From positions 1 through 64,000 of the IMG/VR virus record IMGVR_UViG_3300032323_000793: a DNA stretch of 64,000 nt, one strand, 5' to 3'. Source of the stretch: a virus. The position numbers and the translations under genes are program-made. This document shows, one piece after another, positions 1 through 64,000 of this stretch; within the stretch, counting starts at the first letter, position 1; every line of letters starts with the position of its first letter. Under the pieces are notes generated by a model, which saw only the letters and a program-made list of their open reading frames with translations, made no database searches and was not told the origin of the DNA.

Positions 1-2
1 CT

Positions 3-2183
3 ATAGATCAAGACACTGGTCGTATTTTAGATCACAAGGAATTCAAAGATTCCAATGGCGATGTTCAACTAACCACCATTGCCTGGACCAGCACAGGTAC
101 CTATGTATTGGGCGGCTACAAAAACGGCGAGTACAGCGAAGAGTTTCCTGTAGTTCCACAAACAGGCAGCGGCACTGGGGTGATTAACATTCTAAGAAGT
201 GCTATTCCTAATCTTACACCCAACACTGACACTTGGCAAATTGGCGGCACAGGATTTAGTGTGTTTGAGAACATTGACTATGTAGACCGCTACACAGGAT
301 TGACTGGTACTACACGACAAGGTACAGGTGCTACATTTGACATCATTGACAACGGTAATGGCACTTATAGTGCTAGTGTTGTTAATGGTGGCTCAAACTA
401 TCTAGCAGGGCACAAGATCAAGATTTTAGGTACAAGCCTAGGCGGTGCTACACCTGCTAACGATATCACTATCACTGTACAGACTGTGGACGGAAGCGGT
501 GTTATTCAAGGTGGTGGTATAGGTAACTCAGGAACAGCCGCTGGCACTGAAACTGCTACTTACACAGGATTATCTGGTACTAACTTTGAAGTAGGTAGTG
601 GATTTACTCTTACACTGGAAGGACCGTTTGACGAGAACAATTACAGCGAGTACTTTGATCGTATTATTACTGCCAATGGATCTAATTATGTCAACGGCGA
701 TGTGATTGTGATTCCTGGAACAAGTCTAGGCGGTGCCAGCACAGCCAATGATCTAACTATACAGGTCAATGTTGATGGCAGTAACACTTACATCAACAGT
801 ATGTCAGGAGTCGCACAATCTACCATTTGGAAGTTAACTACTACTACCGCAGTTGACTTTACTGAGGAAGGTTCTTGGGATCTAGTCTACTCACAACAAA
901 ACCAAAGTCTACTGATTACTCCTACTTGGCAGCGTACATTTGGTACTGCCACCGATGACCTTGACGAGATATACACCGTGGCCATAGACAGCGAAGACAA
1001 TATTATCGCAGTAGGTGAAGCAGAAGGAGAATTGGCTGAGGGCAATTTAGACGATTTGGCTGTGGTCTACAAGTTCAGCAACACAGGCACATTGTTATGG
1101 GCTCGCCAACTCAACGACGAAAATGACGACTGCCAAGCACAGTCTGTGACGACCATTGGCACAGACATCTATGTCACACACGAAAACGACAGCAGTGACA
1201 TTATTATTAGCAAGTTAAACGGATCAGGCACAGTTCAGTGGCAGAGAATCACTGCTGGTTATGACTCGGCCATTGCCCGCACAGCAGATGGCAATCTATT
1301 AGTAGCAGTCGAATACGACAACAATGACATCGACGACGATGCTATCAAAGTGTTCTTACTTACACCCGCAGGAGAAACTGTGTGGAAGCGTTGGCTATCT
1401 GCTATCGCCGACGATGACACAGATCTTGGCAGTTGGGGTGAAACTTTAGTTGTAGACGCTCACAGTTTCTATATCACAGGCCATCACGACACTGACGACT
1501 ATACCTGGGCTTGGGCGGCACGCTTGCCTCTAGATGGTTCAGGTACAGGTGAGTACGGACAGTTCCGCTACACAGATGTCAATGTGTTGACCAGCGGACC
1601 AACCAGTATCAACAACATCAACTACGATGTTGTCACAGTTGACCTAGAAGACACTGATAACTATGCTGGCATTTTAGGCGACAGTAGTGCTCCAAACATT
1701 GACACCACCGCCACAGTGACAGTGACTGACAATACCGGTGACTATGTACAGTATGCTTACTACCCAACTATGGTAGTAGAAGTTGTGCGTGACACAGACG
1801 GCGGCAATATTGTGTTCGCAGATGGCACTAAACAGAGCACTTCAGCCACAGACATTCCACAGAGACTGTTCAATGGCATAGACTATACCCTGGGCTTGAA
1901 TGATCGTGGACATCACATTCTCTGTACCGACGACCTTGAACAAATTCGTATTCCCTACAACAGTCGTGTGGAGTTTCCAATAGGCACAGTGATTACCATT
2001 GTAAATCCTCGAGGTGATGATGTGGCTATCTACACAGAAGGCAGCAGTATACAAGTGATGATCCCCGGTGATAGTAATTACTCAAACGGTGGCGATTTTG
2101 ATTTGTTTGCCTACGGTATGGCCACGCTGTTAAAGATTGGCACAGATCGGTGGGTGTTGGCCGGCAATGTTGGACCAGATTAA
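3..2183 (+). CDS. Tail fibre / receptor-binding structural protein (5'-truncated by the window)
   Basis: Frame is open from nt 3, upstream of the TTG at 108. G/T/S/D-rich. Two GSNY..G..I.I.GTSLGGA..ANDxTIxV repeats, beta-propeller-like W-x-R repeats, and a C-terminal FPIGTVITIVN..ATLLKIGTDRWVLAG domain typical of fibre tips. Confidence 0.7.
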   Translation: MDQDTGRILDHKEFKDSNGDVQLTTIAWTSTGTYVLGGYKNGEYSEEFPVVPQTGSGTGVINILRSAIPNLTPNTDTWQIGGTGFSVFENIDYVDRYTGLTGTTRQGTGATFDIIDNGNGTYSASVVNGGSNYLAGHKIKILGTSLGGATPANDITITVQTVDGSGVIQGGGIGNSGTAAGTETATYTGLSGTNFEVGSGFTLTLEGPFDENNYSEYFDRIITANGSNYVNGDVIVIPGTSLGGASTANDLTIQVNVDGSNTYINSMSGVAQSTIWKLTTTTAVDFTEEGSWDLVYSQQNQSLLITPTWQRTFGTATDDLDEIYTVAIDSEDNIIAVGEAEGELAEGNLDDLAVVYKFSNTGTLLWARQLNDENDDCQAQSVTTIGTDIYVTHENDSSDIIISKLNGSGTVQWQRITAGYDSAIARTADGNLLVAVEYDNNDIDDDAIKVFLLTPAGETVWKRWLSAIADDDTDLGSWGETLVVDAHSFYITGHHDTDDYTWAWAARLPLDGSGTGEYGQFRYTDVNVLTSGPTSINNINYDVVTVDLEDTDNYAGILGDSSAPNIDTTATVTVTDNTGDYVQYAYYPTMVVEVVRDTDGGNIVFADGTKQSTSATDIPQRLFNGIDYTLGLNDRGHHILCTDDLEQIRIPYNSRVEFPIGTVITIVNPRGDDVAIYTEGSSIQVMIPGDSNYSNGGDFDLFAYGMATLLKIGTDRWVLAGNVGPD

Positions 2184-2192
2184 GGAAATAAG

Positions 2193-3170
2193 ATGCCTAT
2201 ATCACAGATATTATTAACCAGCACAACCAGCGGAGGTGGAGGCGGTGGCGGAGGCGGCAACACATACCTGCCCTGGACCGTAGAATGGTTTCATAAAAGC
2301 AATTCCACACAGCCCAGCACCTTTCCTCGAGTGTTTGGAGTTGCCACTTATCCCAATCAGTCAATAGGATTCAGTCTCGAAGGCATCTACTACGGGTGGG
2401 CAGGCGGCAATGCTATTGGCACCGGGATCAGTGTTGTACACAACGCTTGGCAACACTGGGCTATGGTCAGCGATGGCACGGTTTTATCTATATACAAAGA
2501 CGGCGTTAGAGTTGTTACTGGAAATAGAACTGCTAGGGTCGCAAATGACGGAAGTATTTTTTATGTAGGTATCGATTCCGATGCTGGTAACGGCTTCAAA
2601 GGACTTATTACCAACTTTAGAGTTGTTAAGAATCAGGCAATGTATGATCCTACACAGAGTACCATTACCGTACCAACAACTCCGCTTTGGAGCAACTACT
2701 ATACAGAATTGTTGTTAAAGGCTGTAGACTCTAATAGTTTAAGCACGGATTCTAGCGGTAAGAATAGAACACCTTGGAATTCTGCTAACATTGCCTGGAA
2801 CGCAGATACACCGTTTACCGCACCACCATCTGCGGGTCCTTATACACAGTTTAGTAATTCATCAGCGTCCGACGCCGGCGGTTATTATATATTATTCAAT
2901 GGACCCAACTACAACGCTGACCTGTTAAATGTCAAAGGTGGATGGACCGTTACAGACGGCGGAACACAGTCTGGCACAGTGATAGGCGATGCTGTTGAAA
3001 TTAATCCTGGAGTTATTGAAATTAAAGTGGACTTCAATCCAGCCAATCAGACCAGTTGGACATTTACACAACAGTACGAATTAGGCGGCAGTATTGAAAC
3101 ATATACCAGCGGGTACGGCTTTATTGGCTATAATGGTGGAATAGAGTGGGCCTTGGATGTTACCGGATGA
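2193..3170 (+). CDS. LamG/concanavalin-A-like domain virion protein
   Basis: WTVEWF...WQHWAMVSDGTVLSIYKDGV...FKGLITNFRVVK LamG pattern; poly-Gly N-terminal linker; AAGGA RBS. Confidence 0.7.
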   Translation: MPISQILLTSTTSGGGGGGGGGNTYLPWTVEWFHKSNSTQPSTFPRVFGVATYPNQSIGFSLEGIYYGWAGGNAIGTGISVVHNAWQHWAMVSDGTVLSIYKDGVRVVTGNRTARVANDGSIFYVGIDSDAGNGFKGLITNFRVVKNQAMYDPTQSTITVPTTPLWSNYYTELLLKAVDSNSLSTDSSGKNRTPWNSANIAWNADTPFTAPPSAGPYTQFSNSSASDAGGYYILFNGPNYNADLLNVKGGWTVTDGGTQSGTVIGDAVEINPGVIEIKVDFNPANQTSWTFTQQYELGGSIETYTSGYGFIGYNGGIEWALDVTG

Positions 3171-3573
3171 TCTTGCGGAAAATATTCAACGCCTGCGTGA
3201 ACTAGATCATAGACGCAGATTGGGCACAGGCTGGCAGAGTATAGGTTATACTGGTCAGCCTTTCGCTTGGTTTGACCTAACTTATCAAGCAGTAGAAGCA
3301 GAACAAGGTAGTATAGACACTTGGTGGTTTAATGTTAATCTACAGGGCGAAGGCACAGGGTGGCACACGCACAGTCAGTGGGACAAGGTCGGAGTGCTAT
3401 ATGTACAGGTTCCTGCGGGTCTTATAGAGTTTAAGCAGGGCGGCGCATATTGGACTGAGAGTCCTCAAGCAGGCGATTTACTAGTATTTCCTGGTAGTTT
3501 AGAGCATAGAGTACTGCCTAACACCAGCGAACAGGTTAGAATTAGCGTGGCTTTCAACTTTAAGAAACGGTAA
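3157..3573 (+). CDS. Putative 2OG-Fe(II) oxygenase (TIGR02466-like)
   Basis: WHTH, P.AGDLLVFPGSLEHRVLPN and RISVAFN motifs. Confidence 0.75.
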   Translation: MLPDDLAENIQRLRELDHRRRLGTGWQSIGYTGQPFAWFDLTYQAVEAEQGSIDTWWFNVNLQGEGTGWHTHSQWDKVGVLYVQVPAGLIEFKQGGAYWTESPQAGDLLVFPGSLEHRVLPNTSEQVRISVAFNFKKR

Positions 3574-3576
3574 ATA
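3571..3576 (+). promoter_or_regulatory. T4-type late promoter box TAAATA
   Basis: TAAATA about 20 nt before the ATG at 3597; the motif recurs before many structural genes. Confidence 0.55.
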
Positions 3577-3596
3577 TAAGATAAAGAGAGCGTATT

Positions 3597-4142
3597 ATGG
3601 CCATACAAACAATTAATATAGGTAATGTAGTTAACGACGGACTAGGTGATGATCTGCGCACGGCCTTCCAAAAGGTAAATGCTAATTTTAATGATCTTAA
3701 CGTGGCTGTTTTAACCACTGCTAGAAACATTGGTATTTCTGGAGCAGGTTTGTTTGCGCAAAAAGTAGGCAACGAACTACAGTTTAAAAATATTGTAGCA
3801 GGTACTAAATTAACCTTAGAAGAATACGATAATCGAATCATTATCAATAATACGCAAACTGATTCTTTTGAAAATATCACTACACAGACTGGAAATATTT
3901 TTGCCGGGGATTATACTAATATTACTATTCAAGGCGGCACTGATACTTTTTCTACGTCCACAAATAACGTAATTACCATCGATACCGTTTTAGATTTAAA
4001 TCAGATTCTTACGGTCTATGATTTTGGATTAATATCACCTCCATATTCAAGTGTGGTACAATTTTTGGCCGCAGCGGCTAATATTGATTTTGGAACAACA
4101 ACAGTACCTTCTGGATTAAGTATCGATCTAGGGGAAATCTAA
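3597..4142 (+). CDS. Baseplate wedge / tail-fibre connector protein (gp9/gp10-like N-terminus)
   Basis: INIGNVVNDGLGDDLRTAFQKVNANF resembles the T4 gp9/gp10 N-terminal motif. Confidence 0.7.
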   Translation: MAIQTINIGNVVNDGLGDDLRTAFQKVNANFNDLNVAVLTTARNIGISGAGLFAQKVGNELQFKNIVAGTKLTLEEYDNRIIINNTQTDSFENITTQTGNIFAGDYTNITIQGGTDTFSTSTNNVITIDTVLDLNQILTVYDFGLISPPYSSVVQFLAAAANIDFGTTTVPSGLSIDLGEI

Positions 4143-4151
4143 GGAGAGATC

Positions 4152-6644
4152 ATGGCAGTAACATGGATCACTCCAGCAGGCGATCTTACAAACGGTGTAC
4201 CTATCACAGAAAGAAATATTCTAAATATACCACTTTCTGCGACTTCAACGACTGGAAATATCACGTATTCAGTTATAGCAGGTCAACTACCTAGAGGACT
4301 AAGATTAGAAGCATCTACTGGTAGGATCTTAGGCAGTGCTACAGAAGTAAGAAATTATACAGTAAACAGGTTTGTAGTTCGTGCCAGCGACAGTATTGAT
4401 ATCGAAGATCGCACATTTAGTCTTGCTGTAGACGGATCTGATATTCCACGATGGGTAACTAAAGAAGGTTTCCTGCAAGTTGGTAATGGCGAAAACTATT
4501 TTGTTTTAGATAATGCCTATGTAGAATTTCATTTGTCTGCATTAGATTCAGATGTAGTTGCTGGAGATAATTTAGAATTTTATTTGGTATCTAGTGGAGG
4601 AGAATTGCCTCCAGGCCTATCTCTTAGCAAAGATGGAACAATTTCTGGTTTCACAGATCCTATATTTGCTTTAGAAAATATTACATCTCCAACTGGTGCA
4701 TTCGACACCAATGGATATGACATTACTTATTTTGATAGACCCGAAGCAAGAACCAACGGATTTGACACTTATCTTTACGACGGAGTTACTTTTGATTACA
4801 ACGAGCCTAGTCGTGGTCCAAGACGTCTTAGTAAATTTTATACATTTATTGTAGCAGTCAGCGATGGCATTAACGAAGTACGTAGAATATTTAGAATCTG
4901 GGTAGTCACAGAAGAATTCTTACAAGCAGATAACAGCATTGTTCAAGTAGACACTAATCTATTTCGTTCAGATAACACTGGTGATAGAGTTCCGTTATGG
5001 ATCACTCCTAGTTATTTAGGCAGACGTAGAGCAGATAATTATCTTACAATATTTTTAGATGTTTACGATCCACCCAGTTTAACTGGTGTGATAACTTATT
5101 TCTTGTTAGCCACTAACCCCGATGCTACTCCCAGTTTGTTACCTCCAGGACTAGTTTTAGATACTATTACCGGCGAACTAGCAGGTCGCGTTCCTTATCA
5201 GAATGCTGTAACTAAGACCTACAAGTTTACTATGCAGGCTATAGATTTTCCTGCAGCATTAGGAAACATATCCTATACATTTGTGGGAGATTGGAATTCT
5301 TCTAGAACTTATTTTTCCAACGAGGCTGTAAAGTATCAAGATTCAATTTATATATGTTTGAAAGAAAACAGAAATGTAATTCCAGATGACGGAGCAGTTT
5401 GGGATAAAGCCACAGCCACTGCAGAAAAAACCTTTACTATAGATATCATTGGCGAAATTGAAAGTGCTATCGAATGGGTTTCTGATAGCGATCGAGGATC
5501 TATACGTCCTAATCAACCAAGTTCGTTGTTTGTAGAAGCACGAAGTTTATATTATGGTGGCAAGGTTGTTTATGAATTAAGTTCAGGTACATTGCCTCCA
5601 GGCTTAAATCTTTTATCAACTGGTATTATACAAGGTAAAGTTAAACAATTTGCAGACGATGCTGGCCCTGGAATTATTCGTTTTTATGAACGAGTTGATA
5701 GTTTAGGTCCAGGAGAAGACAGTTCTTCTCTTTCTAAAGATTATACTGCTACTTTTGACAGCGGTTCTACTACTTTTGATCGTAAGTTTGATTTTGCTAT
5801 AAAGGCCAGAGACACTGCTAATTTTGCTGAAAACATCAAATCATTTCATATTACCATAGATACAGAAGTACAAAAATCTTTCGCCAATCTCTATGTTAAG
5901 GCTTTCCAAGAAAAACAAAAACGATTAGAATGGTACGATTTTATCACTAACAGTAATATTTTCCGCAACGATGAAATATATCGTTATGGAGATCCTAACT
6001 TTGGAATACAGCCTGAAATTAAGATATTGGTATTTGCAGGTATTGAAAGTCTCGAGGCTGTAAATTATGTTCAGGCTATGAGCAGAAATCATTATCGCAA
6101 ACAAATTAGATTTGGCGATATTAAATCAGCCGTGGCAAAAGATCCTATAACACAGGAAATTATTTACGAAGTTGTTTATGTAGATATTGTAGACGAATAT
6201 GAAAAAAATGGAAAAAGTATATCGCAGACTGTAAATCTTCCAGATAATATCAACAGCAGAGTATTAGTCAGTTATGATGCTATTAAGATAGACAGCGATA
6301 TACCATTGGTCAGCGATCGAGATCATCAACGAGTTTTTCCTAACAGTTTCAAGAATATGAGAAAACGTATTAAATCGCTAGGAGACAGAGATCGAACATT
6401 TTTACCGCTTTGGATGAGATCTATACAGCCAGATGCATTTGTAGAAACTGGTTATGTGAAATCTCTAGTACTGTGTTATCTCAAACCTGGTTTTAGCGAG
6501 GCTGTTATATCCAGAATTAAAAGCAATAATTTTGATTTCAAAAAAATCAATTTTACCATAGACAGATATGTAATAGATATTTTAGACGGACAAATAGAGG
6601 ATAAATACCTTGCATTTCCGCAACGTGGAGAAAAATTACCGTGA
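4152..6644 (+). CDS. Putative Ig-repeat baseplate/virion structural protein
   Basis: Repeated G.LP.GL.L...G.I.G putative-Ig motifs; strong AAGGAG RBS; structural context. Confidence 0.7.
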   Translation: MAVTWITPAGDLTNGVPITERNILNIPLSATSTTGNITYSVIAGQLPRGLRLEASTGRILGSATEVRNYTVNRFVVRASDSIDIEDRTFSLAVDGSDIPRWVTKEGFLQVGNGENYFVLDNAYVEFHLSALDSDVVAGDNLEFYLVSSGGELPPGLSLSKDGTISGFTDPIFALENITSPTGAFDTNGYDITYFDRPEARTNGFDTYLYDGVTFDYNEPSRGPRRLSKFYTFIVAVSDGINEVRRIFRIWVVTEEFLQADNSIVQVDTNLFRSDNTGDRVPLWITPSYLGRRRADNYLTIFLDVYDPPSLTGVITYFLLATNPDATPSLLPPGLVLDTITGELAGRVPYQNAVTKTYKFTMQAIDFPAALGNISYTFVGDWNSSRTYFSNEAVKYQDSIYICLKENRNVIPDDGAVWDKATATAEKTFTIDIIGEIESAIEWVSDSDRGSIRPNQPSSLFVEARSLYYGGKVVYELSSGTLPPGLNLLSTGIIQGKVKQFADDAGPGIIRFYERVDSLGPGEDSSSLSKDYTATFDSGSTTFDRKFDFAIKARDTANFAENIKSFHITIDTEVQKSFANLYVKAFQEKQKRLEWYDFITNSNIFRNDEIYRYGDPNFGIQPEIKILVFAGIESLEAVNYVQAMSRNHYRKQIRFGDIKSAVAKDPITQEIIYEVVYVDIVDEYEKNGKSISQTVNLPDNINSRVLVSYDAIKIDSDIPLVSDRDHQRVFPNSFKNMRKRIKSLGDRDRTFLPLWMRSIQPDAFVETGYVKSLVLCYLKPGFSEAVISRIKSNNFDFKKINFTIDRYVIDILDGQIEDKYLAFPQRGEKLP

Positions 6645-7240
6645 GCAACATTAATTATTTGGGCATAAATGAAAACTTCCCTGTAGCAGGTGAAGACAAT
6701 GATACACAGGTTTTCCGTGATAACTTTGACACGATCAAAACCAGTTTACAAACTGCTAAAGACGAAATCACTGATCTAGAAGCCAATGCGGCTAGATTGG
6801 ATATCGACAACGACTTTAATAGAACTATTATCAGTCGTGCAGTTATGCAAGACAACTTTGAAAGAAAATATGACCACGGTGTTACTGAAACACCTGTAAT
6901 AGTAGACTTTGAAAACGGTAGTTATCAAATTTTTAGATTTAATGCAAACACATCTGTAGAATTTCAAAATTTTCCAGACAGTAATACTTTACCGATCAGT
7001 GTTGGAAAAGTAACTTTAGAATTATATGGCTCAATAGATCCATTTACTAATCTTGGAAGAACAATTACATTTGTTACAAGTGGCGGCACAGTACTGAAAA
7101 AGAATTCCTCGTTTCCCGATCCTTTAGTTTTAACAAGTCAAGAATTGGCAGCAGGTGGCGGCAATCCTATTATCGTAGAAGTTTGGCGCCATAAATCCGA
7201 TAGGATTTTTCTAAATTACATTGGACAATTCTCGTCATAA
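6641..7240 (+). CDS. Virion structural protein (baseplate/tail associated)
   Basis: FPVAGEDNDTQVFRDNF N-terminus plus coiled coil; GTG start; GATAAATA box at 6600-6607. Confidence 0.5.
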   Translation: MSNINYLGINENFPVAGEDNDTQVFRDNFDTIKTSLQTAKDEITDLEANAARLDIDNDFNRTIISRAVMQDNFERKYDHGVTETPVIVDFENGSYQIFRFNANTSVEFQNFPDSNTLPISVGKVTLELYGSIDPFTNLGRTITFVTSGGTVLKKNSSFPDPLVLTSQELAAGGGNPIIVEVWRHKSDRIFLNYIGQFSS

Positions 7241-7241
7241 A

Positions 7242-7478
7242 ATGATTCACCCGTTTGCCGAAGATCTTTCAGCATTGAAAGAAAACGAATTGGAAGAAAA
7301 AGTCCAAGAATTGACTAGAAAATATTACCAAGCATCACGTCTGGGCAAGCCAGAACTGTTGACACAGATCGCAACTTTTGTTACAATATACAAAGACGAA
7401 TTATCTAAAAGATATCGTGAACGTACACAAGCAGAACTTGACGGCGATTTGGATCAACTGATTAATGTTAACAAATAA
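7242..7478 (+). CDS. Hypothetical coiled-coil protein
   Basis: ATG at 7242 directly after the previous stop; co-linear operon. Confidence 0.55.
   Translation: MIHPFAEDLSALKENELEEKVQELTRKYYQASRLGKPELLTQIATFVTIYKDELSKRYRERTQAELDGDLDQLINVNK
7359..7387 (+). promoter_or_regulatory. Sigma70-type promoter upstream of the mini-dnaE gene
   Basis: TTGACA (7359-64), 17-nt spacer, TACAAT (7382-87), with an extended TG. Confidence 0.7.
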
Positions 7479-7929
7479 CTTAAAAGATTTAACAGAAGCA
7501 ATAATGATACATGGTCCGGACATATTGTCCGACTGTGTAATTTCTGATGAGTTTAAACAGTATATGCAACGCATAGACGATGAGAGATTAGATTATCCAA
7601 TTCCTATGCCAAGTATAGATACAAATCATTGGTTTATTCCTCGAGAATATCAAGATCTTGATATAGAAAATTGGGTACGTGATCAATGCAAAGATATTAA
7701 AGCGCAAGATAGAGTAGAAGAAGAATTAAGACTATATCGCCAAAATAATATGATTCCTGTGCTAAAAACTATGAAATATATTGTAGATACTCTTAGAGCC
7801 AATAACGTAGTTTGGGGTGTAGGACGTGGTAGTAGTGTAGCCAGTTATGTTCTCCATGTTATAGGGGTCCATAAGATCGACAGCGTTAAATACAATATAC
7901 CAATAGAAGAGTTCTTCAAGGAGAAATAA
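7465..7929 (+). CDS. DNA polymerase III alpha (DnaE)-like fragment lacking the catalytic PDIDxD motif
   Basis: RVEEEL...LRANNVVWGVGRGSSVASYVLHVIGVHKIDSVKYNIPIEEFF matches the DnaE GPGRGSAAGSLVAY.LGIT.IDP..Y.L.FERF segment. Confidence 0.75.
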   Translation: MLTNNLKDLTEAIMIHGPDILSDCVISDEFKQYMQRIDDERLDYPIPMPSIDTNHWFIPREYQDLDIENWVRDQCKDIKAQDRVEEELRLYRQNNMIPVLKTMKYIVDTLRANNVVWGVGRGSSVASYVLHVIGVHKIDSVKYNIPIEEFFKEK

Positions 7930-7930
7930 A

Positions 7931-8161
7931 ATGGGTAGAACATATACCAGTATGCAGGGAAAATCAATTGACATGGACAAACTGTCATTGAGAAACGAAC
8001 TTACACCTGCTGTAGGAAACATGAAAGTTAATGCACGGGGAGATGAACTAGGTCCTGGCGGCCAGATCATCAGAACTAAAGAACAGATCATGCAAGATTA
8101 TTATAAAAATAATCCTAGAGCAGTTAGAGAAGAAATTGCTACAAGAGGAAACAAGAAATAA
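7931..8161 (+). CDS. Hypothetical protein
   Basis: AAGGAG RBS; TAATG overlap with the next gene. Confidence 0.6.
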   Translation: MGRTYTSMQGKSIDMDKLSLRNELTPAVGNMKVNARGDELGPGGQIIRTKEQIMQDYYKNNPRAVREEIATRGNKK

Positions 8162-8517
8162 TGGCATTTTACGATACTCAAAATATCAAAATACGTGCTA
8201 TACATGATCACGTGATTGTAACTGGAATGAATTTTTCAGAAAGAAAAACAGCCAGTGGTATTATCTTACGCAGTGACAATGGTAAGAGTCACGGAATTAG
8301 ACCTAGGTGGGGACAGGTTTATAAAATTGGACCTGAACAAAAAGATGTTGAAATCGGCCAATGGATTCTAATCGAACACGGTCGTTGGACTAGAAAAATT
8401 AGAATCAATGACGGTGAAGGCGAAAAAGACATTTGGCGAGTAGATGCTAAAGGTATTCTTGCGATATCAGAAACAGCCCCCACTGCTGAGGACGATGTCA
8501 TTGTAGATAGTGTATAA
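8161..8517 (+). CDS. groES: GroES-like co-chaperonin
   Basis: IRAIHDHVIV, ERKTASGIIL, G.V.KIGP, V.IG..IL, ILA pattern of Cpn10. Confidence 0.8.
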   Translation: MAFYDTQNIKIRAIHDHVIVTGMNFSERKTASGIILRSDNGKSHGIRPRWGQVYKIGPEQKDVEIGQWILIEHGRWTRKIRINDGEGEKDIWRVDAKGILAISETAPTAEDDVIVDSV

Positions 8518-8756
8518 TGGGCCTTAAGAAGAACTGGAACACAGCAGACATCGCTAATCAAATTAGCGCACTAGGTCGTGAGTGTTCCAGTCCTTACAAT
8601 GATGGCTTTACTGCTTTCGAATTTAAAAAAGATCTTTATCAGATCAAATCCATAATAGACCACGCACTCGACAAGGCTCCAAATTTTGGCGATTTGGAGC
8701 AACAGTGGTTGACAGAACAAGAACAAAAGCGTATCATTAAGATTCTAAAGTCTTAA
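8517..8756 (+). CDS. Hypothetical protein
   Basis: Translationally coupled by TAATG. Confidence 0.55.
   Translation: MGLKKNWNTADIANQISALGRECSSPYNDGFTAFEFKKDLYQIKSIIDHALDKAPNFGDLEQQWLTEQEQKRIIKILKS
8709..8737 (+). promoter_or_regulatory. Sigma70-type promoter upstream of the MazG-like gene
   Basis: TTGACA, 17-nt spacer, TATCAT. Confidence 0.65.
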
Positions 8757-8765
8757 GGAGATACA

Positions 8766-9176
8766 ATGACTAATCCCTTTCGCGACCAAGCGAAATTTAT
8801 GGCTGCCTGCGATCAATCTGCAGGCGGAGAGTTTGACCAAGCACAATTTAAAATGTACTTAGGTCTAATTCAAGAAGAATTTAAAGAATTACAAGTTGCT
8901 GTTGATAACAATGATCAACTCGAAACCCTTGATGCTCTTATTGATATCTTAGTTGTTACTATTGGTACTATTCATTCTATGGGCGCAGACGCCGAAGGTG
9001 CATGGAAAGAAGTTATGCGTACTAACTTTGCTAAGATTGACAAAGACACTGGCAAGGTTCGTAAGCGTGAAGATGGCAAAGTTCTTAAACCGTTAGGGTG
9101 GACTGCCCCTGATTTAAAACCGTATCTCTATCAAGAGAGAGAAAAAAATTTACTTAATCAAGGTTACGAACAATGA
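8766..9176 (+). CDS. MazG-like / PRA-PH family NTP pyrophosphohydrolase
   Basis: LIQEEFKEL...ETLDALIDILVV...EVMRTNFAK...KREDGKVLKP.GW..PDL. Confidence 0.8.
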   Translation: MTNPFRDQAKFMAACDQSAGGEFDQAQFKMYLGLIQEEFKELQVAVDNNDQLETLDALIDILVVTIGTIHSMGADAEGAWKEVMRTNFAKIDKDTGKVRKREDGKVLKPLGWTAPDLKPYLYQEREKNLLNQGYEQ

Positions 9177-9922
9177 CTGTGAATGTTTATTGGACAAGAT
9201 CAAATCCAGGTTGGGAAGATCTAGAAAAGTTAGGATTTCCCACCAGTACATACATGAGTCCTATGAGGATCGAAGAACCCGAACCTCTCACTAAACATCT
9301 AGATTATAAAAACTTCTTTGGTCCTTTAGTTAGTAAGTGCCCTGCAATAATAGATGATCTTAAAAATACTTTTGTGATAAAAAGTCCTGTTGATGTAACC
9401 TTATACATAGAAAACAATTCTTTTAAGGTCGATCATCAGGAATTAGACTTTGCTCAATCGTTCCTAGGAGAACCGCAAGGAAAATTTGGTATACATCAAT
9501 TATCTTTTTGTTATAACTTTTTTAGTGAAAAAAGTTTGATGCTTACACAATTGCCTGCATTTTACGACAGCAACAGTTTTACAAACAATACATTTTCAAT
9601 ATCTGGAAGTTTTGATATCGGACGTTGGTATCGTCCATCAGGAAAACCTGCGTTTATTATTAGGCCCGACTCAAAGAAAATAACTATCAAACAGGGCGAT
9701 GCATTGCTATATGTAAAATTTAATACACAAGATAAAATTAAACTAATTGAATTTGATGACCGTGAGTTTTTAGCAATGAAAGAGCGCAGTCCGGAATGGG
9801 TTTGCGGTACATTAAAAAGACACACTAACAGCATTTTAAGTTTGGCTAAATGTTATGATCTGTTTGATCAATACAAAATGCGCAGACGTATCTTAAAAAC
9901 TATAAAGAAAAATACAATATGA
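9173..9922 (+). CDS. Conserved-type phage hypothetical protein
   Basis: 249-aa ORF coupled by ATGA at both ends; CPA..D...N.F.IKSP and G.FDIG.W.RP motifs. Confidence 0.6.
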   Translation: MTVNVYWTRSNPGWEDLEKLGFPTSTYMSPMRIEEPEPLTKHLDYKNFFGPLVSKCPAIIDDLKNTFVIKSPVDVTLYIENNSFKVDHQELDFAQSFLGEPQGKFGIHQLSFCYNFFSEKSLMLTQLPAFYDSNSFTNNTFSISGSFDIGRWYRPSGKPAFIIRPDSKKITIKQGDALLYVKFNTQDKIKLIEFDDREFLAMKERSPEWVCGTLKRHTNSILSLAKCYDLFDQYKMRRRILKTIKKNTI

Positions 9923-10353
9923 AAATTGGTTTTACATGTTCAACCTTTGACCTGTTTCATGCTGGGCATATTATGATGCTCAAAGAAGCAAAAACAAAAT
10001 GCGATCATTTGATCGTAGGACTACAAACTGATCCCACAATTGATCGTCCGGGAATTAAAAATAAACCAGTTCAAAGTGTATTTGAACGATACGAGCAACT
10101 CAAAGCCTGCAAGTACATTGACGAAATCCTCGTCTATGAAACGGAGGCAGACCTTGTAAATATCTTGCTTTCTTATCCTATTAATGTTAGAATACTAGGA
10201 CAGGAATACGAACACGAAGATTTTACAGGCAGATATGAGTGCATGGATCGCGGTATTGAGTTTTATTTTAACAAACGTGAGCATAACTTTTCAACCAGCG
10301 AGTTACGCCAACGTGTAATTGCCGCTGAAATTAACAAAGGGCTAAAACAATGA
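9919..10353 (+). CDS. Glycerol-3-phosphate cytidylyltransferase-like (TagD-like)
   Basis: FDLFHAGH (HxGH), LIVGLQTD, ER, R...FSTSELR. Confidence 0.8.
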   Translation: MKIGFTCSTFDLFHAGHIMMLKEAKTKCDHLIVGLQTDPTIDRPGIKNKPVQSVFERYEQLKACKYIDEILVYETEADLVNILLSYPINVRILGQEYEHEDFTGRYECMDRGIEFYFNKREHNFSTSELRQRVIAAEINKGLKQ

Positions 10354-11270
10354 AAGAACTATGGGTAGAAAAATATAGACCTAAAAAACTAGACGAATAT
10401 GTTTGGCGGGATGAAGAACAGAAAAAACAAGTGCAGACATGGATTAAAGAAAAAAGCATTCCGCATCTATTGTTAAGTGGAACACCAGGCATTGGCAAAA
10501 CTACAATGGCTAAAATGCTGATTAACGAGATTGGTATCGAGGGATATGATGTTTTAGAGATTAATGCATCTAGAGAACGTGGTCTAGATTTAATGAAGGA
10601 AAGAATTACTAACTTTGTTAGCATGATCCCATTTGGTCCATTCAAAGTAGTACTACTAGACGAAGCAGATCGACTTACTCCATTCGCACAAGATGCTTTA
10701 AAAGGTGTCATGGAAGAATATAGCAACTTTAGCAGATTTATCTTAACCTGTAATACACCTAGTATGATTGTTCCTGCAATTCATAGTCGATGCCAACAGT
10801 TTCACTTTACTAAATTAGATCCTGTAGAATTTACTGCTAGGGCCGCAACTATTCTAGTAGAAGAATGTATAGAGTTTGATCTTGAAATATTAGATACCTA
10901 TGTTAAGTCAACATATCCGGATCTGAGAAAATGCATAAATCTATTACAACAAAATACTAGAGAAAACAAATTGTTTATGCCTAATCAAAGTGACACTGGC
11001 ACATTAGAGTGGAAGTTTGATATGGTAGAATTGTTTAAAGCAGGCAAGATTCAAGAGGCTAGAAAATTACTATGCGGTAAAGTACAAGCAGATGAAATCA
11101 TTCAGATTTATAGATGGATGTACGATAACTTAGAAGTGTTTGGTAACAATGATGTGCAAGATAAAGCCATCATGATTATTAAACAAGGAATAATAGATCA
11201 TCCAATCTGTGCTGATCCAGAAATTAATCTAAGTGCTACACTGATCAGGTTGTCTAAACTGAATGGCTAA
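10350..11270 (+). CDS. Sliding-clamp loader AAA+ subunit (gp44/RFC-like)
   Basis: WVEKYRP, GTPGIGKT (Walker A), LLDEAD (Walker B), SRC motif. Confidence 0.9.
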   Translation: MKELWVEKYRPKKLDEYVWRDEEQKKQVQTWIKEKSIPHLLLSGTPGIGKTTMAKMLINEIGIEGYDVLEINASRERGLDLMKERITNFVSMIPFGPFKVVLLDEADRLTPFAQDALKGVMEEYSNFSRFILTCNTPSMIVPAIHSRCQQFHFTKLDPVEFTARAATILVEECIEFDLEILDTYVKSTYPDLRKCINLLQQNTRENKLFMPNQSDTGTLEWKFDMVELFKAGKIQEARKLLCGKVQADEIIQIYRWMYDNLEVFGNNDVQDKAIMIIKQGIIDHPICADPEINLSATLIRLSKLNG

Positions 11271-11763
11271 GAAATCCAATGTTGCCAAGGGTCAAAATAG
11301 TTACGACTCAAAAGTAGGAGATAATCTTGTTGCATTTTTTAATAAAAATGTAACTCCCTATCCTACCGAAGTAGGAGGACCGGCATTTGATCTTATTCCC
11401 GTTGAAAAACAAAAAGACATTATGGTCAATGTTGCTCGTATGCACGGACAACAGGAATATAATCGTATTATGGAACTAGTAGCAGTATTACAAAAACAGG
11501 CTGCTAGTGTAAAACGAAGACTAGAAATAACTGATCTTGTACATGCCGCAAAATATCAATTCCAAACATATCACGGTCAAGTTTATTGGTTAGCCTACGA
11601 TACGTGGAAAGGCGGCACTATATTAACTATGCACGGCCCCGACGACTGGAGTAGTAGTGCTCCTGATTGGTATGATTATATTTGCCGTGTGAAATGGTTA
11701 GGGGACTATACATGGATAGAAGTAGATGCAGAAGGTAACCCCTTAGATGAAACAAAAATTTAA
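11263..11763 (+). CDS. Hypothetical protein (DUF2452-like)
   Basis: YPTEVGGPAF motif, coiled coil, G.VY.L and D.TW C-terminus. Confidence 0.5.
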   Translation: MAKKSNVAKGQNSYDSKVGDNLVAFFNKNVTPYPTEVGGPAFDLIPVEKQKDIMVNVARMHGQQEYNRIMELVAVLQKQAASVKRRLEITDLVHAAKYQFQTYHGQVYWLAYDTWKGGTILTMHGPDDWSSSAPDWYDYICRVKWLGDYTWIEVDAEGNPLDETKI

Positions 11764-12259
11764 ACAAGCGTACATGAAAACTGCAGAAATATTTGCAGAA
11801 CTCAGTCATGCACGTAGATTGCACGTTGGTGCTATTGTTGTTAAAGACGATAGAATTATTAGTATTGGCTATAATGGCATGCCTAGTGGTTGGGACAACA
11901 ACTGTGAAGATCGAGAATACATGACTGATGCTGGCGGTTGGCTAAGTCCTGAAGAGATTTACGAACAGTGGCCATATGTTGAATATAATGAAGACGCCGA
12001 AGAAGAGTATAGATATCGATTAAAAACTAAACCAGAGGTATTACATGCTGAGACAAACGCAATTGCCAAACTGGCTAAATCCAATGAGAGTGGCGATGGG
12101 GCTGTACTCTTTGTTACTCATGCTCCTTGCTTGGATTGTGCCAAACTCGTCTACCAGTCTGGACTTAATACTGTTTTCTATCGGAATTCTTATCGGGACG
12201 ATTCTGGAATACTATTCCTCAAAAAAGCAGGAATAACAGTGGAGAAATTAGATGAATGA
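11747..12259 (+). CDS. dCMP deaminase
   Basis: VGAIVVKD.RIISIGYNG.P.G, HAETNAI, PCLDC zinc motifs. Confidence 0.9.
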   Translation: MKQKFKQAYMKTAEIFAELSHARRLHVGAIVVKDDRIISIGYNGMPSGWDNNCEDREYMTDAGGWLSPEEIYEQWPYVEYNEDAEEEYRYRLKTKPEVLHAETNAIAKLAKSNESGDGAVLFVTHAPCLDCAKLVYQSGLNTVFYRNSYRDDSGILFLKKAGITVEKLDE

Positions 12260-12494
12260 AAGATATATGATTGTTAGTTATGTTCAAAAGCCGAATGGCA
12301 AATATGATGAACTAACTGAATTTAAAAGACACTATAGAACAAGTCACATACAAAGTTCTAAGGTCATCCTAGACCTTAAAGAAAAGAAAGTGATCAAAAA
12401 CGGACTTAACCCCGATGCTGGCTATGATGACATGATCGAGTTTTACAAAAGAATGCTAGGGGATCGGTTGACCCCCTATCTTCCTAAAGATTAA
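12252..12494 (+). CDS. Hypothetical protein
   Basis: GGAG RBS; last gene before the convergent phoH. Confidence 0.55.
   Translation: MNERYMIVSYVQKPNGKYDELTEFKRHYRTSHIQSSKVILDLKEKKVIKNGLNPDAGYDDMIEFYKRMLGDRLTPYLPKD
12457..12478 (-). terminator. Possible hairpin terminator for phoH
   Basis: TAGGGG/CCCCTA stem; on the minus strand followed by CATTCTTTT. Confidence 0.35.
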
Positions 12495-13228
12495 GAATCA
12501 CCGTATATCGCTAGTATCTCCTTGACCGCTTCATGGCGTTCGATATCACCGACTGTGAAATGGCATATATCCACATATCTGTGATTTTCAAAGTTATTAT
12601 ATAACTGCAAGAATTCTAATAATCCGTTGTTTGAAGGACGATCAGCCTGTTGTAGGTCTCCTGTAACTACCATTTTGCTGCCTTGTCCTAATCTTGTCAG
12701 TAACATTTTCATCTGACTGGGAGTAGCATTTTGCATTTCATCTGCAATAATCACAGCGTTCTTGAATGTTCTTCCTCGCATGTATGCTAAAGGGCTAGTT
12801 TCAATCACCCCCTCTGTTATCATGTTAGTAATTTCTTTAGCATAATAGTTTTCTGCGAAAACATCCATGATGGGCTTAGTCCAAGGTTCCATCTTTTGCT
12901 GTAGATCTCCTGGCAAAAATCCGTGCTCTTCATCCACTGACACAGCCGGTCTAGTTATAATGATTTTATCAGCATCACCATACTTTAACTGATCTATAGC
13001 CCATTGAACTGCCAGCATAGTTTTACCTGTACCGGCTGGCCCGATAGCAAAAATTATCATTTTCTGCTGATCGTTAAGTTTTAACAGGTAAGATTCTTGA
13101 TTTAGGTTCTTGGGGTATATCTGTACGCGATGGCGTTTTTGATGTTGATTATCTACTAACTTAATAACATTTGACTGCTGTTCTTGATAAGAGTTTGACT
13201 TTTGTGCTACTGCTCTTTTTCTCTTCAT
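12491..13228 (-). CDS. phoH: PhoH-family ATPase
   Basis: GPAGTGKT, GFLPG, YMRGRTF, DEMQN, GDLQQ.D motifs. Confidence 0.92.
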   Translation of the reverse strand: MKRKRAVAQKSNSYQEQQSNVIKLVDNQHQKRHRVQIYPKNLNQESYLLKLNDQQKMIIFAIGPAGTGKTMLAVQWAIDQLKYGDADKIIITRPAVSVDEEHGFLPGDLQQKMEPWTKPIMDVFAENYYAKEITNMITEGVIETSPLAYMRGRTFKNAVIIADEMQNATPSQMKMLLTRLGQGSKMVVTGDLQQADRPSNNGLLEFLQLYNNFENHRYVDICHFTVGDIERHEAVKEILAIYGDS

Positions 13229-13243
13229 ATAAGGTTAGCCCTC

Positions 13244-13306
13244 CTTTTAGTGTGTTAGGCACGGACCTCAAACCGTAGTGTCCGTAGCCGAACACAAAAG
13301 TATTTA
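13244..13306 (-). promoter_or_regulatory. Late box plus structured 5' leader hairpin of phoH
   Basis: Minus-strand TAAATA at 13306-13301. Arms CTTTT/AAAAG, GTGTT/AACAC, GGC/GCC and ACGGAC/GTCCGT form a long hairpin reaching the RBS. Confidence 0.55.
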
Positions 13307-13347
13307 ACAAACAGTTTCAAAAGTTATGTGTTATGATAAACTTTTGA

Positions 13348-13356
13348 CGATAAATA
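13348..13356 (+). promoter_or_regulatory. Late promoter CGATAAATA
   Basis: Box 14 nt before the ATG at 13371, followed by a GGAG RBS. Confidence 0.6.
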
Positions 13357-13370
13357 CTTAGGGAGAAATC

Positions 13371-13892
13371 ATGGCTGATATCAAAGACGTTATACAAAAT
13401 ATAGAGCAAATATATGGCTCTAACAATAGCCTAAACATACTCAAGGATTTTGAGCGTGTTATAGACGAACTAGATGTCTATGTTTTTGACAACTGGATCG
13501 ATGGCGAACTTATGGTGGGTCCAAAAGAATCACGCTACTTTGTAGAGTGTACTTTTATGTGGCCTAAAGATAAAATGCCCGAACCTAGAGGCGGACAGCG
13601 TCTTTTAGATTATGGCTGTAAAGTACAGTATGCTGAAAGCCAAATTGCCAAAGTAAGAAAAATTAAAACTCCTGACGATATTCGTCCAGGAACAAGAAAA
13701 GGTAAAATTGATCAAGAAGATATTTGGATGGTCAAAATTCTAATGCCTAAAAAATTAATGAGTGATATCAACAGAGGTTACAAAACTTTAGATAAAAATA
13801 AAGTAGAAGATATCCTTAATCAGAATAATGTAGTTGGCACACAGCCCGAACCAACACAGGAACCAGCGAATGCAGAACAACCAGCAACTTAA
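13371..13892 (+). CDS. Conserved-type phage hypothetical protein (late)
   Basis: RBS plus late box; 173 aa. Confidence 0.65.
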   Translation: MADIKDVIQNIEQIYGSNNSLNILKDFERVIDELDVYVFDNWIDGELMVGPKESRYFVECTFMWPKDKMPEPRGGQRLLDYGCKVQYAESQIAKVRKIKTPDDIRPGTRKGKIDQEDIWMVKILMPKKLMSDINRGYKTLDKNKVEDILNQNNVVGTQPEPTQEPANAEQPAT

Positions 13893-14607
13893 CGAAGGGC
13901 TGAGGTCAGAAGATCTCAGTGAGATGATACTTTCTACCCTAGAAATAGATACTTACAAATCTAAAATGGGAGAGGACCGTGATGTATGTGTGGTCAGTTT
14001 CAAAGCCAAAGACCGATCCCCTGCTAAAGATCTTATGGAGTTTATCGAGAAAGGATATAACTTTGTATTAGATGCTGATGTTAGTTCTGGTGAAAACAAA
14101 GACGGCGAATATTTTGTTTTCGTAGAATTGAATAGAACAGAAAAGTTAGCAGAACAAATACAAGAATTAATTTACGGAATTAAAAAATTAACTAATATAG
14201 AATCATTTAAATTTAGATACTATAAGAGTGGTAAGGAAAACGACCTCACAGAAGAAGCAGTAAAATCAGTAGTACCTTCTAACCCAATAGCCTATGAGCA
14301 GGCCATGAACGGGTTTAAAGTAGAAGGTTACAAACATTTCTTCAATAAAACATTGATGGACGATCTTTCTCTAAAAGGCGATTTAATAACTTTCCATAAA
14401 CCTTTTGACAAAAAATTTACATTTAAGATCATAGAAGATCAAGAATCTATATCTATGAACGAAGGTACTATAACAGTTGACGAAGAATCAACCAGCGAAG
14501 TTTTCTGGCTTACTAAAGTATTAGGCGATTATAACATAAACAAAATCGGAGAAAACTTCTTGTTCACTAACGGTGACAAAACTATTTTATTGCAAAGGAC
14601 AGAATAA
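13870..14607 (+). CDS. Hypothetical protein, possibly virion-associated
   Basis: Likely ATG at 13870 after AGGA; QLNE near the N-terminus resembles a prohead-protease site. Confidence 0.55.
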   Translation: MQNNQQLNEGLRSEDLSEMILSTLEIDTYKSKMGEDRDVCVVSFKAKDRSPAKDLMEFIEKGYNFVLDADVSSGENKDGEYFVFVELNRTEKLAEQIQELIYGIKKLTNIESFKFRYYKSGKENDLTEEAVKSVVPSNPIAYEQAMNGFKVEGYKHFFNKTLMDDLSLKGDLITFHKPFDKKFTFKIIEDQESISMNEGTITVDEESTSEVFWLTKVLGDYNINKIGENFLFTNGDKTILLQRTE

Positions 14608-15233
14608 TGAGTTTCACATTTAATTTTACCAAAGATCAATTAAAAGAAATGATTCCAAAAAATCCATACGTGGATCAATGGTACAAGGCAATATCAGAAA
14701 TTCTTCCAGAATATGAAATCAATACTCCACAGCGTGTAGCAGCCTTCTTGGCACAATGCGCTCACGAAAGTGGCGGATTTATTTTCTTAAAAGAGAATTT
14801 AAATTACAAAGCAGCAAGTCTTCGCAAAGTATTTCCTAAATACTTTCCAGATGATGCTACAGCAGCGGCCTACGCTAACAAACCACAAATGATTGCTAAC
14901 AGAGTCTATGCTAATCGTATGGGTAACGGAGACGAAGCATCGGGCGACGGTTGGAGATATTGCGGACGCGGTCTTATTCAATTAACTGGTAAAAATAATT
15001 ACACGTTTTTTGCTGCTTCATTAGATATTCCAGTAGAAGAAGCCAGCGAGTACCTAGAAACATTTGAAGGTGCTGTGCAGTCAGGTTGTTTTTTCTGGGA
15101 ACAAAATAAACTTAATCAGTGGGCAGACTCTGGTGATATTCTTACACTAACTAAGCGTATCAACGGCGGTACTATTGGCCTTGAAGATAGAATCAAACAC
15201 TATAATCACGCTCTGCACATTTTCGGAGTGTAA
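14607..15233 (+). CDS. Endolysin, glycoside hydrolase family 19
   Basis: AAFLAQCAHESGGF, ENLNY, GRGLIQLTGKNNY, TKRINGG..GL.DR. Confidence 0.9.
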   Translation: MSFTFNFTKDQLKEMIPKNPYVDQWYKAISEILPEYEINTPQRVAAFLAQCAHESGGFIFLKENLNYKAASLRKVFPKYFPDDATAAAYANKPQMIANRVYANRMGNGDEASGDGWRYCGRGLIQLTGKNNYTFFAASLDIPVEEASEYLETFEGAVQSGCFFWEQNKLNQWADSGDILTLTKRINGGTIGLEDRIKHYNHALHIFGV

Positions 15234-15689
15234 ATGTTTACTTGGTTAATAGACGCAGTTCTTAGTACCATTCCTGCCTGGATGTGGTTAGCCGGTGCTG
15301 GGGCTGGTCTAGTAGCATTCTTTTTTGCCAGCATATTCAGCCATTTCCCTCCTTTAAGACCTTACATGATGTTTGTAAAGCCTTTAGGAGGAATCGCAGC
15401 GTTGATTTGTGTGTTTATGTATGGCGGAAGCGGTGTGCAAGCCATGTGGGAAGAAAAAATACGTGTGGCCCAAGAGGTTGCAGACAAAAAAGCAACAGAA
15501 GCGGCCGATCTAAACAAAAAATTATCCGACGAACGCAAGAAAAAATCAGAAGTTAGGATCGAATACAGAGATCGTGTACGTACTGAAATACAGGTACAGA
15601 AAGAATTCATAGATAAAGATTGCAAGATAGATCCCAAAGTTCCAGAATTGCTAAACAAATCTGCTACTAATCCGGAGAAAGCCAAATGA
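15234..15689 (+). CDS. Inner-membrane spanin (Rz-like)
   Basis: N-terminal TM segments, coiled coil and C-terminal Cys; directly after the endolysin. Confidence 0.65.
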   Translation: MFTWLIDAVLSTIPAWMWLAGAGAGLVAFFFASIFSHFPPLRPYMMFVKPLGGIAALICVFMYGGSGVQAMWEEKIRVAQEVADKKATEAADLNKKLSDERKKKSEVRIEYRDRVRTEIQVQKEFIDKDCKIDPKVPELLNKSATNPEKAK

Positions 15690-15955
15690 AATTATGGCTT
15701 TTACTAACTCCTTTTTTATTAACCGGTTGTCTTTTAAAAGAGCCTGTACCTATTAAACAGATATGGCCAGATGTACCTAAAGAATTGTTAGATGCCTGTC
15801 CTAATTTAAAATTAGTAGATCCTAACACAAACAAATTAAGTGATATCATAGGTGTAGTATCCGATAACTATGGTACATATTATGAATGCAAAGCCAAAGT
15901 AGATGACTGGATTGTATGGTACAACGGTCAAAAGAAAATCTACGAAGGAAAATGA
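15686..15955 (+). CDS. Outer-membrane lipoprotein spanin (Rz1-like)
   Basis: Lipobox LLTGC, Pro-rich stretch, CP.L...NY..Y.EC. Confidence 0.7.
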   Translation: MKLWLLLTPFLLTGCLLKEPVPIKQIWPDVPKELLDACPNLKLVDPNTNKLSDIIGVVSDNYGTYYECKAKVDDWIVWYNGQKKIYEGK

Positions 15956-15956
15956 A

Positions 15957-16241
15957 ATGAATTTCATAAGAAAGTTAGAAGAAACAGCGGCTAAAAAACT
16001 AAGACGTATATTTTTAGATTCTAATAAACGTGCAGAATATGCTGTTAACGATGTTGATAGATTAGAAAAAGAACTAGCGGCTGCTAAAATCAAAGCATAT
16101 CAAGAAGCAAAACATGCTCACGAAGCAGCAATTAGAGCAGCAGAAAAGGCACAAAAAGTAGCAGCAGAAATGATGTTAGAAGTTCGAGCCTGTGAAGAAC
16201 GAGTAAAGACACAAGAAGAAATTCTTAAAGGCAGCGAATAA
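15957..16241 (+). CDS. Hypothetical coiled-coil protein
   Basis: Ala/Glu/Lys-rich helix; ATG at 15957. Confidence 0.5.
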   Translation: MNFIRKLEETAAKKLRRIFLDSNKRAEYAVNDVDRLEKELAAAKIKAYQEAKHAHEAAIRAAEKAQKVAAEMMLEVRACEERVKTQEEILKGSE

Positions 16242-16468
16242 TGAACTGGTTTCATAGTATGCTTACAGACGGCTCAGACGACGGCATTAGCAGCAAACGA
16301 GCAATCACCGTGGCTGCTTTTTTATTATGTGCTGCAGGGTTTGTAGGAGATTTAATCTGGGATAAAAAGGTAGATCCCAATGTCTACGAATCCATGATGT
16401 ATATTGCTATAGCAGGCCTAGGATTTACAGCATCAGAAAAATTTAGTAAGCAAAAACCCAAAGAATAA
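16241..16468 (+). CDS. Putative holin (2 TM)
   Basis: SSKR motif, two hydrophobic helices and a basic C-terminus; end of the lysis cassette. Confidence 0.5.
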   Translation: MNWFHSMLTDGSDDGISSKRAITVAAFLLCAAGFVGDLIWDKKVDPNVYESMMYIAIAGLGFTASEKFSKQKPKE

Positions 16469-16494
16469 TAGCAGCAGTTTATTCATAAACAACC

Positions 16495-16518
16495 AAGCCC
16501 AGTTTTCTGGGTTTTTTT
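16495..16518 (+). terminator. Rho-independent terminator
   Basis: AAGCCCAG-TTTT-CTGGGTTT followed by a T-run. Confidence 0.75.
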
Positions 16519-16554
16519 GTTAAATAACATTATAGTTAATTAAAGCAAGGAGCG

Positions 16555-16845
16555 GTGATGGACGATAAAAAGTTAATCAAGTGGGTGTTTATAATTTTGT
16601 TAGCCCCTCTTGCGTTGGCATATTTTAGTGATGGGGAGCGATTTAGATACCCCTGTCAAGACCCTAAAAACTGGGATAAAGAAATGTGCAAGTTACCTCA
16701 CTGTGATGTTACACGCACATGCCCAGAACATATTTTTAAAGGTCAACGTGACCCAAGACTAGGACCAGGAACAAATGAACCGAATAAAACAATTACTACT
16801 CCGGCTCAAGGGGTTAATGCACAAGGAGCAAACTGTGGAAAATAA
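16555..16845 (+). CDS. Secreted/membrane-anchored Cys-rich small protein
   Basis: N-terminal hydrophobic helix; FRYPCQDP.NW...C..P.C....TCP; AAGGAG RBS; TAAATA at 16521-26. Confidence 0.6.
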   Translation: MMDDKKLIKWVFIILLAPLALAYFSDGERFRYPCQDPKNWDKEMCKLPHCDVTRTCPEHIFKGQRDPRLGPGTNEPNKTITTPAQGVNAQGANCGK

Positions 16846-17341
16846 TAACGTGTCTCAACGCTATACTGAAGACGAGTTAATGGCTCGACTCAAATTCTTT
16901 ATTGGCATTTGCCTAGCACTAACACTATTTGGTATTGTATTTGTTGTGTTATATTCTTTGATTTTTGTAACGCAGCCCCTCAATGCTATTAGTCCAATTG
17001 ATCAAAAGTTTTTTGAACTTATAATTCCTATTGCTACATTCTTAACTGGCACATTGTCTGGAATCATGTTAGCAGGCGGTGACAAAGATCTAAGAGCCAA
17101 AGCATTAGAGGCTGCCAATAAGGCTCCGACAGTAAGTCCAGCACCAACGACACCTGCACCTAGCGGATTTAGTGCTAGTGCTAGTTTTGGTGGGGCAACT
17201 GCTAGTTATAAAGCACCAACTGCGTTTGGCGATTCAACACCGGCTTTTGGTACAGCAGCACCTAGTCCGTTTGGTGCGGCACCTATGATGTCAAGTACAG
17301 GTAAACCGATGCCAGTACAACCACCTCAACCTGAACTATAA
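16835..17341 (+). CDS. Two-TM membrane protein with Pro/Ala/Ser-rich tail
   Basis: Likely GTG at 16835 after AGGAG; two long hydrophobic helices. Confidence 0.6.
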   Translation: MENNNVSQRYTEDELMARLKFFIGICLALTLFGIVFVVLYSLIFVTQPLNAISPIDQKFFELIIPIATFLTGTLSGIMLAGGDKDLRAKALEAANKAPTVSPAPTTPAPSGFSASASFGGATASYKAPTAFGDSTPAFGTAAPSPFGAAPMMSSTGKPMPVQPPQPEL

Positions 17342-17351
17342 GGAGCATTAA

Positions 17352-17582
17352 ATGAAAAATATTATTTTTGCAGCAGGTCTAGCATTAGCAGTAGCATATC
17401 CTGCATATGCTAATAATCACGATAAAAAAGAAGCAGAAACTGTAAAGGTATGTGTTGATATACAAGGCAAAGATGGCAAGCCTATAATCGATCCAAAAAC
17501 CAAAAAACCAAAACAGGACTGCAAGGAAGTAAAAAAGCACAAGAAACACGAAGGAACAGCAGTACCTGAAAAGAAAAAATAA
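17352..17582 (+). CDS. Small secreted Lys-rich protein
   Basis: Signal peptide ending AYA; two Cys; AAGGAG RBS. Confidence 0.6.
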   Translation: MKNIIFAAGLALAVAYPAYANNHDKKEAETVKVCVDIQGKDGKPIIDPKTKKPKQDCKEVKKHKKHEGTAVPEKKK

Positions 17583-17602
17583 TCCTTCACTGCTTTCATA
17601 TT

Positions 17603-17638
17603 AAATAAAAAGGCCACTTAAGGCCTTTTTATTTTTTT
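17603..17638. terminator. Bidirectional terminator-like inverted repeat
   Basis: AAATAAAAAGGCC-ACTTAA-GGCCTTTTTATTT plus T-run. Confidence 0.7.
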
Positions 17639-17641
17639 AAT

Positions 17642-18487
17642 ATGGACTATTATTCTACTTTAGGTTTAAATCGAAATGCATCTCAAGAAGAGATAAAGAA
17701 AGCCTACCGTAAGATGGCTATGCAACATCACCCTGACCGAGGCGGTGATGAAAAGAAATTCAAGCAAATCTCAGAGGCTTACGAGATCCTTAGCGATCCT
17801 CAGAAAAAACAAATGATTGATATGGGCGTTGATCCCAAAGCACAACAGCACCACGGCGGCTTTGGACAAAGCGGACCTTTTGAATTCCACTTTGGCACAA
17901 ATAATTTTGATGACATATTTGGTAATTTTGGATTCGGCGGCTTTCAACAAAGACACGCACATCGCAATAAAACAATAAGTTTAGTTGTTGATCTAACTCT
18001 AGAAGATGTTCTTAACGGCAAAAATCTTGACGCCGAAGTCGCTATACCCGGCGGCAGAAAGAAAATTATTAACATTGCTATTCCAGCAGGTATAGAAGAA
18101 GGACAACAGATTAGGTATCAGGGCATGGGTGACAACAGTGTACCTAACATACCTGCAGGCGATCTAATAGTAAATGTTAGAATTATTCCGCATCGCACAT
18201 ACAGACGAGAAGGCGATAATATTGTAGTAGAAAAGTATATTTCAGTTTGGGATGCTTTGCTAGGAACAAAAATAGACATCAACACATTAGATAATAAATC
18301 ATTAGAAATAACAGTTCCGTCTGGTAGTCAACCAGAAACTGTTTTAAGTTGCCGTAATGAAGGATTACCTAATATGCGTAGCAAACTTCGCGGTAACTTA
18401 TTGGTAAAAATTAAAATAAAAATACCAAAAATTACAAATAAAAATCATTTAGATATCATACAACAATTAAAAGACAATGGATTATAA
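17642..18487 (+). CDS. dnaJ: DnaJ class II chaperone (no zinc finger)
   Basis: DYYSTLG, HPD, G/F-rich linker, C-terminal DnaJ domain. Confidence 0.9.
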
Positions 18488-18971
18488 TCTAGGATTACAT
18501 TCAAGTTTACAACAGATCAGCGATCCTTGGGACTTTGCATCGGACGGCGATGCAGAAAAAATAGAACACGACATGTGTTACTTTATGATGAAGCACATGG
18601 GTATAGGTTTAGCGGCTAATCAAATTGGATTAACAAAACAAGTATTTGTTATGGGTAGCGAAAACATTCCCGGTTTTCCAAAACCATTTGCTGTCTTTAA
18701 TCCCAAGATAATATCTTCGAGTGACGATACAGAATTATTCAAAGAAGGCTGTTTGAGTTTTCCAGGACTATGGTTGAATATTAAAAGACCTAAAAAGATT
18801 TTAGTTGAATATCAAAACAGTCGAGGAGATATTATAGAAGCAGAAATGGATGGTCTAGTGGCCAGATGTTTTCAACATGAATTTGATCATCTCATTGGCA
18901 CATGTTTTGTTGACATAGTAAGTCCTATGAAGTTACAATTAGCAATGCAGAAATTAAGGAAACAAAAATAA
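18477..18971 (+). CDS. def: Peptide deformylase
   Basis: [15 protein letters not shown] and QHEFDH are all intact. Confidence 0.92.
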
Positions 18972-21301
18972 TGATAGAACCTAGTCAGCACCTGCAGAAT
19001 ATTTTTAATCATGCAGTTGAAGTAGCCAAAGAACTTAATCACGAATATATTACTGTGGAACATCTAGTCTACAGTATTATGTGTGATCAAGAATCGTTTG
19101 ATATGGTTTCCAATTTTGGAGCCAATGCTAATTTTATTAAAACCAATATAGATCACTATTTAAAAAACAATCTTAAAGAGATCTCTTCTGCTACACAAGT
19201 TGAAAAACCAAAAAAAACTACCAGTGTAGAAAGAGTATTAAATCGTTGCTTTACACAAGTATTGTTTAGTGGTCGTCAGCGTATGGAAGTTGCTGACGTA
19301 ATCATTAGTGTATTGGCTGAGAAGAATTCTTTTGGTTATTACTTTTTAAACAAAGGCGGGTTAACCAAAGAAAAATTTGTAAAATATTTCCAGGAAAACA
19401 TTGTTATAGAAGAAGAACAAGAAAGCATACCTGTGGCTACAAACAATCAAATAGAAAGAATTTTAAATCAATTTTGTACAAATTTAAGTTTACAGGCTAA
19501 ACAAAGAAAAATAGATCCTGTAATTGGCAGAGACGAAGAATTAGAAAAGATTCAACTAATCTTAGCAAGACGTAACAAATGTAATGCATTGTTAGTAGGC
19601 GAGCCAGGAGTAGGAAAAACTGCTATTGCTGAAGGTCTGGCTAGAAAAATCTTTGAAAAGAAAGTTCCTAAGTTTATTCAGGACCACACTGTGTACACTC
19701 TAGATATTTCTGCACTATTGGCTGGAAGTAAGTATCGAGGCGATTTTGAAGAACGTATCAAAGCGGTATTCGCGGCTTTAGAGAAAAAAGGTAAAGTTAT
19801 TATCTTTATTGACGAAGCACATATGATGCAAGGAGCAGGTGCTGCCAATCAAAGCAGCAACGACATGAGCAACATGTTAAAACCTATTCTTACTAAAAAG
19901 TCTATGAAATTGATTGCTTCAACTACTTGGGAAGAGTATCGTAAGCACTTTGAAAAGGATCGTGCCCTAATGCGCAGATTCCAACGTGTTACTGTTGACG
20001 AGCCTAGTGAGGAAGTATCAATTAAAATTCTCAAAGGTCTCAAGAAATATTACGAAAAACATCACGAAGTTAAAATTACTGATGCTGCCATTGAGCAAGC
20101 AGTAAAACTATCAGTGAAGTACATGAGTGACAAAAAACTTCCAGATAAGGCTATTGACATCCTAGATTGTGCTGCGGCTCGATATAAACTCAAAGACGAA
20201 GAAACCATGGAAGGTGTTGAACAAATAGTCGATATTGAACAAGTTTCATATGAACTCAGTAAAATGATCAACATGCCTTTAGAAATTGTAGCACAGAAAG
20301 AAAGCAAAAATCTTTCCGATTTAGAAGGCAATATGAAAACAGCAGTGCTAGGACAAGACAAGGCTGTAGATACTCTGTTAGATAAAATATTTGTAAGTCA
20401 AGCAGGTATGAAATCTCCCAATAAACCCATTGGAGCATTTTTATTCCTAGGTCCTACTGGTTGTGGTAAGACTGAAACTGCTAAACAACTATCTGAAAAG
20501 ATGGGTATGCAACTAGTTAGATTTGATATGAGCGAGTATCAAGAAAAACACAGTGTAGCAAGATTGATTGGCGCACCTCCGGGCTATGTTGGTTACGAGG
20601 ATAACGCTGGACAACTAATCACTAAATTGCAGGAACACCCTAATTGTGTGTTGCTGTTGGACGAAATTGAAAAATCTCATCCAGATGTGTCAAACATCTT
20701 ACTGCAATTTATGGATAACGGTTTTGTAACTGGATCTAACGGTAAACAAGCAGACGGTCGTAATTGTATTTTGATTATGACATCTAATCTAGGTGCTAGA
20801 GACAATGAAAATAATACCATAGGTTTTGGTGAATTAGAACGAGAAGGCGAAGACGACAAAGCCATCAAGAAATTTTTTCCACCAGAATTCCGCAATCGTT
20901 TAGATGCTGTGGTTAAGTTTAACAAACTAAGTTTTGAAACTGTAGAAAAAATTGTTCAGAAGTTTATCAACGAACTAAATTCTCAACTCAAAGACAAAAA
21001 TATTGAAATTGTTCCTAGTGAAGAATCTGTTAAATGGCTTGCAGAAAACGGTTACGACAAAAAGATGGGTGCTCGTCCGTTGGCACGTTTAATCGATAAC
21101 AAAGTTAAATCACCATTAAGTCGAAGAGTATTGTTTGGCGATCTTGTAAATGGCGGCAATGTTCATGTAGTATTATCAGGAAATGATCTTCAATTTGATA
21201 TTACTGAACGGGCAAAACCATTAACTAAACAAGAAAGAAAAGCATTAAAGAGAGGTATTCCTTTGCCTCTAACAGAACCAGTCACTGATGTACAAGAGTA
21301 A
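18971..21301 (+). CDS. clpA: ATP-dependent Clp protease ATP-binding subunit ClpA-like
   Basis: Clp N domain, GEPGVGKT, GPTGCGKT, FDMSEYQEKH, GAPPGYVG, IGF loop, GARPL. Confidence 0.9.
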   Translation: MIEPSQHLQNIFNHAVEVAKELNHEYITVEHLVYSIMCDQESFDMVSNFGANANFIKTNIDHYLKNNLKEISSATQVEKPKKTTSVERVLNRCFTQVLFSGRQRMEVADVIISVLAEKNSFGYYFLNKGGLTKEKFVKYFQENIVIEEEQESIPVATNNQIERILNQFCTNLSLQAKQRKIDPVIGRDEELEKIQLILARRNKCNALLVGEPGVGKTAIAEGLARKIFEKKVPKFIQDHTVYTLDISALLAGSKYRGDFEERIKAVFAALEKKGKVIIFIDEAHMMQGAGAANQSSNDMSNMLKPILTKKSMKLIASTTWEEYRKHFEKDRALMRRFQRVTVDEPSEEVSIKILKGLKKYYEKHHEVKITDAAIEQAVKLSVKYMSDKKLPDKAIDILDCAAARYKLKDEETMEGVEQIVDIEQVSYELSKMINMPLEIVAQKESKNLSDLEGNMKTAVLGQDKAVDTLLDKIFVSQAGMKSPNKPIGAFLFLGPTGCGKTETAKQLSEKMGMQLVRFDMSEYQEKHSVARLIGAPPGYVGYEDNAGQLITKLQEHPNCVLLLDEIEKSHPDVSNILLQFMDNGFVTGSNGKQADGRNCILIMTSNLGARDNENNTIGFGELEREGEDDKAIKKFFPPEFRNRLDAVVKFNKLSFETVEKIVQKFINELNSQLKDKNIEIVPSEESVKWLAENGYDKKMGARPLARLIDNKVKSPLSRRVLFGDLVNGGNVHVVLSGNDLQFDITERAKPLTKQERKALKRGIPLPLTEPVTDVQE

Positions 21302-21959
21302 TGTAACTAGAAAAAAATTCTACGGTAAATGGTTATACAAGGCTAGTCTTAGATTGCCTGGTATAGCCGTTCTACGGAATCATTCTTTAGATGATGTTGT
21401 TAATTTTTTAAGTCAAGAGCACTCTGAAGAAACTCTAAAATTACATTATTATCGAAAAGCCTATGCTAATCGAGATAATATCATAGATTTATGTTCATAT
21501 CTCTCTACACTAGATACTGCTGACTGGTCAAAAAGAATAGAAGTAAACAATCTAGATCTATATACTAACGATCAGACCATATACAACACAGTATGTGAGA
21601 AATTTAAACACATACTTTTGTTGTGCAGCGAGCCAGATCTATCTAGGTCGTTGGATTATGAAAATCAAAATCACATAGTTTGTAAAAAACTTCCCCACGA
21701 TCTCTATAGATATAAAATCTATCTAAAACCGCATAAGATGAAAAATGATAGATCAGGAAAACAAAATTACATAGACTGGTTAGGAACACAAAAAAATGTG
21801 TTAATCAGTGAATCAGTTAAGGATTGGTTTATACGCACTGATTGGAATTGGGATAGAAGATATATACTTGTTGAAGATCAACGAACTTTGTTGTTTTTAC
21901 ATATGCGCAGTCCCGAAGTCCTGGGCAAGGTTTACGAATACGTATTATCCGATAAATAA
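21288..21959 (+). CDS. Hypothetical protein
   Basis: 223-aa ORF overlapping the clpA end. Confidence 0.6.
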   Translation: MYKSNVTRKKFYGKWLYKASLRLPGIAVLRNHSLDDVVNFLSQEHSEETLKLHYYRKAYANRDNIIDLCSYLSTLDTADWSKRIEVNNLDLYTNDQTIYNTVCEKFKHILLLCSEPDLSRSLDYENQNHIVCKKLPHDLYRYKIYLKPHKMKNDRSGKQNYIDWLGTQKNVLISESVKDWFIRTDWNWDRRYILVEDQRTLLFLHMRSPEVLGKVYEYVLSDK

Positions 21960-21962
21960 GAG

Positions 21963-22331
21963 ATGCCCACTGAAAACACAATCTTATTGTCAAATGTAAC
22001 TGCAGAAGCAGGCAACGCTGATTTTTCCTACGGATCTAAGAAAAAAGCCTCAGGATATCACCAAAGCGGCGATGCTGTTCATACTGCTATCTATACTGTT
22101 AATAGTTTCTCAGGCACAATCAAGTTACAAGGAACTCTTAATCTCTATCCTGGGGATAACGACTGGGTTGACATCGTCAATACACAGATAGGTGATGACA
22201 GTTCCAGTGTTGGCGGAGTGCATGGTCAAAACTATTCAATTTCACGCAATTTTGTAGGTAATTTTGTATGGGTTCGCGCTGCATACAATCTACAAGACGG
22301 TACCATAGTAGATCTTCGGTTTAATTACTAA
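21963..22331 (+). CDS. Hypothetical beta-rich virion protein
   Basis: CGATAAATA box at 21950-58; F.G.I.LQGTL...DW.D...GNFVWVRA. Confidence 0.55.
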   Translation: MPTENTILLSNVTAEAGNADFSYGSKKKASGYHQSGDAVHTAIYTVNSFSGTIKLQGTLNLYPGDNDWVDIVNTQIGDDSSSVGGVHGQNYSISRNFVGNFVWVRAAYNLQDGTIVDLRFNY

Positions 22332-22375
22332 GATAGTAGTCACGATAAATACAGTATTGCCCCACGAGGAATACT

Positions 22376-23125
22376 ATGAGAGACCTATTATCTAAATTAG
22401 ATGCACTAGTCAGTGAAACAGCACTTAAAGATCCTGCAGATCTAGCAGCCAAGCGCAAAGCACTAGATGATTTAGAATCAGATCCCGTGGCTTCAAAGGA
22501 TCCTGAAATTTCAGCCGCTATTGATCAGCGTAGAGTAGATCTAGAAAAAGAAGCCGAATCTAAGGGATTCACAGAAAACGAAGATGTATACCAAGTTGGG
22601 GACTCCTTCGGTATTAGTTTTTCTGAAGATTTTGAAATTGAAACAGAGATTGTTGATATCGTAGAAGACGGTATCGTAGTAGAATTAGATGAATATTCTT
22701 TAAATTACATTACCAACGAAGGTTTGTCATTTGAAGATGCGCAATTAGACGAAGAAAAACAAAAAGGTGTTGATGGCAAAGCCTGTTGGAAAGGCTACAA
22801 GCGCATGGGCACTAAACAAAAGGGCGGTAAGACTGTAGACAACTGTGTCAAGATGGGTGAAGACCTAGAAGAAGATCAAACAGACGAAGCCAAATATCAA
22901 GGTCGTGAAGTACCGTTAGGTAAGAAGATGGCCGGCGATGTTAAAAAATCAAAAGTATATGTACGCAAGCCAAACGGTAACATTGTCAAAGTAAACTTTG
23001 GCGATAAAAAAATGCGTATTAAGAAATCTAATCCTAAAAGACGCAAGTCATTTAGAGCACGTCATAACTGCAAGAATCCAGGTCCACGTTGGAAAGCACG
23101 TTATTGGTCTTGTAGGAGTTGGTAA
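22376..23125 (+). CDS. Putative capsid-internal protein (modular: acidic N-terminus, basic C-terminus)
   Basis: CGATAAATA at 22343-51; ACWKGY..G.K.KGGK.V.NCV and RKSFRARHNC...ARYWSC modules separated by acidic xxE sites. Confidence 0.55.
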   Translation: MRDLLSKLDALVSETALKDPADLAAKRKALDDLESDPVASKDPEISAAIDQRRVDLEKEAESKGFTENEDVYQVGDSFGISFSEDFEIETEIVDIVEDGIVVELDEYSLNYITNEGLSFEDAQLDEEKQKGVDGKACWKGYKRMGTKQKGGKTVDNCVKMGEDLEEDQTDEAKYQGREVPLGKKMAGDVKKSKVYVRKPNGNIVKVNFGDKKMRIKKSNPKRRKSFRARHNCKNPGPRWKARYWSCRSW

Positions 23126-23460
23126 TGTTACTAAGAGAAATGTTTAGCCCTATTGGGGCACCTAAAGACGAAGAGCAAGACATTAATTGGCTTGAAGATC
23201 TCAAATTCTTCATGGACAACGATGATCAAATGCTGAATCAGTTTTTCTTTCCAGCAGTAAAAAAACACAAAGATCACAAAGGTAATCCTGACGCATATAA
23301 ATTATATGTACATCCTTTAATGAGATGCAAAGAGGCCTATTGTGAAAAGTTTGAGATTGAAAAACCTGAATTAAAATTTCCTAAAGAAAAAATTATAGAA
23401 TTAGCCAAGTATATTGCTAATGAGCAAGAACAGTTTTTAGAAAAAGGCGATTACAATTAA
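23125..23460 (+). CDS. Hypothetical protein with MLLRE leader
   Basis: TAATG coupling; AGGAG RBS. Confidence 0.6.
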   Translation: MLLREMFSPIGAPKDEEQDINWLEDLKFFMDNDDQMLNQFFFPAVKKHKDHKGNPDAYKLYVHPLMRCKEAYCEKFEIEKPELKFPKEKIIELAKYIANEQEQFLEKGDYN

Positions 23461-24779
23461 TGCTGTTAAGAGAGTTATTCGAAGCCGAAGGTAAACATGC
23501 AACGTTCTGCTTCGGCAGAATGAATCCTCCCACGATAGGTCATGCTAAAGTTTTTGAAACTATGGCTGGACAAGGTGGAGATTATTTTATTTTTGTAAGC
23601 CAGAGTCAAGATAAAAAAGAAAATCCTTTAGACTACAGTACAAAAATTAAATTTATAAAGGCCATACATAAAGAATATGCTAGTCATGTTATAGAAGACA
23701 GTGGTATTAACACTGTGGTTAAGGCAGCCAGTTATCTTTATGACCAAGGATATAGAGATGTTACGTTTGTTGCAGGCAGTGATAGATTAGAACAATTTAA
23801 AAAATTACTGACTCAGTACAACGGAGTAGAAGGCAAAGCACATGGATTTTATAAATTTGATGTTTTAGATTTCGTTAGCAGTGGTGAACGTGAAGATGGT
23901 GCAGAAGGTGTTGCAGGTGTAAGTGCTTCTGGTGCTAGGCTTGCGGCAGCAAATAATGATCTCGAATCATTTAAAAAGGCCACTGGTGCTGGAGAAATGG
24001 CACAATCAATGTTTGATGCTGTTCGTAAAGGCATGGGAATTTCTGAAAATTTAGAAATTAACGAACTGGCCGACGAAGAAGAATATTACAAATTTATTGT
24101 AGGAAAATTAAAATTAGGAAGAATACTAACTAAAAGAGAACAAGAATTTGTCAAAACCTACAGATTGATGCACAAAACAGAGAGCACCGATATGAAAGCA
24201 AAAGAATTTATACCAGCAAGTAAACCTAGAAACTTTGTAGCAAAGAATCAACAGACTGCAGGTGCTGGCGCACACAAAGATAAGAAACGTGCTGAGAAGC
24301 AAGGTGATGTTAAGCACAAGCAGAAACAGTTCGAACAGAGTACGGTGGAGGCGGAGAATATTGGTCAACAAATGGCCAACGACGGCGTCACTTACAGTCC
24401 AGAAAAAGAAAATGAAATTATTGACCTAATGGCTCAATATATGCAAAAAGCAGGCATGAGTCCGAAACAAATTCGTTATCTATTAAGTTACGACGAAGAC
24501 TATGTTTCTGATCAACTAGCATTCCTTCCTAGAAAAGATATGAACGAAAGAGTAAGAGATCCAGAAGATTGGGATGAGGGCAATACGGAACCGCCTAATA
24601 ACTTTGCCGTATATATTAACGGTAAGAAGTGGAAAGTATTTAAGGGTCGTGGTCAGTTTGCTGACGACTACAAAGAAAGAGATCACTATCGCCAGTTGCA
24701 GAGTTGGGCTCAGCAAAAATCTGCCCAGACTGGCAAGAAGTGGGAAGTTTCTATTACCGGTGAAGCACCTACAGCATAA
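23460..24779 (+). CDS. HxGH nucleotidyltransferase (phage cytidyltransferase-like) with C-terminal extension
   Basis: FGRMNPPTIGH, NPL....K, VAGSDR, SSGER, SAS.AR. Confidence 0.75.
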   Translation: MLLRELFEAEGKHATFCFGRMNPPTIGHAKVFETMAGQGGDYFIFVSQSQDKKENPLDYSTKIKFIKAIHKEYASHVIEDSGINTVVKAASYLYDQGYRDVTFVAGSDRLEQFKKLLTQYNGVEGKAHGFYKFDVLDFVSSGEREDGAEGVAGVSASGARLAAANNDLESFKKATGAGEMAQSMFDAVRKGMGISENLEINELADEEEYYKFIVGKLKLGRILTKREQEFVKTYRLMHKTESTDMKAKEFIPASKPRNFVAKNQQTAGAGAHKDKKRAEKQGDVKHKQKQFEQSTVEAENIGQQMANDGVTYSPEKENEIIDLMAQYMQKAGMSPKQIRYLLSYDEDYVSDQLAFLPRKDMNERVRDPEDWDEGNTEPPNNFAVYINGKKWKVFKGRGQFADDYKERDHYRQLQSWAQQKSAQTGKKWEVSITGEAPTA

Positions 24780-25015
24780 TGGAACTATCAGAATTAAAAC
24801 GTCTTGCTGGTATAAACGAATTTAAGGGATACGTAAAATACGATCTTGTTAATCCGCTTGACGGTAGTAATGTTAGTATAACTGGCAACGAAAAACAACA
24901 GTTAGAAAAAAAACATAACATTAGGCCAGGAACACCTGAATGGTTTCAGTTATGGTTTAGTTTACCTTATATGACAGGCGAACGACCTGTAGGGGATAAA
25001 AAATGGTTGAGATAA
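24779..25015 (+). CDS. Hypothetical protein
   Basis: ELKRLAGI motif and [13 protein letters not shown]. Confidence 0.6.
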
Positions 25016-25329
25016 CAGACTCTGCTAGATCTAAAGTTATTGATCTTTTGCTAGAGGAAAATAATCCTAATTTGAAATTAAGAACATTTGTACAAGGTGG
25101 CGGGTGTTCTGGCTTTCAATATGGTTTTACCTTTGATGAAGAGCAGAACGAGGACGATTGGGAAATTCCTTTAGATGATAAATGGACAGTTGTAATAGAT
25201 TCAATGAGTATGCAGTACATGGATGGTGCAGTGATTGACTATCAAGAAGGTTTACATGGATCTAACTTTAGCATTAAAAATCCTAATGCGCAAACAACCT
25301 GCGGATGCGGTAGTAGTTTTTCAGTATGA
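25003..25329 (+). CDS. erpA: A-type Fe-S carrier (ErpA/IscA/HesB)
   Basis: [17 protein letters not shown] and [14 protein letters not shown]. Confidence 0.9.
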
Positions 25330-25403
25330 ACCCGAACGATTATCCAGTGTACCCAGAGGATGACGGGTATGACACTCCAAAGAATCCTTATAGTCCAGTA
25401 TGA
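25326..25403 (+). CDS. 25-aa micro-[28 protein letters not shown] (absent from the ORF track)
   Basis: ATGA overlaps with both the erpA stop and the next start; fills the gap exactly. Confidence 0.55.
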
Positions 25404-26185
25404 GAGCACACGAGTTCGTCACTGAAAGAAAAAGTAAACGCAAGAAACCGCGTTGGGCTGCTTACGGTCCGGGCCCGTATGGCGGCTACGGTTATGCTGT
25501 AGGTTACAGTGGCGATGGTGGTGGCGGTGTTGGTGAAGAATTTGCTGACGAAGGATGGAAAGATTGGGCCGCTGCTGGTGCATTAGGCACAGCATTAGCA
25601 TTTGGCGCTCCAGGCGATGCCGAAGCATCGAAATCAAATAAACCTGATATTGTAAAACAAGTAAGTAAAAAAGATTTATCAAAAACAGTAACAGGTAATC
25701 CACACGAAGTTATTCTAAAAAAAGAAGCAGAGAAAGCAGGTATTAAAGGACAAGAACTGGCTGCATTTTTAGCACAAGCCGCACACGAAACATTGGACTT
25801 CAAACATATGAAAGAGATCGGTGGTTCGTTAGATTTTAAAAAATACGACATACGATTTGCACCAAAGAAAGCCAAGGTACTAGGTAATACTAAACCCGGC
25901 GACGGTGCAAAATATAAAGGTCGAGGGTATATACAACTTACCGGCAAATATAATTATAAACGTGCAGGACAAGCATTAGGACTAGATCTAGTTAATAAAC
26001 CGGAATTAGTCGAACGCCCAGACGTGGCTGCTAAAGTTGCAGTGTGGTATTGGCAGCATCGTGTACAACCTAAAGTTTCAGATTTCAAAGATGTCAAAGA
26101 TGTAACTAAACCTATTAATCCGGGACTTAAACATTTAGATCAACGTAAAGAAAAACATCAAGCATTCCAGGTAGCAATGAAATGA
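25400..26185 (+). CDS. Second GH19 lysozyme/chitinase with N-terminal extension (putative virion-associated)
   Basis: AAFLAQAAHET, LGN...GDG.KYKGRGYIQLTGKYNY; MRAHEFVTE leader. Confidence 0.8.
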   Translation: MRAHEFVTERKSKRKKPRWAAYGPGPYGGYGYAVGYSGDGGGGVGEEFADEGWKDWAAAGALGTALAFGAPGDAEASKSNKPDIVKQVSKKDLSKTVTGNPHEVILKKEAEKAGIKGQELAAFLAQAAHETLDFKHMKEIGGSLDFKKYDIRFAPKKAKVLGNTKPGDGAKYKGRGYIQLTGKYNYKRAGQALGLDLVNKPELVERPDVAAKVAVWYWQHRVQPKVSDFKDVKDVTKPINPGLKHLDQRKEKHQAFQVAMK

Positions 26186-26382
26186 GAGCGCACGAGTTTA
26201 TCTTAGAGAACTTTGCAGATGGTAAAGTTAAAGGAAAAAGCCGACCGGGACGTGTAAAGCGTTCAGGTGCTAGTTGTAATGGCTCCGTGACTGATCTAAG
26301 AAAACGTGCTAAAAATGCATCGGGAGAAAAGGCTAAAATGTATCACTGGTGCGCTAATATGAAGAGCGGACGTAATAAATAA
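26182..26382 (+). CDS. Small basic protein with MRAHEFILE leader
   Basis: ENFADGK...GR..HW.ANMKSG; ATGA overlap. Confidence 0.6.
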   Translation: MRAHEFILENFADGKVKGKSRPGRVKRSGASCNGSVTDLRKRAKNASGEKAKMYHWCANMKSGRNK

Positions 26383-26387
26383 CATAT

Positions 26388-26633
26388 ATGAAAATCAAAG
26401 AATTATTAGAAACCGCTACAGCAGGATCCACTTCGGCAGGTAGTATTGCCACTGTGGATGCTCCACATATTAGCCCAGGGGCTGCTAGGGGTAAGAAAAG
26501 TTATATTGGAAGCCCAGGAAAAAGCGGTACTAAAGCACCTCCACAGCCTAAGCCTAAAAAACAAAAGCCTACAGATAATGCTTTGAATATGAAGGGAGTT
26601 AGCCTTTTTGGTGGCCCTACAATAAAAAGATAA
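26388..26633 (+). CDS. Small basic protein with MKIKELLE leader
   Basis: E.ATAG.T.AG.IA motif; TAAATA at 26376-81. Confidence 0.6.
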   Translation: MKIKELLETATAGSTSAGSIATVDAPHISPGAARGKKSYIGSPGKSGTKAPPQPKPKKQKPTDNALNMKGVSLFGGPTIKR

Positions 26634-26661
26634 ATACAATACGATTCAAGGAAACCTTAAA

Positions 26662-27660
26662 ATGGATTTTAAATCACTGATCAGCAAAATTGAAAGTATC
26701 GATGGACCTATCGATACACCAAAAGCACCCGAAAAGGCTGCTCCAATTCGTTTAGACGAAGATACAGAATTACGTGTGTTAGCAGGAGTTACTGCTTTAA
26801 CTGAAAGCATTATTGCTGAAAAAGCAGTGAGCAAGGCACAACAAAAATTTATGGGCATGGTTCACGCTACACAAAAAGGCGAAAAGCCAGCAAGTAAAGA
26901 TGTTGCTAAGGTTGCTAAAGATATGGGCAAGAAAGATGCTAAAGATTTTGCATCTACAAAGCACAAAGGTCTTCCAGAGAAGAAAAAGAAAGATGAATCG
27001 TTAGAAGTTGCTGAAGCAAGCGATCGCGCTCCTGCAAAGAAATCAGAAAGAGAAGTTGAACTTCCAAGTGGCGCAAAAGTAAAGGCTACTAAAGTACAAG
27101 GGTGGCAAAGCCAGAAAGCAGATAAAGAGTCTGACAAAGATAAAAAGAAAGACGAAAGCATTGATAAAACTGCATTCAAAGAAAAGTTTACCAAGATGGT
27201 AGAAGCCAAAAAAGATAAAATGGCTAAGAAAGACAAGAAGATGGACGAAGCAGCCAAGCCAGATTTCTTAGACATGGACAAAGACGGTGACAAGAAAGAG
27301 CCAATGAAAAAAGCAGTTGCCGACAAAGGCGGTGCTAAGAAAGACGGCAAGAAAGGTATGTCAGCCAAGCAAGAAAAATTCTTTGGCAAGAAGAACGAAT
27401 CTGTTAAAAAAGATAAAGCAGTTGTAGCAGAAAGCGTTGAGACAAAACTTAGCCTAAAAGAAATGTTAAAACTAGTTAACGAAAGTGGCGGACAACAAGC
27501 AATCGATCCATTAGACAAAGCGTTATGGACATGGGCTAATCGAGTTGCTGTTACTAAAATTCAAGAAAGCCAAAAGGCAGAAATTTTTGCTGCTATGATC
27601 TACGAAAGAAACGGTGGACGTTTTGAAATGTATGACGTGTTAAGCGAAGACCAAAAGTAA
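26662..27660 (+). CDS. Highly charged Lys/Asp/Glu-rich putative internal head protein (DUF3008-like module, DxDxDG motif)
   Basis: AVSKAQQKFMGMVHA...ASTKHKGLPEK; PDFLDMDKDGD; TAAATA at 26631-36. Confidence 0.6.
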   Translation: MDFKSLISKIESIDGPIDTPKAPEKAAPIRLDEDTELRVLAGVTALTESIIAEKAVSKAQQKFMGMVHATQKGEKPASKDVAKVAKDMGKKDAKDFASTKHKGLPEKKKKDESLEVAEASDRAPAKKSEREVELPSGAKVKATKVQGWQSQKADKESDKDKKKDESIDKTAFKEKFTKMVEAKKDKMAKKDKKMDEAAKPDFLDMDKDGDKKEPMKKAVADKGGAKKDGKKGMSAKQEKFFGKKNESVKKDKAVVAESVETKLSLKEMLKLVNESGGQQAIDPLDKALWTWANRVAVTKIQESQKAEIFAAMIYERNGGRFEMYDVLSEDQK

Positions 27661-27676
27661 TTTAACCAAATTACTT

Positions 27677-27710
27677 AAAAAAGCCAGTCCTTAGTTGACT
27701 GGCTTTTTTT
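27677..27710. terminator. Bidirectional Rho-independent terminator
   Basis: AAAAAAGCCAGTC-CTTAGTT-GACTGGCTTTTTTT. Confidence 0.8.
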
Positions 27711-27723
27711 ATGACTATATAAT
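27695..27723 (+). promoter_or_regulatory. Sigma70-type promoter of the replication block
   Basis: TTGACT, 17-nt spacer, TATAAT. Confidence 0.75.
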
Positions 27724-27748
27724 ATACTTTTGCAACAGGAGAACAGCA

Positions 27749-28009
27749 ATGGCAAAAATGTATGGTCCAGAAGAAAAAGCCAAATTAGAAAGACTAATCA
27801 ACGAGGGCGGTAATGTTCTTAGAGAAGTTGAAGACTTGCAAGAAGGTCTAAAAGAAACTGTTAAAGCAGTTGCAGAAGAACTGCAAATTAAACCTTCAAT
27901 TATTAATAAAGCAATTAAAATTGCACACAAAGACAATTGGAAATCACACGAAGAAGAGTGGGATGAGATTGAAATGATTCTAGGTGTTACCAAGCGATTG
28001 CCTGAATGA
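27749..28009 (+). CDS. T4 DsbA-like dsDNA-binding protein
   Basis: 86 aa; L..LI.E...K....A.EEL.I....N......HKDN....EE..E pattern resembles T4 DsbA; AGGAG RBS. Confidence 0.6.
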   Translation: MAKMYGPEEKAKLERLINEGGNVLREVEDLQEGLKETVKAVAEELQIKPSIINKAIKIAHKDNWKSHEEEWDEIEMILGVTKRLPE

Positions 28010-28290
28010 TAAACATATTATATGGAATCATCGATTGGATCAAAGAGGATTGGGAAAGCGGTAGAGTACGTTTTTGTCTTGAGGTCGTTGCTTGGGCTAT
28101 TTCTATTGGTTGTTCTGTCGTTATGGCACTCACCGTTCCAACCCCACCTCTCCTTATTCTTTACCCAATTTGGATTATTGGTTGTGCTATATATGCTTGG
28201 TGCTCTTATAGTCGTGGTTCCTTTGGTATGTTGGCTAATTATATACTTCTTACAACCATAGATACTATTGGTCTTATTCGCATGCTATAA
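28006..28290 (+). CDS. Small membrane protein (about 3 TM)
   Basis: Hydrophobic helices; ATGA overlap. Confidence 0.6.
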   Translation: MINILYGIIDWIKEDWESGRVRFCLEVVAWAISIGCSVVMALTVPTPPLLILYPIWIIGCAIYAWCSYSRGSFGMLANYILLTTIDTIGLIRML

Positions 28291-28371
28291 ATACAGCAGT
28301 AAAAGAAGGTAGGCAGGGCCATAAACCGCACAGTAGGTATTTGCAAGCCAAAAATTGCATAGGAGAAAAAT
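28286..28371 (+). promoter_or_regulatory. TATAAATA box and hairpin leader of the DNA polymerase gene
   Basis: Exact T4 late consensus at 28286-93; TGCAA-GCCAAAAA-TTGCA hairpin abutting AGGAG. Confidence 0.5.
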
Positions 28372-31041
28372 TTGAGTTACGTTGACGCATTCTATGATCG
28401 CGACGATGACATGATTCGTGTCGTTGAGCGTGATGACAAAGGCAATAGGAATTATAAAGACTATCCTGCCAAACATTTATTCTATTATTACGACCCTAGA
28501 GGAAAGTATCAGTCTATCAAAGGCGAACCTCTAAGTCGAGTTCTATGTAAAAATATTAAAGAACTCCGTAAAGAATTAGCAATTCATTCCAACAAAAAAC
28601 TTTACGAATCTGATATCAATCCCATCTATCGATGTTTAGAAGATCATTATCTGAATGTTGATGCTCCAAAACTAAATGTAGCATTTTTCGATATTGAAGT
28701 AGACTTTGATCCAGAGCGTGGTTATGCATCACCAGACGATGCATTTATGCCTATTACCGCTATTGCTGTTCATTTGCAGTGGATGGACACATTAGTCTGT
28801 CTAGCGATTCCTCCAAAAACTATGAGCATGGCTGAGGCTAAAAAAGCCGTGGAAGAATTTCCCAATACCATGTTATTCGATAATGAAGCAGAGATGTTAG
28901 ATAACTTCTTGCATCTCATCGAAGATGCAGACGTATTGAGTGGTTGGAATTCAGAAGGTTTCGATATCCCTTATACTGTCAATCGTGTCACAAAAGTATT
29001 AAGCAAGGAAGATACCAAACGCTTTTGTTTATGGAATTGCTATCCTAAGAAACGTGAATATGAAAAATTTGGAAAGACTGCTGTTACTTACGATCTTGTT
29101 GGTAGAGTTCACCTAGATAGTCTCGAAATGTATAGAAAATATACCTATGAAGAACGTCACACTTATAGACTAGATGCTATTGGTGAGATGGAGATCGGCG
29201 AGAACAAAACTGTCTACGAAGGCACACTGGATCAATTGTATAACAATGACTTCCGCAAGTTTATTGAATACAACAGACAAGACTGTGCTCTATTAAACAA
29301 GTTAGATCAAAAATTAAAATTTCTAGACCTTTCCAATAAACTAGCACACGACTGTACTGTTTTGTTACAGACTACTATGGGTGCTGTAGCAGTTACAGAA
29401 CAAGCCATTATCAATGAGGCACATCGAAGAGGAATGATCGTTCCTAATCGTAAAAAGATGGAAGAACATGGCGATACACAGGCGGCTGGTGCGTATGTTG
29501 CCTATCCTAAGAAAGGTATCCATGAATGGATCGGTTCGCTAGATATCAACTCACTGTATCCTTCAGCAATTCGTGCATTGAATATGGGTCCTGAAACTAT
29601 TGTAGGACAACTGCGCCAAGATGGTACTAAAGATTATATTGCAGCAGAAATGGCCAAGGGCAAATCTTTTGCTAGTGCATGGGAAGGTATATTTGGTTCA
29701 TTAGAATATACTGCTGTAATGAATAAAGAAGTAGGTAGAGAAATTACCATAGACTGGGAAGATGGTGGCAGTGATACACTCAGTGCTGCACAGATATATG
29801 ATTTAATCTTTGATAGCAATCAACCTTGGATGCTATCAGCCAATGGCACTATCTTTACCTATGACAAAGAAGGTATCATTCCTGGACTTTTAGCACGGTG
29901 GTATAAAGAACGTAAAGAGATGCAGGCCAAACTTAAAGAATGTATCACTGCTGGAAATAAGATTGAAGAAGAATATTGGGACAAGCGCCAGTTAGTTAAA
30001 AAGATTAACTTGAACAGTTTGTATGGTGCTATTCTTAATCCCGGCTGTAGATTCTTTGATAATAGAATTGGTCAGTCCACAACTCTTACTGGTAGAGCCA
30101 TTGCTCGTCACATGGCAAGTAAAGTGAATGAGATTGTTACTGGAGAATACGATCATGTAGGTAAATCCATTATCTACGGTGATACAGACTCATGTTATTT
30201 TTCAGCATTCTCAACTCTGAAGAAAGAAATTGAAAAAGGTACATTACCTTGGACCAAAGAATCAGTAATCGAACTTTATGATACTATAGGAGAAGAAGTA
30301 AATGGCACGTTTGTTAAGTTCATGCAAGACGCCTTCCATACACCCAAAACTCGAGGAGAGGTCATCAAGGCAGGTCGCGAGATTGTTGCAAGCAAAGGAC
30401 TATTCATCACCAAAAAGCGATATGCAGTCCTCTATTACGACAAAGAAGGAAAACGTACCGATATTGGTGGTAAAGCGGGAAAGATAAAGGCCATGGGATT
30501 AGATCTTAAAAGATCTGATACTCCAGTAGCCATTCAAGACTTTTTAAGTGAAGTTCTTGAGATGGTACTAAAAGGTTCGCAAAAAGAAGATGTACTAGAA
30601 TACATTACTGGATTCCGTACCGAGTTTAAAACTAGACCAGGTTGGGAGAAAGGTAGTCCAAAACGTGCTAATAAAATCTCAGAGTATCGAGATAAAGAAA
30701 AGAAAGCAGGCAAGACTAATATGCCCGGACACGTTCGTGCTAGCCTTAATTGGAATACTTTAAAGCGTATGATGGATGACAAATACTCAATGAGTATTGT
30801 TGACGGAGCCAAAGTTATTGTCTGTAAACTCAAAGATAATCCTATGGCATATACATCCGTAGCATATCCTGTTGACGAACTTAGACTTCCTCAATGGTTC
30901 AAAGATCTTCCATTTGACGATGCTGAAATGGAAACTACAGTCATCGATGAAAAACTTGAAAACCTTATTGGTGTTTTGGAATGGGACATCAGTAGCACAA
31001 GGTCAGATAACACATTCAGTAAACTATTTGATTTTGAGTAA
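28372..31041 (+). CDS. Family B DNA polymerase (gp43-like)
   Basis: Exo DIEVD, GWNSEGFDIPY, YNRQD; Pol SLDINSLYPS, KKINLNSLYG, YGDTDS, KKRY; C-terminal FSKLFDFE clamp-binding-like tail; TTG start. Confidence 0.95.
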   Translation: MSYVDAFYDRDDDMIRVVERDDKGNRNYKDYPAKHLFYYYDPRGKYQSIKGEPLSRVLCKNIKELRKELAIHSNKKLYESDINPIYRCLEDHYLNVDAPKLNVAFFDIEVDFDPERGYASPDDAFMPITAIAVHLQWMDTLVCLAIPPKTMSMAEAKKAVEEFPNTMLFDNEAEMLDNFLHLIEDADVLSGWNSEGFDIPYTVNRVTKVLSKEDTKRFCLWNCYPKKREYEKFGKTAVTYDLVGRVHLDSLEMYRKYTYEERHTYRLDAIGEMEIGENKTVYEGTLDQLYNNDFRKFIEYNRQDCALLNKLDQKLKFLDLSNKLAHDCTVLLQTTMGAVAVTEQAIINEAHRRGMIVPNRKKMEEHGDTQAAGAYVAYPKKGIHEWIGSLDINSLYPSAIRALNMGPETIVGQLRQDGTKDYIAAEMAKGKSFASAWEGIFGSLEYTAVMNKEVGREITIDWEDGGSDTLSAAQIYDLIFDSNQPWMLSANGTIFTYDKEGIIPGLLARWYKERKEMQAKLKECITAGNKIEEEYWDKRQLVKKINLNSLYGAILNPGCRFFDNRIGQSTTLTGRAIARHMASKVNEIVTGEYDHVGKSIIYGDTDSCYFSAFSTLKKEIEKGTLPWTKESVIELYDTIGEEVNGTFVKFMQDAFHTPKTRGEVIKAGREIVASKGLFITKKRYAVLYYDKEGKRTDIGGKAGKIKAMGLDLKRSDTPVAIQDFLSEVLEMVLKGSQKEDVLEYITGFRTEFKTRPGWEKGSPKRANKISEYRDKEKKAGKTNMPGHVRASLNWNTLKRMMDDKYSMSIVDGAKVIVCKLKDNPMAYTSVAYPVDELRLPQWFKDLPFDDAEMETTVIDEKLENLIGVLEWDISSTRSDNTFSKLFDFE

Positions 31042-31049
31042 TTTAGCGG

Positions 31050-31078
31050 TTGCTTTTTACTCACGATCTAAATATAAT
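31050..31078 (+). promoter_or_regulatory. Sigma70-type promoter with overlapping TAAATA
   Basis: TTGCTT, 17-nt spacer, TATAAT; TAAATA at 31069-74. Confidence 0.65.
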
Positions 31079-31101
31079 CTTATTATTAAGGAGAATTCTC
31101 A

Positions 31102-31839
31102 ATGAAGGACATTTTACAAGACATCGTGTCTCATACACAAAATCTAGGCTTCCTAACAACTGTTAAGGTTACAGGAGCCAAAGATGGCACAAATATTTTT
31201 TCAATGGCTGATGATCGATCAGTTATTATGGAAGCCACTACACACAATCCGTATCCAGATATGATTGGTGTATTTGGTATGCCGCAACTACAGAAACTCA
31301 AGTATTTGTTAGACGGTAGCGAATATAAAGAAGATGCTAAAATTACTATTACTACAGCAGAACGTAACGGAGAAGTTATTCCAGTCGGTATTCACTTTGA
31401 AAACAAAGACGGCGACTTCAAGAACGACTATCGTTTTATGAATCAGGAAATCATCAATGAAAAGATGAAGACTGTTAAGTTCCGCGGTGTTAAGTGGGAT
31501 GTAGAAGTAGAACCTAGCGTGGCCTCTGTTCAACGTTTTAACTTTCAAGCAGGTGCTAACAACGAACATCCAACATTCTTAGCCAAGACAGACAGCGGCA
31601 ACTTAAAGTTTATCTTTGGTGATGCTTCAACACACGGCGGCGAGTTTGTGTTTGCTATGGGTGTAACTGGTAAATTAGATCGCGGTTGGACTTGGCCAGT
31701 GTTGCCAATCTTGAGTATTCTTAAGATTGCAGATGTCAATAACACAAAGATGTCTTTGAGTAATGAAGGTGCTATTCAAATTACTCTAGATAGCGGCCTT
31801 GCTACTTACAAATATATTATTCCTGCACAAGCAGCCTAA
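31102..31839 (+). CDS. Probable sliding clamp (gp45/PCNA-like)
   Basis: 245 aa with an alternating beta pattern, directly after the polymerase; a clamp loader is present; ends in a PCNA-like YKYIIPA. Confidence 0.55.
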   Translation: MKDILQDIVSHTQNLGFLTTVKVTGAKDGTNIFSMADDRSVIMEATTHNPYPDMIGVFGMPQLQKLKYLLDGSEYKEDAKITITTAERNGEVIPVGIHFENKDGDFKNDYRFMNQEIINEKMKTVKFRGVKWDVEVEPSVASVQRFNFQAGANNEHPTFLAKTDSGNLKFIFGDASTHGGEFVFAMGVTGKLDRGWTWPVLPILSILKIADVNNTKMSLSNEGAIQITLDSGLATYKYIIPAQAA

Positions 31840-31841
31840 AT

Positions 31842-32213
31842 ATGATTAAGAATATTACTGCTTCTGGACGGTATATGCAGGTCACTGGAGGAAACTCCAG
31901 TACCTACGTAAATGCATATTCCGGATCTCAAGGTGTTGGCAATATGCGATACAATACTTCTTTGCAACAAATGGAAGTGTTCGACGGCAATAATTGGATT
32001 ACTATTGCTATGGATTATACCAGTGTCGGGCTAAACGGTGAAGCAGAATCATTACTTGATTGGGCACGTAAGAAACGTGACGAAGAATTGGCTTGGGAAT
32101 CTTTGGCAAAAGATAATCAGGCTGTTAAAATAGCATTAGAAAACGTAGAACAGGCACGTAGACAATTAGATATTACAGCAAAACTAGCGAGAGATTATGA
32201 AACAACCAGTTAA
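31842..32213 (+). CDS. Hypothetical protein
   Basis: GNMRYNT..QQMEVFDGNNW motif plus coiled coil. Confidence 0.55.
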   Translation: MIKNITASGRYMQVTGGNSSTYVNAYSGSQGVGNMRYNTSLQQMEVFDGNNWITIAMDYTSVGLNGEAESLLDWARKKRDEELAWESLAKDNQAVKIALENVEQARRQLDITAKLARDYETTS

Positions 32214-33741
32214 CCTAACACCATTACAAAAAGACTATGCAGTATATCTGCCTGCCATTAGTTCTTTTTACAGCACCTATGTAGATAAACAAAGACAAGA
32301 CGAATTTATTCCTAAAGATCGTATTCCTGCGGGATTTGATCGTGGTGTTGAAGGTATGAACTTCCTTAATCCCGAACAAGGATATTTTTATTATAAACAT
32401 GCTCTATATTCTGCAGGTCATGCACAGTTAGATATTGAAAAAAGTCTTAAACAAGAATTAATGATTCAAGATCGAGATCGTTCAAAGACAATGATCTTAG
32501 GCGATTCTGGCGGATATCAAATTGGTAAAGGTGTTATTAAATTTGATTGGCAAAATTTTGAAGGCGCTGAAGCCAATAAAGTTAGAAAAAAGATTTTAAC
32601 TTGGTTAGATGTTACTGCTGACTGGTCTATGATGTTAGACGTTCCGACTTGGGCCTGTGATCATATTCATAGTCCAAAGACTGGACTTAAATCTTTTGAC
32701 GATTGCCTCGATAAAACTAAATTCAATAACAAATATTTTATTGAAAATAGAATTGGCTCTAAAGAAGGCGGAACTAAACTATTAAATGTTCTTCAAGGTT
32801 CTAATTGGGAAAACGCAGAGGCATGGTATCAAGGTGTAAAAGAATATTCCGATACATCTAAGTATGGGGACAGAGCCGCTGAAGGTTGGGCTATGGGCGG
32901 TGCTAATATGTGTAAGATGCCTATTACCCTTAAACGTCTTATTACTATGCGTTTTGATGATATGCTAGAAGGTAAAAATTGGATGCACTTCTTGGGTACT
33001 GCACAGTTAGACTGGGCATGTTACTTAACTGCTATCCAGCGCCAGATTAGGAAACACATAAATGAAGAATTCACTATCTCTTTCGACTGTGCATCACCTT
33101 TCATCGCAACAGCACACGGATTGGTATATACTAACGCCCAGCACACCTCTAAACGATTCAGTGTTATCATGGATAAAGCCCCGGATGATAAGAGTCTTTC
33201 CGGACGGCACGATATACCTTTTCCTTTCGAAAGCAATTTCGGTCAAAGACTTACAATCGCAGATATATGCCACTATGCACCAGGAATGTTAAACAAGATT
33301 GGCAAAGAAGGCAAAACTAGTTGGGATAGTTTTGCCTATGCTCTAATGATGGGTCATAACGTAGAATGTCATATTCGTGCTGTTCAACGTGCTAATAATC
33401 TAATGGACATTGAACTTGCCAAACACAAACCAGATTGGAGACGTTGGAGAAAAGTCAAAGATGCTGACAAATCTGACGAAATGTCAGAGTGGGTGCCAAG
33501 GAATGTATTATACTTCAATCGATTTGTTGAAGAATTGTTTGCACTTAATACCAAAGACGAAGCATTTGAAATGATAGCCGAAGCAGAACGTTTAGGATTC
33601 TTACAAAACTTAGAAGGTGCTAGGTTACGTGGCGGTGTTACAAACATTGCTCATACACTTTTTTATGAAGAATCGGAAGACGAAACTTCTTGGGAAGACG
33701 ACCGAGAGGATGAGGCATTAGATAATCTAAAAATTGATTAA
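32197..33741 (+). CDS. dpdA: DpdA-like DNA-guanine transglycosylase (TGT fold)
   Basis: GDSGGYQ, MMLD, VLQG, GWAMGG, HFLG and SFDCASP align with TGT catalytic motifs; FolE and QueE are nearby. Confidence 0.8.
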   Translation: MKQPVNLTPLQKDYAVYLPAISSFYSTYVDKQRQDEFIPKDRIPAGFDRGVEGMNFLNPEQGYFYYKHALYSAGHAQLDIEKSLKQELMIQDRDRSKTMILGDSGGYQIGKGVIKFDWQNFEGAEANKVRKKILTWLDVTADWSMMLDVPTWACDHIHSPKTGLKSFDDCLDKTKFNNKYFIENRIGSKEGGTKLLNVLQGSNWENAEAWYQGVKEYSDTSKYGDRAAEGWAMGGANMCKMPITLKRLITMRFDDMLEGKNWMHFLGTAQLDWACYLTAIQRQIRKHINEEFTISFDCASPFIATAHGLVYTNAQHTSKRFSVIMDKAPDDKSLSGRHDIPFPFESNFGQRLTIADICHYAPGMLNKIGKEGKTSWDSFAYALMMGHNVECHIRAVQRANNLMDIELAKHKPDWRRWRKVKDADKSDEMSEWVPRNVLYFNRFVEELFALNTKDEAFEMIAEAERLGFLQNLEGARLRGGVTNIAHTLFYEESEDETSWEDDREDEALDNLKID

Positions 33742-33750
33742 GGAGTTATT

Positions 33751-33960
33751 ATGTACGAAAATCGTATAGCACACTTAGAAGAAGCACATAGAGCCTTGGA
33801 CAAACAAATTGATCTTTTAATACGTGAAGGCAAATACGAAGATACCAGTATGCACAATTTGAAGAAACAAAGGTTGCTTTATAAAGACGAAATTGCTAAA
33901 CTTAAACGTCAGCAATGGGAACATGATAACGAAACTATAGATTTTGACGATGACAGATAA
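33751..33960 (+). CDS. DUF465/YdcH-like coiled-coil protein
   Basis: L.E.H..LD.QI...LKKQRL..KDEI. Confidence 0.7.
   Translation: MYENRIAHLEEAHRALDKQIDLLIREGKYEDTSMHNLKKQRLLYKDEIAKLKRQQWEHDNETIDFDDDR
33874..33902 (+). promoter_or_regulatory. Sigma70-type promoter candidate for the dpdL/GT/folE block
   Basis: TTGCTT, 17-nt spacer, TAAACT with an extended TG. Confidence 0.45.
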
Positions 33961-33978
33961 CTTTAAAAAGAAAGCAGT

Positions 33979-34512
33979 ATGAAAAGAGATTACAAAGACG
34001 GTGTTGCTTCAGACATTACATTCTTTACTGGGGTAGAGATTGAACGCACACCTGCCTACGGAATGAAAACTCTGTTTGTTGTTGGAGTTCATGATCCATA
34101 TGTTATCATGGAACTTGCCCGTAATAACAAATGTAAACATATCTACTTTGGTGCTAATCAAAGTTTTAAGACTAAAGGCGTCAACGATACCGAAACCTGG
34201 CGTCCTTGGGAAGATATGATCTATGTGTGTCTAGATGCAGAGGACGGATTTTGGTGTACTCTAGATTTCGATGTTTGTGAAACGGAAGGATTGCTTGAGA
34301 GCGGTCTTACCGAAAAGCGTAGATTTATTCCGCAGATTAGTGTAAAATTACCTTATATTAATCAACTAGGTTATAACGCTACACTTAAGATCGACGATAA
34401 AGATTTTTCAGCAACTAATCCTGGGGTTTGGTGCCATAACCTACAGGACCTATTAGGAAGAGACCGCTTCACTGATTGGGATCAATATGGCAAAGATGAG
34501 ATTTTACAATGA
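33979..34512 (+). CDS. Hypothetical protein in the deazaguanine cluster
   Basis: 177 aa; FF.G.E.E.TPA.G..TLFV.G, HIYFGANQSF, KIDD.DF.A.NPGVW. Confidence 0.65.
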   Translation: MKRDYKDGVASDITFFTGVEIERTPAYGMKTLFVVGVHDPYVIMELARNNKCKHIYFGANQSFKTKGVNDTETWRPWEDMIYVCLDAEDGFWCTLDFDVCETEGLLESGLTEKRRFIPQISVKLPYINQLGYNATLKIDDKDFSATNPGVWCHNLQDLLGRDRFTDWDQYGKDEILQ

Positions 34513-34865
34513 GTAGCGGATACGCAGTAGCATCACCTCGTGGTTTAACTAGCATTAAACGTGCAAGACACAGAGTAGAAGAAAAGAAACCTATGAAACT
34601 AACATTAAAACAACGCCTTCGTAACTGGTTACTAGAAAGTCCAGATGAATCAGTGCCACAGGATATCTATGTTGAAGAAGATAAACTTTCTTCAGACGGT
34701 ATGCGATTACAAATCTACAAAGCCAGTGGTGGATATGTTGTAGAGACCCGCGGTTATGATCGTAAAATGGACCGTAATAACTATACCATGCATGTAATTA
34801 AAGAAGAAGAAGATCTAGGCGAAAGGCTTGGAAAGATCGTTATGATGGAGGCACTAAGAGGATGA
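34509..34865 (+). CDS. Hypothetical protein
   Basis: ATGA overlaps at both ends. Confidence 0.6.
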   Translation: MSSGYAVASPRGLTSIKRARHRVEEKKPMKLTLKQRLRNWLLESPDESVPQDIYVEEDKLSSDGMRLQIYKASGGYVVETRGYDRKMDRNNYTMHVIKEEEDLGERLGKIVMMEALRG

Positions 34866-35251
34866 TTATTCGTCAAGACACCCGTCCTAACAAAATGATT
34901 TGGGTTACCTTCCAAAAAGAAGGTATGCACAAGTATCCAGCCGCACTTACAGATCCCTCACTTGCCACAGGTGATGAATATGATGTTAGTTTCCTAGGAT
35001 ATCCGCATCGTCACATCTTCCATTTTAAAGTTTGGATTGGTGTAACTCATAATGATCGCGATATTGAGTTTATTCAGTTTAAACGTTGGTTGCTAAATCT
35101 GTATAAAGATGCTACAATTAGTTTAGACTTTAAGAGTTGTGAAATGATGTCAGACGATTTATATGACATTATTAGCAAAAAGTATCCAGGCCGTGAGGTT
35201 TGGATTGAGGTCTCCGAAGACGGAGAAAATGGTTCATTCATCAAATATTAA
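34862..35251 (+). CDS. QueD-like T-fold protein (DpdL-type)
   Basis: EGMH, LGYPHRHIF (LxxxHRHxF instead of the QueD CxxxHGH), SCEM, VSEDGENG. Confidence 0.7.
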   Translation: MIIRQDTRPNKMIWVTFQKEGMHKYPAALTDPSLATGDEYDVSFLGYPHRHIFHFKVWIGVTHNDRDIEFIQFKRWLLNLYKDATISLDFKSCEMMSDDLYDIISKKYPGREVWIEVSEDGENGSFIKY

Positions 35252-35262
35252 AGGAAAGTCAG

Positions 35263-35514
35263 ATGAAAAACTACAAGGACTACAGGTACTTTGAAAATCG
35301 TCCTGATGTTGTAAGAGTGTGGGATGACCTCGAGTCATATCACGATTGGTGCAGATTTGAACTCTGCGATTTCAACCCTGCTGATCTTTATCGCAAAGAT
35401 TCTGCAAATTACTCTGCTTACCTAGCAAGTAAACGTCCACGTAGACCTTACCAAGGTAAGAATCCACGTTGGGACAACAATGGAAGACGCAATGAGCAAC
35501 GTTTTTCTCGTTGA
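35263..35514 (+). CDS. Hypothetical protein
   Basis: AAGGA RBS; basic C-terminus. Confidence 0.55.
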   Translation: MKNYKDYRYFENRPDVVRVWDDLESYHDWCRFELCDFNPADLYRKDSANYSAYLASKRPRRPYQGKNPRWDNNGRRNEQRFSR

Positions 35515-36601
35515 TCTCGAAGCAGTAGAAACAAGATATACGGGTCAGTGGAAAACCCACTTACCCGATCTTTTGCGGAGACATGGGCATGACGTTCAAG
35601 TTATCAGTGGTCCTGAAGATATTCCTTCTGCCACTACTCCTGGCGCCTTTCTTAATTTCGGCGGCACTAATATCTATAAGTCTAGTCAAGTTGAACAGAT
35701 CAGTCGGTTATTTTGCTCCGGATCAGTTAAGCCTAATGATCAGTTCATCTTTACTGATGCTTGGCACCCTGGTATCATAAATCTAAAGTACATGAGCGAA
35801 CTTCTTGGCATCCCTGTCAAGATTCACGCATTATGGCATGCCGGTAGTTATGATCCTCAAGACTTTTTAGGTCGTCTTATTGGTAATGCACCTTGGGTTA
35901 GACATGCCGAGAAATCTTTCTTTGCTGCAATTGATCATAACTATTTTGCCACAGACTTTCATATTGAAATGTTCGATGCTAATCTTCTTAACGACGGTAT
36001 GATAGAAAATCCGTGGCGTCATGAAGATATGCAAGAATATATGCAAGAAGGTAAAATTATAAGATCAGGATGGCCTATGGAGTATATGGCAGATACTTTG
36101 CTAATGTATAAGAATATGCCTAAACGTAATCTTATCCTTTTTCCGCATCGTATTGCTCCGGAAAAACAAGTTGAGATTTTTAGAGATCTAAAAGAACAAC
36201 TGCCTCAATATGAATTTGTTGTTTGTCAAGATCAACAACTAACAAAGAACGAATATCATAATATGTTAGGTGAGGCTAAACTAGTGTTTAGTGCTAATCT
36301 ACAAGAAACATTAGGTATCAGTTGGTATGAAGGTGCTTTAGTTGATGCTATTCCGATGGTGCCAGATCGTTTAAGTTACAGAGAAATGGCATTAGACTGT
36401 TTTAAGTATCCTTCCGAGTGGACAGAATCATTTGACAGTTACAAAACGCACAGAGATTTAGTAGTCAGTAAAATAATTGACTACATGGAAAATTACGAAA
36501 AATATTTTGTAAACCTAAATAAACAGGTAGATATCTTAAAACTAGATTTCTTTAGTTGTGATAATCTATTAGAAAAATTAAAATGTCATCCACGACACTA
36601 A
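35492..36601 (+). CDS. GT-B (GT4-like) glycosyltransferase
   Basis: FPHRIAPEK, QETLGISWYEG (E-x7-E), P.VPDRLSY.E. Confidence 0.75.
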   Translation: MSNVFLVDLEAVETRYTGQWKTHLPDLLRRHGHDVQVISGPEDIPSATTPGAFLNFGGTNIYKSSQVEQISRLFCSGSVKPNDQFIFTDAWHPGIINLKYMSELLGIPVKIHALWHAGSYDPQDFLGRLIGNAPWVRHAEKSFFAAIDHNYFATDFHIEMFDANLLNDGMIENPWRHEDMQEYMQEGKIIRSGWPMEYMADTLLMYKNMPKRNLILFPHRIAPEKQVEIFRDLKEQLPQYEFVVCQDQQLTKNEYHNMLGEAKLVFSANLQETLGISWYEGALVDAIPMVPDRLSYREMALDCFKYPSEWTESFDSYKTHRDLVVSKIIDYMENYEKYFVNLNKQVDILKLDFFSCDNLLEKLKCHPRH

Positions 36602-36616
36602 CTCGGAGAATTAGAA

Positions 36617-37363
36617 TTGACAAATAAAAAAGAAACAGGCCTGGACGCAATGGCAGGCGACGGTGGCTATCAAGAAGCATACCTAGGCGATCACATTCGC
36701 TTTAAAATGAAACGTGAAGGCAAGCGTTTCTGGGCAGGCGACAACATCAGTGATTATCTGTACGAAGGTGATAAAGAACGCCTAATCGACGAAGCAACAG
36801 AAGCGTTTGAACTAGTGCTTGATCGATTGCTAATTGATCGTGAAAACGATCCTAATAGCCAAGGAACTGCTCGTCGTTTGGCTAAAATGTATTTTAACGA
36901 AATAATGGCAGGTAGATATGAACAAGCACCAGATTGCACAGCATTCCCTAATGACAGCGAGGATCGTTACGAAGGTATGTTGGTTGTTCGTAGTGAGTTG
37001 CGCTCTATGTGTAGTCATCATCATCAACCCGTTAGTGGCGTTGCTTACATTGGTATTATTGCGGCTTCCAAACTCATTGGCCTCTCTAAGTACACACGTA
37101 TCGCACAGTGGTGCGCAAGACGTGGTACTCTCCAGGAGGAACTTGCTAATGATATTGCTCGCGAGATCGCCAAGGCCACCGGAGCAGAAGACGTAGGTGT
37201 GTATATTCAGGCAGTACATGGATGCTGTGAGAATAGAGGCATTATGGCACATAGTTCATTAACACAGACTACTGTACTTAAAGGTGCTTTCAAGGACGAT
37301 CAGAGTACTAAGAAAGAATTCTTTGATAACATTAAATTGCAACAAGACTTTGCTCCACGATAA
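36617..37363 (+). CDS. folE: GTP cyclohydrolase I
   Basis: TARR.AK, SMCSHHHQP, GLSK..R, QEEL, H.C...RG; TTG start after GGAG. Confidence 0.92.
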   Translation: MTNKKETGLDAMAGDGGYQEAYLGDHIRFKMKREGKRFWAGDNISDYLYEGDKERLIDEATEAFELVLDRLLIDRENDPNSQGTARRLAKMYFNEIMAGRYEQAPDCTAFPNDSEDRYEGMLVVRSELRSMCSHHHQPVSGVAYIGIIAASKLIGLSKYTRIAQWCARRGTLQEELANDIAREIAKATGAEDVGVYIQAVHGCCENRGIMAHSSLTQTTVLKGAFKDDQSTKKEFFDNIKLQQDFAPR

Positions 37364-37371
37364 GGAATTCT

Positions 37372-37875
37372 ATGAGTCAAGTATATGTAATTAAACCTCT
37401 GCATAAAAAAAGCATTGTCTATCATGTAGAAATGTATCGTAATAATCCAGACGGTAGCGTTGGCTGGTTTAATATTGACGAAACATATCGTTGGGGGCAA
37501 GGTTTTGTTGAAGGTGATCTAGACTGCAACCTTCCCTGGGAAGGCGACCCTGTTGCCTATGCTCGAGCAGATTGCGGTTGGGGTTGCGAGTTTGATGACA
37601 GTATTAATATTGAAATTGAATTCAGTGACGACATCAGCAAAGAAGAACAAGAAGAAATCCGACAAGCCTACTACGAAGGTGGTGCGGCATGGCTGTTTGA
37701 TGGCGAGCACAGTTGGTGTGAAGAAGACACTGCGGTACATATTGTTGCACCCTATCAAATAGATCTGTGCAACGATGATGGTACGGTCATTGAAGAAAAC
37801 ATTAAACTTAAACCACGGCCCGATCCAAGAACAAGTTGGCCTTGGAGTGTGGATAACCCTAAACCTGAGGAATAA
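37372..37875 (+). CDS. Acidic hypothetical protein
   Basis: AAGGA RBS; 167 aa. Confidence 0.6.
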   Translation: MSQVYVIKPLHKKSIVYHVEMYRNNPDGSVGWFNIDETYRWGQGFVEGDLDCNLPWEGDPVAYARADCGWGCEFDDSINIEIEFSDDISKEEQEEIRQAYYEGGAAWLFDGEHSWCEEDTAVHIVAPYQIDLCNDDGTVIEENIKLKPRPDPRTSWPWSVDNPKPEE

Positions 37876-37876
37876 T

Positions 37877-38080
37877 ATGAGAACAGAAATTATTAGCGTA
37901 CTAAAACAACATTTTGAAGCACACATTCTTAAACACAAAATGAATGTGGACATTATGTTAAACAATCCAATGGCTATTCATGAGCATACAGATCTAATGG
38001 ATGCTATTGAAAAGGAAGTAGCATTGATAGCAGAATATCAAGACAAGTTAGAAATAATGAACGTTTATTTTGGAGAATAA
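37877..38080 (+). CDS. Hypothetical protein
   Basis: ATG at 37877 after GAGG; N..I.L.NP.AI.EH.D....IE.E. Confidence 0.6.
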   Translation: MRTEIISVLKQHFEAHILKHKMNVDIMLNNPMAIHEHTDLMDAIEKEVALIAEYQDKLEIMNVYFGE

Positions 38081-38082
38081 TC

Positions 38083-38283
38083 ATGCAAGTAAGAGCAGAC
38101 CAAATTACAGAAGGCGGATCACCATGTGGTTGTGGTCGTAGTCCTACAGGCAAATGTATCGGCTGGCACGGACTAGAAGAGGGCGAATACCGTGAAAGAT
38201 TAGCAGAGTGGGAATTGGAAGATTATAAACGTAGGGCACAAGAACTGTGGAATGACTCTTGCACTAGTCAGAGGTCATCATGA
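38083..38283 (+). CDS. CDGSH-like iron-sulfur small protein
   Basis: CGCGRSPTGKCIGWH resembles the CxCx2Sx3PxCDGSH motif. Confidence 0.55.
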   Translation: MQVRADQITEGGSPCGCGRSPTGKCIGWHGLEEGEYRERLAEWELEDYKRRAQELWNDSCTSQRSS

Positions 38284-38498
38284 GTACAGCAAAAGAAATA
38301 GCAGATAATTTAATTAACCGTGCAAAAAATCTACAAGAATTTGTTGTAGAAAGAGATTGGTCTCTTATTCCAGCAGGTGTTGTAAGATATGATATACAAC
38401 ATACAGTGGGTGAACCTGCTAGAATCTTTGTTCATGCTATGACAAAAGAAGAAGCAGAACGTCAAGTTGACGACTGGTTTAGTGAAGGTGTAGAATAA
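38280..38498 (+). CDS. Hypothetical protein
   Basis: ATGA and TAATG coupling. Confidence 0.55.
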   Translation: MSTAKEIADNLINRAKNLQEFVVERDWSLIPAGVVRYDIQHTVGEPARIFVHAMTKEEAERQVDDWFSEGVE

Positions 38499-38569
38499 TG
38501 TTATTTGCTCTAGGAATGATTGTAGGTATTATTATTGGAATCATTGCTTGGATTCTCATTAGGAGATAA
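38498..38569 (+). CDS. 23-aa single-TM micro-protein MLFALGMIVGIIIGIIAWILIRR (absent from the ORF track)
   Basis: TAATG coupling; fills the gap; hydrophobic with a basic end. Confidence 0.5.
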   Translation: MLFALGMIVGIIIGIIAWILIRR

Positions 38570-38571
38570 CG

Positions 38572-39042
38572 ATGTTGTTAAAACTACTTGAAAAACTAGA
38601 TCGCAAACGTATCATTTTTGATCGTGTGCATAACGAACCGTACCTTGAACGGTATTATCTCTTTTTAAAAGAACGTGAACGTTTTCCCTTTAACATATTT
38701 TTACACAAGTTCTTAAAAGGTGATCCAGACGATGTTCATGATCATCCATGGCCCTATGCAACATTAATTTTGAAAGGTGGATACTATGAATGGATTCCGC
38801 AATTTGACGAACAAGGCAATAAATCATGTGAAGTACGTAAATGGAGAGGACCCGGCCATTTTCGTATATGTAGCCCTAACTCTTATCATCGTATTGAGCT
38901 TAAGCCTGGCGTAACCGCTTGGACATTGTTTATGCCCGGACCTCACAAACGTGAATGGGGATTTTTAGTTAATAATAAATGGGTTCAACACGAACAATAT
39001 TTAAAGGAGAGGTATGAACAAGCACATAATCAAACAGTCTGA
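38572..39042 (+). CDS. Cupin-like protein
   Basis: HDHPW....IL.GGY.E and H.RIEL cupin metal motifs. Confidence 0.65.
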   Translation: MLLKLLEKLDRKRIIFDRVHNEPYLERYYLFLKERERFPFNIFLHKFLKGDPDDVHDHPWPYATLILKGGYYEWIPQFDEQGNKSCEVRKWRGPGHFRICSPNSYHRIELKPGVTAWTLFMPGPHKREWGFLVNNKWVQHEQYLKERYEQAHNQTV

Positions 39043-39598
39043 ACTAAAAGGATTAGTTTCTAAATTATGTAGAGATATTATAATTAGTGGATGGCGACCT
39101 GATTATATAGTAGGCATCACTAGAGGAGGCCTTATTCCCGCCGTAATGATTAGTCAATATCTAAATGTACCTATGCATACCTTGAACGTTAGTTTAAGAG
39201 ACGGCAATAGCGGAGAATCAAATCTTTGGATGGCCGAAGATGCTCTTGGTCCTAATTCTAGAGAAAGATTTGTAGAAAATCCTATAGATGTTGCGGGTGT
39301 ATTAGAAGCAGCCAGTGATCTTTTAGAAAACGGAACATATAAAGAAATTCTGTTAGTCGATGATATCAACGACACAGGTGCAACATTTAACTGGATAATG
39401 AATGATTGGCCAAGTGGATGTTTTCCAGATGACCCAGCATGGGAAGAAGTATGGAATAACAATGTAAAATTTGCAGTGCTAGTTGATAACCTTTCCAGCA
39501 AATGTAATGTTAAAATGGATTATTCCGGTATGGAAATTAACAAAGCGGAAAATGATGTTTGGATTGATTTTCCGTGGGAAGACTGGTGGACTAAATGA
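39014..39598 (+). CDS. Purine phosphoribosyltransferase (Gpt-like)
   Basis: IVGITRGGLIPA, ILLVDDINDTGAT, WIDFPWE. Confidence 0.85.
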   Translation: MNKHIIKQSELKGLVSKLCRDIIISGWRPDYIVGITRGGLIPAVMISQYLNVPMHTLNVSLRDGNSGESNLWMAEDALGPNSRERFVENPIDVAGVLEAASDLLENGTYKEILLVDDINDTGATFNWIMNDWPSGCFPDDPAWEEVWNNNVKFAVLVDNLSSKCNVKMDYSGMEINKAENDVWIDFPWEDWWTK

Positions 39599-39822
39599 TT
39601 GATTCAAAAATAAAAGTACATTGTACTGATGCTGGCAAAGACTTTGATATGCATGTTTTAGGATATAAACCTAAGACATTTTTAGAAGTTGCATTTCAAA
39701 CTATTAAAATTCGTTTAGCCTATATGGAAAGAACTCGTGCATTTGTGGGTTCATTAGGGGGAAGAGAATTTGTTTTTCGTGAAGAAAATCTTCCCAAAGA
39801 AACTGTGGAGTATAAAAGATGA
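39595..39822 (+). CDS. Hypothetical protein
   Basis: ATGA overlaps. Confidence 0.55.
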   Translation: MIDSKIKVHCTDAGKDFDMHVLGYKPKTFLEVAFQTIKIRLAYMERTRAFVGSLGGREFVFREENLPKETVEYKR

Positions 39823-40214
39823 TTACAGATATACATAAAGTATTTCCCTCAGAACCTAGTAGTATTGATGATTCTAAGGCACCGTGGACAGAATTGATAG
39901 AAGAAGATTATCATGTTAAAGTATTTCGTGATATATACCCTGTTACTGAAGGTCATCTTTTGTTTGTGCCTAAATACAATACTGTTTCTGTCCTAATGGA
40001 CTGTTTTGAAGATGCTGTCAAAGATGGCATTAACAGAGTTCACTCAGGAGAATGGGACGGATTTAATATTGGTTTAAATTACGGGTCGGCTGCTGGTCAA
40101 ACTGTTCCTTGGCCTCATGTTCATTTGATTCCAAGACGTAAGGGAGATATGGAAGACCCAACCGGCGGAGTGCGTCATGTTATTCCCGAGAAGGGAAATT
40201 ATAGGAAGTGGTAA
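39819..40214 (+). CDS. HIT-family hydrolase
   Basis: YPVTEGHLLFVPK and AAGQTV..PHVHLIPR. Confidence 0.85.
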   Translation: MITDIHKVFPSEPSSIDDSKAPWTELIEEDYHVKVFRDIYPVTEGHLLFVPKYNTVSVLMDCFEDAVKDGINRVHSGEWDGFNIGLNYGSAAGQTVPWPHVHLIPRRKGDMEDPTGGVRHVIPEKGNYRKW

Positions 40215-41032
40215 TGTCAAGAGCATTGTTTATAGGTGATAGTCATACTTGTGGATATTGGAGTCATCCGACCAATCAAGGTCCTGGATCATATACCTAT
40301 TGGAATGATAACAATTACGCAGAAATTTATGCGGAAGAAAATAACAAACCGGTAGCCATTTATGCAATGGCAGGTGTCAACAATCGTGTTTATACAGACT
40401 GGATGAAATCTATGTTTGACACTTACAATGACATCGATGAGGTTTTTCTTTGCATGGCTCCGTTCAATAGATTTACTATAGGATTCGATGGCAAACTAGA
40501 TGATAATGTAATTGCTGTAGATCATTTTACTACTAAAATGCCTTCGTCGAATGGCTTTATAGATAGGTACTGTGATTTGACCATCAATGAAGAAAACTTA
40601 CAACTGTTTAATAAAGCACTCAGTGACGATTATAATACTTTTCCAGGATTAGATTTAGACCCAGACAACGGTCTTAAAAGCCCAAACATTAGAGAACATA
40701 CTTTTATGCAGATAAAATTATTCTTTGAAATGAATAGTTTTATTGAGAAACGAGATTTCCTTTTAAATGTATTTGCTTGGGACAGACTTTGTCAAGAACA
40801 TGGTGCAAAGTTATATCTTTTTAATGTTACTGATAGATTGCGATATCCTCAAACATTTGAATATTACGGAAAATTAAAATCAACTGTACTAACTCGTAAA
40901 GCAGTTGAAAGTTTTATGAGAGAAAAACATGTTGATCATTCTAAATATTTCCTAGAAGATCAAGAACATTATAATAGAGAATATCATTCTTTAATAGCCA
41001 CTAAATATCTACCCTGGTTAAAAACATTATGA
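40214..41032 (+). CDS. SGNH/GDSL-hydrolase-like protein
   Basis: FIGDSHT, G..N, D.EH motifs. Confidence 0.55.
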   Translation: MSRALFIGDSHTCGYWSHPTNQGPGSYTYWNDNNYAEIYAEENNKPVAIYAMAGVNNRVYTDWMKSMFDTYNDIDEVFLCMAPFNRFTIGFDGKLDDNVIAVDHFTTKMPSSNGFIDRYCDLTINEENLQLFNKALSDDYNTFPGLDLDPDNGLKSPNIREHTFMQIKLFFEMNSFIEKRDFLLNVFAWDRLCQEHGAKLYLFNVTDRLRYPQTFEYYGKLKSTVLTRKAVESFMREKHVDHSKYFLEDQEHYNREYHSLIATKYLPWLKTL

Positions 41033-41613
41033 TCAATATTCTTATAGCAGGAGATAGTTTTGCAGCAAAATGGCCGTTTGCAAAACTAGGCTGGGTAGAT
41101 ATTTTGTCTCACCGACACACTGTTACTAATCTTGCTATGGCTGGCTGCGGTGAGTACAAAATATTAAAACAAATACAGTCAGTAGATCTTACAAAATTTG
41201 ATCTAATAATCGTTAGTCATACTAGTCCGAGCAGAATTCACACTCCGAAACATCCTATTCACGGTGAAGGCTTTCATAAAAATTGCGATCTGTTAGCCAA
41301 TGATATTATTGACAGGAGTAATTGGTTTAACCCAAGTTTAACGGCTGCTCAAGGTTATTTCAAATATCATTATGACGACGAATATCAAATAGACATTTAT
41401 AATTTGATCAGGCAAAAAATTCTCGATACTATCGGAAAAAAACCCTATCTCAGTCTTACACACACAGATATTAGCAGAGAGTTAACTATTGAAACAGATT
41501 GTCTTGATTTTAGCGATCTGTGGAAAACAGAAAGAGGTTCTATCAATCATTATACCATTAACGGCAACAGAGTCATTTATGAAACTATTGTTAAACATAT
41601 AAATGAAAAATAA
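41029..41613 (+). CDS. SGNH/GDSL-hydrolase-like protein
   Basis: IAGDSFA, NLA..G, NH...GN. Confidence 0.55.
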   Translation: MINILIAGDSFAAKWPFAKLGWVDILSHRHTVTNLAMAGCGEYKILKQIQSVDLTKFDLIIVSHTSPSRIHTPKHPIHGEGFHKNCDLLANDIIDRSNWFNPSLTAAQGYFKYHYDDEYQIDIYNLIRQKILDTIGKKPYLSLTHTDISRELTIETDCLDFSDLWKTERGSINHYTINGNRVIYETIVKHINEK

Positions 41614-41803
41614 CACAATTACTATTCCTTGGCAAAATCAAAAAGATATTTGGTGGAACAAAACATGCGCTGATGTTATGGAACACTTTGGTTTACCAGG
41701 CGGACGTTATGTGACAGAAGTTAGTACCGATTGTATGAAGTTTCATTTCAACACTGAGCAAGATGCGTTGATGTGCAAATTATTGATAAGTGATCAAATA
41801 TGA
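41603..41803 (+). CDS. Hypothetical protein
   Basis: W...CA.V.EHFGLPG.RY; coupled ORF. Confidence 0.55.
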   Translation: MKNNTITIPWQNQKDIWWNKTCADVMEHFGLPGGRYVTEVSTDCMKFHFNTEQDALMCKLLISDQI

Positions 41804-41994
41804 AAAACAGTTATGTATTCTTGTTAGCGGTTATTGCAGCAGCATTAATTTTATGCTTGACAAACTTTGGCGGGTCAACAAGTAGAGTCTACGATTGTGG
41901 AATGGCTGAATGGCACCCCGACATTCCTAAAGAAGTTAAAGAAGAATGTCGAAAACTTAAAATGCAATACAATAATGAAAAATATAGAACATGA
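41800..41994 (+). CDS. Small membrane-anchored protein
   Basis: N-terminal TM; YDC..AE..PD.P..VKE.CR. Confidence 0.55.
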   Translation: MKNSYVFLLAVIAAALILCLTNFGGSTSRVYDCGMAEWHPDIPKEVKEECRKLKMQYNNEKYRT

Positions 41995-42197
41995 AAAGAT
42001 GGATTTTAGATGTTGAAGAAGATCCTAAAACTGGAGATTCTGTTCTTAAATTTCCAGAAGATCTTTTAAAAGAAATAAATTGGAAAGAGGGGGATCATAT
42101 CCATTGGATAGATCTAGGTGATGGTAGTTATCAATTGGTCAAAGAAGAGTTGACAACTTTCGTAAAAAGTGGTATAATAAAGAATGAGCAAAATTAA
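41991..42197 (+). CDS. AbrB/MazE-like DNA-binding protein
   Basis: L.FP.DLL....WKEGD.I.W.....G...L.K. Confidence 0.55.
   Translation: MKRWILDVEEDPKTGDSVLKFPEDLLKEINWKEGDHIHWIDLGDGSYQLVKEELTTFVKSGIIKNEQN
42150..42178 (+). promoter_or_regulatory. Perfect sigma70 promoter immediately before queE
   Basis: TTGACA, 17-nt spacer, TATAAT. Confidence 0.8.
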
Positions 42198-43041
42198 AAT
42201 CGCTGAACTATTTTATAGTATTCAAGGTGAAGGACGCTATATGGGTGTTCCTTCTGTTTTCTTACGTACATTTGGATGTAACTTTAAATGTGCAGGCTTC
42301 GGTATGCCTAAAGGCCAGTTAAGTACTGAAGTTGAAGCAATCGCACAAATTGCAGATAAATTTAAATTGTACGAAGAACTTCCTCTGGTATCTACAGGTT
42401 GTGACAGTTACGCATCGTGGGATCCTCGTTTTAAAGATCTCAGTCCAATGCTAACATCTGATGCTATTGCTGAACGTATTGCAGAAATTCTTCCTTTCAA
42501 TGAATGGCAGGACGAGCATCTTGTTATCACAGGTGGTGAGCCTTTGCTAGGTTGGCAACGTGCTTATCCTGATCTTTTAGATCATCCTAAGATGCAAAGT
42601 TTAAAAGAAATTACATTTGAAACAAATGGTACTCAAGCACTAACTGATGATTTTAAATTATACTTACACACTTGGAAGAGCCATCATGCGTATGACTTCT
42701 GGAGAGAAATCACTTTTAGTGTAAGTGCAAAATTAAGTTGCTCTGGAGAAACACGCGAAGAAGCAATTAGGCCAGAAGTAGTTTGCGAATATCAAGACTA
42801 CGGTCATACATATTTGAAGTTTGTCTGTGCTACTGAAGAAGATGCAGAAGAAGCAATTGAAACTGTAGACATTTATCGTGCTAACGGATTTGATGGACAC
42901 GTATATCTAATGCCTGTGGGCGGAGTTGAATCAGTTTACACACTAAACAATCGTCGTGTAGCAGAGTTGGCTATGAAAGCAGGATTACGCTACAGTGACA
43001 GACTACAAGTACCATTGTTTAAAAATGAGTGGGGAACTTAA
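42184..43041 (+). CDS. queE: 7-carboxy-7-deazaguanine synthase (radical SAM)
   Basis: ELFYSIQGEG..G.PSVFLR..GCN, CDS, VITGGEP, FETNGT, SVSAK, RLQ. Confidence 0.88.
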   Translation: MSKIKIAELFYSIQGEGRYMGVPSVFLRTFGCNFKCAGFGMPKGQLSTEVEAIAQIADKFKLYEELPLVSTGCDSYASWDPRFKDLSPMLTSDAIAERIAEILPFNEWQDEHLVITGGEPLLGWQRAYPDLLDHPKMQSLKEITFETNGTQALTDDFKLYLHTWKSHHAYDFWREITFSVSAKLSCSGETREEAIRPEVVCEYQDYGHTYLKFVCATEEDAEEAIETVDIYRANGFDGHVYLMPVGGVESVYTLNNRRVAELAMKAGLRYSDRLQVPLFKNEWGT

Positions 43042-43475
43042 TGAAATTTGTTAAAAGATTATTTGGGTTAGATAAAATCGAAGCCAGTATAGAAGAAGCA
43101 AGACAGGCACTAGAGCAGGCTACCAAATTAAAAGAAGAAGCCGAAAATAATTTAAAAGAAATTGCTCAAGAACAAGAATTGGCTAAACTTAGTCCAAAAG
43201 ATCGTGCTAATCGTAAAAAAGAACCTTGGGTAGGAGTTTTGAATACTCATGTCAATTCGGACAATGTGCGAAATGGTTTTTTTGAACTTGACTGGAATGA
43301 CCAGTTTGTGTTACAATTAAAGCAAGAAGGTTACGGTGTAGATGGCGACAAAGACGAAGAAATTGTAGATAGATGGTTCCGTGAACTTTGTGCAAATGTT
43401 GTAGTAGATGGTGATTTCGGTGGCCCTGTTGATACAGGTACTTTGGATATAAAGAGTGTAAAGAAGAATATTTAA
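43041..43475 (+). CDS. Hypothetical protein
   Basis: TAATG coupling; EPWV...GFFELDWN..F...L...GY. Confidence 0.6.
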   Translation: MKFVKRLFGLDKIEASIEEARQALEQATKLKEEAENNLKEIAQEQELAKLSPKDRANRKKEPWVGVLNTHVNSDNVRNGFFELDWNDQFVLQLKQEGYGVDGDKDEEIVDRWFRELCANVVVDGDFGGPVDTGTLDIKSVKKNI

Positions 43476-44461
43476 TGACATATATTTTAGTTGATACTGC
43501 TAACACATTCTTTCGTGCTAGACATGTTATTAACGGCGATGCTGATATCAAACTCGGCATGGCATTTCATATAACCCTAAATTCTATTCGTAAAGCGTGG
43601 CAGCAATTTAATGGTACCCACGTTATTTTCTGCTTAGAGGGTAGATCATGGCGCAAAGACTACTATGCTCCTTACAAACGAAATCGATCAGATGCTCGTG
43701 CCGCACACACAGAAAAAGAAGCAGAAGAAGAAAAAGTATTCTGGGAAGCATTTGATACTTTTAAAGAGTTTATTACTGATAAAACTAACTGTACAGTATT
43801 GCAACATCCGCAACTAGAAGCAGACGATCTTATTGCAGGTTGGATTCAAAGCCACCCAGATGATAACCATGTCATCATTTCAACTGATACAGATTTTGTA
43901 CAACTTATTGCACCTAATGTACGACAGTACAATGGTGTTATGGAACACGTAATTACCCATGAAGGCATCTTCGACGATAAAGGCAAACCAGTTATTGACA
44001 AGAAAACGCAAGAGCCAAAAGCCGCACCAAATCCAGAATGGCTTTTGTTCGAAAAGTGTATGCGTGGTGATACCAGTGATAATGTCTTCTCAGCGTATCC
44101 AGGTGTGCGTACTAAAGGCACAAGCAAAAAAGTGGGCCTTACTGAAGCGTTCGAAGATCGTAAAACCAAAGGATTTGCGTGGAACAATCTCATGCTACAG
44201 AGATGGACTGACCACGAAGGTAAAGAACATCGTGTCTTAGAAGATTATGAACGCAATCGTCGTCTTATTGATCTAAGTCATCAGCCTGAAGATATCAAAG
44301 AAATCATTGCTACAACTATCTCACAGGCCATTGATGCAAATAAAAATATCAGTCAAGTAGGTATTCGACTGATTAAGTTCTGTAATCTATATGATTTGAA
44401 AAAAATTGCCGAACAGGCACAGAGTTATGCTGAACCATTAAATGCGAGGTACACACTATGA
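43475..44461 (+). CDS. RNase H / 5'-3' exonuclease (T4 Rnh-like)
   Basis: ILVD, SWRK.YY..YK.NR, EADD, ISTDTDF.QL, GDTSDNV, N..LIDL. Confidence 0.88.
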   Translation: MTYILVDTANTFFRARHVINGDADIKLGMAFHITLNSIRKAWQQFNGTHVIFCLEGRSWRKDYYAPYKRNRSDARAAHTEKEAEEEKVFWEAFDTFKEFITDKTNCTVLQHPQLEADDLIAGWIQSHPDDNHVIISTDTDFVQLIAPNVRQYNGVMEHVITHEGIFDDKGKPVIDKKTQEPKAAPNPEWLLFEKCMRGDTSDNVFSAYPGVRTKGTSKKVGLTEAFEDRKTKGFAWNNLMLQRWTDHEGKEHRVLEDYERNRRLIDLSHQPEDIKEIIATTISQAIDANKNISQVGIRLIKFCNLYDLKKIAEQAQSYAEPLNARYTL

Positions 44462-44934
44462 CAGAGATACATGCTAAACCGATCATTGATAATAAATTCT
44501 GGATCGTTGAAAAAGACGGAGAGAAAATTGCTACTCTAAGAAAAAACGAAGACAATCGTTTTGTAATGAGTAATGAGTTAGGAATAAAGATTTACGAAAA
44601 CAAAAAAAGTTTGACTGACCAGTTTGGTAAAGACTTTTTTGTTGTTAAGATTGTAAAAGAAAGTGATACTGCATTACCTAACGAAGTTCACGGATTTAGT
44701 ACTAGTGCAGAACCTCATAATCCTCTTTACGACATTAAAAAGAAATTGCCTCTATTCACTAAGAGTGAAGATTCAAAGAGTTTGTATTGTGCAGGTTATT
44801 ATATTATTAAATTTGAAAAAGGCTGGGTCAAAAGTTTTTGTCCTAAATTAATTACATTGCAACGATACCCTTATCAAGGTCCTTTTAAAACTGAAATTGA
44901 AATGAAGCAGGTATTGTCAAGTGTCTCAAAATAA
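44458..44934 (+). CDS. Hypothetical protein
   Basis: Coupled ORF; CAGYY and FCPK motifs. Confidence 0.6.
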   Translation: MTEIHAKPIIDNKFWIVEKDGEKIATLRKNEDNRFVMSNELGIKIYENKKSLTDQFGKDFFVVKIVKESDTALPNEVHGFSTSAEPHNPLYDIKKKLPLFTKSEDSKSLYCAGYYIIKFEKGWVKSFCPKLITLQRYPYQGPFKTEIEMKQVLSSVSK

Positions 44935-45169
44935 ACTGCCCACTACATTACCTACTATAGAAAAAATAATTTCTAGAACTGTTGTTGCTGAAAAGAGTCA
45001 ACAGAAAGAAATTAGAATTACTATACAAGAAGCACGTGATTTAACTGCCGAATTGGCTATTCTGACATCTAAATTAGGTTCAACTGTTCAAGAAATACAT
45101 CAAATGCTGTCGGAAATACGCGAATCAACTACTAAGATTGATGTTAAGTTCGACGGGGGAACGTTCTAA
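44921..45169 (+). CDS. Hypothetical protein
   Basis: GTG start; ends in DGGTF. Confidence 0.5.
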   Translation: MSQNKLPTTLPTIEKIISRTVVAEKSQQKEIRITIQEARDLTAELAILTSKLGSTVQEIHQMLSEIRESTTKIDVKFDGGTF

Positions 45170-45211
45170 AGTTGATAAATATATACGTGGTTTATTAGGA
45201 TACGTATATAG

Positions 45212-45496
45212 ATGAGCAGACCGAAACCTAAAGTAATTCTTGAATATGCAAATAAAGAGAATTACAAAGTAGAACAAATTTTAGAAAGTGAGGCTATCTG
45301 GGCAGTGTTTTACCAGAACAAACCTTTTAATTTGAAGAGTGGCAGTCTGCTGGCCAATTACCCTGGACCTAAGTACAAGAAGGTAAGTTTTAGTAATCCC
45401 GGACACGCTCACAATCTCGCCAAAAAATTAAATAAATTATTTAAAACAAAAGACTTTTCAGTTTACAAACTAACCACTGGCGAAGAATTGAAATGA
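45212..45496 (+). CDS. Hypothetical basic protein (late)
   Basis: MSRPKP...GPKYKK.SFSNPGHA.NLA; GATAAATA at 45174-81. Confidence 0.65.
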   Translation: MSRPKPKVILEYANKENYKVEQILESEAIWAVFYQNKPFNLKSGSLLANYPGPKYKKVSFSNPGHAHNLAKKLNKLFKTKDFSVYKLTTGEELK

Positions 45497-45499
45497 GCA

Positions 45500-45901
45500 A
45501 TGGATACTAAAGACCGATATACTGAAGTTTTTTTAAAAGCGGCCGGCTTACCCGTTGATGAGAAAAGTGTCAAAGACTGTCGATCCCGATGGTGGTTCAG
45601 TACAAGAGAAAAATCCAATGGTGGTCTCCGTGTTACCGATCAATGTCTAGAATTTTTAGAAACTGTTGCAGACATTAAAATTTATAAAATAGATTTACCA
45701 AAAGACCTTACCATAGGTCCTCAAGTTCTAATTTGGTTAGATCAATTCTTAGAAACTCCCTGGCATTTAGAAAAAAGATATATCAAAGTTCTATCTGAAA
45801 AATCTGCATTTGAATTATACTTATTTTCCGGCGATGTTAGAAAATTAGGATCAGCCAAAGCCATGGCCAAAAGATTAAGCCAAGAATCCCAACCTCAATA
45901 A
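45500..45901 (+). CDS. Hypothetical protein
   Basis: Co-linear ORF. Confidence 0.6.
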   Translation: MDTKDRYTEVFLKAAGLPVDEKSVKDCRSRWWFSTREKSNGGLRVTDQCLEFLETVADIKIYKIDLPKDLTIGPQVLIWLDQFLETPWHLEKRYIKVLSEKSAFELYLFSGDVRKLGSAKAMAKRLSQESQPQ

Positions 45902-45925
45902 ACTTATCACGTAAATAAATTCGTT

Positions 45926-46201
45926 ATGTTAGATCTTAATGCTCTTGATATCTTAGACAGCAGAAAAACAAATACTGCTGTTCCGCACTTTTCAAAAGTA
46001 ATGATCCAGGCTGTAGATTGGGACAATGACCAAACTATAGAAAATTGGATTACTGCTAATTTAAAAGGCAGATATTATATCATTTCTCAGCCGTATGTAA
46101 CCGAAGATGGAAAATTAAAAACAGCCAGATTTGCAGGGTTTGAAGATCAAAAAGAGATAACTTATTTTATACTAGCCTGTCCTCATTTAAGGAGAAATTA
46201 A
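45926..46201 (+). CDS. Hypothetical protein
   Basis: TAAATA at 45912-17; WI..NL.GRY, GFE..E. Confidence 0.55.
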   Translation: MLDLNALDILDSRKTNTAVPHFSKVMIQAVDWDNDQTIENWITANLKGRYYIISQPYVTEDGKLKTARFAGFEDQKEITYFILACPHLRRN

Positions 46202-46431
46202 TGACTGAAGAAGTAAACAATCAAGAAGCCGCAACAGCACCTGCCGAGGCCGCTGCTGCACCACAACCATCTGCACCAGATCTAAATATTACCGATCTCG
46301 CTGCTGTGAGAAATATCATTGATATTGCATCTCAGCGCGGTGCATTTAAAGCCAACGAATTAGAAGTTGTTGGCAAGACTTATAACAAACTAACTGCATT
46401 CTTAGATTCAGTAAACAAAAAGGAACAATAA
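46201..46431 (+). CDS. Hypothetical protein
   Basis: AAGGAG RBS; IID.A..RGAF.A.E...VG..YNKL..FL. Confidence 0.65.
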   Translation: MTEEVNNQEAATAPAEAAAAPQPSAPDLNITDLAAVRNIIDIASQRGAFKANELEVVGKTYNKLTAFLDSVNKKEQ

Positions 46432-46432
46432 T

Positions 46433-47083
46433 ATGAGAGCACTAAAACACACTGGTAGAATGATCAAATCGGGAGCGAAAGTTTTGGTGGTATTCAGGAC
46501 GCTCCCCGGAGAATCTAACTATTCTCTAGTTATTCCTGTGGCTCAATTATCTGATACATATCACGACTCTATCATGAAATTGGTAGAAAGTGATCAGGCT
46601 CAAGAAGTTTTTGAGTTTGGTGAAATTCTTTTTATTAGAAGTTTCCCAGATGGTCGTCCAATGCTACAAGCACTAAGAGCAGACGGATTATTGGAAAGAG
46701 TAACTACAGATTCTGTTTTAATGACTCCTACACCCAATGATAATATTCCGTTGCATCAATTAAATTCGTTAATAGCAGAGCAAAAAAACTGTGCTGTTGA
46801 CGATCTGTGTACATTTGTATCCGGTGCTCCAAAGCAGTCAGATGCTACTGTAGACAATGTTGCTGCGGTTAACGACTTAGGAAAAGATCTAGGAGAACCT
46901 AGCAAGCCTGCAAAAATTCAAGCACAGACAAATGAAATATTATCTGATAAAGATATTGCTAAAGGATTACGCAGTCAAGCAGATGCACTATACAAAGAAG
47001 CAGCACGTCTACGTAAAGAAGCAGAAGACCTAGACCCAACTGTAAAAAAATCTTCAAAGACTAAAGAAACAGCAGATGCCTAA
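46433..47083 (+). CDS. Hypothetical protein
   Basis: AAGGA RBS; C-terminal coiled coil. Confidence 0.65.
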   Translation: MRALKHTGRMIKSGAKVLVVFRTLPGESNYSLVIPVAQLSDTYHDSIMKLVESDQAQEVFEFGEILFIRSFPDGRPMLQALRADGLLERVTTDSVLMTPTPNDNIPLHQLNSLIAEQKNCAVDDLCTFVSGAPKQSDATVDNVAAVNDLGKDLGEPSKPAKIQAQTNEILSDKDIAKGLRSQADALYKEAARLRKEAEDLDPTVKKSSKTKETADA

Positions 47084-47381
47084 GCCGTTGTTTAGACCGC
47101 CAATGCATCTTGTAAAAGAGTGGCCAGAAGTATTTGAAGATATGTACATGAATACCATGCCTGTTGCATATCTTGAAATGGTACATTTGACATTTGAAGA
47201 TGGCAGAATATGGCAGATTGATGTACGTGCTCAACTCCAAGGATCTGCTCCAGAATCTATCGCAGAAAAATTATTAGAGACTCTTCAAGAGTACAAAGAC
47301 GAAATAAAAAAGATAGATTTCAAAATAGATATAGAAAGATTGAAAAGAGATATTACCGATTCAACTAAGACTCTGTTTTAG
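47076..47381 (+). CDS. Hypothetical protein
   Basis: Last plus-strand gene; its 3' end overlaps the convergent radical-SAM gene. Confidence 0.6.
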   Translation: MPKPLFRPPMHLVKEWPEVFEDMYMNTMPVAYLEMVHLTFEDGRIWQIDVRAQLQGSAPESIAEKLLETLQEYKDEIKKIDFKIDIERLKRDITDSTKTLF

Positions 47382-48600
47382 TAGGAAAAGTAATATCTCT
47401 TACTTTTTCAAAAAAAGCAATTTTATCTACACCTTCTCGATATAGTTTTTCGTTTCTGCCAGACTTTATCATTTTTTCAATGTAACTTTTCAACATATCA
47501 ATTCTTTCTCTGGTTCCGTTTCTTTCTAAGTACTCGAGATTATTTGATTCCCATTTAATATAATCCTCGTATATTTTAGTTTTAGTTTCTTGAGGAAGAT
47601 GTGTTGGATCAAAATACTTAGGATTATATACATAATTGAACATGGGATGGGGTTCAATCGATGTTAATTGTGTAGATATTTCTTTGTGCCAATCTAAAAA
47701 CTCTATAATTCTATCACAGTTTAATGAACTAAATGTTGCATGTATCTGTATGCTAATATTTCCTTGTTCTTTGGCCACAGTATTAATAGTTTCTAAATTA
47801 TCTATTAACTTATTCCATTTCATTGGATATCTAATAAATTCATTTAATTTACCGTAAGCATCAACACTTACGCACAAATAAACACGTTTGAATTCTTTCC
47901 AACAGTCTAATATTTCTCTTGGTGTTTTGGTAAGATTAGAATTATAACTTAATACTATGTTCTTAGATATTCCAAGGTCAATAAATTTTTGTAAAAATGC
48001 TTGATGATCAATTATTAAAGGTTCGCCGCCAACAATATGTATTCTTTCAACTTTGCTAACAAAAGGATACAATTTTTCAAGACAACTTCCGTCATGATAC
48101 CAATCTAACTTCATCATCCTATCATAATGCTCTATAGGTATTTGTTTGGTATCTAATTGTTCTTTTAGAAATAAAGTACTGTTAAATCCATTACACATTA
48201 CACATTTAAGATTGCATCTATTACCAAACGTGATATCTAGATAATAAAATTCTGCTTCTTTGATAGTGCCGTCTGCGTCACATTTTGAAATCCAATAGTC
48301 TTCATCCATTGAAACTCCGAAACTTTCGTTGAACCATTGTCTCCAACTTATTTTTCCGTTACTTTCAATCTCCCAACATTTTTTACAAGTAGGATGTTTT
48401 TTATCTTCTATAAAATATTTTCTTATTTCTTTGTGAAAATCATTATTAAAAGATTCTAAGACTTCAAATGTAGGATCGTTAAATTCTTTATTTTTTTCTA
48501 ATCTATCATATCCTTGATTATTACAACATATTCGTTGTCTACCTGCATTATCGAGACTAAACGCAGCAAAAGGATATAGGCAAAAATTTTTTCTAGTCAT
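47365..48600 (-). CDS. Twitch/SPASM radical SAM protein
   Basis: FCLYPF..ICC..CKKCW; CNLKCVMC; GGEP. Confidence 0.85.
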   Translation of the reverse strand: MTRKNFCLYPFAAFSLDNAGRQRICCNNQGYDRLEKNKEFNDPTFEVLESFNNDFHKEIRKYFIEDKKHPTCKKCWEIESNGKISWRQWFNESFGVSMDEDYWISKCDADGTIKEAEFYYLDITFGNRCNLKCVMCNGFNSTLFLKEQLDTKQIPIEHYDRMMKLDWYHDGSCLEKLYPFVSKVERIHIVGGEPLIIDHQAFLQKFIDLGISKNIVLSYNSNLTKTPREILDCWKEFKRVYLCVSVDAYGKLNEFIRYPMKWNKLIDNLETINTVAKEQGNISIQIHATFSSLNCDRIIEFLDWHKEISTQLTSIEPHPMFNYVYNPKYFDPTHLPQETKTKIYEDYIKWESNNLEYLERNGTRERIDMLKSYIEKMIKSGRNEKLYREGVDKIAFFEKVRDITFPTKTES

Positions 48601-49556
48601 TTTTCTTTAGTAATTAATATATCAGTTCCGCAATGACAATAGTCCTTTTGACAGGTAACATCGTTTAACGTTAATTTAAAAACATCAAATATGTTTCCCA
48701 ACGACGGTCCTTGGCCGCAACTTGCTGCTCTCATTGTTCCGCTAGGTGAAATAAAAATAGATTCCTGAACTTTACATTTCCATCCTTGGAAAAAATTCCT
48801 GTTTTCTGCTATAATTCTATTACTGTTCAAAGTTTTCGTAGTTCCATCATCGTATTTTTCTACAGAGGCAATTACTGTTTTTGGTTCAGGTTTATATATA
48901 GTTATCTTAGATTCAAAATTATTTTTTGATATAAAATCTGATATTCTAGGATCTTTGTATTTCCACGGGCCTGCCACGACACTCATTTCATCTAATAGCG
49001 GAACCCATTCAAGATTGTAGTTCTTTAATTTAGTTTTAATTTCATTTCCTACAACTAACATATCATCAAACTTTTCTTCTAATAGCATCATTCTCAAACA
49101 AAGATAATTTACTTTATTTTGTAAAAATTCTGCAATTTCTAAATAATTTGATTTATTTGCAAATTCAGGATGATAACTAGCAACTACATCATCAAACAAT
49201 TGATAATGTTTTTCCCACCAAGAAATTTTTCTACTTAGGTTTGTGTTAATTCCCAAAGTTACATTATGACCCAATCGATCTTTAAGAAAATTAGATACTG
49301 GTATTAAACCTTTCCACAGTGTAGGCTCGCCTCCACTATAATAAAACTTAAAATATACGTAACCATTATCTTGATAATATTTTATTATTTTTTCTAGATT
49401 CTCTATTAAAACATCAATTTTATCTTCATTGGTATAAGATCCACTCCAGTTTCCTTCGTTACAATAACTACATCTATAATTGCAAAAATTATTAACTTGC
49501 CATGTTACAGCAAGATACGGATTGTCCTTAGGAGAAATGGCTATTAGATTCGGCAT
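48597..49556 (-). CDS. Radical SAM protein with C-terminal Cys cluster
   Basis: CNYRCSYC; GGEPT; F.GWKC...ASC...C.K.YCHC. Confidence 0.85.
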   Translation of the reverse strand: MPNLIAISPKDNPYLAVTWQVNNFCNYRCSYCNEGNWSGSYTNEDKIDVLIENLEKIIKYYQDNGYVYFKFYYSGGEPTLWKGLIPVSNFLKDRLGHNVTLGINTNLSRKISWWEKHYQLFDDVVASYHPEFANKSNYLEIAEFLQNKVNYLCLRMMLLEEKFDDMLVVGNEIKTKLKNYNLEWVPLLDEMSVVAGPWKYKDPRISDFISKNNFESKITIYKPEPKTVIASVEKYDDGTTKTLNSNRIIAENRNFFQGWKCKVQESIFISPSGTMRAASCGQGPSLGNIFDVFKLTLNDVTCQKDYCHCGTDILITKEK

Positions 49557-51997
49557 GATATCTCAAAAAATGTAGACTCGAAATTTGTGCCTCTATGTTT
49601 GTCTAACAGTTTGTTAAACTCTAAAAATTCACCAATCTTGTCTTTTTGATATTCTTCACTGTAATAGTATTCGTAAATTTTTTGGAAAACTTCTTGTCCT
49701 ACATATCTGTTTAGATATTTCAATTGTCTCTCTGCTTCTTGCATTTTAATTACAGCATCATTCCTCATTTCGCTACTCCATATTGTAGTGCGCATAAAAT
49801 TTGGATTGTCTAAGAAAATAGGGTACCAACCTACGGGTCGATATTCTGCTTTGTTATCAAGATAACGCCATATATCTGGTAAAGAAAATAAATTATAAGC
49901 ACTAATTACAGAATAAACTACAATCTTAATATTTGGCAGGGCTGCAATGGCAGTAAAATTATTATCAAATTCTTGCCAATTTAGAGGATGTCTAACATAA
50001 TTTCCTTCATCCCCAACTCCATCTATGCTAATCTGTATTTCATTATTAGGAAAATGAGACATCAAATCTAACAATTCGCCTTCTGCTGTTGTACCGTTGG
50101 TAGTAAAACTTACAAAACAATCCGTATTGTTAGATTCTATGAGATTTTTTAGTAATGTTCTATTTTCTTTAATTAACGTAGGTTCGCCGCCTGTAAGATA
50201 TATTCTTTTAAGATTGCCCGATACCTTTTGCATAGTATCTTTATATGTTTCATTTTTAAACCATTTATTAATATCAGCAGGAATATTTCGTTCACTGGCC
50301 CACATTACTTGATATTTTTTATTTTCTGTCTCTTTGTCTAGAATACGTTGACGTTCTTCATTGACTTTGCTACTACTGCCGCCCCAACATGAATTACAGG
50401 CTAAATTACAAGTATTACCTAATCTTAATTCTAAACTAGTTAATTTGTCTAAAGATACTTTTGAATTGTGTAAAAATTCATTCACCGACTGTATAACATT
50501 AATATCAGATTGATATTTTTTATTAGATTCAGTTCTACTACTGCTACCAGATAATTTTTCGTGTCTATAACAGACTTGGCAGTCAGAGACTTCTTCACCC
50601 ACTAACATTTTCCAACGAGCATTTTGCATATGTTCGTTATTCCAAATTTCTTCTATAGAATCTTGTCCTAAATTAAATTCGGTACTGTCAGACTTTTTAA
50701 GGTGAGAATTATCTCGTACAGTACAACACAGTTTTACACTACCGTCTGTATTGCTGTTTAAATTAAAGAAAGGAAATACGCAAAATGTTTTAGATCTCAT
50801 CGATGGAATTTTTAAATGATCTCTAAGTTCTGGAAAAGTTTCAAAAAGATCTTCATTTCGAATACTATCAACTGACTGATTAACGTATCCAAATTTTTCT
50901 GTTAATTTAAATTTATTGTCTGGTTCAGTCATTAAAAAATTTATCACACTTTCAAACTGACTTATTACTGCCGTACTGGCTTCTGTATTTTTCATTACAG
51001 CCTTGGTCCATGTAATTAGTTCGTTCCATTTATCGATAATGACGTGTTTATTTTCTAAAACATTGGCCTGTTGACGAGGAGGCTGAGTTAGTATATTCAA
51101 TCTAATATTTTTAGGTTCTAATAATTCTTCTAGCACCCACTCTTTGTAAAAATCTGGAAAATGCCATACATTATAAAGACTTATAGTAGGAGTAATATGA
51201 AATTTTACGCCGGGCAATAGTTTTAATTTTTTTCTGTTCTCGACTATATTTTTCCAGACGGTGCCTTTTCGTAAATATTCTCCTCGTTCCCACGACGCAT
51301 CTAAACTAGCATATACTTCAACCCTATAAAATTTACTCCATAAATCAAAAAGATCTATCTGCTTATATTTTAAAGTGCTAAGATTTGTAGTATACATTAA
51401 CTTAACATCAAAGCGTTTCATCTCGATTAATTTTGTTAAGGCAGCATAATGTTCTTCTTGCATCAATGCTTCGCCGCCTGCAAAAACTATTTCTTCAGCA
51501 GTTTCTAATGCCTGTTCGTAATAGTTCCAAAATTTTTCTCTTGGTATTTGAATGATTCCAGGATCTGGTTGATTTTTTAAAAGTGGAATTTCAGGTCCCC
51601 ATTTGCTGCTTAATTCGGGGCCACATGTTCTACATTTAAAATTGCAGATGTTACTAAATCTAATATCAAGATATCTAACTTCACTCATTGTATCTTTTTT
51701 TGATTCAACAATAGGAATTAAATGTTTCTTGAATGTAGAACTAGTTGATTGCCTTAGTGTTTGAATTCCAGATTCTTCCAATTGGTAACAACGTTTGCAG
51801 CCCTCAGGACGTTCGTTGTTTAATAACTGACGTCTTAATTGTTTGTAAGAATCATTATTAACTAAGTCTTCAATATGTTCTTGATTAATGTTTCCAAGAG
51901 GTTTACTTGAATCGTACATACAGCAGGGGAAAACTGACCCATCGGGCCATGCATGAATTCCTACCCAAGGCTGTAAACAAAAATTGTCTTTATCCAT
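49544..51997 (-). CDS. Tandem double twitch radical SAM protein
   Basis: Two units, with CNFKCRTC/GGEA and CNLACNSC/GGEP, each preceded by FC..P..CC..C..C. Confidence 0.85.
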   Translation of the reverse strand: MDKDNFCLQPWVGIHAWPDGSVFPCCMYDSSKPLGNINQEHIEDLVNNDSYKQLRRQLLNNERPEGCKRCYQLEESGIQTLRQSTSSTFKKHLIPIVESKKDTMSEVRYLDIRFSNICNFKCRTCGPELSSKWGPEIPLLKNQPDPGIIQIPREKFWNYYEQALETAEEIVFAGGEALMQEEHYAALTKLIEMKRFDVKLMYTTNLSTLKYKQIDLFDLWSKFYRVEVYASLDASWERGEYLRKGTVWKNIVENRKKLKLLPGVKFHITPTISLYNVWHFPDFYKEWVLEELLEPKNIRLNILTQPPRQQANVLENKHVIIDKWNELITWTKAVMKNTEASTAVISQFESVINFLMTEPDNKFKLTEKFGYVNQSVDSIRNEDLFETFPELRDHLKIPSMRSKTFCVFPFFNLNSNTDGSVKLCCTVRDNSHLKKSDSTEFNLGQDSIEEIWNNEHMQNARWKMLVGEEVSDCQVCYRHEKLSGSSSRTESNKKYQSDINVIQSVNEFLHNSKVSLDKLTSLELRLGNTCNLACNSCWGGSSSKVNEERQRILDKETENKKYQVMWASERNIPADINKWFKNETYKDTMQKVSGNLKRIYLTGGEPTLIKENRTLLKNLIESNNTDCFVSFTTNGTTAEGELLDLMSHFPNNEIQISIDGVGDEGNYVRHPLNWQEFDNNFTAIAALPNIKIVVYSVISAYNLFSLPDIWRYLDNKAEYRPVGWYPIFLDNPNFMRTTIWSSEMRNDAVIKMQEAERQLKYLNRYVGQEVFQKIYEYYYSEEYQKDKIGEFLEFNKLLDKHRGTNFESTFFEISCRI

Positions 51998-53360
51998 AAT
52001 TTTTACACATCTCTAAAAAGTTTCTTAGTTGAGGGAAAGTTTCTTCAAAATTGGTTCCTCGTCTTCGATCATACTCGTTAAACCAATTATAAAAATCTTT
52101 TCTTCCTTCAGTTAATTTATCATTGCTATAGTTGGTAGTTTCCATGTACTTTACTACCCTTAAAAATTTTTCATATTCTAATTCACTAAATTTAAACCTG
52201 TTATTATCATCTAAATTATCTTTGATAAAATTTAAATGATTGTACATATAGGTCATAAATTCTTCTTTAGGCAATATATTCATATCATACTGCAACGGTT
52301 CTTTTAAAAACGGAGTATCAAATCTTACACGTTGCCATTTGTTTTGATTATTGCCATTATACTTTGTTCTCCACTCTAAAATTTTAGTTAGTAAAGTTGA
52401 AAAATTTGGAACCGTTAATATATTAAAGGTAATCATGAATGTTATAGGCAGATTTGTTTTAGTTAAGTAGGTATTGAGATTTCTTTCCCATAGTTCAATG
52501 TCTAATCCTGTTCGAATATACTCTGCTTGAGGACCCCAAGTATCCATACTAGTGAAAATTTTAAAATCTTTAATTTTTTTATTTTCTATTAAATTATTAA
52601 CCTTTTCAGTGAGTCTATCTAAAAGTATAGGCTTTACACCAAAATTACTGTTAATGTTAAGTTCGAGATCAGGCAACGGATTATTTTCTAAATCTTCTAA
52701 CAGACGCCAAGTGCTTTGTTGCAATAGAGGCTCGCCTCCTGTAATGCGCAGGATTGTTAATGTCTTGCGAACTTCAGGCCACCAACGCCACCATGCTTCA
52801 ACATAGGGATTTTCTTCTTCTTCGTAAATTTTAAACCAGTCAATGTCATTACGATGATTTTTGACCATATCATACGGTCCATGATCTTTTATTTCTTTGT
52901 AATAACTGCTCGAATGTTTAGGATGACAATAGCCGCATTTAAAATTACACTCGTTACCAAATGAAATTTCTATATACTGTGGACTAATATTTTGATCCCA
53001 GTCGCCATTTTTAATTTGATCGAATCGTTCAACATTATAAATGCTGGCATTTCTTTCTTTGCGATCACTGATATAATCTTCACCTAGTGCTTCTATATTC
53101 CAACAGTAATTACAGCCACTAGGTTTTCCTCCATTAAGCATTTCTAGTCTTTCCATTTTCTTTTGACTAGTATTATGCAAAGCACTAGCATCTATGGCAA
53201 TTTCTTCCAAAGGAATTTTATGAGGAGGCGGGTGATAGCAACTATGCGTTTCACCGGTCTGTAAGTAGATAGTGGTGTGATGCCATTTAGCCAAACAGAA
53301 CGTAGGACTAACTTCATTCATTATGGGGATGAATTTTTGAATCCTAGTCTTGTCTTGCAT
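51990..53360 (-). CDS. Twitch radical SAM protein
   Basis: FCLAKW..SCYH..CNYCW; CNFKCGYC; GGEP; D.RRG..F..TFP.L. Confidence 0.85.
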   Translation of the reverse strand: MQDKTRIQKFIPIMNEVSPTFCLAKWHHTTIYLQTGETHSCYHPPPHKIPLEEIAIDASALHNTSQKKMERLEMLNGGKPSGCNYCWNIEALGEDYISDRKERNASIYNVERFDQIKNGDWDQNISPQYIEISFGNECNFKCGYCHPKHSSSYYKEIKDHGPYDMVKNHRNDIDWFKIYEEEENPYVEAWWRWWPEVRKTLTILRITGGEPLLQQSTWRLLEDLENNPLPDLELNINSNFGVKPILLDRLTEKVNNLIENKKIKDFKIFTSMDTWGPQAEYIRTGLDIELWERNLNTYLTKTNLPITFMITFNILTVPNFSTLLTKILEWRTKYNGNNQNKWQRVRFDTPFLKEPLQYDMNILPKEEFMTYMYNHLNFIKDNLDDNNRFKFSELEYEKFLRVVKYMETTNYSNDKLTEGRKDFYNWFNEYDRRRGTNFEETFPQLRNFLEMCKNYG

Positions 53361-55320
53361 CAAATTGTTCCTTTAACCAATCAAAATTATTAATCATCGC
53401 TAATGCAGTTGGATTATTTTTATTCAGTTCTCCATATAATTTACCAGATTTTGCTCCTAGCATTGCATATTTTCCAAATGGTTTATCTTCCCCTTTGGAA
53501 CACCATGTCTGTAAACGTAAAGTTGTTTCTTCTTCGTCTTGACGTTCAATAACACGACTGGCTAATTTACAGCACTCTCTGAATGCACTTCTCCATGTAG
53601 AAAATTCATCTGTGTTAAAAGAATTTATATTAGAAACTTTATCTACTGCTTTAAACTTTTTAGAAATAGACGTTGTCATATCCGAAGTATCGACATTCAT
53701 ATCTACAACCATTTGTCTTGGTAGCAATTTAATACCACCATTACCATATTCTAAATTGTTAACAGGATTACGACTTTTCCATACATGCACACAATCAATA
53801 TCATACGAAGACATTACTAGATTAAAATCAAAATCATCTTCAATAATTGCATCTCCATCAACTACCCAGAACATATCTGTATTGCATAATTCTGCTGCTT
53901 TAATATGTGCTTGATGAATCCCTTTAACACCGTGTATTCGTTTTGCTCTAGGACATTTATCAAGTAGTTTTTTATAATTGGAATCTGCATTTGATTCATT
54001 ATAAGAAATAAAAACTACATCATATAGTTTATGTTTTGACACAGTCCTGTTGTGTTCTTTCTTTTCTATCAAAAATCTATGAATAAATTCTCTGTGGCTG
54101 ATCATTTTTTCTTTAGAAAATAAAGTTACTCCGTTTATAAAAATTTCTTTATCGTTGAATAGATTTTTAAAAACATGATTTTCATTTCTATCATGATCAT
54201 ATTTTCCATTATTAGGATCAAAATATAAATCAAAAACTGAATTATCAGTAACTTCGATCTCTGGCCAAATTCCCCAAAATAACGGCTGAGTTTCTGTTTT
54301 TATAATTTTTTCATAATCTTCATAGGTGTTAATCACGTAGCGATTATACCTGTAACAGGTCGCTATTTTGTCGTGTTCTTTTTTGTCCATGAGATATTGT
54401 CTATCAAACTCTTTTTTAGAAATAATTTTAGATTTAGAAAACAATGTAAGTCCGCTGAGATAATATTCAGACCCGTTACATAAGTTTTTAAAAACATGAT
54501 TTTCATTTCTATCATAATCATATTGTCCGTCGCTGGGGTCAAAATATAAATCAAAAACAGTTTCATCTAATACTTCAGTATTAGGCCATTGGCACCAAAA
54601 CATTTTTTGATTTTCTTTTTCTAAAATTTCTTGATATTCTTTGTAACTTTTAATATGATAACGGGGATATCTGTATCTGCTGGCTATCTTGTCATGCTCT
54701 TTTTTATCTACAGCATACTTGTTTTCAAATTCTCTTTTACTTAATTTTTTGTGCTTACTGTTAAGTAATATTCCGCCTACATAAGAAATTTGATCGTTAC
54801 ACAAATTTTTAAAAATATGATTCTCTTTTCTGTCATATCCTGTATAATCAAATATTGACTCGTCGATAATTTCTATTTCAGGCCATACTAACCAATATAT
54901 GTCATCTGTTATAGACTCATACTCTTCGTAAGTATTAGGTCTGTATATATTGTATCTTTTTGGGCGGCTTAGTTCTATATCTATTTCTTTTTTAGAAATA
55001 AAATATCTATACTCAAACTCTCTATCACTTACGTTTAATAATTTAGGAAATAGACAAACACCATCAAACATCTGTCCATTTTTAAAAACATGAACATACA
55101 TGTCATCCCATTTAGTTGCTCGATATTCTAATGGATCAAAAGATTTGTTAAGTTTTAAATCGTCCCATATTACCCAAAACATTTTTGTAAATGCTCTAGA
55201 CGATATATCCCTGTAAGATTTTACATGTTGTAGACGCTGCGCTAACGGGTATTGAGATTTTATCTCATTCCAGTCAGCATCATTGCCTGCATCTTTCGAA
55301 ACATAAAAAATATCATACAT
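53344..55320 (-). CDS. GT-A-like glycosyltransferase with four degenerate N-terminal repeats
   Basis: C-terminal DVVFISY.E...RIHGVKG...AH...FWVVDGD...YGNGG; about 100-aa repeats upstream; ATG at 55320. Confidence 0.65.
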   Translation of the reverse strand: MYDIFYVSKDAGNDADWNEIKSQYPLAQRLQHVKSYRDISSRAFTKMFWVIWDDLKLNKSFDPLEYRATKWDDMYVHVFKNGQMFDGVCLFPKLLNVSDREFEYRYFISKKEIDIELSRPKRYNIYRPNTYEEYESITDDIYWLVWPEIEIIDESIFDYTGYDRKENHIFKNLCNDQISYVGGILLNSKHKKLSKREFENKYAVDKKEHDKIASRYRYPRYHIKSYKEYQEILEKENQKMFWCQWPNTEVLDETVFDLYFDPSDGQYDYDRNENHVFKNLCNGSEYYLSGLTLFSKSKIISKKEFDRQYLMDKKEHDKIATCYRYNRYVINTYEDYEKIIKTETQPLFWGIWPEIEVTDNSVFDLYFDPNNGKYDHDRNENHVFKNLFNDKEIFINGVTLFSKEKMISHREFIHRFLIEKKEHNRTVSKHKLYDVVFISYNESNADSNYKKLLDKCPRAKRIHGVKGIHQAHIKAAELCNTDMFWVVDGDAIIEDDFDFNLVMSSYDIDCVHVWKSRNPVNNLEYGNGGIKLLPRQMVVDMNVDTSDMTTSISKKFKAVDKVSNINSFNTDEFSTWRSAFRECCKLASRVIERQDEEETTLRLQTWCSKGEDKPFGKYAMLGAKSGKLYGELNKNNPTALAMINNFDWLKEQFDARQD

Positions 55321-56230
55321 CTGCAGGCACCGGCATCCGGAAATAAGTGTCATTTAGATTCATAGTTTCATTATATAAATCCAAAGTATATTTGCTCTGT
55401 TGAGCATCTAGCCAAGGCCAATCTAATCCTAGATTGTATTTTATTTTTTCACCGAGATTTTTTATTTCATCAACTAAACCTTCTTCGTTGACTTCTTCGT
55501 ACGGTTTTCCGTACTGCTGCCATATATCTCTAAGTATTTCAAAATCTCTTACATCTACATAATTCCAGTCTGTGCAATTAGCCATCCATGTTCCTAATCT
55601 TGCACCGTATACTGCATAGATTCCATTTTCTTCATGACTGCCAACTGTAGACCACATACGCAATCTATGAATATTATGCCACCAAATTCTTTGTTGTATT
55701 TCTTGCGGAGGAACTTTGACACCGTCAAATAATGTCATTTTAACTCCTTCTCGGAATCCTGCTCTCCAAGCCTGGAATGGCGAACCTGTAATAACACTGT
55801 CGCTGAAACTTAGAGGAAAGTTACGATATCCATCTTCCCAACAAAAGTCTACTTGTCCACGGTCGCTATCAGAGTTTTCGTGAGTGCGCATGTTAAGGAC
55901 AAAATCTTTTTTCCAGATTTTTAATCCACCGTTGCCATAACGCAGTCCGTTAATAACGTTACGACCGCACCACCCGTAGACCTGTATTTTAGGATCGCTC
56001 ATATCGAGATCTATATTAAAAAACTTAGGATCTACTATATTGTCTGCATCTACTGTGATAAACCAATCAGTGTCTGATAGATTTGCAGCAGCCTTGTGTG
56101 CATGATCCGAACCCTTTACGCCGTGTACACGTTTAGCCCAAGGCACTTTACTGCAAAGGTCAGCATAATGGAGATCAGCATTTGGCTCATCGTAACTTAA
56201 AAAGATAACATCAAATTCAATTGTTTTCAT
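55313..56230 (-). CDS. GT-A-like glycosyltransferase
   Basis: DVIFLSYDE, RVHGVKG, ITVDAD (DxD), YGNGG, AWRAGFREG.K. Confidence 0.65.
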   Translation of the reverse strand: MKTIEFDVIFLSYDEPNADLHYADLCSKVPWAKRVHGVKGSDHAHKAAANLSDTDWFITVDADNIVDPKFFNIDLDMSDPKIQVYGWCGRNVINGLRYGNGGLKIWKKDFVLNMRTHENSDSDRGQVDFCWEDGYRNFPLSFSDSVITGSPFQAWRAGFREGVKMTLFDGVKVPPQEIQQRIWWHNIHRLRMWSTVGSHEENGIYAVYGARLGTWMANCTDWNYVDVRDFEILRDIWQQYGKPYEEVNEEGLVDEIKNLGEKIKYNLGLDWPWLDAQQSKYTLDLYNETMNLNDTYFRMPVPADV

Positions 56231-56804
56231 TTACAAGAATATATTTTTTAAAAATGCGACGTGTATATACACTAAATTTTTTAGGTAGTTTAATTTGAAA
56301 ACTTTTTTCTTCTTCGATTAACTGATTCAATTGTATTGAAAATTTTTCAAAAAGTATATTAGGATCATTGTACTCAGTAATGTAAAAATCCATTATGGTA
56401 TCACCATTATAGTGAATTCTTTTTTTAGATTTTACTTTATCTGACAAAGAAAAAATTAAATTATCTCCCTTAACTTTTACAGTCAAATCAGGGTCTTTTG
56501 AATCAGCCCAATAACTATCTATTATTCTGTGTAGGACATCATCAATTTTAATTAAAGATTTAATTTCTATTATTTCAAGGGTGTCTGATTCAAAATCAAT
56601 ATAACAGTTAGCCAAGGATATTCTTCCATCACCGATGGCTTCTCCTATTTCTTGATCTATTTTAATTTTATGTTCGAAGTTATCTGCAGATTGGTTAGGA
56701 TATATTCCTTTTACTTTACCTGTTTCAGGATCGTAAACTGCCCAATACTCAATTTCTATTTTATGATCTTGATACCATTTATCGAAATCAATTACTTCTT
56801 CCAT
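56217..56804 (-). CDS. Hypothetical protein
   Basis: Overlapping operon member. Confidence 0.6.
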   Translation of the reverse strand: MEEVIDFDKWYQDHKIEIEYWAVYDPETGKVKGIYPNQSADNFEHKIKIDQEIGEAIGDGRISLANCYIDFESDTLEIIEIKSLIKIDDVLHRIIDSYWADSKDPDLTVKVKGDNLIFSLSDKVKSKKRIHYNGDTIMDFYITEYNDPNILFEKFSIQLNQLIEEEKSFQIKLPKKFSVYTRRIFKKYILVNENN

Positions 56805-57619
56805 GCCGTTTCCTCGAGTATGTTGATTATCTCATCTAGGATGATATCTTTATTAACATAATGTATGAGATCTTTCTGTTGAAAATTTCCTATTTTTAAA
56901 CCTGTTTTATTAAAATAAAATCCCACATGATTGGTCCATTCGTCAGCGGGCCATGGCCAATTTTGCACTTGACCTTTCATGTGTACTACATTAGGAAATT
57001 CTAATTTAGGAAATTCTAGTTCTAATAATTTTGCAGATAGAGCAAATGCTTCATCTGTACCGATTATTTTAGGTTTAAACTCGTTGAGAAAACCGTTAGA
57101 AAATTCTGTTGGATTATTATAGATTTCTCTCTGTAAATTAAAAAATTCTTTTACTTGATCTGAATCTCTTTTGAAAAAAGTATAATAACTATATAGGTTT
57201 GGTAAGTTATTGGCTGTAAATGTTTTTCTGTAGTAATCAGAAGTTACAGGCTCGCCTCTATAGGTAAATGCTCTGTCTGTAATAAACAAATCTGTATTTT
57301 CAATAAAATACTCTACCCAATGACTACAATCATTTAAAAACAGCATGTCAACATCTAAACAGACTGTGTAATCAAAAGGACTTAATTGGTCCATATAACT
57401 TCTGCCAGACCAGCCAGTATGTTCTTGATGTTCTAGTATTTGATCAAATACCCACGAAGATGTAAAATTTTTTGCCGACTGCACATCATCTGTGACCAGA
57501 CAAACTTGATCATACCCTTCTTTCTGTGTGTTTTTTATACTCAACGCAAGGGCATAGGCTAATTTGTTATAATCAACAGATTCGTTTTTTGAAGTGATTA
57601 GTAAATATCCAAATTTCAT
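56792..57619 (-). CDS. GT-A (GT8/nucleotide-diphospho-sugar transferase-like) protein
   Basis: A.ALA.SI, SPFD.TV.LDVDM (DxD), D.AF, VHMK, HY..K. Confidence 0.65.
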   Translation of the reverse strand: MKFGYLLITSKNESVDYNKLAYALALSIKNTQKEGYDQVCLVTDDVQSAKNFTSSWVFDQILEHQEHTGWSGRSYMDQLSPFDYTVCLDVDMLFLNDCSHWVEYFIENTDLFITDRAFTYRGEPVTSDYYRKTFTANNLPNLYSYYTFFKRDSDQVKEFFNLQREIYNNPTEFSNGFLNEFKPKIIGTDEAFALSAKLLELEFPKLEFPNVVHMKGQVQNWPWPADEWTNHVGFYFNKTGLKIGNFQQKDLIHYVNKDIILDEIINILEETAWKK

Positions 57620-58473
57620 ATTAGTTTAAGCAAAACTTCACTGTTCCTTATCAAACTCTGTTTGTTCATAACGTGAACATCTTGATTCTTAATAGAGATT
57701 GCAACGTAATCGTCGTTACCTTGATTAACTAAAAAAATCAATTTTCCGTTAGCATCTATATCTACTAACAGATCTTTATCTGTGGTTGTAGGAATTGGTG
57801 GTAAACTTTGTTCTTTTGATTTACTATAACCATCTAATATGTGTTTAGCGACACTGAATGAAATATCGTTCCTGTATGGCCTAGGATAAAATCTAAAAAG
57901 GTCACAATAATAAGAATAGTTTTCTTTGATATAGTCTACTAAATCAAAGAATATTTTTGTATTTTCGTTTTTTGTAAAAACTACATTAGTAGCCCAATAT
58001 AAATTAGGACCGGTGTCTGAAACATACTTATCTAAGGTTCCTACTCGATTTCCACCCAAATCAATCATCGATTCTCCTATCATTAAATCGATATCACAAT
58101 CAATATGAGACTTTAATCTATCTGAAAAAATTAAAAAGTCACTATCAATTAATAATGTTCTATCATAAGGAGTTAAGTTCCAAACTGAATATCTATTATT
58201 ATTGATAAAAGGAACATTGTCTATAAGATTACCATCGCTCAATGTTCTATAATTTTCTGAGTAGGGACGTTCAGTTATAATTATTTGATCAAAAACAGAT
58301 TCAGCATCTTTTATAGAATTACTACTGCTCATCCAATCCATGGTAGATTGGTCAGTGATTAATGAAACTGGCAGTTGAAGATGCTTCTTCGCTAGTCCTC
58401 CAGCAATTATAGACATAAGACTATAATCAACCTTTCGACTGTTGTGAGCAAAAATAACTATTCCTTTTTTCAT
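57616..58473 (-). CDS. GT-A-like protein, paralogue of the neighbouring gene
   Basis: TPYDRTLLIDSDF (DxD), WAT...F.K, RND..FS.A, HVMNK. Confidence 0.6.
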   Translation of the reverse strand: MKKGIVIFAHNSRKVDYSLMSIIAGGLAKKHLQLPVSLITDQSTMDWMSSSNSIKDAESVFDQIIITERPYSENYRTLSDGNLIDNVPFINNNRYSVWNLTPYDRTLLIDSDFLIFSDRLKSHIDCDIDLMIGESMIDLGGNRVGTLDKYVSDTGPNLYWATNVVFTKNENTKIFFDLVDYIKENYSYYCDLFRFYPRPYRNDISFSVAKHILDGYSKSKEQSLPPIPTTTDKDLLVDIDANGKLIFLVNQGNDDYVAISIKNQDVHVMNKQSLIRNSEVLLKLI

Positions 58474-58820
58474 AGTTCTATGAGTTTATCTACTGATCTA
58501 GATTTTTTTATTTTTTCATACTGCCTAAAATATTCATAAACCGCAGTCATATACCTATCTAAAATTTCATCTTTAAAGGTATTCAAATTAGAAATTAAAA
58601 TAGGGGTATCATTTGAGTCTAGGAGAGGAACATTTTCAGTTCTTTGGTGATCGATCAGGAGTTGAACAAACACTATCAAAGATTTATCAATTTTAAAAAT
58701 GCCTCCATTATACCCGTAGGTTAAGTTAGCATCAATTTTCTCTTTGAGATTTTTACGTTCTAATGTTAGTGTTTGCCTAAATTTTGAAAAATCTAGGGCT
58801 TTGGCCAGACGTTCGTCCAT
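58470..58820 (-). CDS. Hypothetical protein, first gene of the GT/radical-SAM block
   Basis: MDERL.KAL.F...GG.F; AGGAG RBS. Confidence 0.65.
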   Translation of the reverse strand: MDERLAKALDFSKFRQTLTLERKNLKEKIDANLTYGYNGGIFKIDKSLIVFVQLLIDHQRTENVPLLDSNDTPILISNLNTFKDEILDRYMTAVYEYFRQYEKIKKSRSVDKLIEL

Positions 58821-58825
58821 GTGAA

Positions 58826-58869
58826 CTCCTATAAAATACGCACATTATTTATATGTGGTTTTATAGGAG
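58826..58869 (-). promoter_or_regulatory. RBS-sequestering hairpin with TATAAATA late promoter in its loop
   Basis: CTCCTATAAAA (58826-36) / TTTTATAGGAG (58859-69) plus CACAT/ATGTG; minus-strand TATAAATA at 58853-58846. Confidence 0.7.
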
Positions 58870-58875
58870 GAAAAA

Positions 58876-59847
58876 TTAACTGCCGGAAATAGAGCCTACT
58901 GTAGATGCGCTGCCGCCAACTAATATTGGTCCAGCAATAGCAAAACTGTTAGGAATTAATGAAGGGGCCAAATCGCCTCTAGCCCGTACTTGATCTACAC
59001 TTAATGTTAATGTTCCTGTGACTTCGTCAAAAGGAAGAATAGTAGTCGGTGTATGTGGAGATGTTGCAGGATCAACATAATTATCCTGCCATCTCACCGT
59101 TAGTATAACAGATGTTGCAGTACTAGTAGTTCCACTAGCCAATCTAGCCCGTAATACCCATGTGTTTGCAGTATAGGGACTGCTGGCCTGGAATGACCAA
59201 ACCTGTTGATCAGATGTGGTCAATTGCCAAAAACCAATATTATTGTATGTAGCGTTGCCGCCGGAGGCAGGGTATATAGTAGAATCACCGGCAAAAAAAG
59301 GCTGACCTGCACCGCTTAATAAACTAGACCATCTTTGATCTTGAAGGGTTCCTGATCCGCCCGATCTAGTGCTGGCAAATCTTATTCTACCGCCACTATT
59401 AAAGAAATATCTACAGGCATTATTATCTGCAAAATTGATTGTAACTGTGGAAGTAACTAGAGAAGTCCAGTTAGTGGATCTTGATTGAGATCCGATAGCC
59501 TCTGTAACAAACTGCCCTGAACCTAGATTAAATTTATTTGTTATTGCCTGATCTGCCAATGTGTTATATTGAAAATTAGGATGTGATGTTCCGTATCTTA
59601 TAACATCACCTTCATTAATTGTAGTAATACTTGGGGCTGAACCAGTTTGGTGTACTATGGCATTATAGATATCAAATCTTAAATTATCCCATTGTGCTTT
59701 AGTTACTGTGGCACCTGCCGATAATGCTGTAGGAGCATTTAAAGTTTGACCATATCCACTGCTAGTAGAACCTGGTCCCATGATACCAGAAATTTTAGTT
59801 CTAATATTGTTATAGTCCGTTACACTAATTAAATCACCGATTGGCAT
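58876..59847 (-). CDS. Virion structural (tail) protein
   Basis: S/T/G-rich; GYGQ, QW..L..D, R.FFNSGG.I. Confidence 0.6.
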   Translation of the reverse strand: MPIGDLISVTDYNNIRTKISGIMGPGSTSSGYGQTLNAPTALSAGATVTKAQWDNLRFDIYNAIVHQTGSAPSITTINEGDVIRYGTSHPNFQYNTLADQAITNKFNLGSGQFVTEAIGSQSRSTNWTSLVTSTVTINFADNNACRYFFNSGGRIRFASTRSGGSGTLQDQRWSSLLSGAGQPFFAGDSTIYPASGGNATYNNIGFWQLTTSDQQVWSFQASSPYTANTWVLRARLASGTTSTATSVILTVRWQDNYVDPATSPHTPTTILPFDEVTGTLTLSVDQVRARGDLAPSLIPNSFAIAGPILVGGSASTVGSISGS

Positions 59848-59857
59848 TTTTTATTCC

Positions 59858-61603
59858 TTATAACACTAACACTTCTATAGTTTTGACGCCAACATCTTGA
59901 TCGCTCTGTAAAGCGATACCAAAAACATCCGGATGTTGATGGAAACTGGCAGCAATAGCACAACCATTTTCTGTAGCCACTAATCGATCGCCTTTGCGTA
60001 CTGATCCTACTACCTTACACGGCACACGACCTTTTAATGCTATATATGTTCCACCTTCTAACTCACTGTTCATCATGAATGCTGGTGATTTAGATACTAT
60101 TCCAATGGCACGATCTCCAAAAACAGTGGCTCTAACTTCTGCTTCTCCGCCTACTGCTACTACTGTGCCTGGTTCATACTCACGATCTGTAAGATACTTT
60201 TCTGCTAAGTCAGCATATCGAGCGGCTGTGGCAGTCCCGTCAAACAACACTGCAAATAAATTACCCGAACTATCTCTGGCTGCAATGGTATTAGAAGCAG
60301 CAATAGTTTTAGCAGATCTATAACTAGCATCTATATCTGTAGCACTGTCATCAATTTTTAATCTATCCGACTTATCTGCAATTCCAATAAATCTATTTGC
60401 TGTAAGATTGGCTGATGCATCTCTGATAGCCACTGATACTGCTACCGCGCCAAACTCACTATTTAAACTGTTTAAAGTTAATGCATTACTAGCCGTTCCA
60501 GTAACTGAACCAATAACGTTTCCAGTGACTGTGCCGTTTAAATTTCCAATAACGTTACCAGTTAAATTGCCTACTACTGGGCCTGTATGTGTACCAGATG
60601 TGTTGCCAGTTACTGATCCACTTAGATTTCCTGTAAATGTTGTAGCATAAACATTAGCCCAATTTTCTGTAGATGAACCTAAATTATAAAAATTGTTAGC
60701 GCCTGGCAAAAATCCTGTAGAAGTAACATAAAAATTACGTGCATCGCTGGCCGAAACTCTTACACGAAGAGTCAGCGGGCTGGCTAATCTAGATTCAATG
60801 ATTGGTTCGTCACCATTCTCTATTTTAAGGACTAGATCTTTACTGTATGAAGGAAAATTACCGCCAATAGTTAAGCCAGGATCTGAATAATTTACTTCTG
60901 TATCGAATCGAACTTCGCCAGTTCTTACATATTCGCTGGCTAAAAAACCACCCAATCTTGCAGCATTTGATGCTGTTCCCCAATAGAAGTGATCAGTACT
61001 AGTAACTCCTGTAGACCCGTTAGTGTTTACAAGATTCAAACCTTTCTTTATTACAGTAAATCCAGTGATAGGATTCAATCCGCTATCTAGGGTAAACGCA
61101 TCTTTGCTAACAATAGCAATAGTATCACCACCAGAAATAATTTTTCCTATGCTGTGATTGGTTCCTAGAGTATCTTTTACTACCTGTGCTGTTAATGAGG
61201 CAGCACCTAATTCTGGGGTGGTTTCTGGTCCTATCAAAACATATGTAGAACCATTATAGGCATACAACTGTTCTGCGCTAGTATCAAACCAAAAATCTCC
61301 TGCTTGAAGACCAGATGGTGCTGTTGCACCTATTTCTGCACCGCTGGCAGTCCTAAATCGACTACCGTCATAAAATCTTAACTTTTTATTACCACTATCG
61401 TACCATATCTGTCCGGTTATTACCTTAGGCGGAGCACTGGTATTTGAGAAATTTTCTAATAAATGTAAAAAATTCTCGTTTTGTACTTCGCCGTATCCTG
61501 CGTAATTTTTACCCACAAAACGTATGTCGGTGGTGGTATCAATGGTTCCGTCTTCTACAGAAACTAATCTTGTTCCATTAAACTTGTCTACTTGATATGC
61601 CAT
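59858..61603 (-). CDS. Tail fibre/appendage protein with C-terminal peptidase G2-like autocleaving domain
   Basis: GKNYAGYGE.QNENFL.LLENF N-terminus; G.V.GN repeats; YADLAE...GRVPCKV.G...KGD.LV. Confidence 0.7.
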   Translation of the reverse strand: MAYQVDKFNGTRLVSVEDGTIDTTTDIRFVGKNYAGYGEVQNENFLHLLENFSNTSAPPKVITGQIWYDSGNKKLRFYDGSRFRTASGAEIGATAPSGLQAGDFWFDTSAEQLYAYNGSTYVLIGPETTPELGAASLTAQVVKDTLGTNHSIGKIISGGDTIAIVSKDAFTLDSGLNPITGFTVIKKGLNLVNTNGSTGVTSTDHFYWGTASNAARLGGFLASEYVRTGEVRFDTEVNYSDPGLTIGGNFPSYSKDLVLKIENGDEPIIESRLASPLTLRVRVSASDARNFYVTSTGFLPGANNFYNLGSSTENWANVYATTFTGNLSGSVTGNTSGTHTGPVVGNLTGNVIGNLNGTVTGNVIGSVTGTASNALTLNSLNSEFGAVAVSVAIRDASANLTANRFIGIADKSDRLKIDDSATDIDASYRSAKTIAASNTIAARDSSGNLFAVLFDGTATAARYADLAEKYLTDREYEPGTVVAVGGEAEVRATVFGDRAIGIVSKSPAFMMNSELEGGTYIALKGRVPCKVVGSVRKGDRLVATENGCAIAASFHQHPDVFGIALQSDQDVGVKTIEVLVL

Positions 61604-61625
61604 TGATCAACTCCGTATATACACT

Positions 61626-61634
61626 TATTTATCG
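61626..61634 (-). promoter_or_regulatory. Late promoter CGATAAATA
   Basis: Reverse complement TATTTATCG, upstream of the GGAG RBS of the gene starting at 61603. Confidence 0.6.
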
Positions 61635-61644
61635 TACCCTGTTA

Positions 61645-63474
61645 TTAAACTCTGCCCACTACAATTTCAATAATTCCGTCTACACCTTCGAAATCTTCCA
61701 GTGCTTTACCAATTACAGTGCCTATTTTAGGATCTATAGTAGGTCTAGCATAGCCGTTTCCGCCACTAACTAACATATCTCCTTTACAGATCTTGCCTCT
61801 AACTTTACAAGGAACTCTTCCCTGTAGTGCTAAAGCAACTACGTGATTGCCTTGCAATTCACTGTTCATTAAATATGCTGGATTACTAGACACAACTCCT
61901 GCTATTCTGCGGGTTTCATCTTCTGCTACTGTAACTTCTTGACTGCCACCAAACTCTAAAACTGTGCCTGGTTCATATTTTGCATCTGCTAGATAGTTTT
62001 CTGCTAGGTCGGCGTAACGTGCAGCAGTAGCAGTACCTTGAAATAGATTAGCATGAACTGTATTCCAGCGTTTAGTAAGAATACCTAAATTAGTCACATC
62101 GTCATTTTCTGGTATAAATGCAGGTGCGTTAGCACCTCCTAACGACAATGAAAGCGAACTATTAATTAATTTAAAATCTACATCGCCTAGACTATTATCA
62201 ATAATATTAAAAGCAATACCTTGCGACGAGGTATCTCTAATAGTAGGAATAGACACATCAATAAAAATGTCTAACTGTCCGGAATTACCTATAGATACAC
62301 CCGTGTCTGCCACGTTTAATTGGTTAAGAGTTCCTAGTTGAACAATGTTAGCCGCTAACTGTGTGCCAGTCAATGTATCTGCAGCAGCAGTAACAGTGAT
62401 ATCAGCACTACCATCAAACTCTACTCCGTTTATGGTTCTAGGGGTTTTTAGTCTAGTTGCAGTAAAAGCATTACCGGATAGTTGCGCTCCTACAAACTCG
62501 TTGGCTTGTACTACATTGAAAGAACTTATACCTTCAGCAGTTGTTACATTACCTGTGACATTACCTACTAAATTTGCTGTAATTGTTCCTGCCGCAAAAT
62601 CTCCGGCGCTGTCTCTGGCTACAACTTTACCTATTAAATTAGATGAACTAGCATCAACTGACCAAGTAACGGTATTTAAACCATTAAAATTGCTTCCTGT
62701 TAGATAACTACCTCTGTTTAGTGTACCTGTAGTCGATGACGTTATTGTTATATCATTTTGTCCATCAAATGCAATACCATTAATAAATCTTGGTGTTTCT
62801 AATCTAGTAGCCGACGCTGCGTTTCCTTCTACTGGGCCTATAAAATTATTATCAAAAGAAGGAAACGTATTTAGATTAACACCAGAACTAATTGTTCTCG
62901 ATACTCCATCTGTATAGCCTAGGTTGTATTTGTTAGTAATATGAGGCTGTTCGTTGGCTCTGATAAGATATGACGAACTGGCTGTTATAGATATAACTTT
63001 ATCATCTACAACATTTAATATGATTGGTCTTTGAGTGCCGGTGGAATCTACTAAAAAAGTAGAAATAGATCTAGTTTCTCCAAATCCCTCAAGGCCTTCG
63101 GGCCCAACAAGATTCCATGCATTTTCGTTATAGACAAATAATTGTTTTGTTGATTCTTTAAACCATAATGTTCCAGCGATGCCTTCGGGGCTAGTATTTT
63201 GAATTACTGTTGACCCAACAGGTACCCACTTATCTCCTTCATAAACATTAAGAGTTTTGTTAAAAGTATTAAACCACGTCTGTCCACTTATTGGACGAGA
63301 TGGCGGATTGTTATTGGCCCAATTTTCTAATAGGCCTAAGAAATTTTCATTCTGGATTTCACCATAACCTGTATAGTTACGTCCTACCAAACCTACACTT
63401 GTTGACGTGTTTACTGTTCCGTCTTCTAAGACTGTTAACAGTAACCCGTTGGTTTTATTAATTACATAAGCCAT
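61645..63474 (-). CDS. Tail fibre/appendage protein, paralogue of 59858-61603
   Basis: Same N- and C-terminal modules; two GNA..AT.L.TPR.ING..FDG..DIT.T repeats. Confidence 0.7.
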   Translation of the reverse strand: MAYVINKTNGLLLTVLEDGTVNTSTSVGLVGRNYTGYGEIQNENFLGLLENWANNNPPSRPISGQTWFNTFNKTLNVYEGDKWVPVGSTVIQNTSPEGIAGTLWFKESTKQLFVYNENAWNLVGPEGLEGFGETRSISTFLVDSTGTQRPIILNVVDDKVISITASSSYLIRANEQPHITNKYNLGYTDGVSRTISSGVNLNTFPSFDNNFIGPVEGNAASATRLETPRFINGIAFDGQNDITITSSTTGTLNRGSYLTGSNFNGLNTVTWSVDASSSNLIGKVVARDSAGDFAAGTITANLVGNVTGNVTTAEGISSFNVVQANEFVGAQLSGNAFTATRLKTPRTINGVEFDGSADITVTAAADTLTGTQLAANIVQLGTLNQLNVADTGVSIGNSGQLDIFIDVSIPTIRDTSSQGIAFNIIDNSLGDVDFKLINSSLSLSLGGANAPAFIPENDDVTNLGILTKRWNTVHANLFQGTATAARYADLAENYLADAKYEPGTVLEFGGSQEVTVAEDETRRIAGVVSSNPAYLMNSELQGNHVVALALQGRVPCKVRGKICKGDMLVSGGNGYARPTIDPKIGTVIGKALEDFEGVDGIIEIVVGRV

Positions 63475-63493
63475 TTATCGCTCCAATTCTTCA

Positions 63494-64000
63494 TCAAGAT
63501 ACAAACGACCAAGTATTACTTATAATCTGAAATGTTTTTACATTTCTAGATACAAGAATACCAGGTGCTGCTACAGTGGCTAATCCAAAAGCAATACTGC
63601 TAACTCCGAATGCAGTACCAGTCGGTGTATTAAATTCAGTAGTACCTGTAGATAATAACGGATTAATATCTAAAGACGTAGTACCATTTACCAATTGCGA
63701 ACATAATACACGAGCAATAGTTCCGTTTGCATATTCAGCAGCAGGAGCCACTTGTTCAACTAATCCAGCAATAGCAGAGTTAGATATACCGTCGGAGATG
63801 TCCATACTCAAAACAATACTTCTGCTTCGTACTGTATTATCTACATAATTTTTTGTAGCAGCATCTTGAGCAGTAGTTGGGTTAGCAACGTTTGTAATTT
63901 TCTTACTGCCTAGGTTGAGAGTACCTGTACCGTTAATATCTAAAGTTAAATCTGTGTTAGGAGCAGTCACTTCAATAGTGCTGTTATCCATAAACAAATC
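63494..64000 (-). CDS. Tail fibre protein C-terminal part (5'-truncated by the window)
   Basis: KITNVA.PT..QDAATK.YVD fibre motif. Confidence 0.65.
   Translation of the reverse strand, partial: DLFMDNSTIEVTAPNTDLTLDINGTGTLNLGSKKITNVANPTTAQDAATKNYVDNTVRSRSIVLSMDISDGISNSAIAGLVEQVAPAAEYANGTIARVLCSQLVNGTTSLDINPLLSTGTTEFNTPTGTAFGVSSIAFGLATVAAPGILVSRNVKTFQIISNTWSFVS

Follow-up and report, generated by a model that had tools for sequence, protein, structure and literature searches.

A 154-residue phage protein as the probable nucleotide-binding subunit of a two-protein minimal C-family DNA polymerase core

The DNA analysed here (the window) is a stretch of 64,000 nucleotides, positions 1 to 64,000 of IMG/VR virus record IMGVR_UViG_3300032323_000793. 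It contains a small gene for a protein of 154 amino acids, which we refer to as the N half (Table 1). A sequence-only reading of the window had described this ORF as carrying the GRGS segment of DnaE and stopping before the catalytic PDIDxD, and the ORF is indeed present as described: residues G120-S124 read G-R-G-S-S, neither D-x-D nor K-x-D occurs in the ORF, and the protein has none of the catalytic carboxylates. It matched the Pol III alpha catalytic domain PF07733 (E 1.9e-11, 44.6 bits with a cut-off of 23.9) along profile positions 14-96 of 260, that is, its first third only. This was the sole Pfam match, and no PHP domain was found in the 154 residues. The match to phrog_11127 was stronger (E 1.2e-39), with the alignment reaching the end of the profile. 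HMMER aligned residues 107-151 with residues 410-454 of the Taq Pol III alpha, so that the N half ends at the equivalent of about Taq residue 457 and its stop lies approximately 6-9 residues short of the Taq PDIDTDF (462-468). The chain terminates 3 residues past EEFF and about 5 residues before the DnaE catalytic aspartates. Profiles were required for these comparisons, as a phmmer search of the PDB with the single sequence was weak (E 0.26). A contig-wide scan and the searches gave no second piece of the gene, in agreement with the earlier statement that no continuation is visible in other frames.

Table 1 Features of the N-half locus and of related replication genes in the window
Feature	Position	Strand	Remarks
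Upstream ORF	7221-7478		contains the promoter
Sigma-70-type promoter TTGACA-17-TACAAT	7359..7387	+	11/12 match, TG-extended -10; 106 nt before the ATG
N-half CDS	7465..7929	+	154 aa, ATG start; probable NTP-binding unit of a split minimal Pol III alpha (PF07733, phrog_11127, fold alignment)
GS motif strand G-V-G-R-G-S-S	7816..7836	+	residues 118-124; equivalent to E. coli R362 G363 S364
Conserved break point E-E-F-F-K-E-K and stop	7906..7929	+	corresponds to about residue 395 of E. coli alpha
76-aa gene	7931..8161	+	phrog_14844 (E 9.2e-14); abuts the N half; ATG at 7931, RBS AAGGAG at 7918-7923
RFC/gp44-like clamp loader ORF	10350-11270		placed as its counterparts in 121Q, MIJ3 and Atu_ph07
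Family B polymerase ORF	28372-31041		PF00136, E 1.3e-35 at 29389-30606

The N-half gene is tightly coupled to both of its neighbours. The next gene has its own ribosome-binding site, as had been noted, and the start of this small gene lies between -7 and +3 nt from the N-half stop in all 20 relatives checked. A small gene of about 113-134 aa occupies the matching position after the N half in 121Q, MIJ3 and Atu_ph07, where it was matched by size and position. The 76-aa protein is possibly an accessory component. The gene order is the same in the window, 121Q, the PA5oct-like phage and Atu_ph07 (N half, small gene, GroES-like gene, clamp loader), and the phage of the window already possesses a family B polymerase, again as the sequence-only reading had stated.

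Fold comparisons point in the same direction as the profiles. In the N-half model, residues 50-154 aligned with residues 304-415 of M. tuberculosis DnaE1 (Z 11.0, rmsd 2.5, 96 aligned residues) and with residues 275-395 of E. coli alpha (Z 8.3-9.1, about 102 residues). The 13 top rows of the ranking were all C-family polymerases, and the next best row had a Z of 2.7. With Foldseek alone, the E-values were weak (N half, 0.14; partner protein described below, 1.4e-3), and it was the re-alignment that gave Z 8-11. In the model, a lineage-specific extension of three short helices (residues 1-49) comes first, followed by residues 50-154 as the N-terminal part of the large palm subdomain. The doubt whether DnaE homology would be supported, raised in the sequence-only reading itself, was thus answered positively by both profile and fold comparisons. 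The N half shares with E. coli alpha 271-393 the fold, the R-G-S motif and an equivalent of the helix ending in F-E-R-F-L, but the E. coli chain continues to D401/D403, whereas the N half ends there, and the 49-residue helical extension stands in place of the E. coli PHP domain. A further difference is E149, which occupies the position of E. coli R390; this Glu is invariant in every lineage checked. In E. coli, the R390A exchange lowers catalytic efficiency 27-fold, and the GS strand of DnaE touches the incoming dNTP at its sugar and its beta and gamma phosphates (bioRxiv 10.64898/2026.06.29.735100).

The consensus promoter reported ahead of the N half is present and lies within the upstream ORF. 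Its count does not mark it out, since five sites of 11/12 or better on the contig + strand versus about 3.4 expected is not above chance. We take it as real because it is conserved in relatives: the same promoter was found in 44 of 44 distinct relatives at a mostly unchanged distance, and TTGACA, which runs across a Leu and a Thr codon, is invariant with its synonymous sites fixed, whereas the adjacent Leu codon varies freely. No site of 10/12 or better was found within 400 nt upstream of the N half in 121Q, MIJ3 and Atu_ph07, and therefore the promoter is specific to the lineage of the window.

The point at which the N half ends is also conserved. All 58 IMG/VR relatives, which are 154-173 aa long, have their stop 0-5 residues past the last E-F-F. 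The N half matched 232 clusters (50% identity) at E 1e-30 or better; among the best 150 of their representatives, 144 are 140-200 aa in size, 149 contain the GS motif (which is invariant in a 33-sequence alignment as well) and 143 contain the tripeptide E-[FY]-[FLIMV], with 120 of these 143 terminating 1-3 residues past the last one. The break point is identical in 121Q, MIJ3 and Atu_ph07, that is, from Rak2-like phages to Atu_ph07, and the median dN/dS of the N half is 0.23 (range 0.03-0.44, 453 pairs). The sequence-only reading had held that the ORF does not look like decay and had proposed dN/dS and length conservation as a check. This check showed one truncation point among the homologues together with purifying selection, and neither variable truncation nor neutral evolution was seen. 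A pseudogene fragment left by the decay of a captured bacterial dnaE might be suspected from the length of 154 aa compared to about 1160 aa for DnaE, and the CBB genome paper termed its homologue 'truncated' (PMC5259590). Against this stand the common truncation point, the lack of frameshifts or variable ends among homologues, the dN/dS value, the large number of clusters, the conserved promoter and the tight coupling to both neighbours, and we consider such a remnant extremely improbable. Public records label these genes 'hypothetical protein', 'DNA polymerase' or 'DNA polymerase III alpha subunit'. With megablast, no match to positions 6000-12000 was found in the phage collection; therefore, the phage has no close cultured relative.

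If the N half belongs to a split C-family polymerase, a second gene beginning near (P)DIDxD should exist elsewhere in the genome, as the sequence-only reading had anticipated. Such genes were found in related genomes. All 81 partner genes analysed encode 188-195 aa, and 70 of them start exactly with M-P-D-I-D-I-D-F. In a 98%-complete relative (G001), the partner is a protein of 192 aa (L070:1516-2094), and relatives of it occur in more than 546 IMG/VR stretches. In the phage collection, 95 records contain the N half and 96 the C half, and the counts per host genus are nearly the same for both. Both halves are present in six cultured phages (121Q, MIJ3, Atu_ph07, SCTP-2, XaC1 and Slickus01) and on five large IMG/VR contigs (G001, G007, G008 and two further ones); all seven genomes searched for both halves (the six cultured-phage records and the 98%-complete contig) contained both. 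The cultured phages with both halves include the PA5oct-like phage and a 142-kb Alishewanella phage. In 121Q, the N and C halves are gp56 and gp16, and in Atu_ph07 they are gp316 and, once its start is corrected, gp074. The distance between the two genes varies from 11 to 186 kb across genomes: the partner is located 167-186 kb downstream of the N half in relatives of the window and about 31 kb apart from it in 121Q. On the 95,394-bp contig of the window, a search with the 121Q partner protein gave no match, PF07733 gave no second match, and a scan of all open frames of at least 50 aa for a DnaE-type D-x-D-x-D and for RPG/KSH revealed nothing relevant. The missing partner is uninformative here, because the contig is about 27% complete and the partner would be expected 167-186 kb away. 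The pairing in this phage is extrapolated from the sequences of relatives whose N halves are 49-79% identical.

The partner carries what the N half lacks. Its aspartates align to E. coli D401, D403 and D555, and K-x-D, R-P-(G/A) and Y-x-F-x-x-x-H are all invariant in the partner alignment. The single G001 partner sequence had no Pfam match, but the partner profile searched against the PDB gave nine matches (E up to 10), all of them to Pol III alpha (best E 0.0042), and three colinear stretches cover MPDIDIDFDDR, KMDFLG..RPG and FNKSHA. PF17657 had no match in the contig and gave only sub-threshold matches in partner proteins. In the partner model, residues 1-190 aligned with E. coli alpha 401-784 (Z 8.6) and with PolC 971-1296 (Z 9.0); the 15 top rows of the ranking were all C-family polymerases, followed by a row with Z 3.5. 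The fold alignments of the N half and the partner therefore place the break at E. coli 395|400. In E. coli alpha, the rigid palm region 271-393 borders a mobile part with D401/D403; R-P-(G/A) and Y-x-F-x-x-x-H of DnaE contact the templating base and the nascent pair, and K-x-D touches the primer end (bioRxiv 10.64898/2026.06.29.735100). The approximately 190 partner residues span E. coli 401-784 with nothing beyond, and only about 24 residues separate R-P-A from Y-x-F in the partner versus about 113 in E. coli, where this segment holds the index-finger residues R709, K714 and K715 (bioRxiv 10.64898/2026.06.29.735100). A partner strand, k-H-n-T-G, aligned weakly to I-G-T-F-G of Taq, the first minor-groove-binding beta-strand of the thumb. 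Among longer proteins we found no fused N+C form, a blank that is weak evidence, and only six singleton proteins came up. The four longer matches of the N half were rejected as fusions, since they join PF07733 to unrelated Pfam domains. The two of the partner were rejected as well: they look chimeric, since one has just the C-terminal part of the partner, and in the other, a DnaQ-PHP protein, no more than the last ~30 partner residues are present.

Multimer modelling of the two parts, which the sequence-only reading had proposed, gave an ipSAE of 0.92 for the cognate pair of G001 and 0.10 for the best of three controls; the ipSAE mark was calibrated on 80 solved complexes, 58 of which reached it, and on 110 mismatched pairs, of which two did. 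The runs agreed in at least 97% of contacts, with a partner pLDDT of at least 91. In the modelled contact of this pair, W118-G119 of the GS strand meet residues 6-8 of the DIDIDF strand. The pass of the model may reflect likeness to solved intact DnaE structures, and binding is not proven by it. The C-terminal N-I-P-I-E-E-F-F of the N half resembles the clamp-binding motif Q-x-x-I-x-x-F-F; this PIP-box reading was dropped, given that the segment shares homology with a buried helix of DnaE, L-L-F-E-R-F-L, and lies at the partner interface in the model.

Taken together, we consider it likely that the product of the ORF is the N-terminal one of two proteins that together form a ~345-residue minimal catalytic core of the C family (Pol III alpha / DnaE), and the partner genes of relatives support the split-polymerase reading put forward earlier. 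The N subunit would be transcribed, in the lineage of the window, from the conserved host-type sigma-70 promoter within the upstream gene, and would contribute the rigid N-terminal large-palm region together with the R-G-S strand for binding of the incoming nucleotide. The separate MPDIDIDF protein of about 190 aa would supply the aspartates, a K-x-D strand, R-P-G for contact with the template and, for nucleotide binding, the loop Y-x-F-x-x-x-H. On docking, the GS strand would pair with the D-x-D strand, completing a Pol-beta-like sheet with one active site. This heterodimer formation is suggested by the complex model. A different reading, also raised from the sequence, is that the 154-aa protein acts alone as a non-catalytic factor, either a nucleotide-binding module or a host Pol III decoy or inhibitor, and that the likeness of the PDIDIDF gene is incidental. 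The N half does lack catalytic carboxylates and has its own conserved host-type promoter, none having been found beside the partner gene, and the partner is not seen on the 95-kb contig. However, both halves occur in six of six cultured phages and in the one 98%-complete contig searched, and the same break point extends from Rak2-like phages to Atu_ph07. Moreover, the conserved surface of the N half (GS strand and C-terminal helix) is the one modelled against the partner, and half a beta-sheet is unlikely to be stable on its own. The regular co-occurrence of the partner and the predicted shared beta-sheet make the inhibitor reading, and action alone in general, very improbable.

Most likely, the heterodimer adds dNMPs to a templated primer, acting as a second polymerase alongside the family B replicase. 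The split core lacks PHP, clamp-binding and OB domains; the helical thumb is absent, and the thumb and index finger are for the most part missing. The heterodimer is therefore probably distributive, and it might serve in primer extension or repair. Template-directed, useful DNA synthesis is not assured, because R390 is replaced by Glu and the index-finger segment and the thumb, PHP, clamp-binding and OB domains are missing. The halves could instead assemble into a nucleotidyltransferase of the Pol-beta fold that is not a template-directed polymerase (acting in untemplated tailing, primer-like synthesis or the making or modifying of nucleotides), with family B doing all DNA synthesis. The invariant Glu at the R390 position, the absent PHP, clamp-binding and OB domains and the presence of a complete family B polymerase and clamp loader in the phage are in line with this. 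It is nevertheless unlikely in our view, given that the contacts to the template and nascent pair, R-P-(G/A) and Y-x-F-x-x-x-H, and the primer-end K-x-D are invariant, that the weakly aligned minor-groove strand of the thumb is kept, and that the partner gene adjoins primase/helicase genes, and the N half the clamp loader, in Rak2-like phages, Atu_ph07 and Slickus01.

A more far-reaching version of the preferred split-polymerase reading can be offered tentatively, as a possibility that we would not count on. Here, the ~345-residue two-chain enzyme would be an active template-directed DNA polymerase, the smallest C-family core known, and the obligate split would be used for control. In the lineage of the window, the nucleotide-binding half would come from a conserved, early-type host sigma-70 promoter and the catalytic half from a separate transcription unit lacking such a promoter, so that the active site would exist only when both are expressed, for example for primer extension or repair handed to the family B replicase; the abutting protein of 72-78 aa could be a third subunit replacing the thumb or clamp contact. 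Beside the partner gene, no conserved sigma-70 site was found (sites of 11/12 or better occur in 7 of 67 loci at scattered positions), nor was the T4-late-type TATAAATA. The co-expression of the two halves is unproven, with no conserved promoter found for the partner gene. Our literature search on PA5oct transcriptomics turned up nothing specific to the split-polymerase genes.

The split arrangement is already known. Iyer, Anantharaman, Krishnan, Burroughs and Aravind predicted a split minimal Pol III alpha computationally in group 2.2 jumbo phages (Viruses 2021, 13:63, PMC7824862; PHROG 11127), and our literature search for later work or a biochemical test of the split enzyme found only this paper. 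The gene of the window is a further member from an uncultured lineage. Like its group 2.2 counterparts, it encodes a small stand-alone protein with only the GS-motif part of the palm, in a genome that also has a T4-like clamp loader and a family B polymerase. The Mg- and template-binding C unit is encoded by a distant gene in group 2.2 phages, whereas in the lineage of the window it is seen in relatives only. The N half is 31-35% identical to the proteins of 121Q, MIJ3 and Atu_ph07, and is shorter (154 aa versus 169-177 aa).

Bacterial DnaE and PolC carry the GS motif and the three catalytic aspartates on one chain, whereas the phage relatives distribute them over two proteins. In cyanobacteria, DnaE-n and DnaE-c form an intein-split catalytic subunit of the C family from two distant genes. 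There, the break is in the fingers of a protein of about 1200 aa, whereas in the phage pair of about 345 aa it lies inside the palm sheet. The phage pair has no intein, and there is no room for one: the N half ends 0-5 residues past E-F-F and the partner starts with M-(P)-D-I-D-I-D-F. Splicing of the halves is therefore not possible, and they would have to work together as a non-covalent heterodimer. A functional analogy only may be drawn with DnaE of B. subtilis, a full-length single chain that binds the clamp and works beside PolC, with primer extension as its proposed job. Both would be a second C-family enzyme without PHP-exonuclease beside the main polymerase, which is family B in the phage but another C-family enzyme, PolC, in B. 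subtilis.

For annotation, these genes are neither truncated nor decayed dnaE and should be labelled as a pair. The finding bears on the origin of C-family polymerases, and Iyer et al. 2021 proposed the split enzyme as a model for the family's ancestral state (PMC7824862). If the pair is active, a palm with a stub of thumb and fingers would constitute the minimal core with which the bacterial replicase family can work, and would provide a compact system for studies of nucleotide and template binding in the C family. One would then also ask why a second, split polymerase is retained by large phages whose family B replisome is complete.

The sequence-only reading had described an ORF that carries the DnaE G-R-G-S segment and breaks off before P-D-I-D-x-D, in a phage that already encodes a family B polymerase, and both statements were borne out. 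The product, here called the N half, matched the Pfam profile of the Pol III alpha catalytic domain (PF07733) with an E-value of 1.9e-11 (44.6 bits, cut-off 23.9), covering only profile positions 14-96 of 260. In the HMMER alignment, its residues 107-151 correspond to residues 410-454 of Taq Pol III alpha, so the protein stops a few residues short of the Taq M-P-D-I-D-T-D-F segment (461-468). As had also been claimed, the following gene has its own ribosome-binding site, and no homology continuing beyond the stop was found in any other frame of the 95,394-bp contig: its single PF07733 site is the N-half gene, and the sole D-x-D-x-D match in open frames of at least 50 aa lies in an unrelated 594-aa frame with no DnaE context around the motif.

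Coordinates of the features discussed (positions refer to the contig unless a record is named).
Feature	Position	Strand	Details
Promoter of the N-half gene	7359-7387	+	TTGACA-17-TACAAT, extended -10 TG; 11/12 sigma-70 match
N-half CDS	7465-7929	+	ATG start, 154 aa
GS motif	7816-7836	+	G-V-G-R-G-S-S, N-half residues 118-124
N-half C-terminus	7906-7929	+	E-E-F-F-K-E-K-stop (translation)
RBS of the following gene	7918-7923	+	AAGGAG; gene starts at 7931
76-aa gene abutting the N half	7931-8161	+	phrog_14844
GroES/gp31-like co-chaperonin gene	8161-8517	+	PF00166, E 6.7e-6; phrog_931
MazG-like nucleotide pyrophosphohydrolase gene	8766-9176	+	PF01503, E 5.2e-10; phrog_671, E 8e-38
Further sigma-70 matches (11-12 of 12)	8709-8737, 18910-18939, 27695-27723, 42150-42178	+	first match inside ORF 8517-8756
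Family B polymerase ORF	28372-31041		PF00136, E 1.3e-35
594-aa frame with D-x-D-x-D	92962-94743		unrelated
Partner (C half) in G001	L070:1516-2094		192 aa, starts M-P-D-I-D-I-D-F
Halves in Slickus01 (L152 / L153)	OQ508957.1: 68346-68957 and 79799-80029
Atu_ph07 gp074 (C half), as annotated	NC_042013.1, L011:2805-3299	-	164 aa, starts M-L-K-D-K-E

A decaying gene, which the sequence-only reading had argued against, would show variable truncation and neutral evolution; the opposite was observed. The N half matched phrog_11127 (171 positions) with an E-value of 1.2e-39 up to the last position of the profile, and its relatives at 58 IMG/VR loci, 154-173 aa long, all stop 0-5 residues past the final E-F-F. 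Pairwise dN/dS, calculated for 453 unsaturated pairs, had a median of 0.23 (range 0.03-0.44). Among 1.84 billion cluster representatives, 232 clusters matched the N-half profile at E 1e-30 or better; in the best 150 of these, the homologue is 140-200 aa long in 144, G-R-G-S is present in 149, and the stop lies 1-3 residues past the last E-[FY]-[FLIMV] tripeptide in 120. Even the homologues of the cultured phages 121Q, MIJ3 (PA5oct-like) and Atu_ph07, with just 31-35% identity, end at the identical column, E-F-L-(K/E), beyond which none has more than one residue. The N-half gene is thus a maintained gene.

The proposal of a split C-family polymerase with a partner starting near (P)DIDxD gained support from relatives. 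The partner was first traced by scanning the complete genomes of three jumbo phages with PF17657 (Pol III finger) at lax stringency. The matches, weak and sub-threshold, fell in small genes that adjoin primase/helicase genes in both 121Q and Atu_ph07. The 121Q protein, gp16 (212 aa), has D-I-D-I-D-F close to its N-terminus, followed by K-V-D-I-L, R-P-G-K and F-K-K-P-H-A-Y-A-Y. Used as a query, it matched 96 phage records, and the N half matched 95; their host-genus tallies are almost the same. Gp16 also matched a single gene in G001, an IMG/VR contig of 353 kb and 98% completeness; the G001 N half shares 62% identity with ours. Partner relatives are encoded on more than 546 IMG/VR stretches. 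The 81 partner genes examined all encode 188-195 aa; 70 have the exact start MPDIDIDF and the others start with MDIDIDF, MNLPDVDIDF or MSQPDIDIDF. Invariant residues include D3, D5, D7, K66, D68, R135, P136, Y162, F164, K165 and H168.

The search for a DIDxD ORF elsewhere in the genome was therefore successful in relatives; on the phage's own contig, it returned the 594-aa frame and no partner gene. This absence is uninformative, because the contig is 27% complete and the partner is expected well beyond its end: on five large contigs of the same clade carrying both halves, they are 167-186 kb apart, with the partner downstream of the N half where the strand was readable (G001 and one more contig). 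The two halves lie only ~11 kb apart in Alishewanella phage vB_AspM_Slickus01 (OQ508957.1). Its 141.6-kb genome is below the usual jumbo size, its C half is located between a clamp loader gene and a primase/helicase gene, and both half genes are labelled hypothetical. As annotated, Atu_ph07 gp074 omits the catalytic D-x-D strand; a tblastn match and a 192-aa open frame reach further upstream, so the true start probably lies upstream of the annotated one.

Both halves could be placed on DnaE. Searched against the PDB, the partner profile matched Pol III alpha chains only (best, M. tuberculosis DnaE1, E 0.0042), in three pieces colinear with Pol III alpha: residues 1-13 pair with MPDIDIDFDDRRR, residues 55-137 with the stretch K-M-D-F-L-G...R-P-G, and residues 160-174 with Y-A-F-N-K-S-H-A-A-G-Y. 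Alignment-based AlphaFold models had pLDDT 80 for the N half and 89 for the partner. Foldseek E-values by themselves were weak for both; on re-alignment to solved structures, N-half residues 50-154 corresponded to E. coli alpha 275-395 with Z 8.3-9.1 and to M. tuberculosis DnaE1 304-415 with Z 11.0 (96 residues aligned at rmsd 2.5 A). Partner residues 1-190 corresponded to E. coli alpha 401-784 with Z 8.6 (184 residues aligned at rmsd 3.9) and to PolC 971-1296 with Z 9.0. The top 13 rows for the N half and the top 15 for the partner were all C-family polymerases (next Z 2.7 and 3.5, respectively). The DnaE homology recognized from sequence thus holds by profile and by fold, and we conclude with high confidence that the gene encodes the N-terminal unit of a split minimal Pol III alpha.

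This mapping puts the break between E. coli alpha residues 395 and 400. In E. coli Pol III, the part of the large palm subdomain formed by residues 271-393 is reported in a 2026 preprint to stay rigid upon DNA binding, whereas the following part with D401/D403 moves (bioRxiv 10.64898/2026.06.29.735100); the phage split point coincides with this hinge. According to the same study, the dNTP is contacted by R362-G363-S364 of strand P-beta-1, and the R362A mutant is dead; P-beta-2 carries D401/D403; K553 and D555 contact the end of the primer and R639-P640-G641 the templating base; and the nucleotide-binding loop is made of Y754, F756, N757 and H760. Each of these residues has a conserved counterpart in the phage pair. 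In contrast, an invariant glutamate (E149) replaces R390, whose mutation to alanine in E. coli causes a 27-fold efficiency loss (bioRxiv 10.64898/2026.06.29.735100). The partner is shortened between R-P-A and Y-x-F (~24 residues vs ~113 in E. coli, where this stretch includes R709, K714 and K715, which belong to the closing index finger) and around the thumb (~40 residues vs ~130 in DnaE); the thumb remnant keeps a beta-hairpin, and its k-H-n-T-G strand aligns weakly to the Taq I-G-T-F-G thumb strand. Unlike DnaE, the split enzyme has no PHP, clamp-binding or OB domain.

The multimer modelling that the sequence-only reading had suggested was done once, with the cognate G001 halves, custom alignments and three controls. 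The pair reached ipSAE values of 0.92, 0.91 and 0.92 in three runs vs 0.10 for the best control; the calibration mark, reached by 58/80 solved complexes and 2/110 mismatched pairs, is only rough for custom alignments. Contact agreement between runs was at least 97% and partner pLDDT at least 91. Among the most confident contacts, W118-G119 at the start of the GS strand meets partner residues 6-8 in the D-I-D-I-D-F strand; N-half residues 146-150 contact partner residues 166-167 (K-S-H loop). The model also packs the N-terminal 49 residues of the N half, which have no DnaE counterpart, against the partner (residues 5-26). Inter-chain packing equals the intramolecular packing in intact DnaE, and since structures of intact DnaE are solved, the high score may mirror this likeness and is no proof of binding. 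With moderate confidence, the model suggests that the halves form a heterodimer; that the pair is an active DNA polymerase we regard as about evenly balanced.

No fused protein was found among longer homologues of either half. Two longer partner-half matches were rejected as chimeric on reading their sequences, four longer N-half matches on odd Pfam combinations alone. These six singleton ENA metagenome proteins (P0003-P0008) combine a piece of either half with unrelated domains (ribonucleotide reductase, DHBP synthase, LytB, Na/H exchanger, DnaQ+PHP) and resemble chimeric artefacts of assembly or gene calling more than genuine fusions.

The consensus promoter noticed ahead of the gene is genuine in the sense that it is conserved. 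It lies within the coding sequence of an 85-aa upstream ORF. By count, an 11/12 match is not unusual on this contig (five matches of 11/12 or better on the plus strand and none on the minus strand; ~3.4 per strand expected from shuffles), and the promoter convinces because it is kept in all 44 distinct relatives, in most of them 106 nt from the ATG. TTGACA, over Leu and Thr codons, is invariant, whereas the Leu codon directly 5' of it varies freely (CTG, CTC, CTA, TTG, others), indicating nucleotide-level selection; as -10 hexamer, 43/44 have TACAAT or TATAAT. No comparable promoter was detected within 400 nt upstream of the N half in 121Q, MIJ3 or Atu_ph07, and it is restricted to the lineage studied here. 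The match at 8709-8737, shortly 5' of the MazG-like gene, resembles this embedded arrangement.

The gene, from an uncultured lineage, joins a kind of split minimal Pol III alpha already published by Iyer et al. in 2021 (Viruses 13:63, PMC7824862), who found it in 'group 2.2' jumbo phages (Rak2-like, Atu_ph07, others) alongside a family B polymerase, suggested a role in synthesis of one strand or in repair, and viewed it as modelling the ancestral form of the enzyme. Our literature search found no experimental study of it. Our analysis adds the residue-level break point and its match to the palm hinge, the Arg-to-Glu change, how far the index finger and thumb are reduced, the finding that the break is uniform over more than 150 sequence clusters, the lack of fused forms, the controlled complex model, the lineage-specific promoter and the closely spaced Slickus01 pair.

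Gene order is common to this lineage, 121Q, MIJ3 and Atu_ph07: the N half is followed by a small gene that abuts it, then by a GroES-like gene and, at a greater distance, by the clamp loader; here, the GroES-like and MazG-like genes lie between the N half and the clamp loader. The 76-aa gene family starts -7 to +3 nt from the N-half stop in 20/20 relatives, has no Pfam match and shares the highly conserved core P-A-V-G-N..V-N-A-R-G-D-E-L-G..G-G-K-I-V-R-T-R-E-Q; the three cultured phages have a small gene (~113-134 aa) at the corresponding position. The 76-aa product may serve the mini-polymerase as an accessory subunit. With the N half by the clamp loader region and the partner adjoining primase/helicase genes in 121Q, Atu_ph07 and Slickus01, each half is embedded in a replication gene neighbourhood, which, without defining it, favours a replisome-linked role of the split enzyme.
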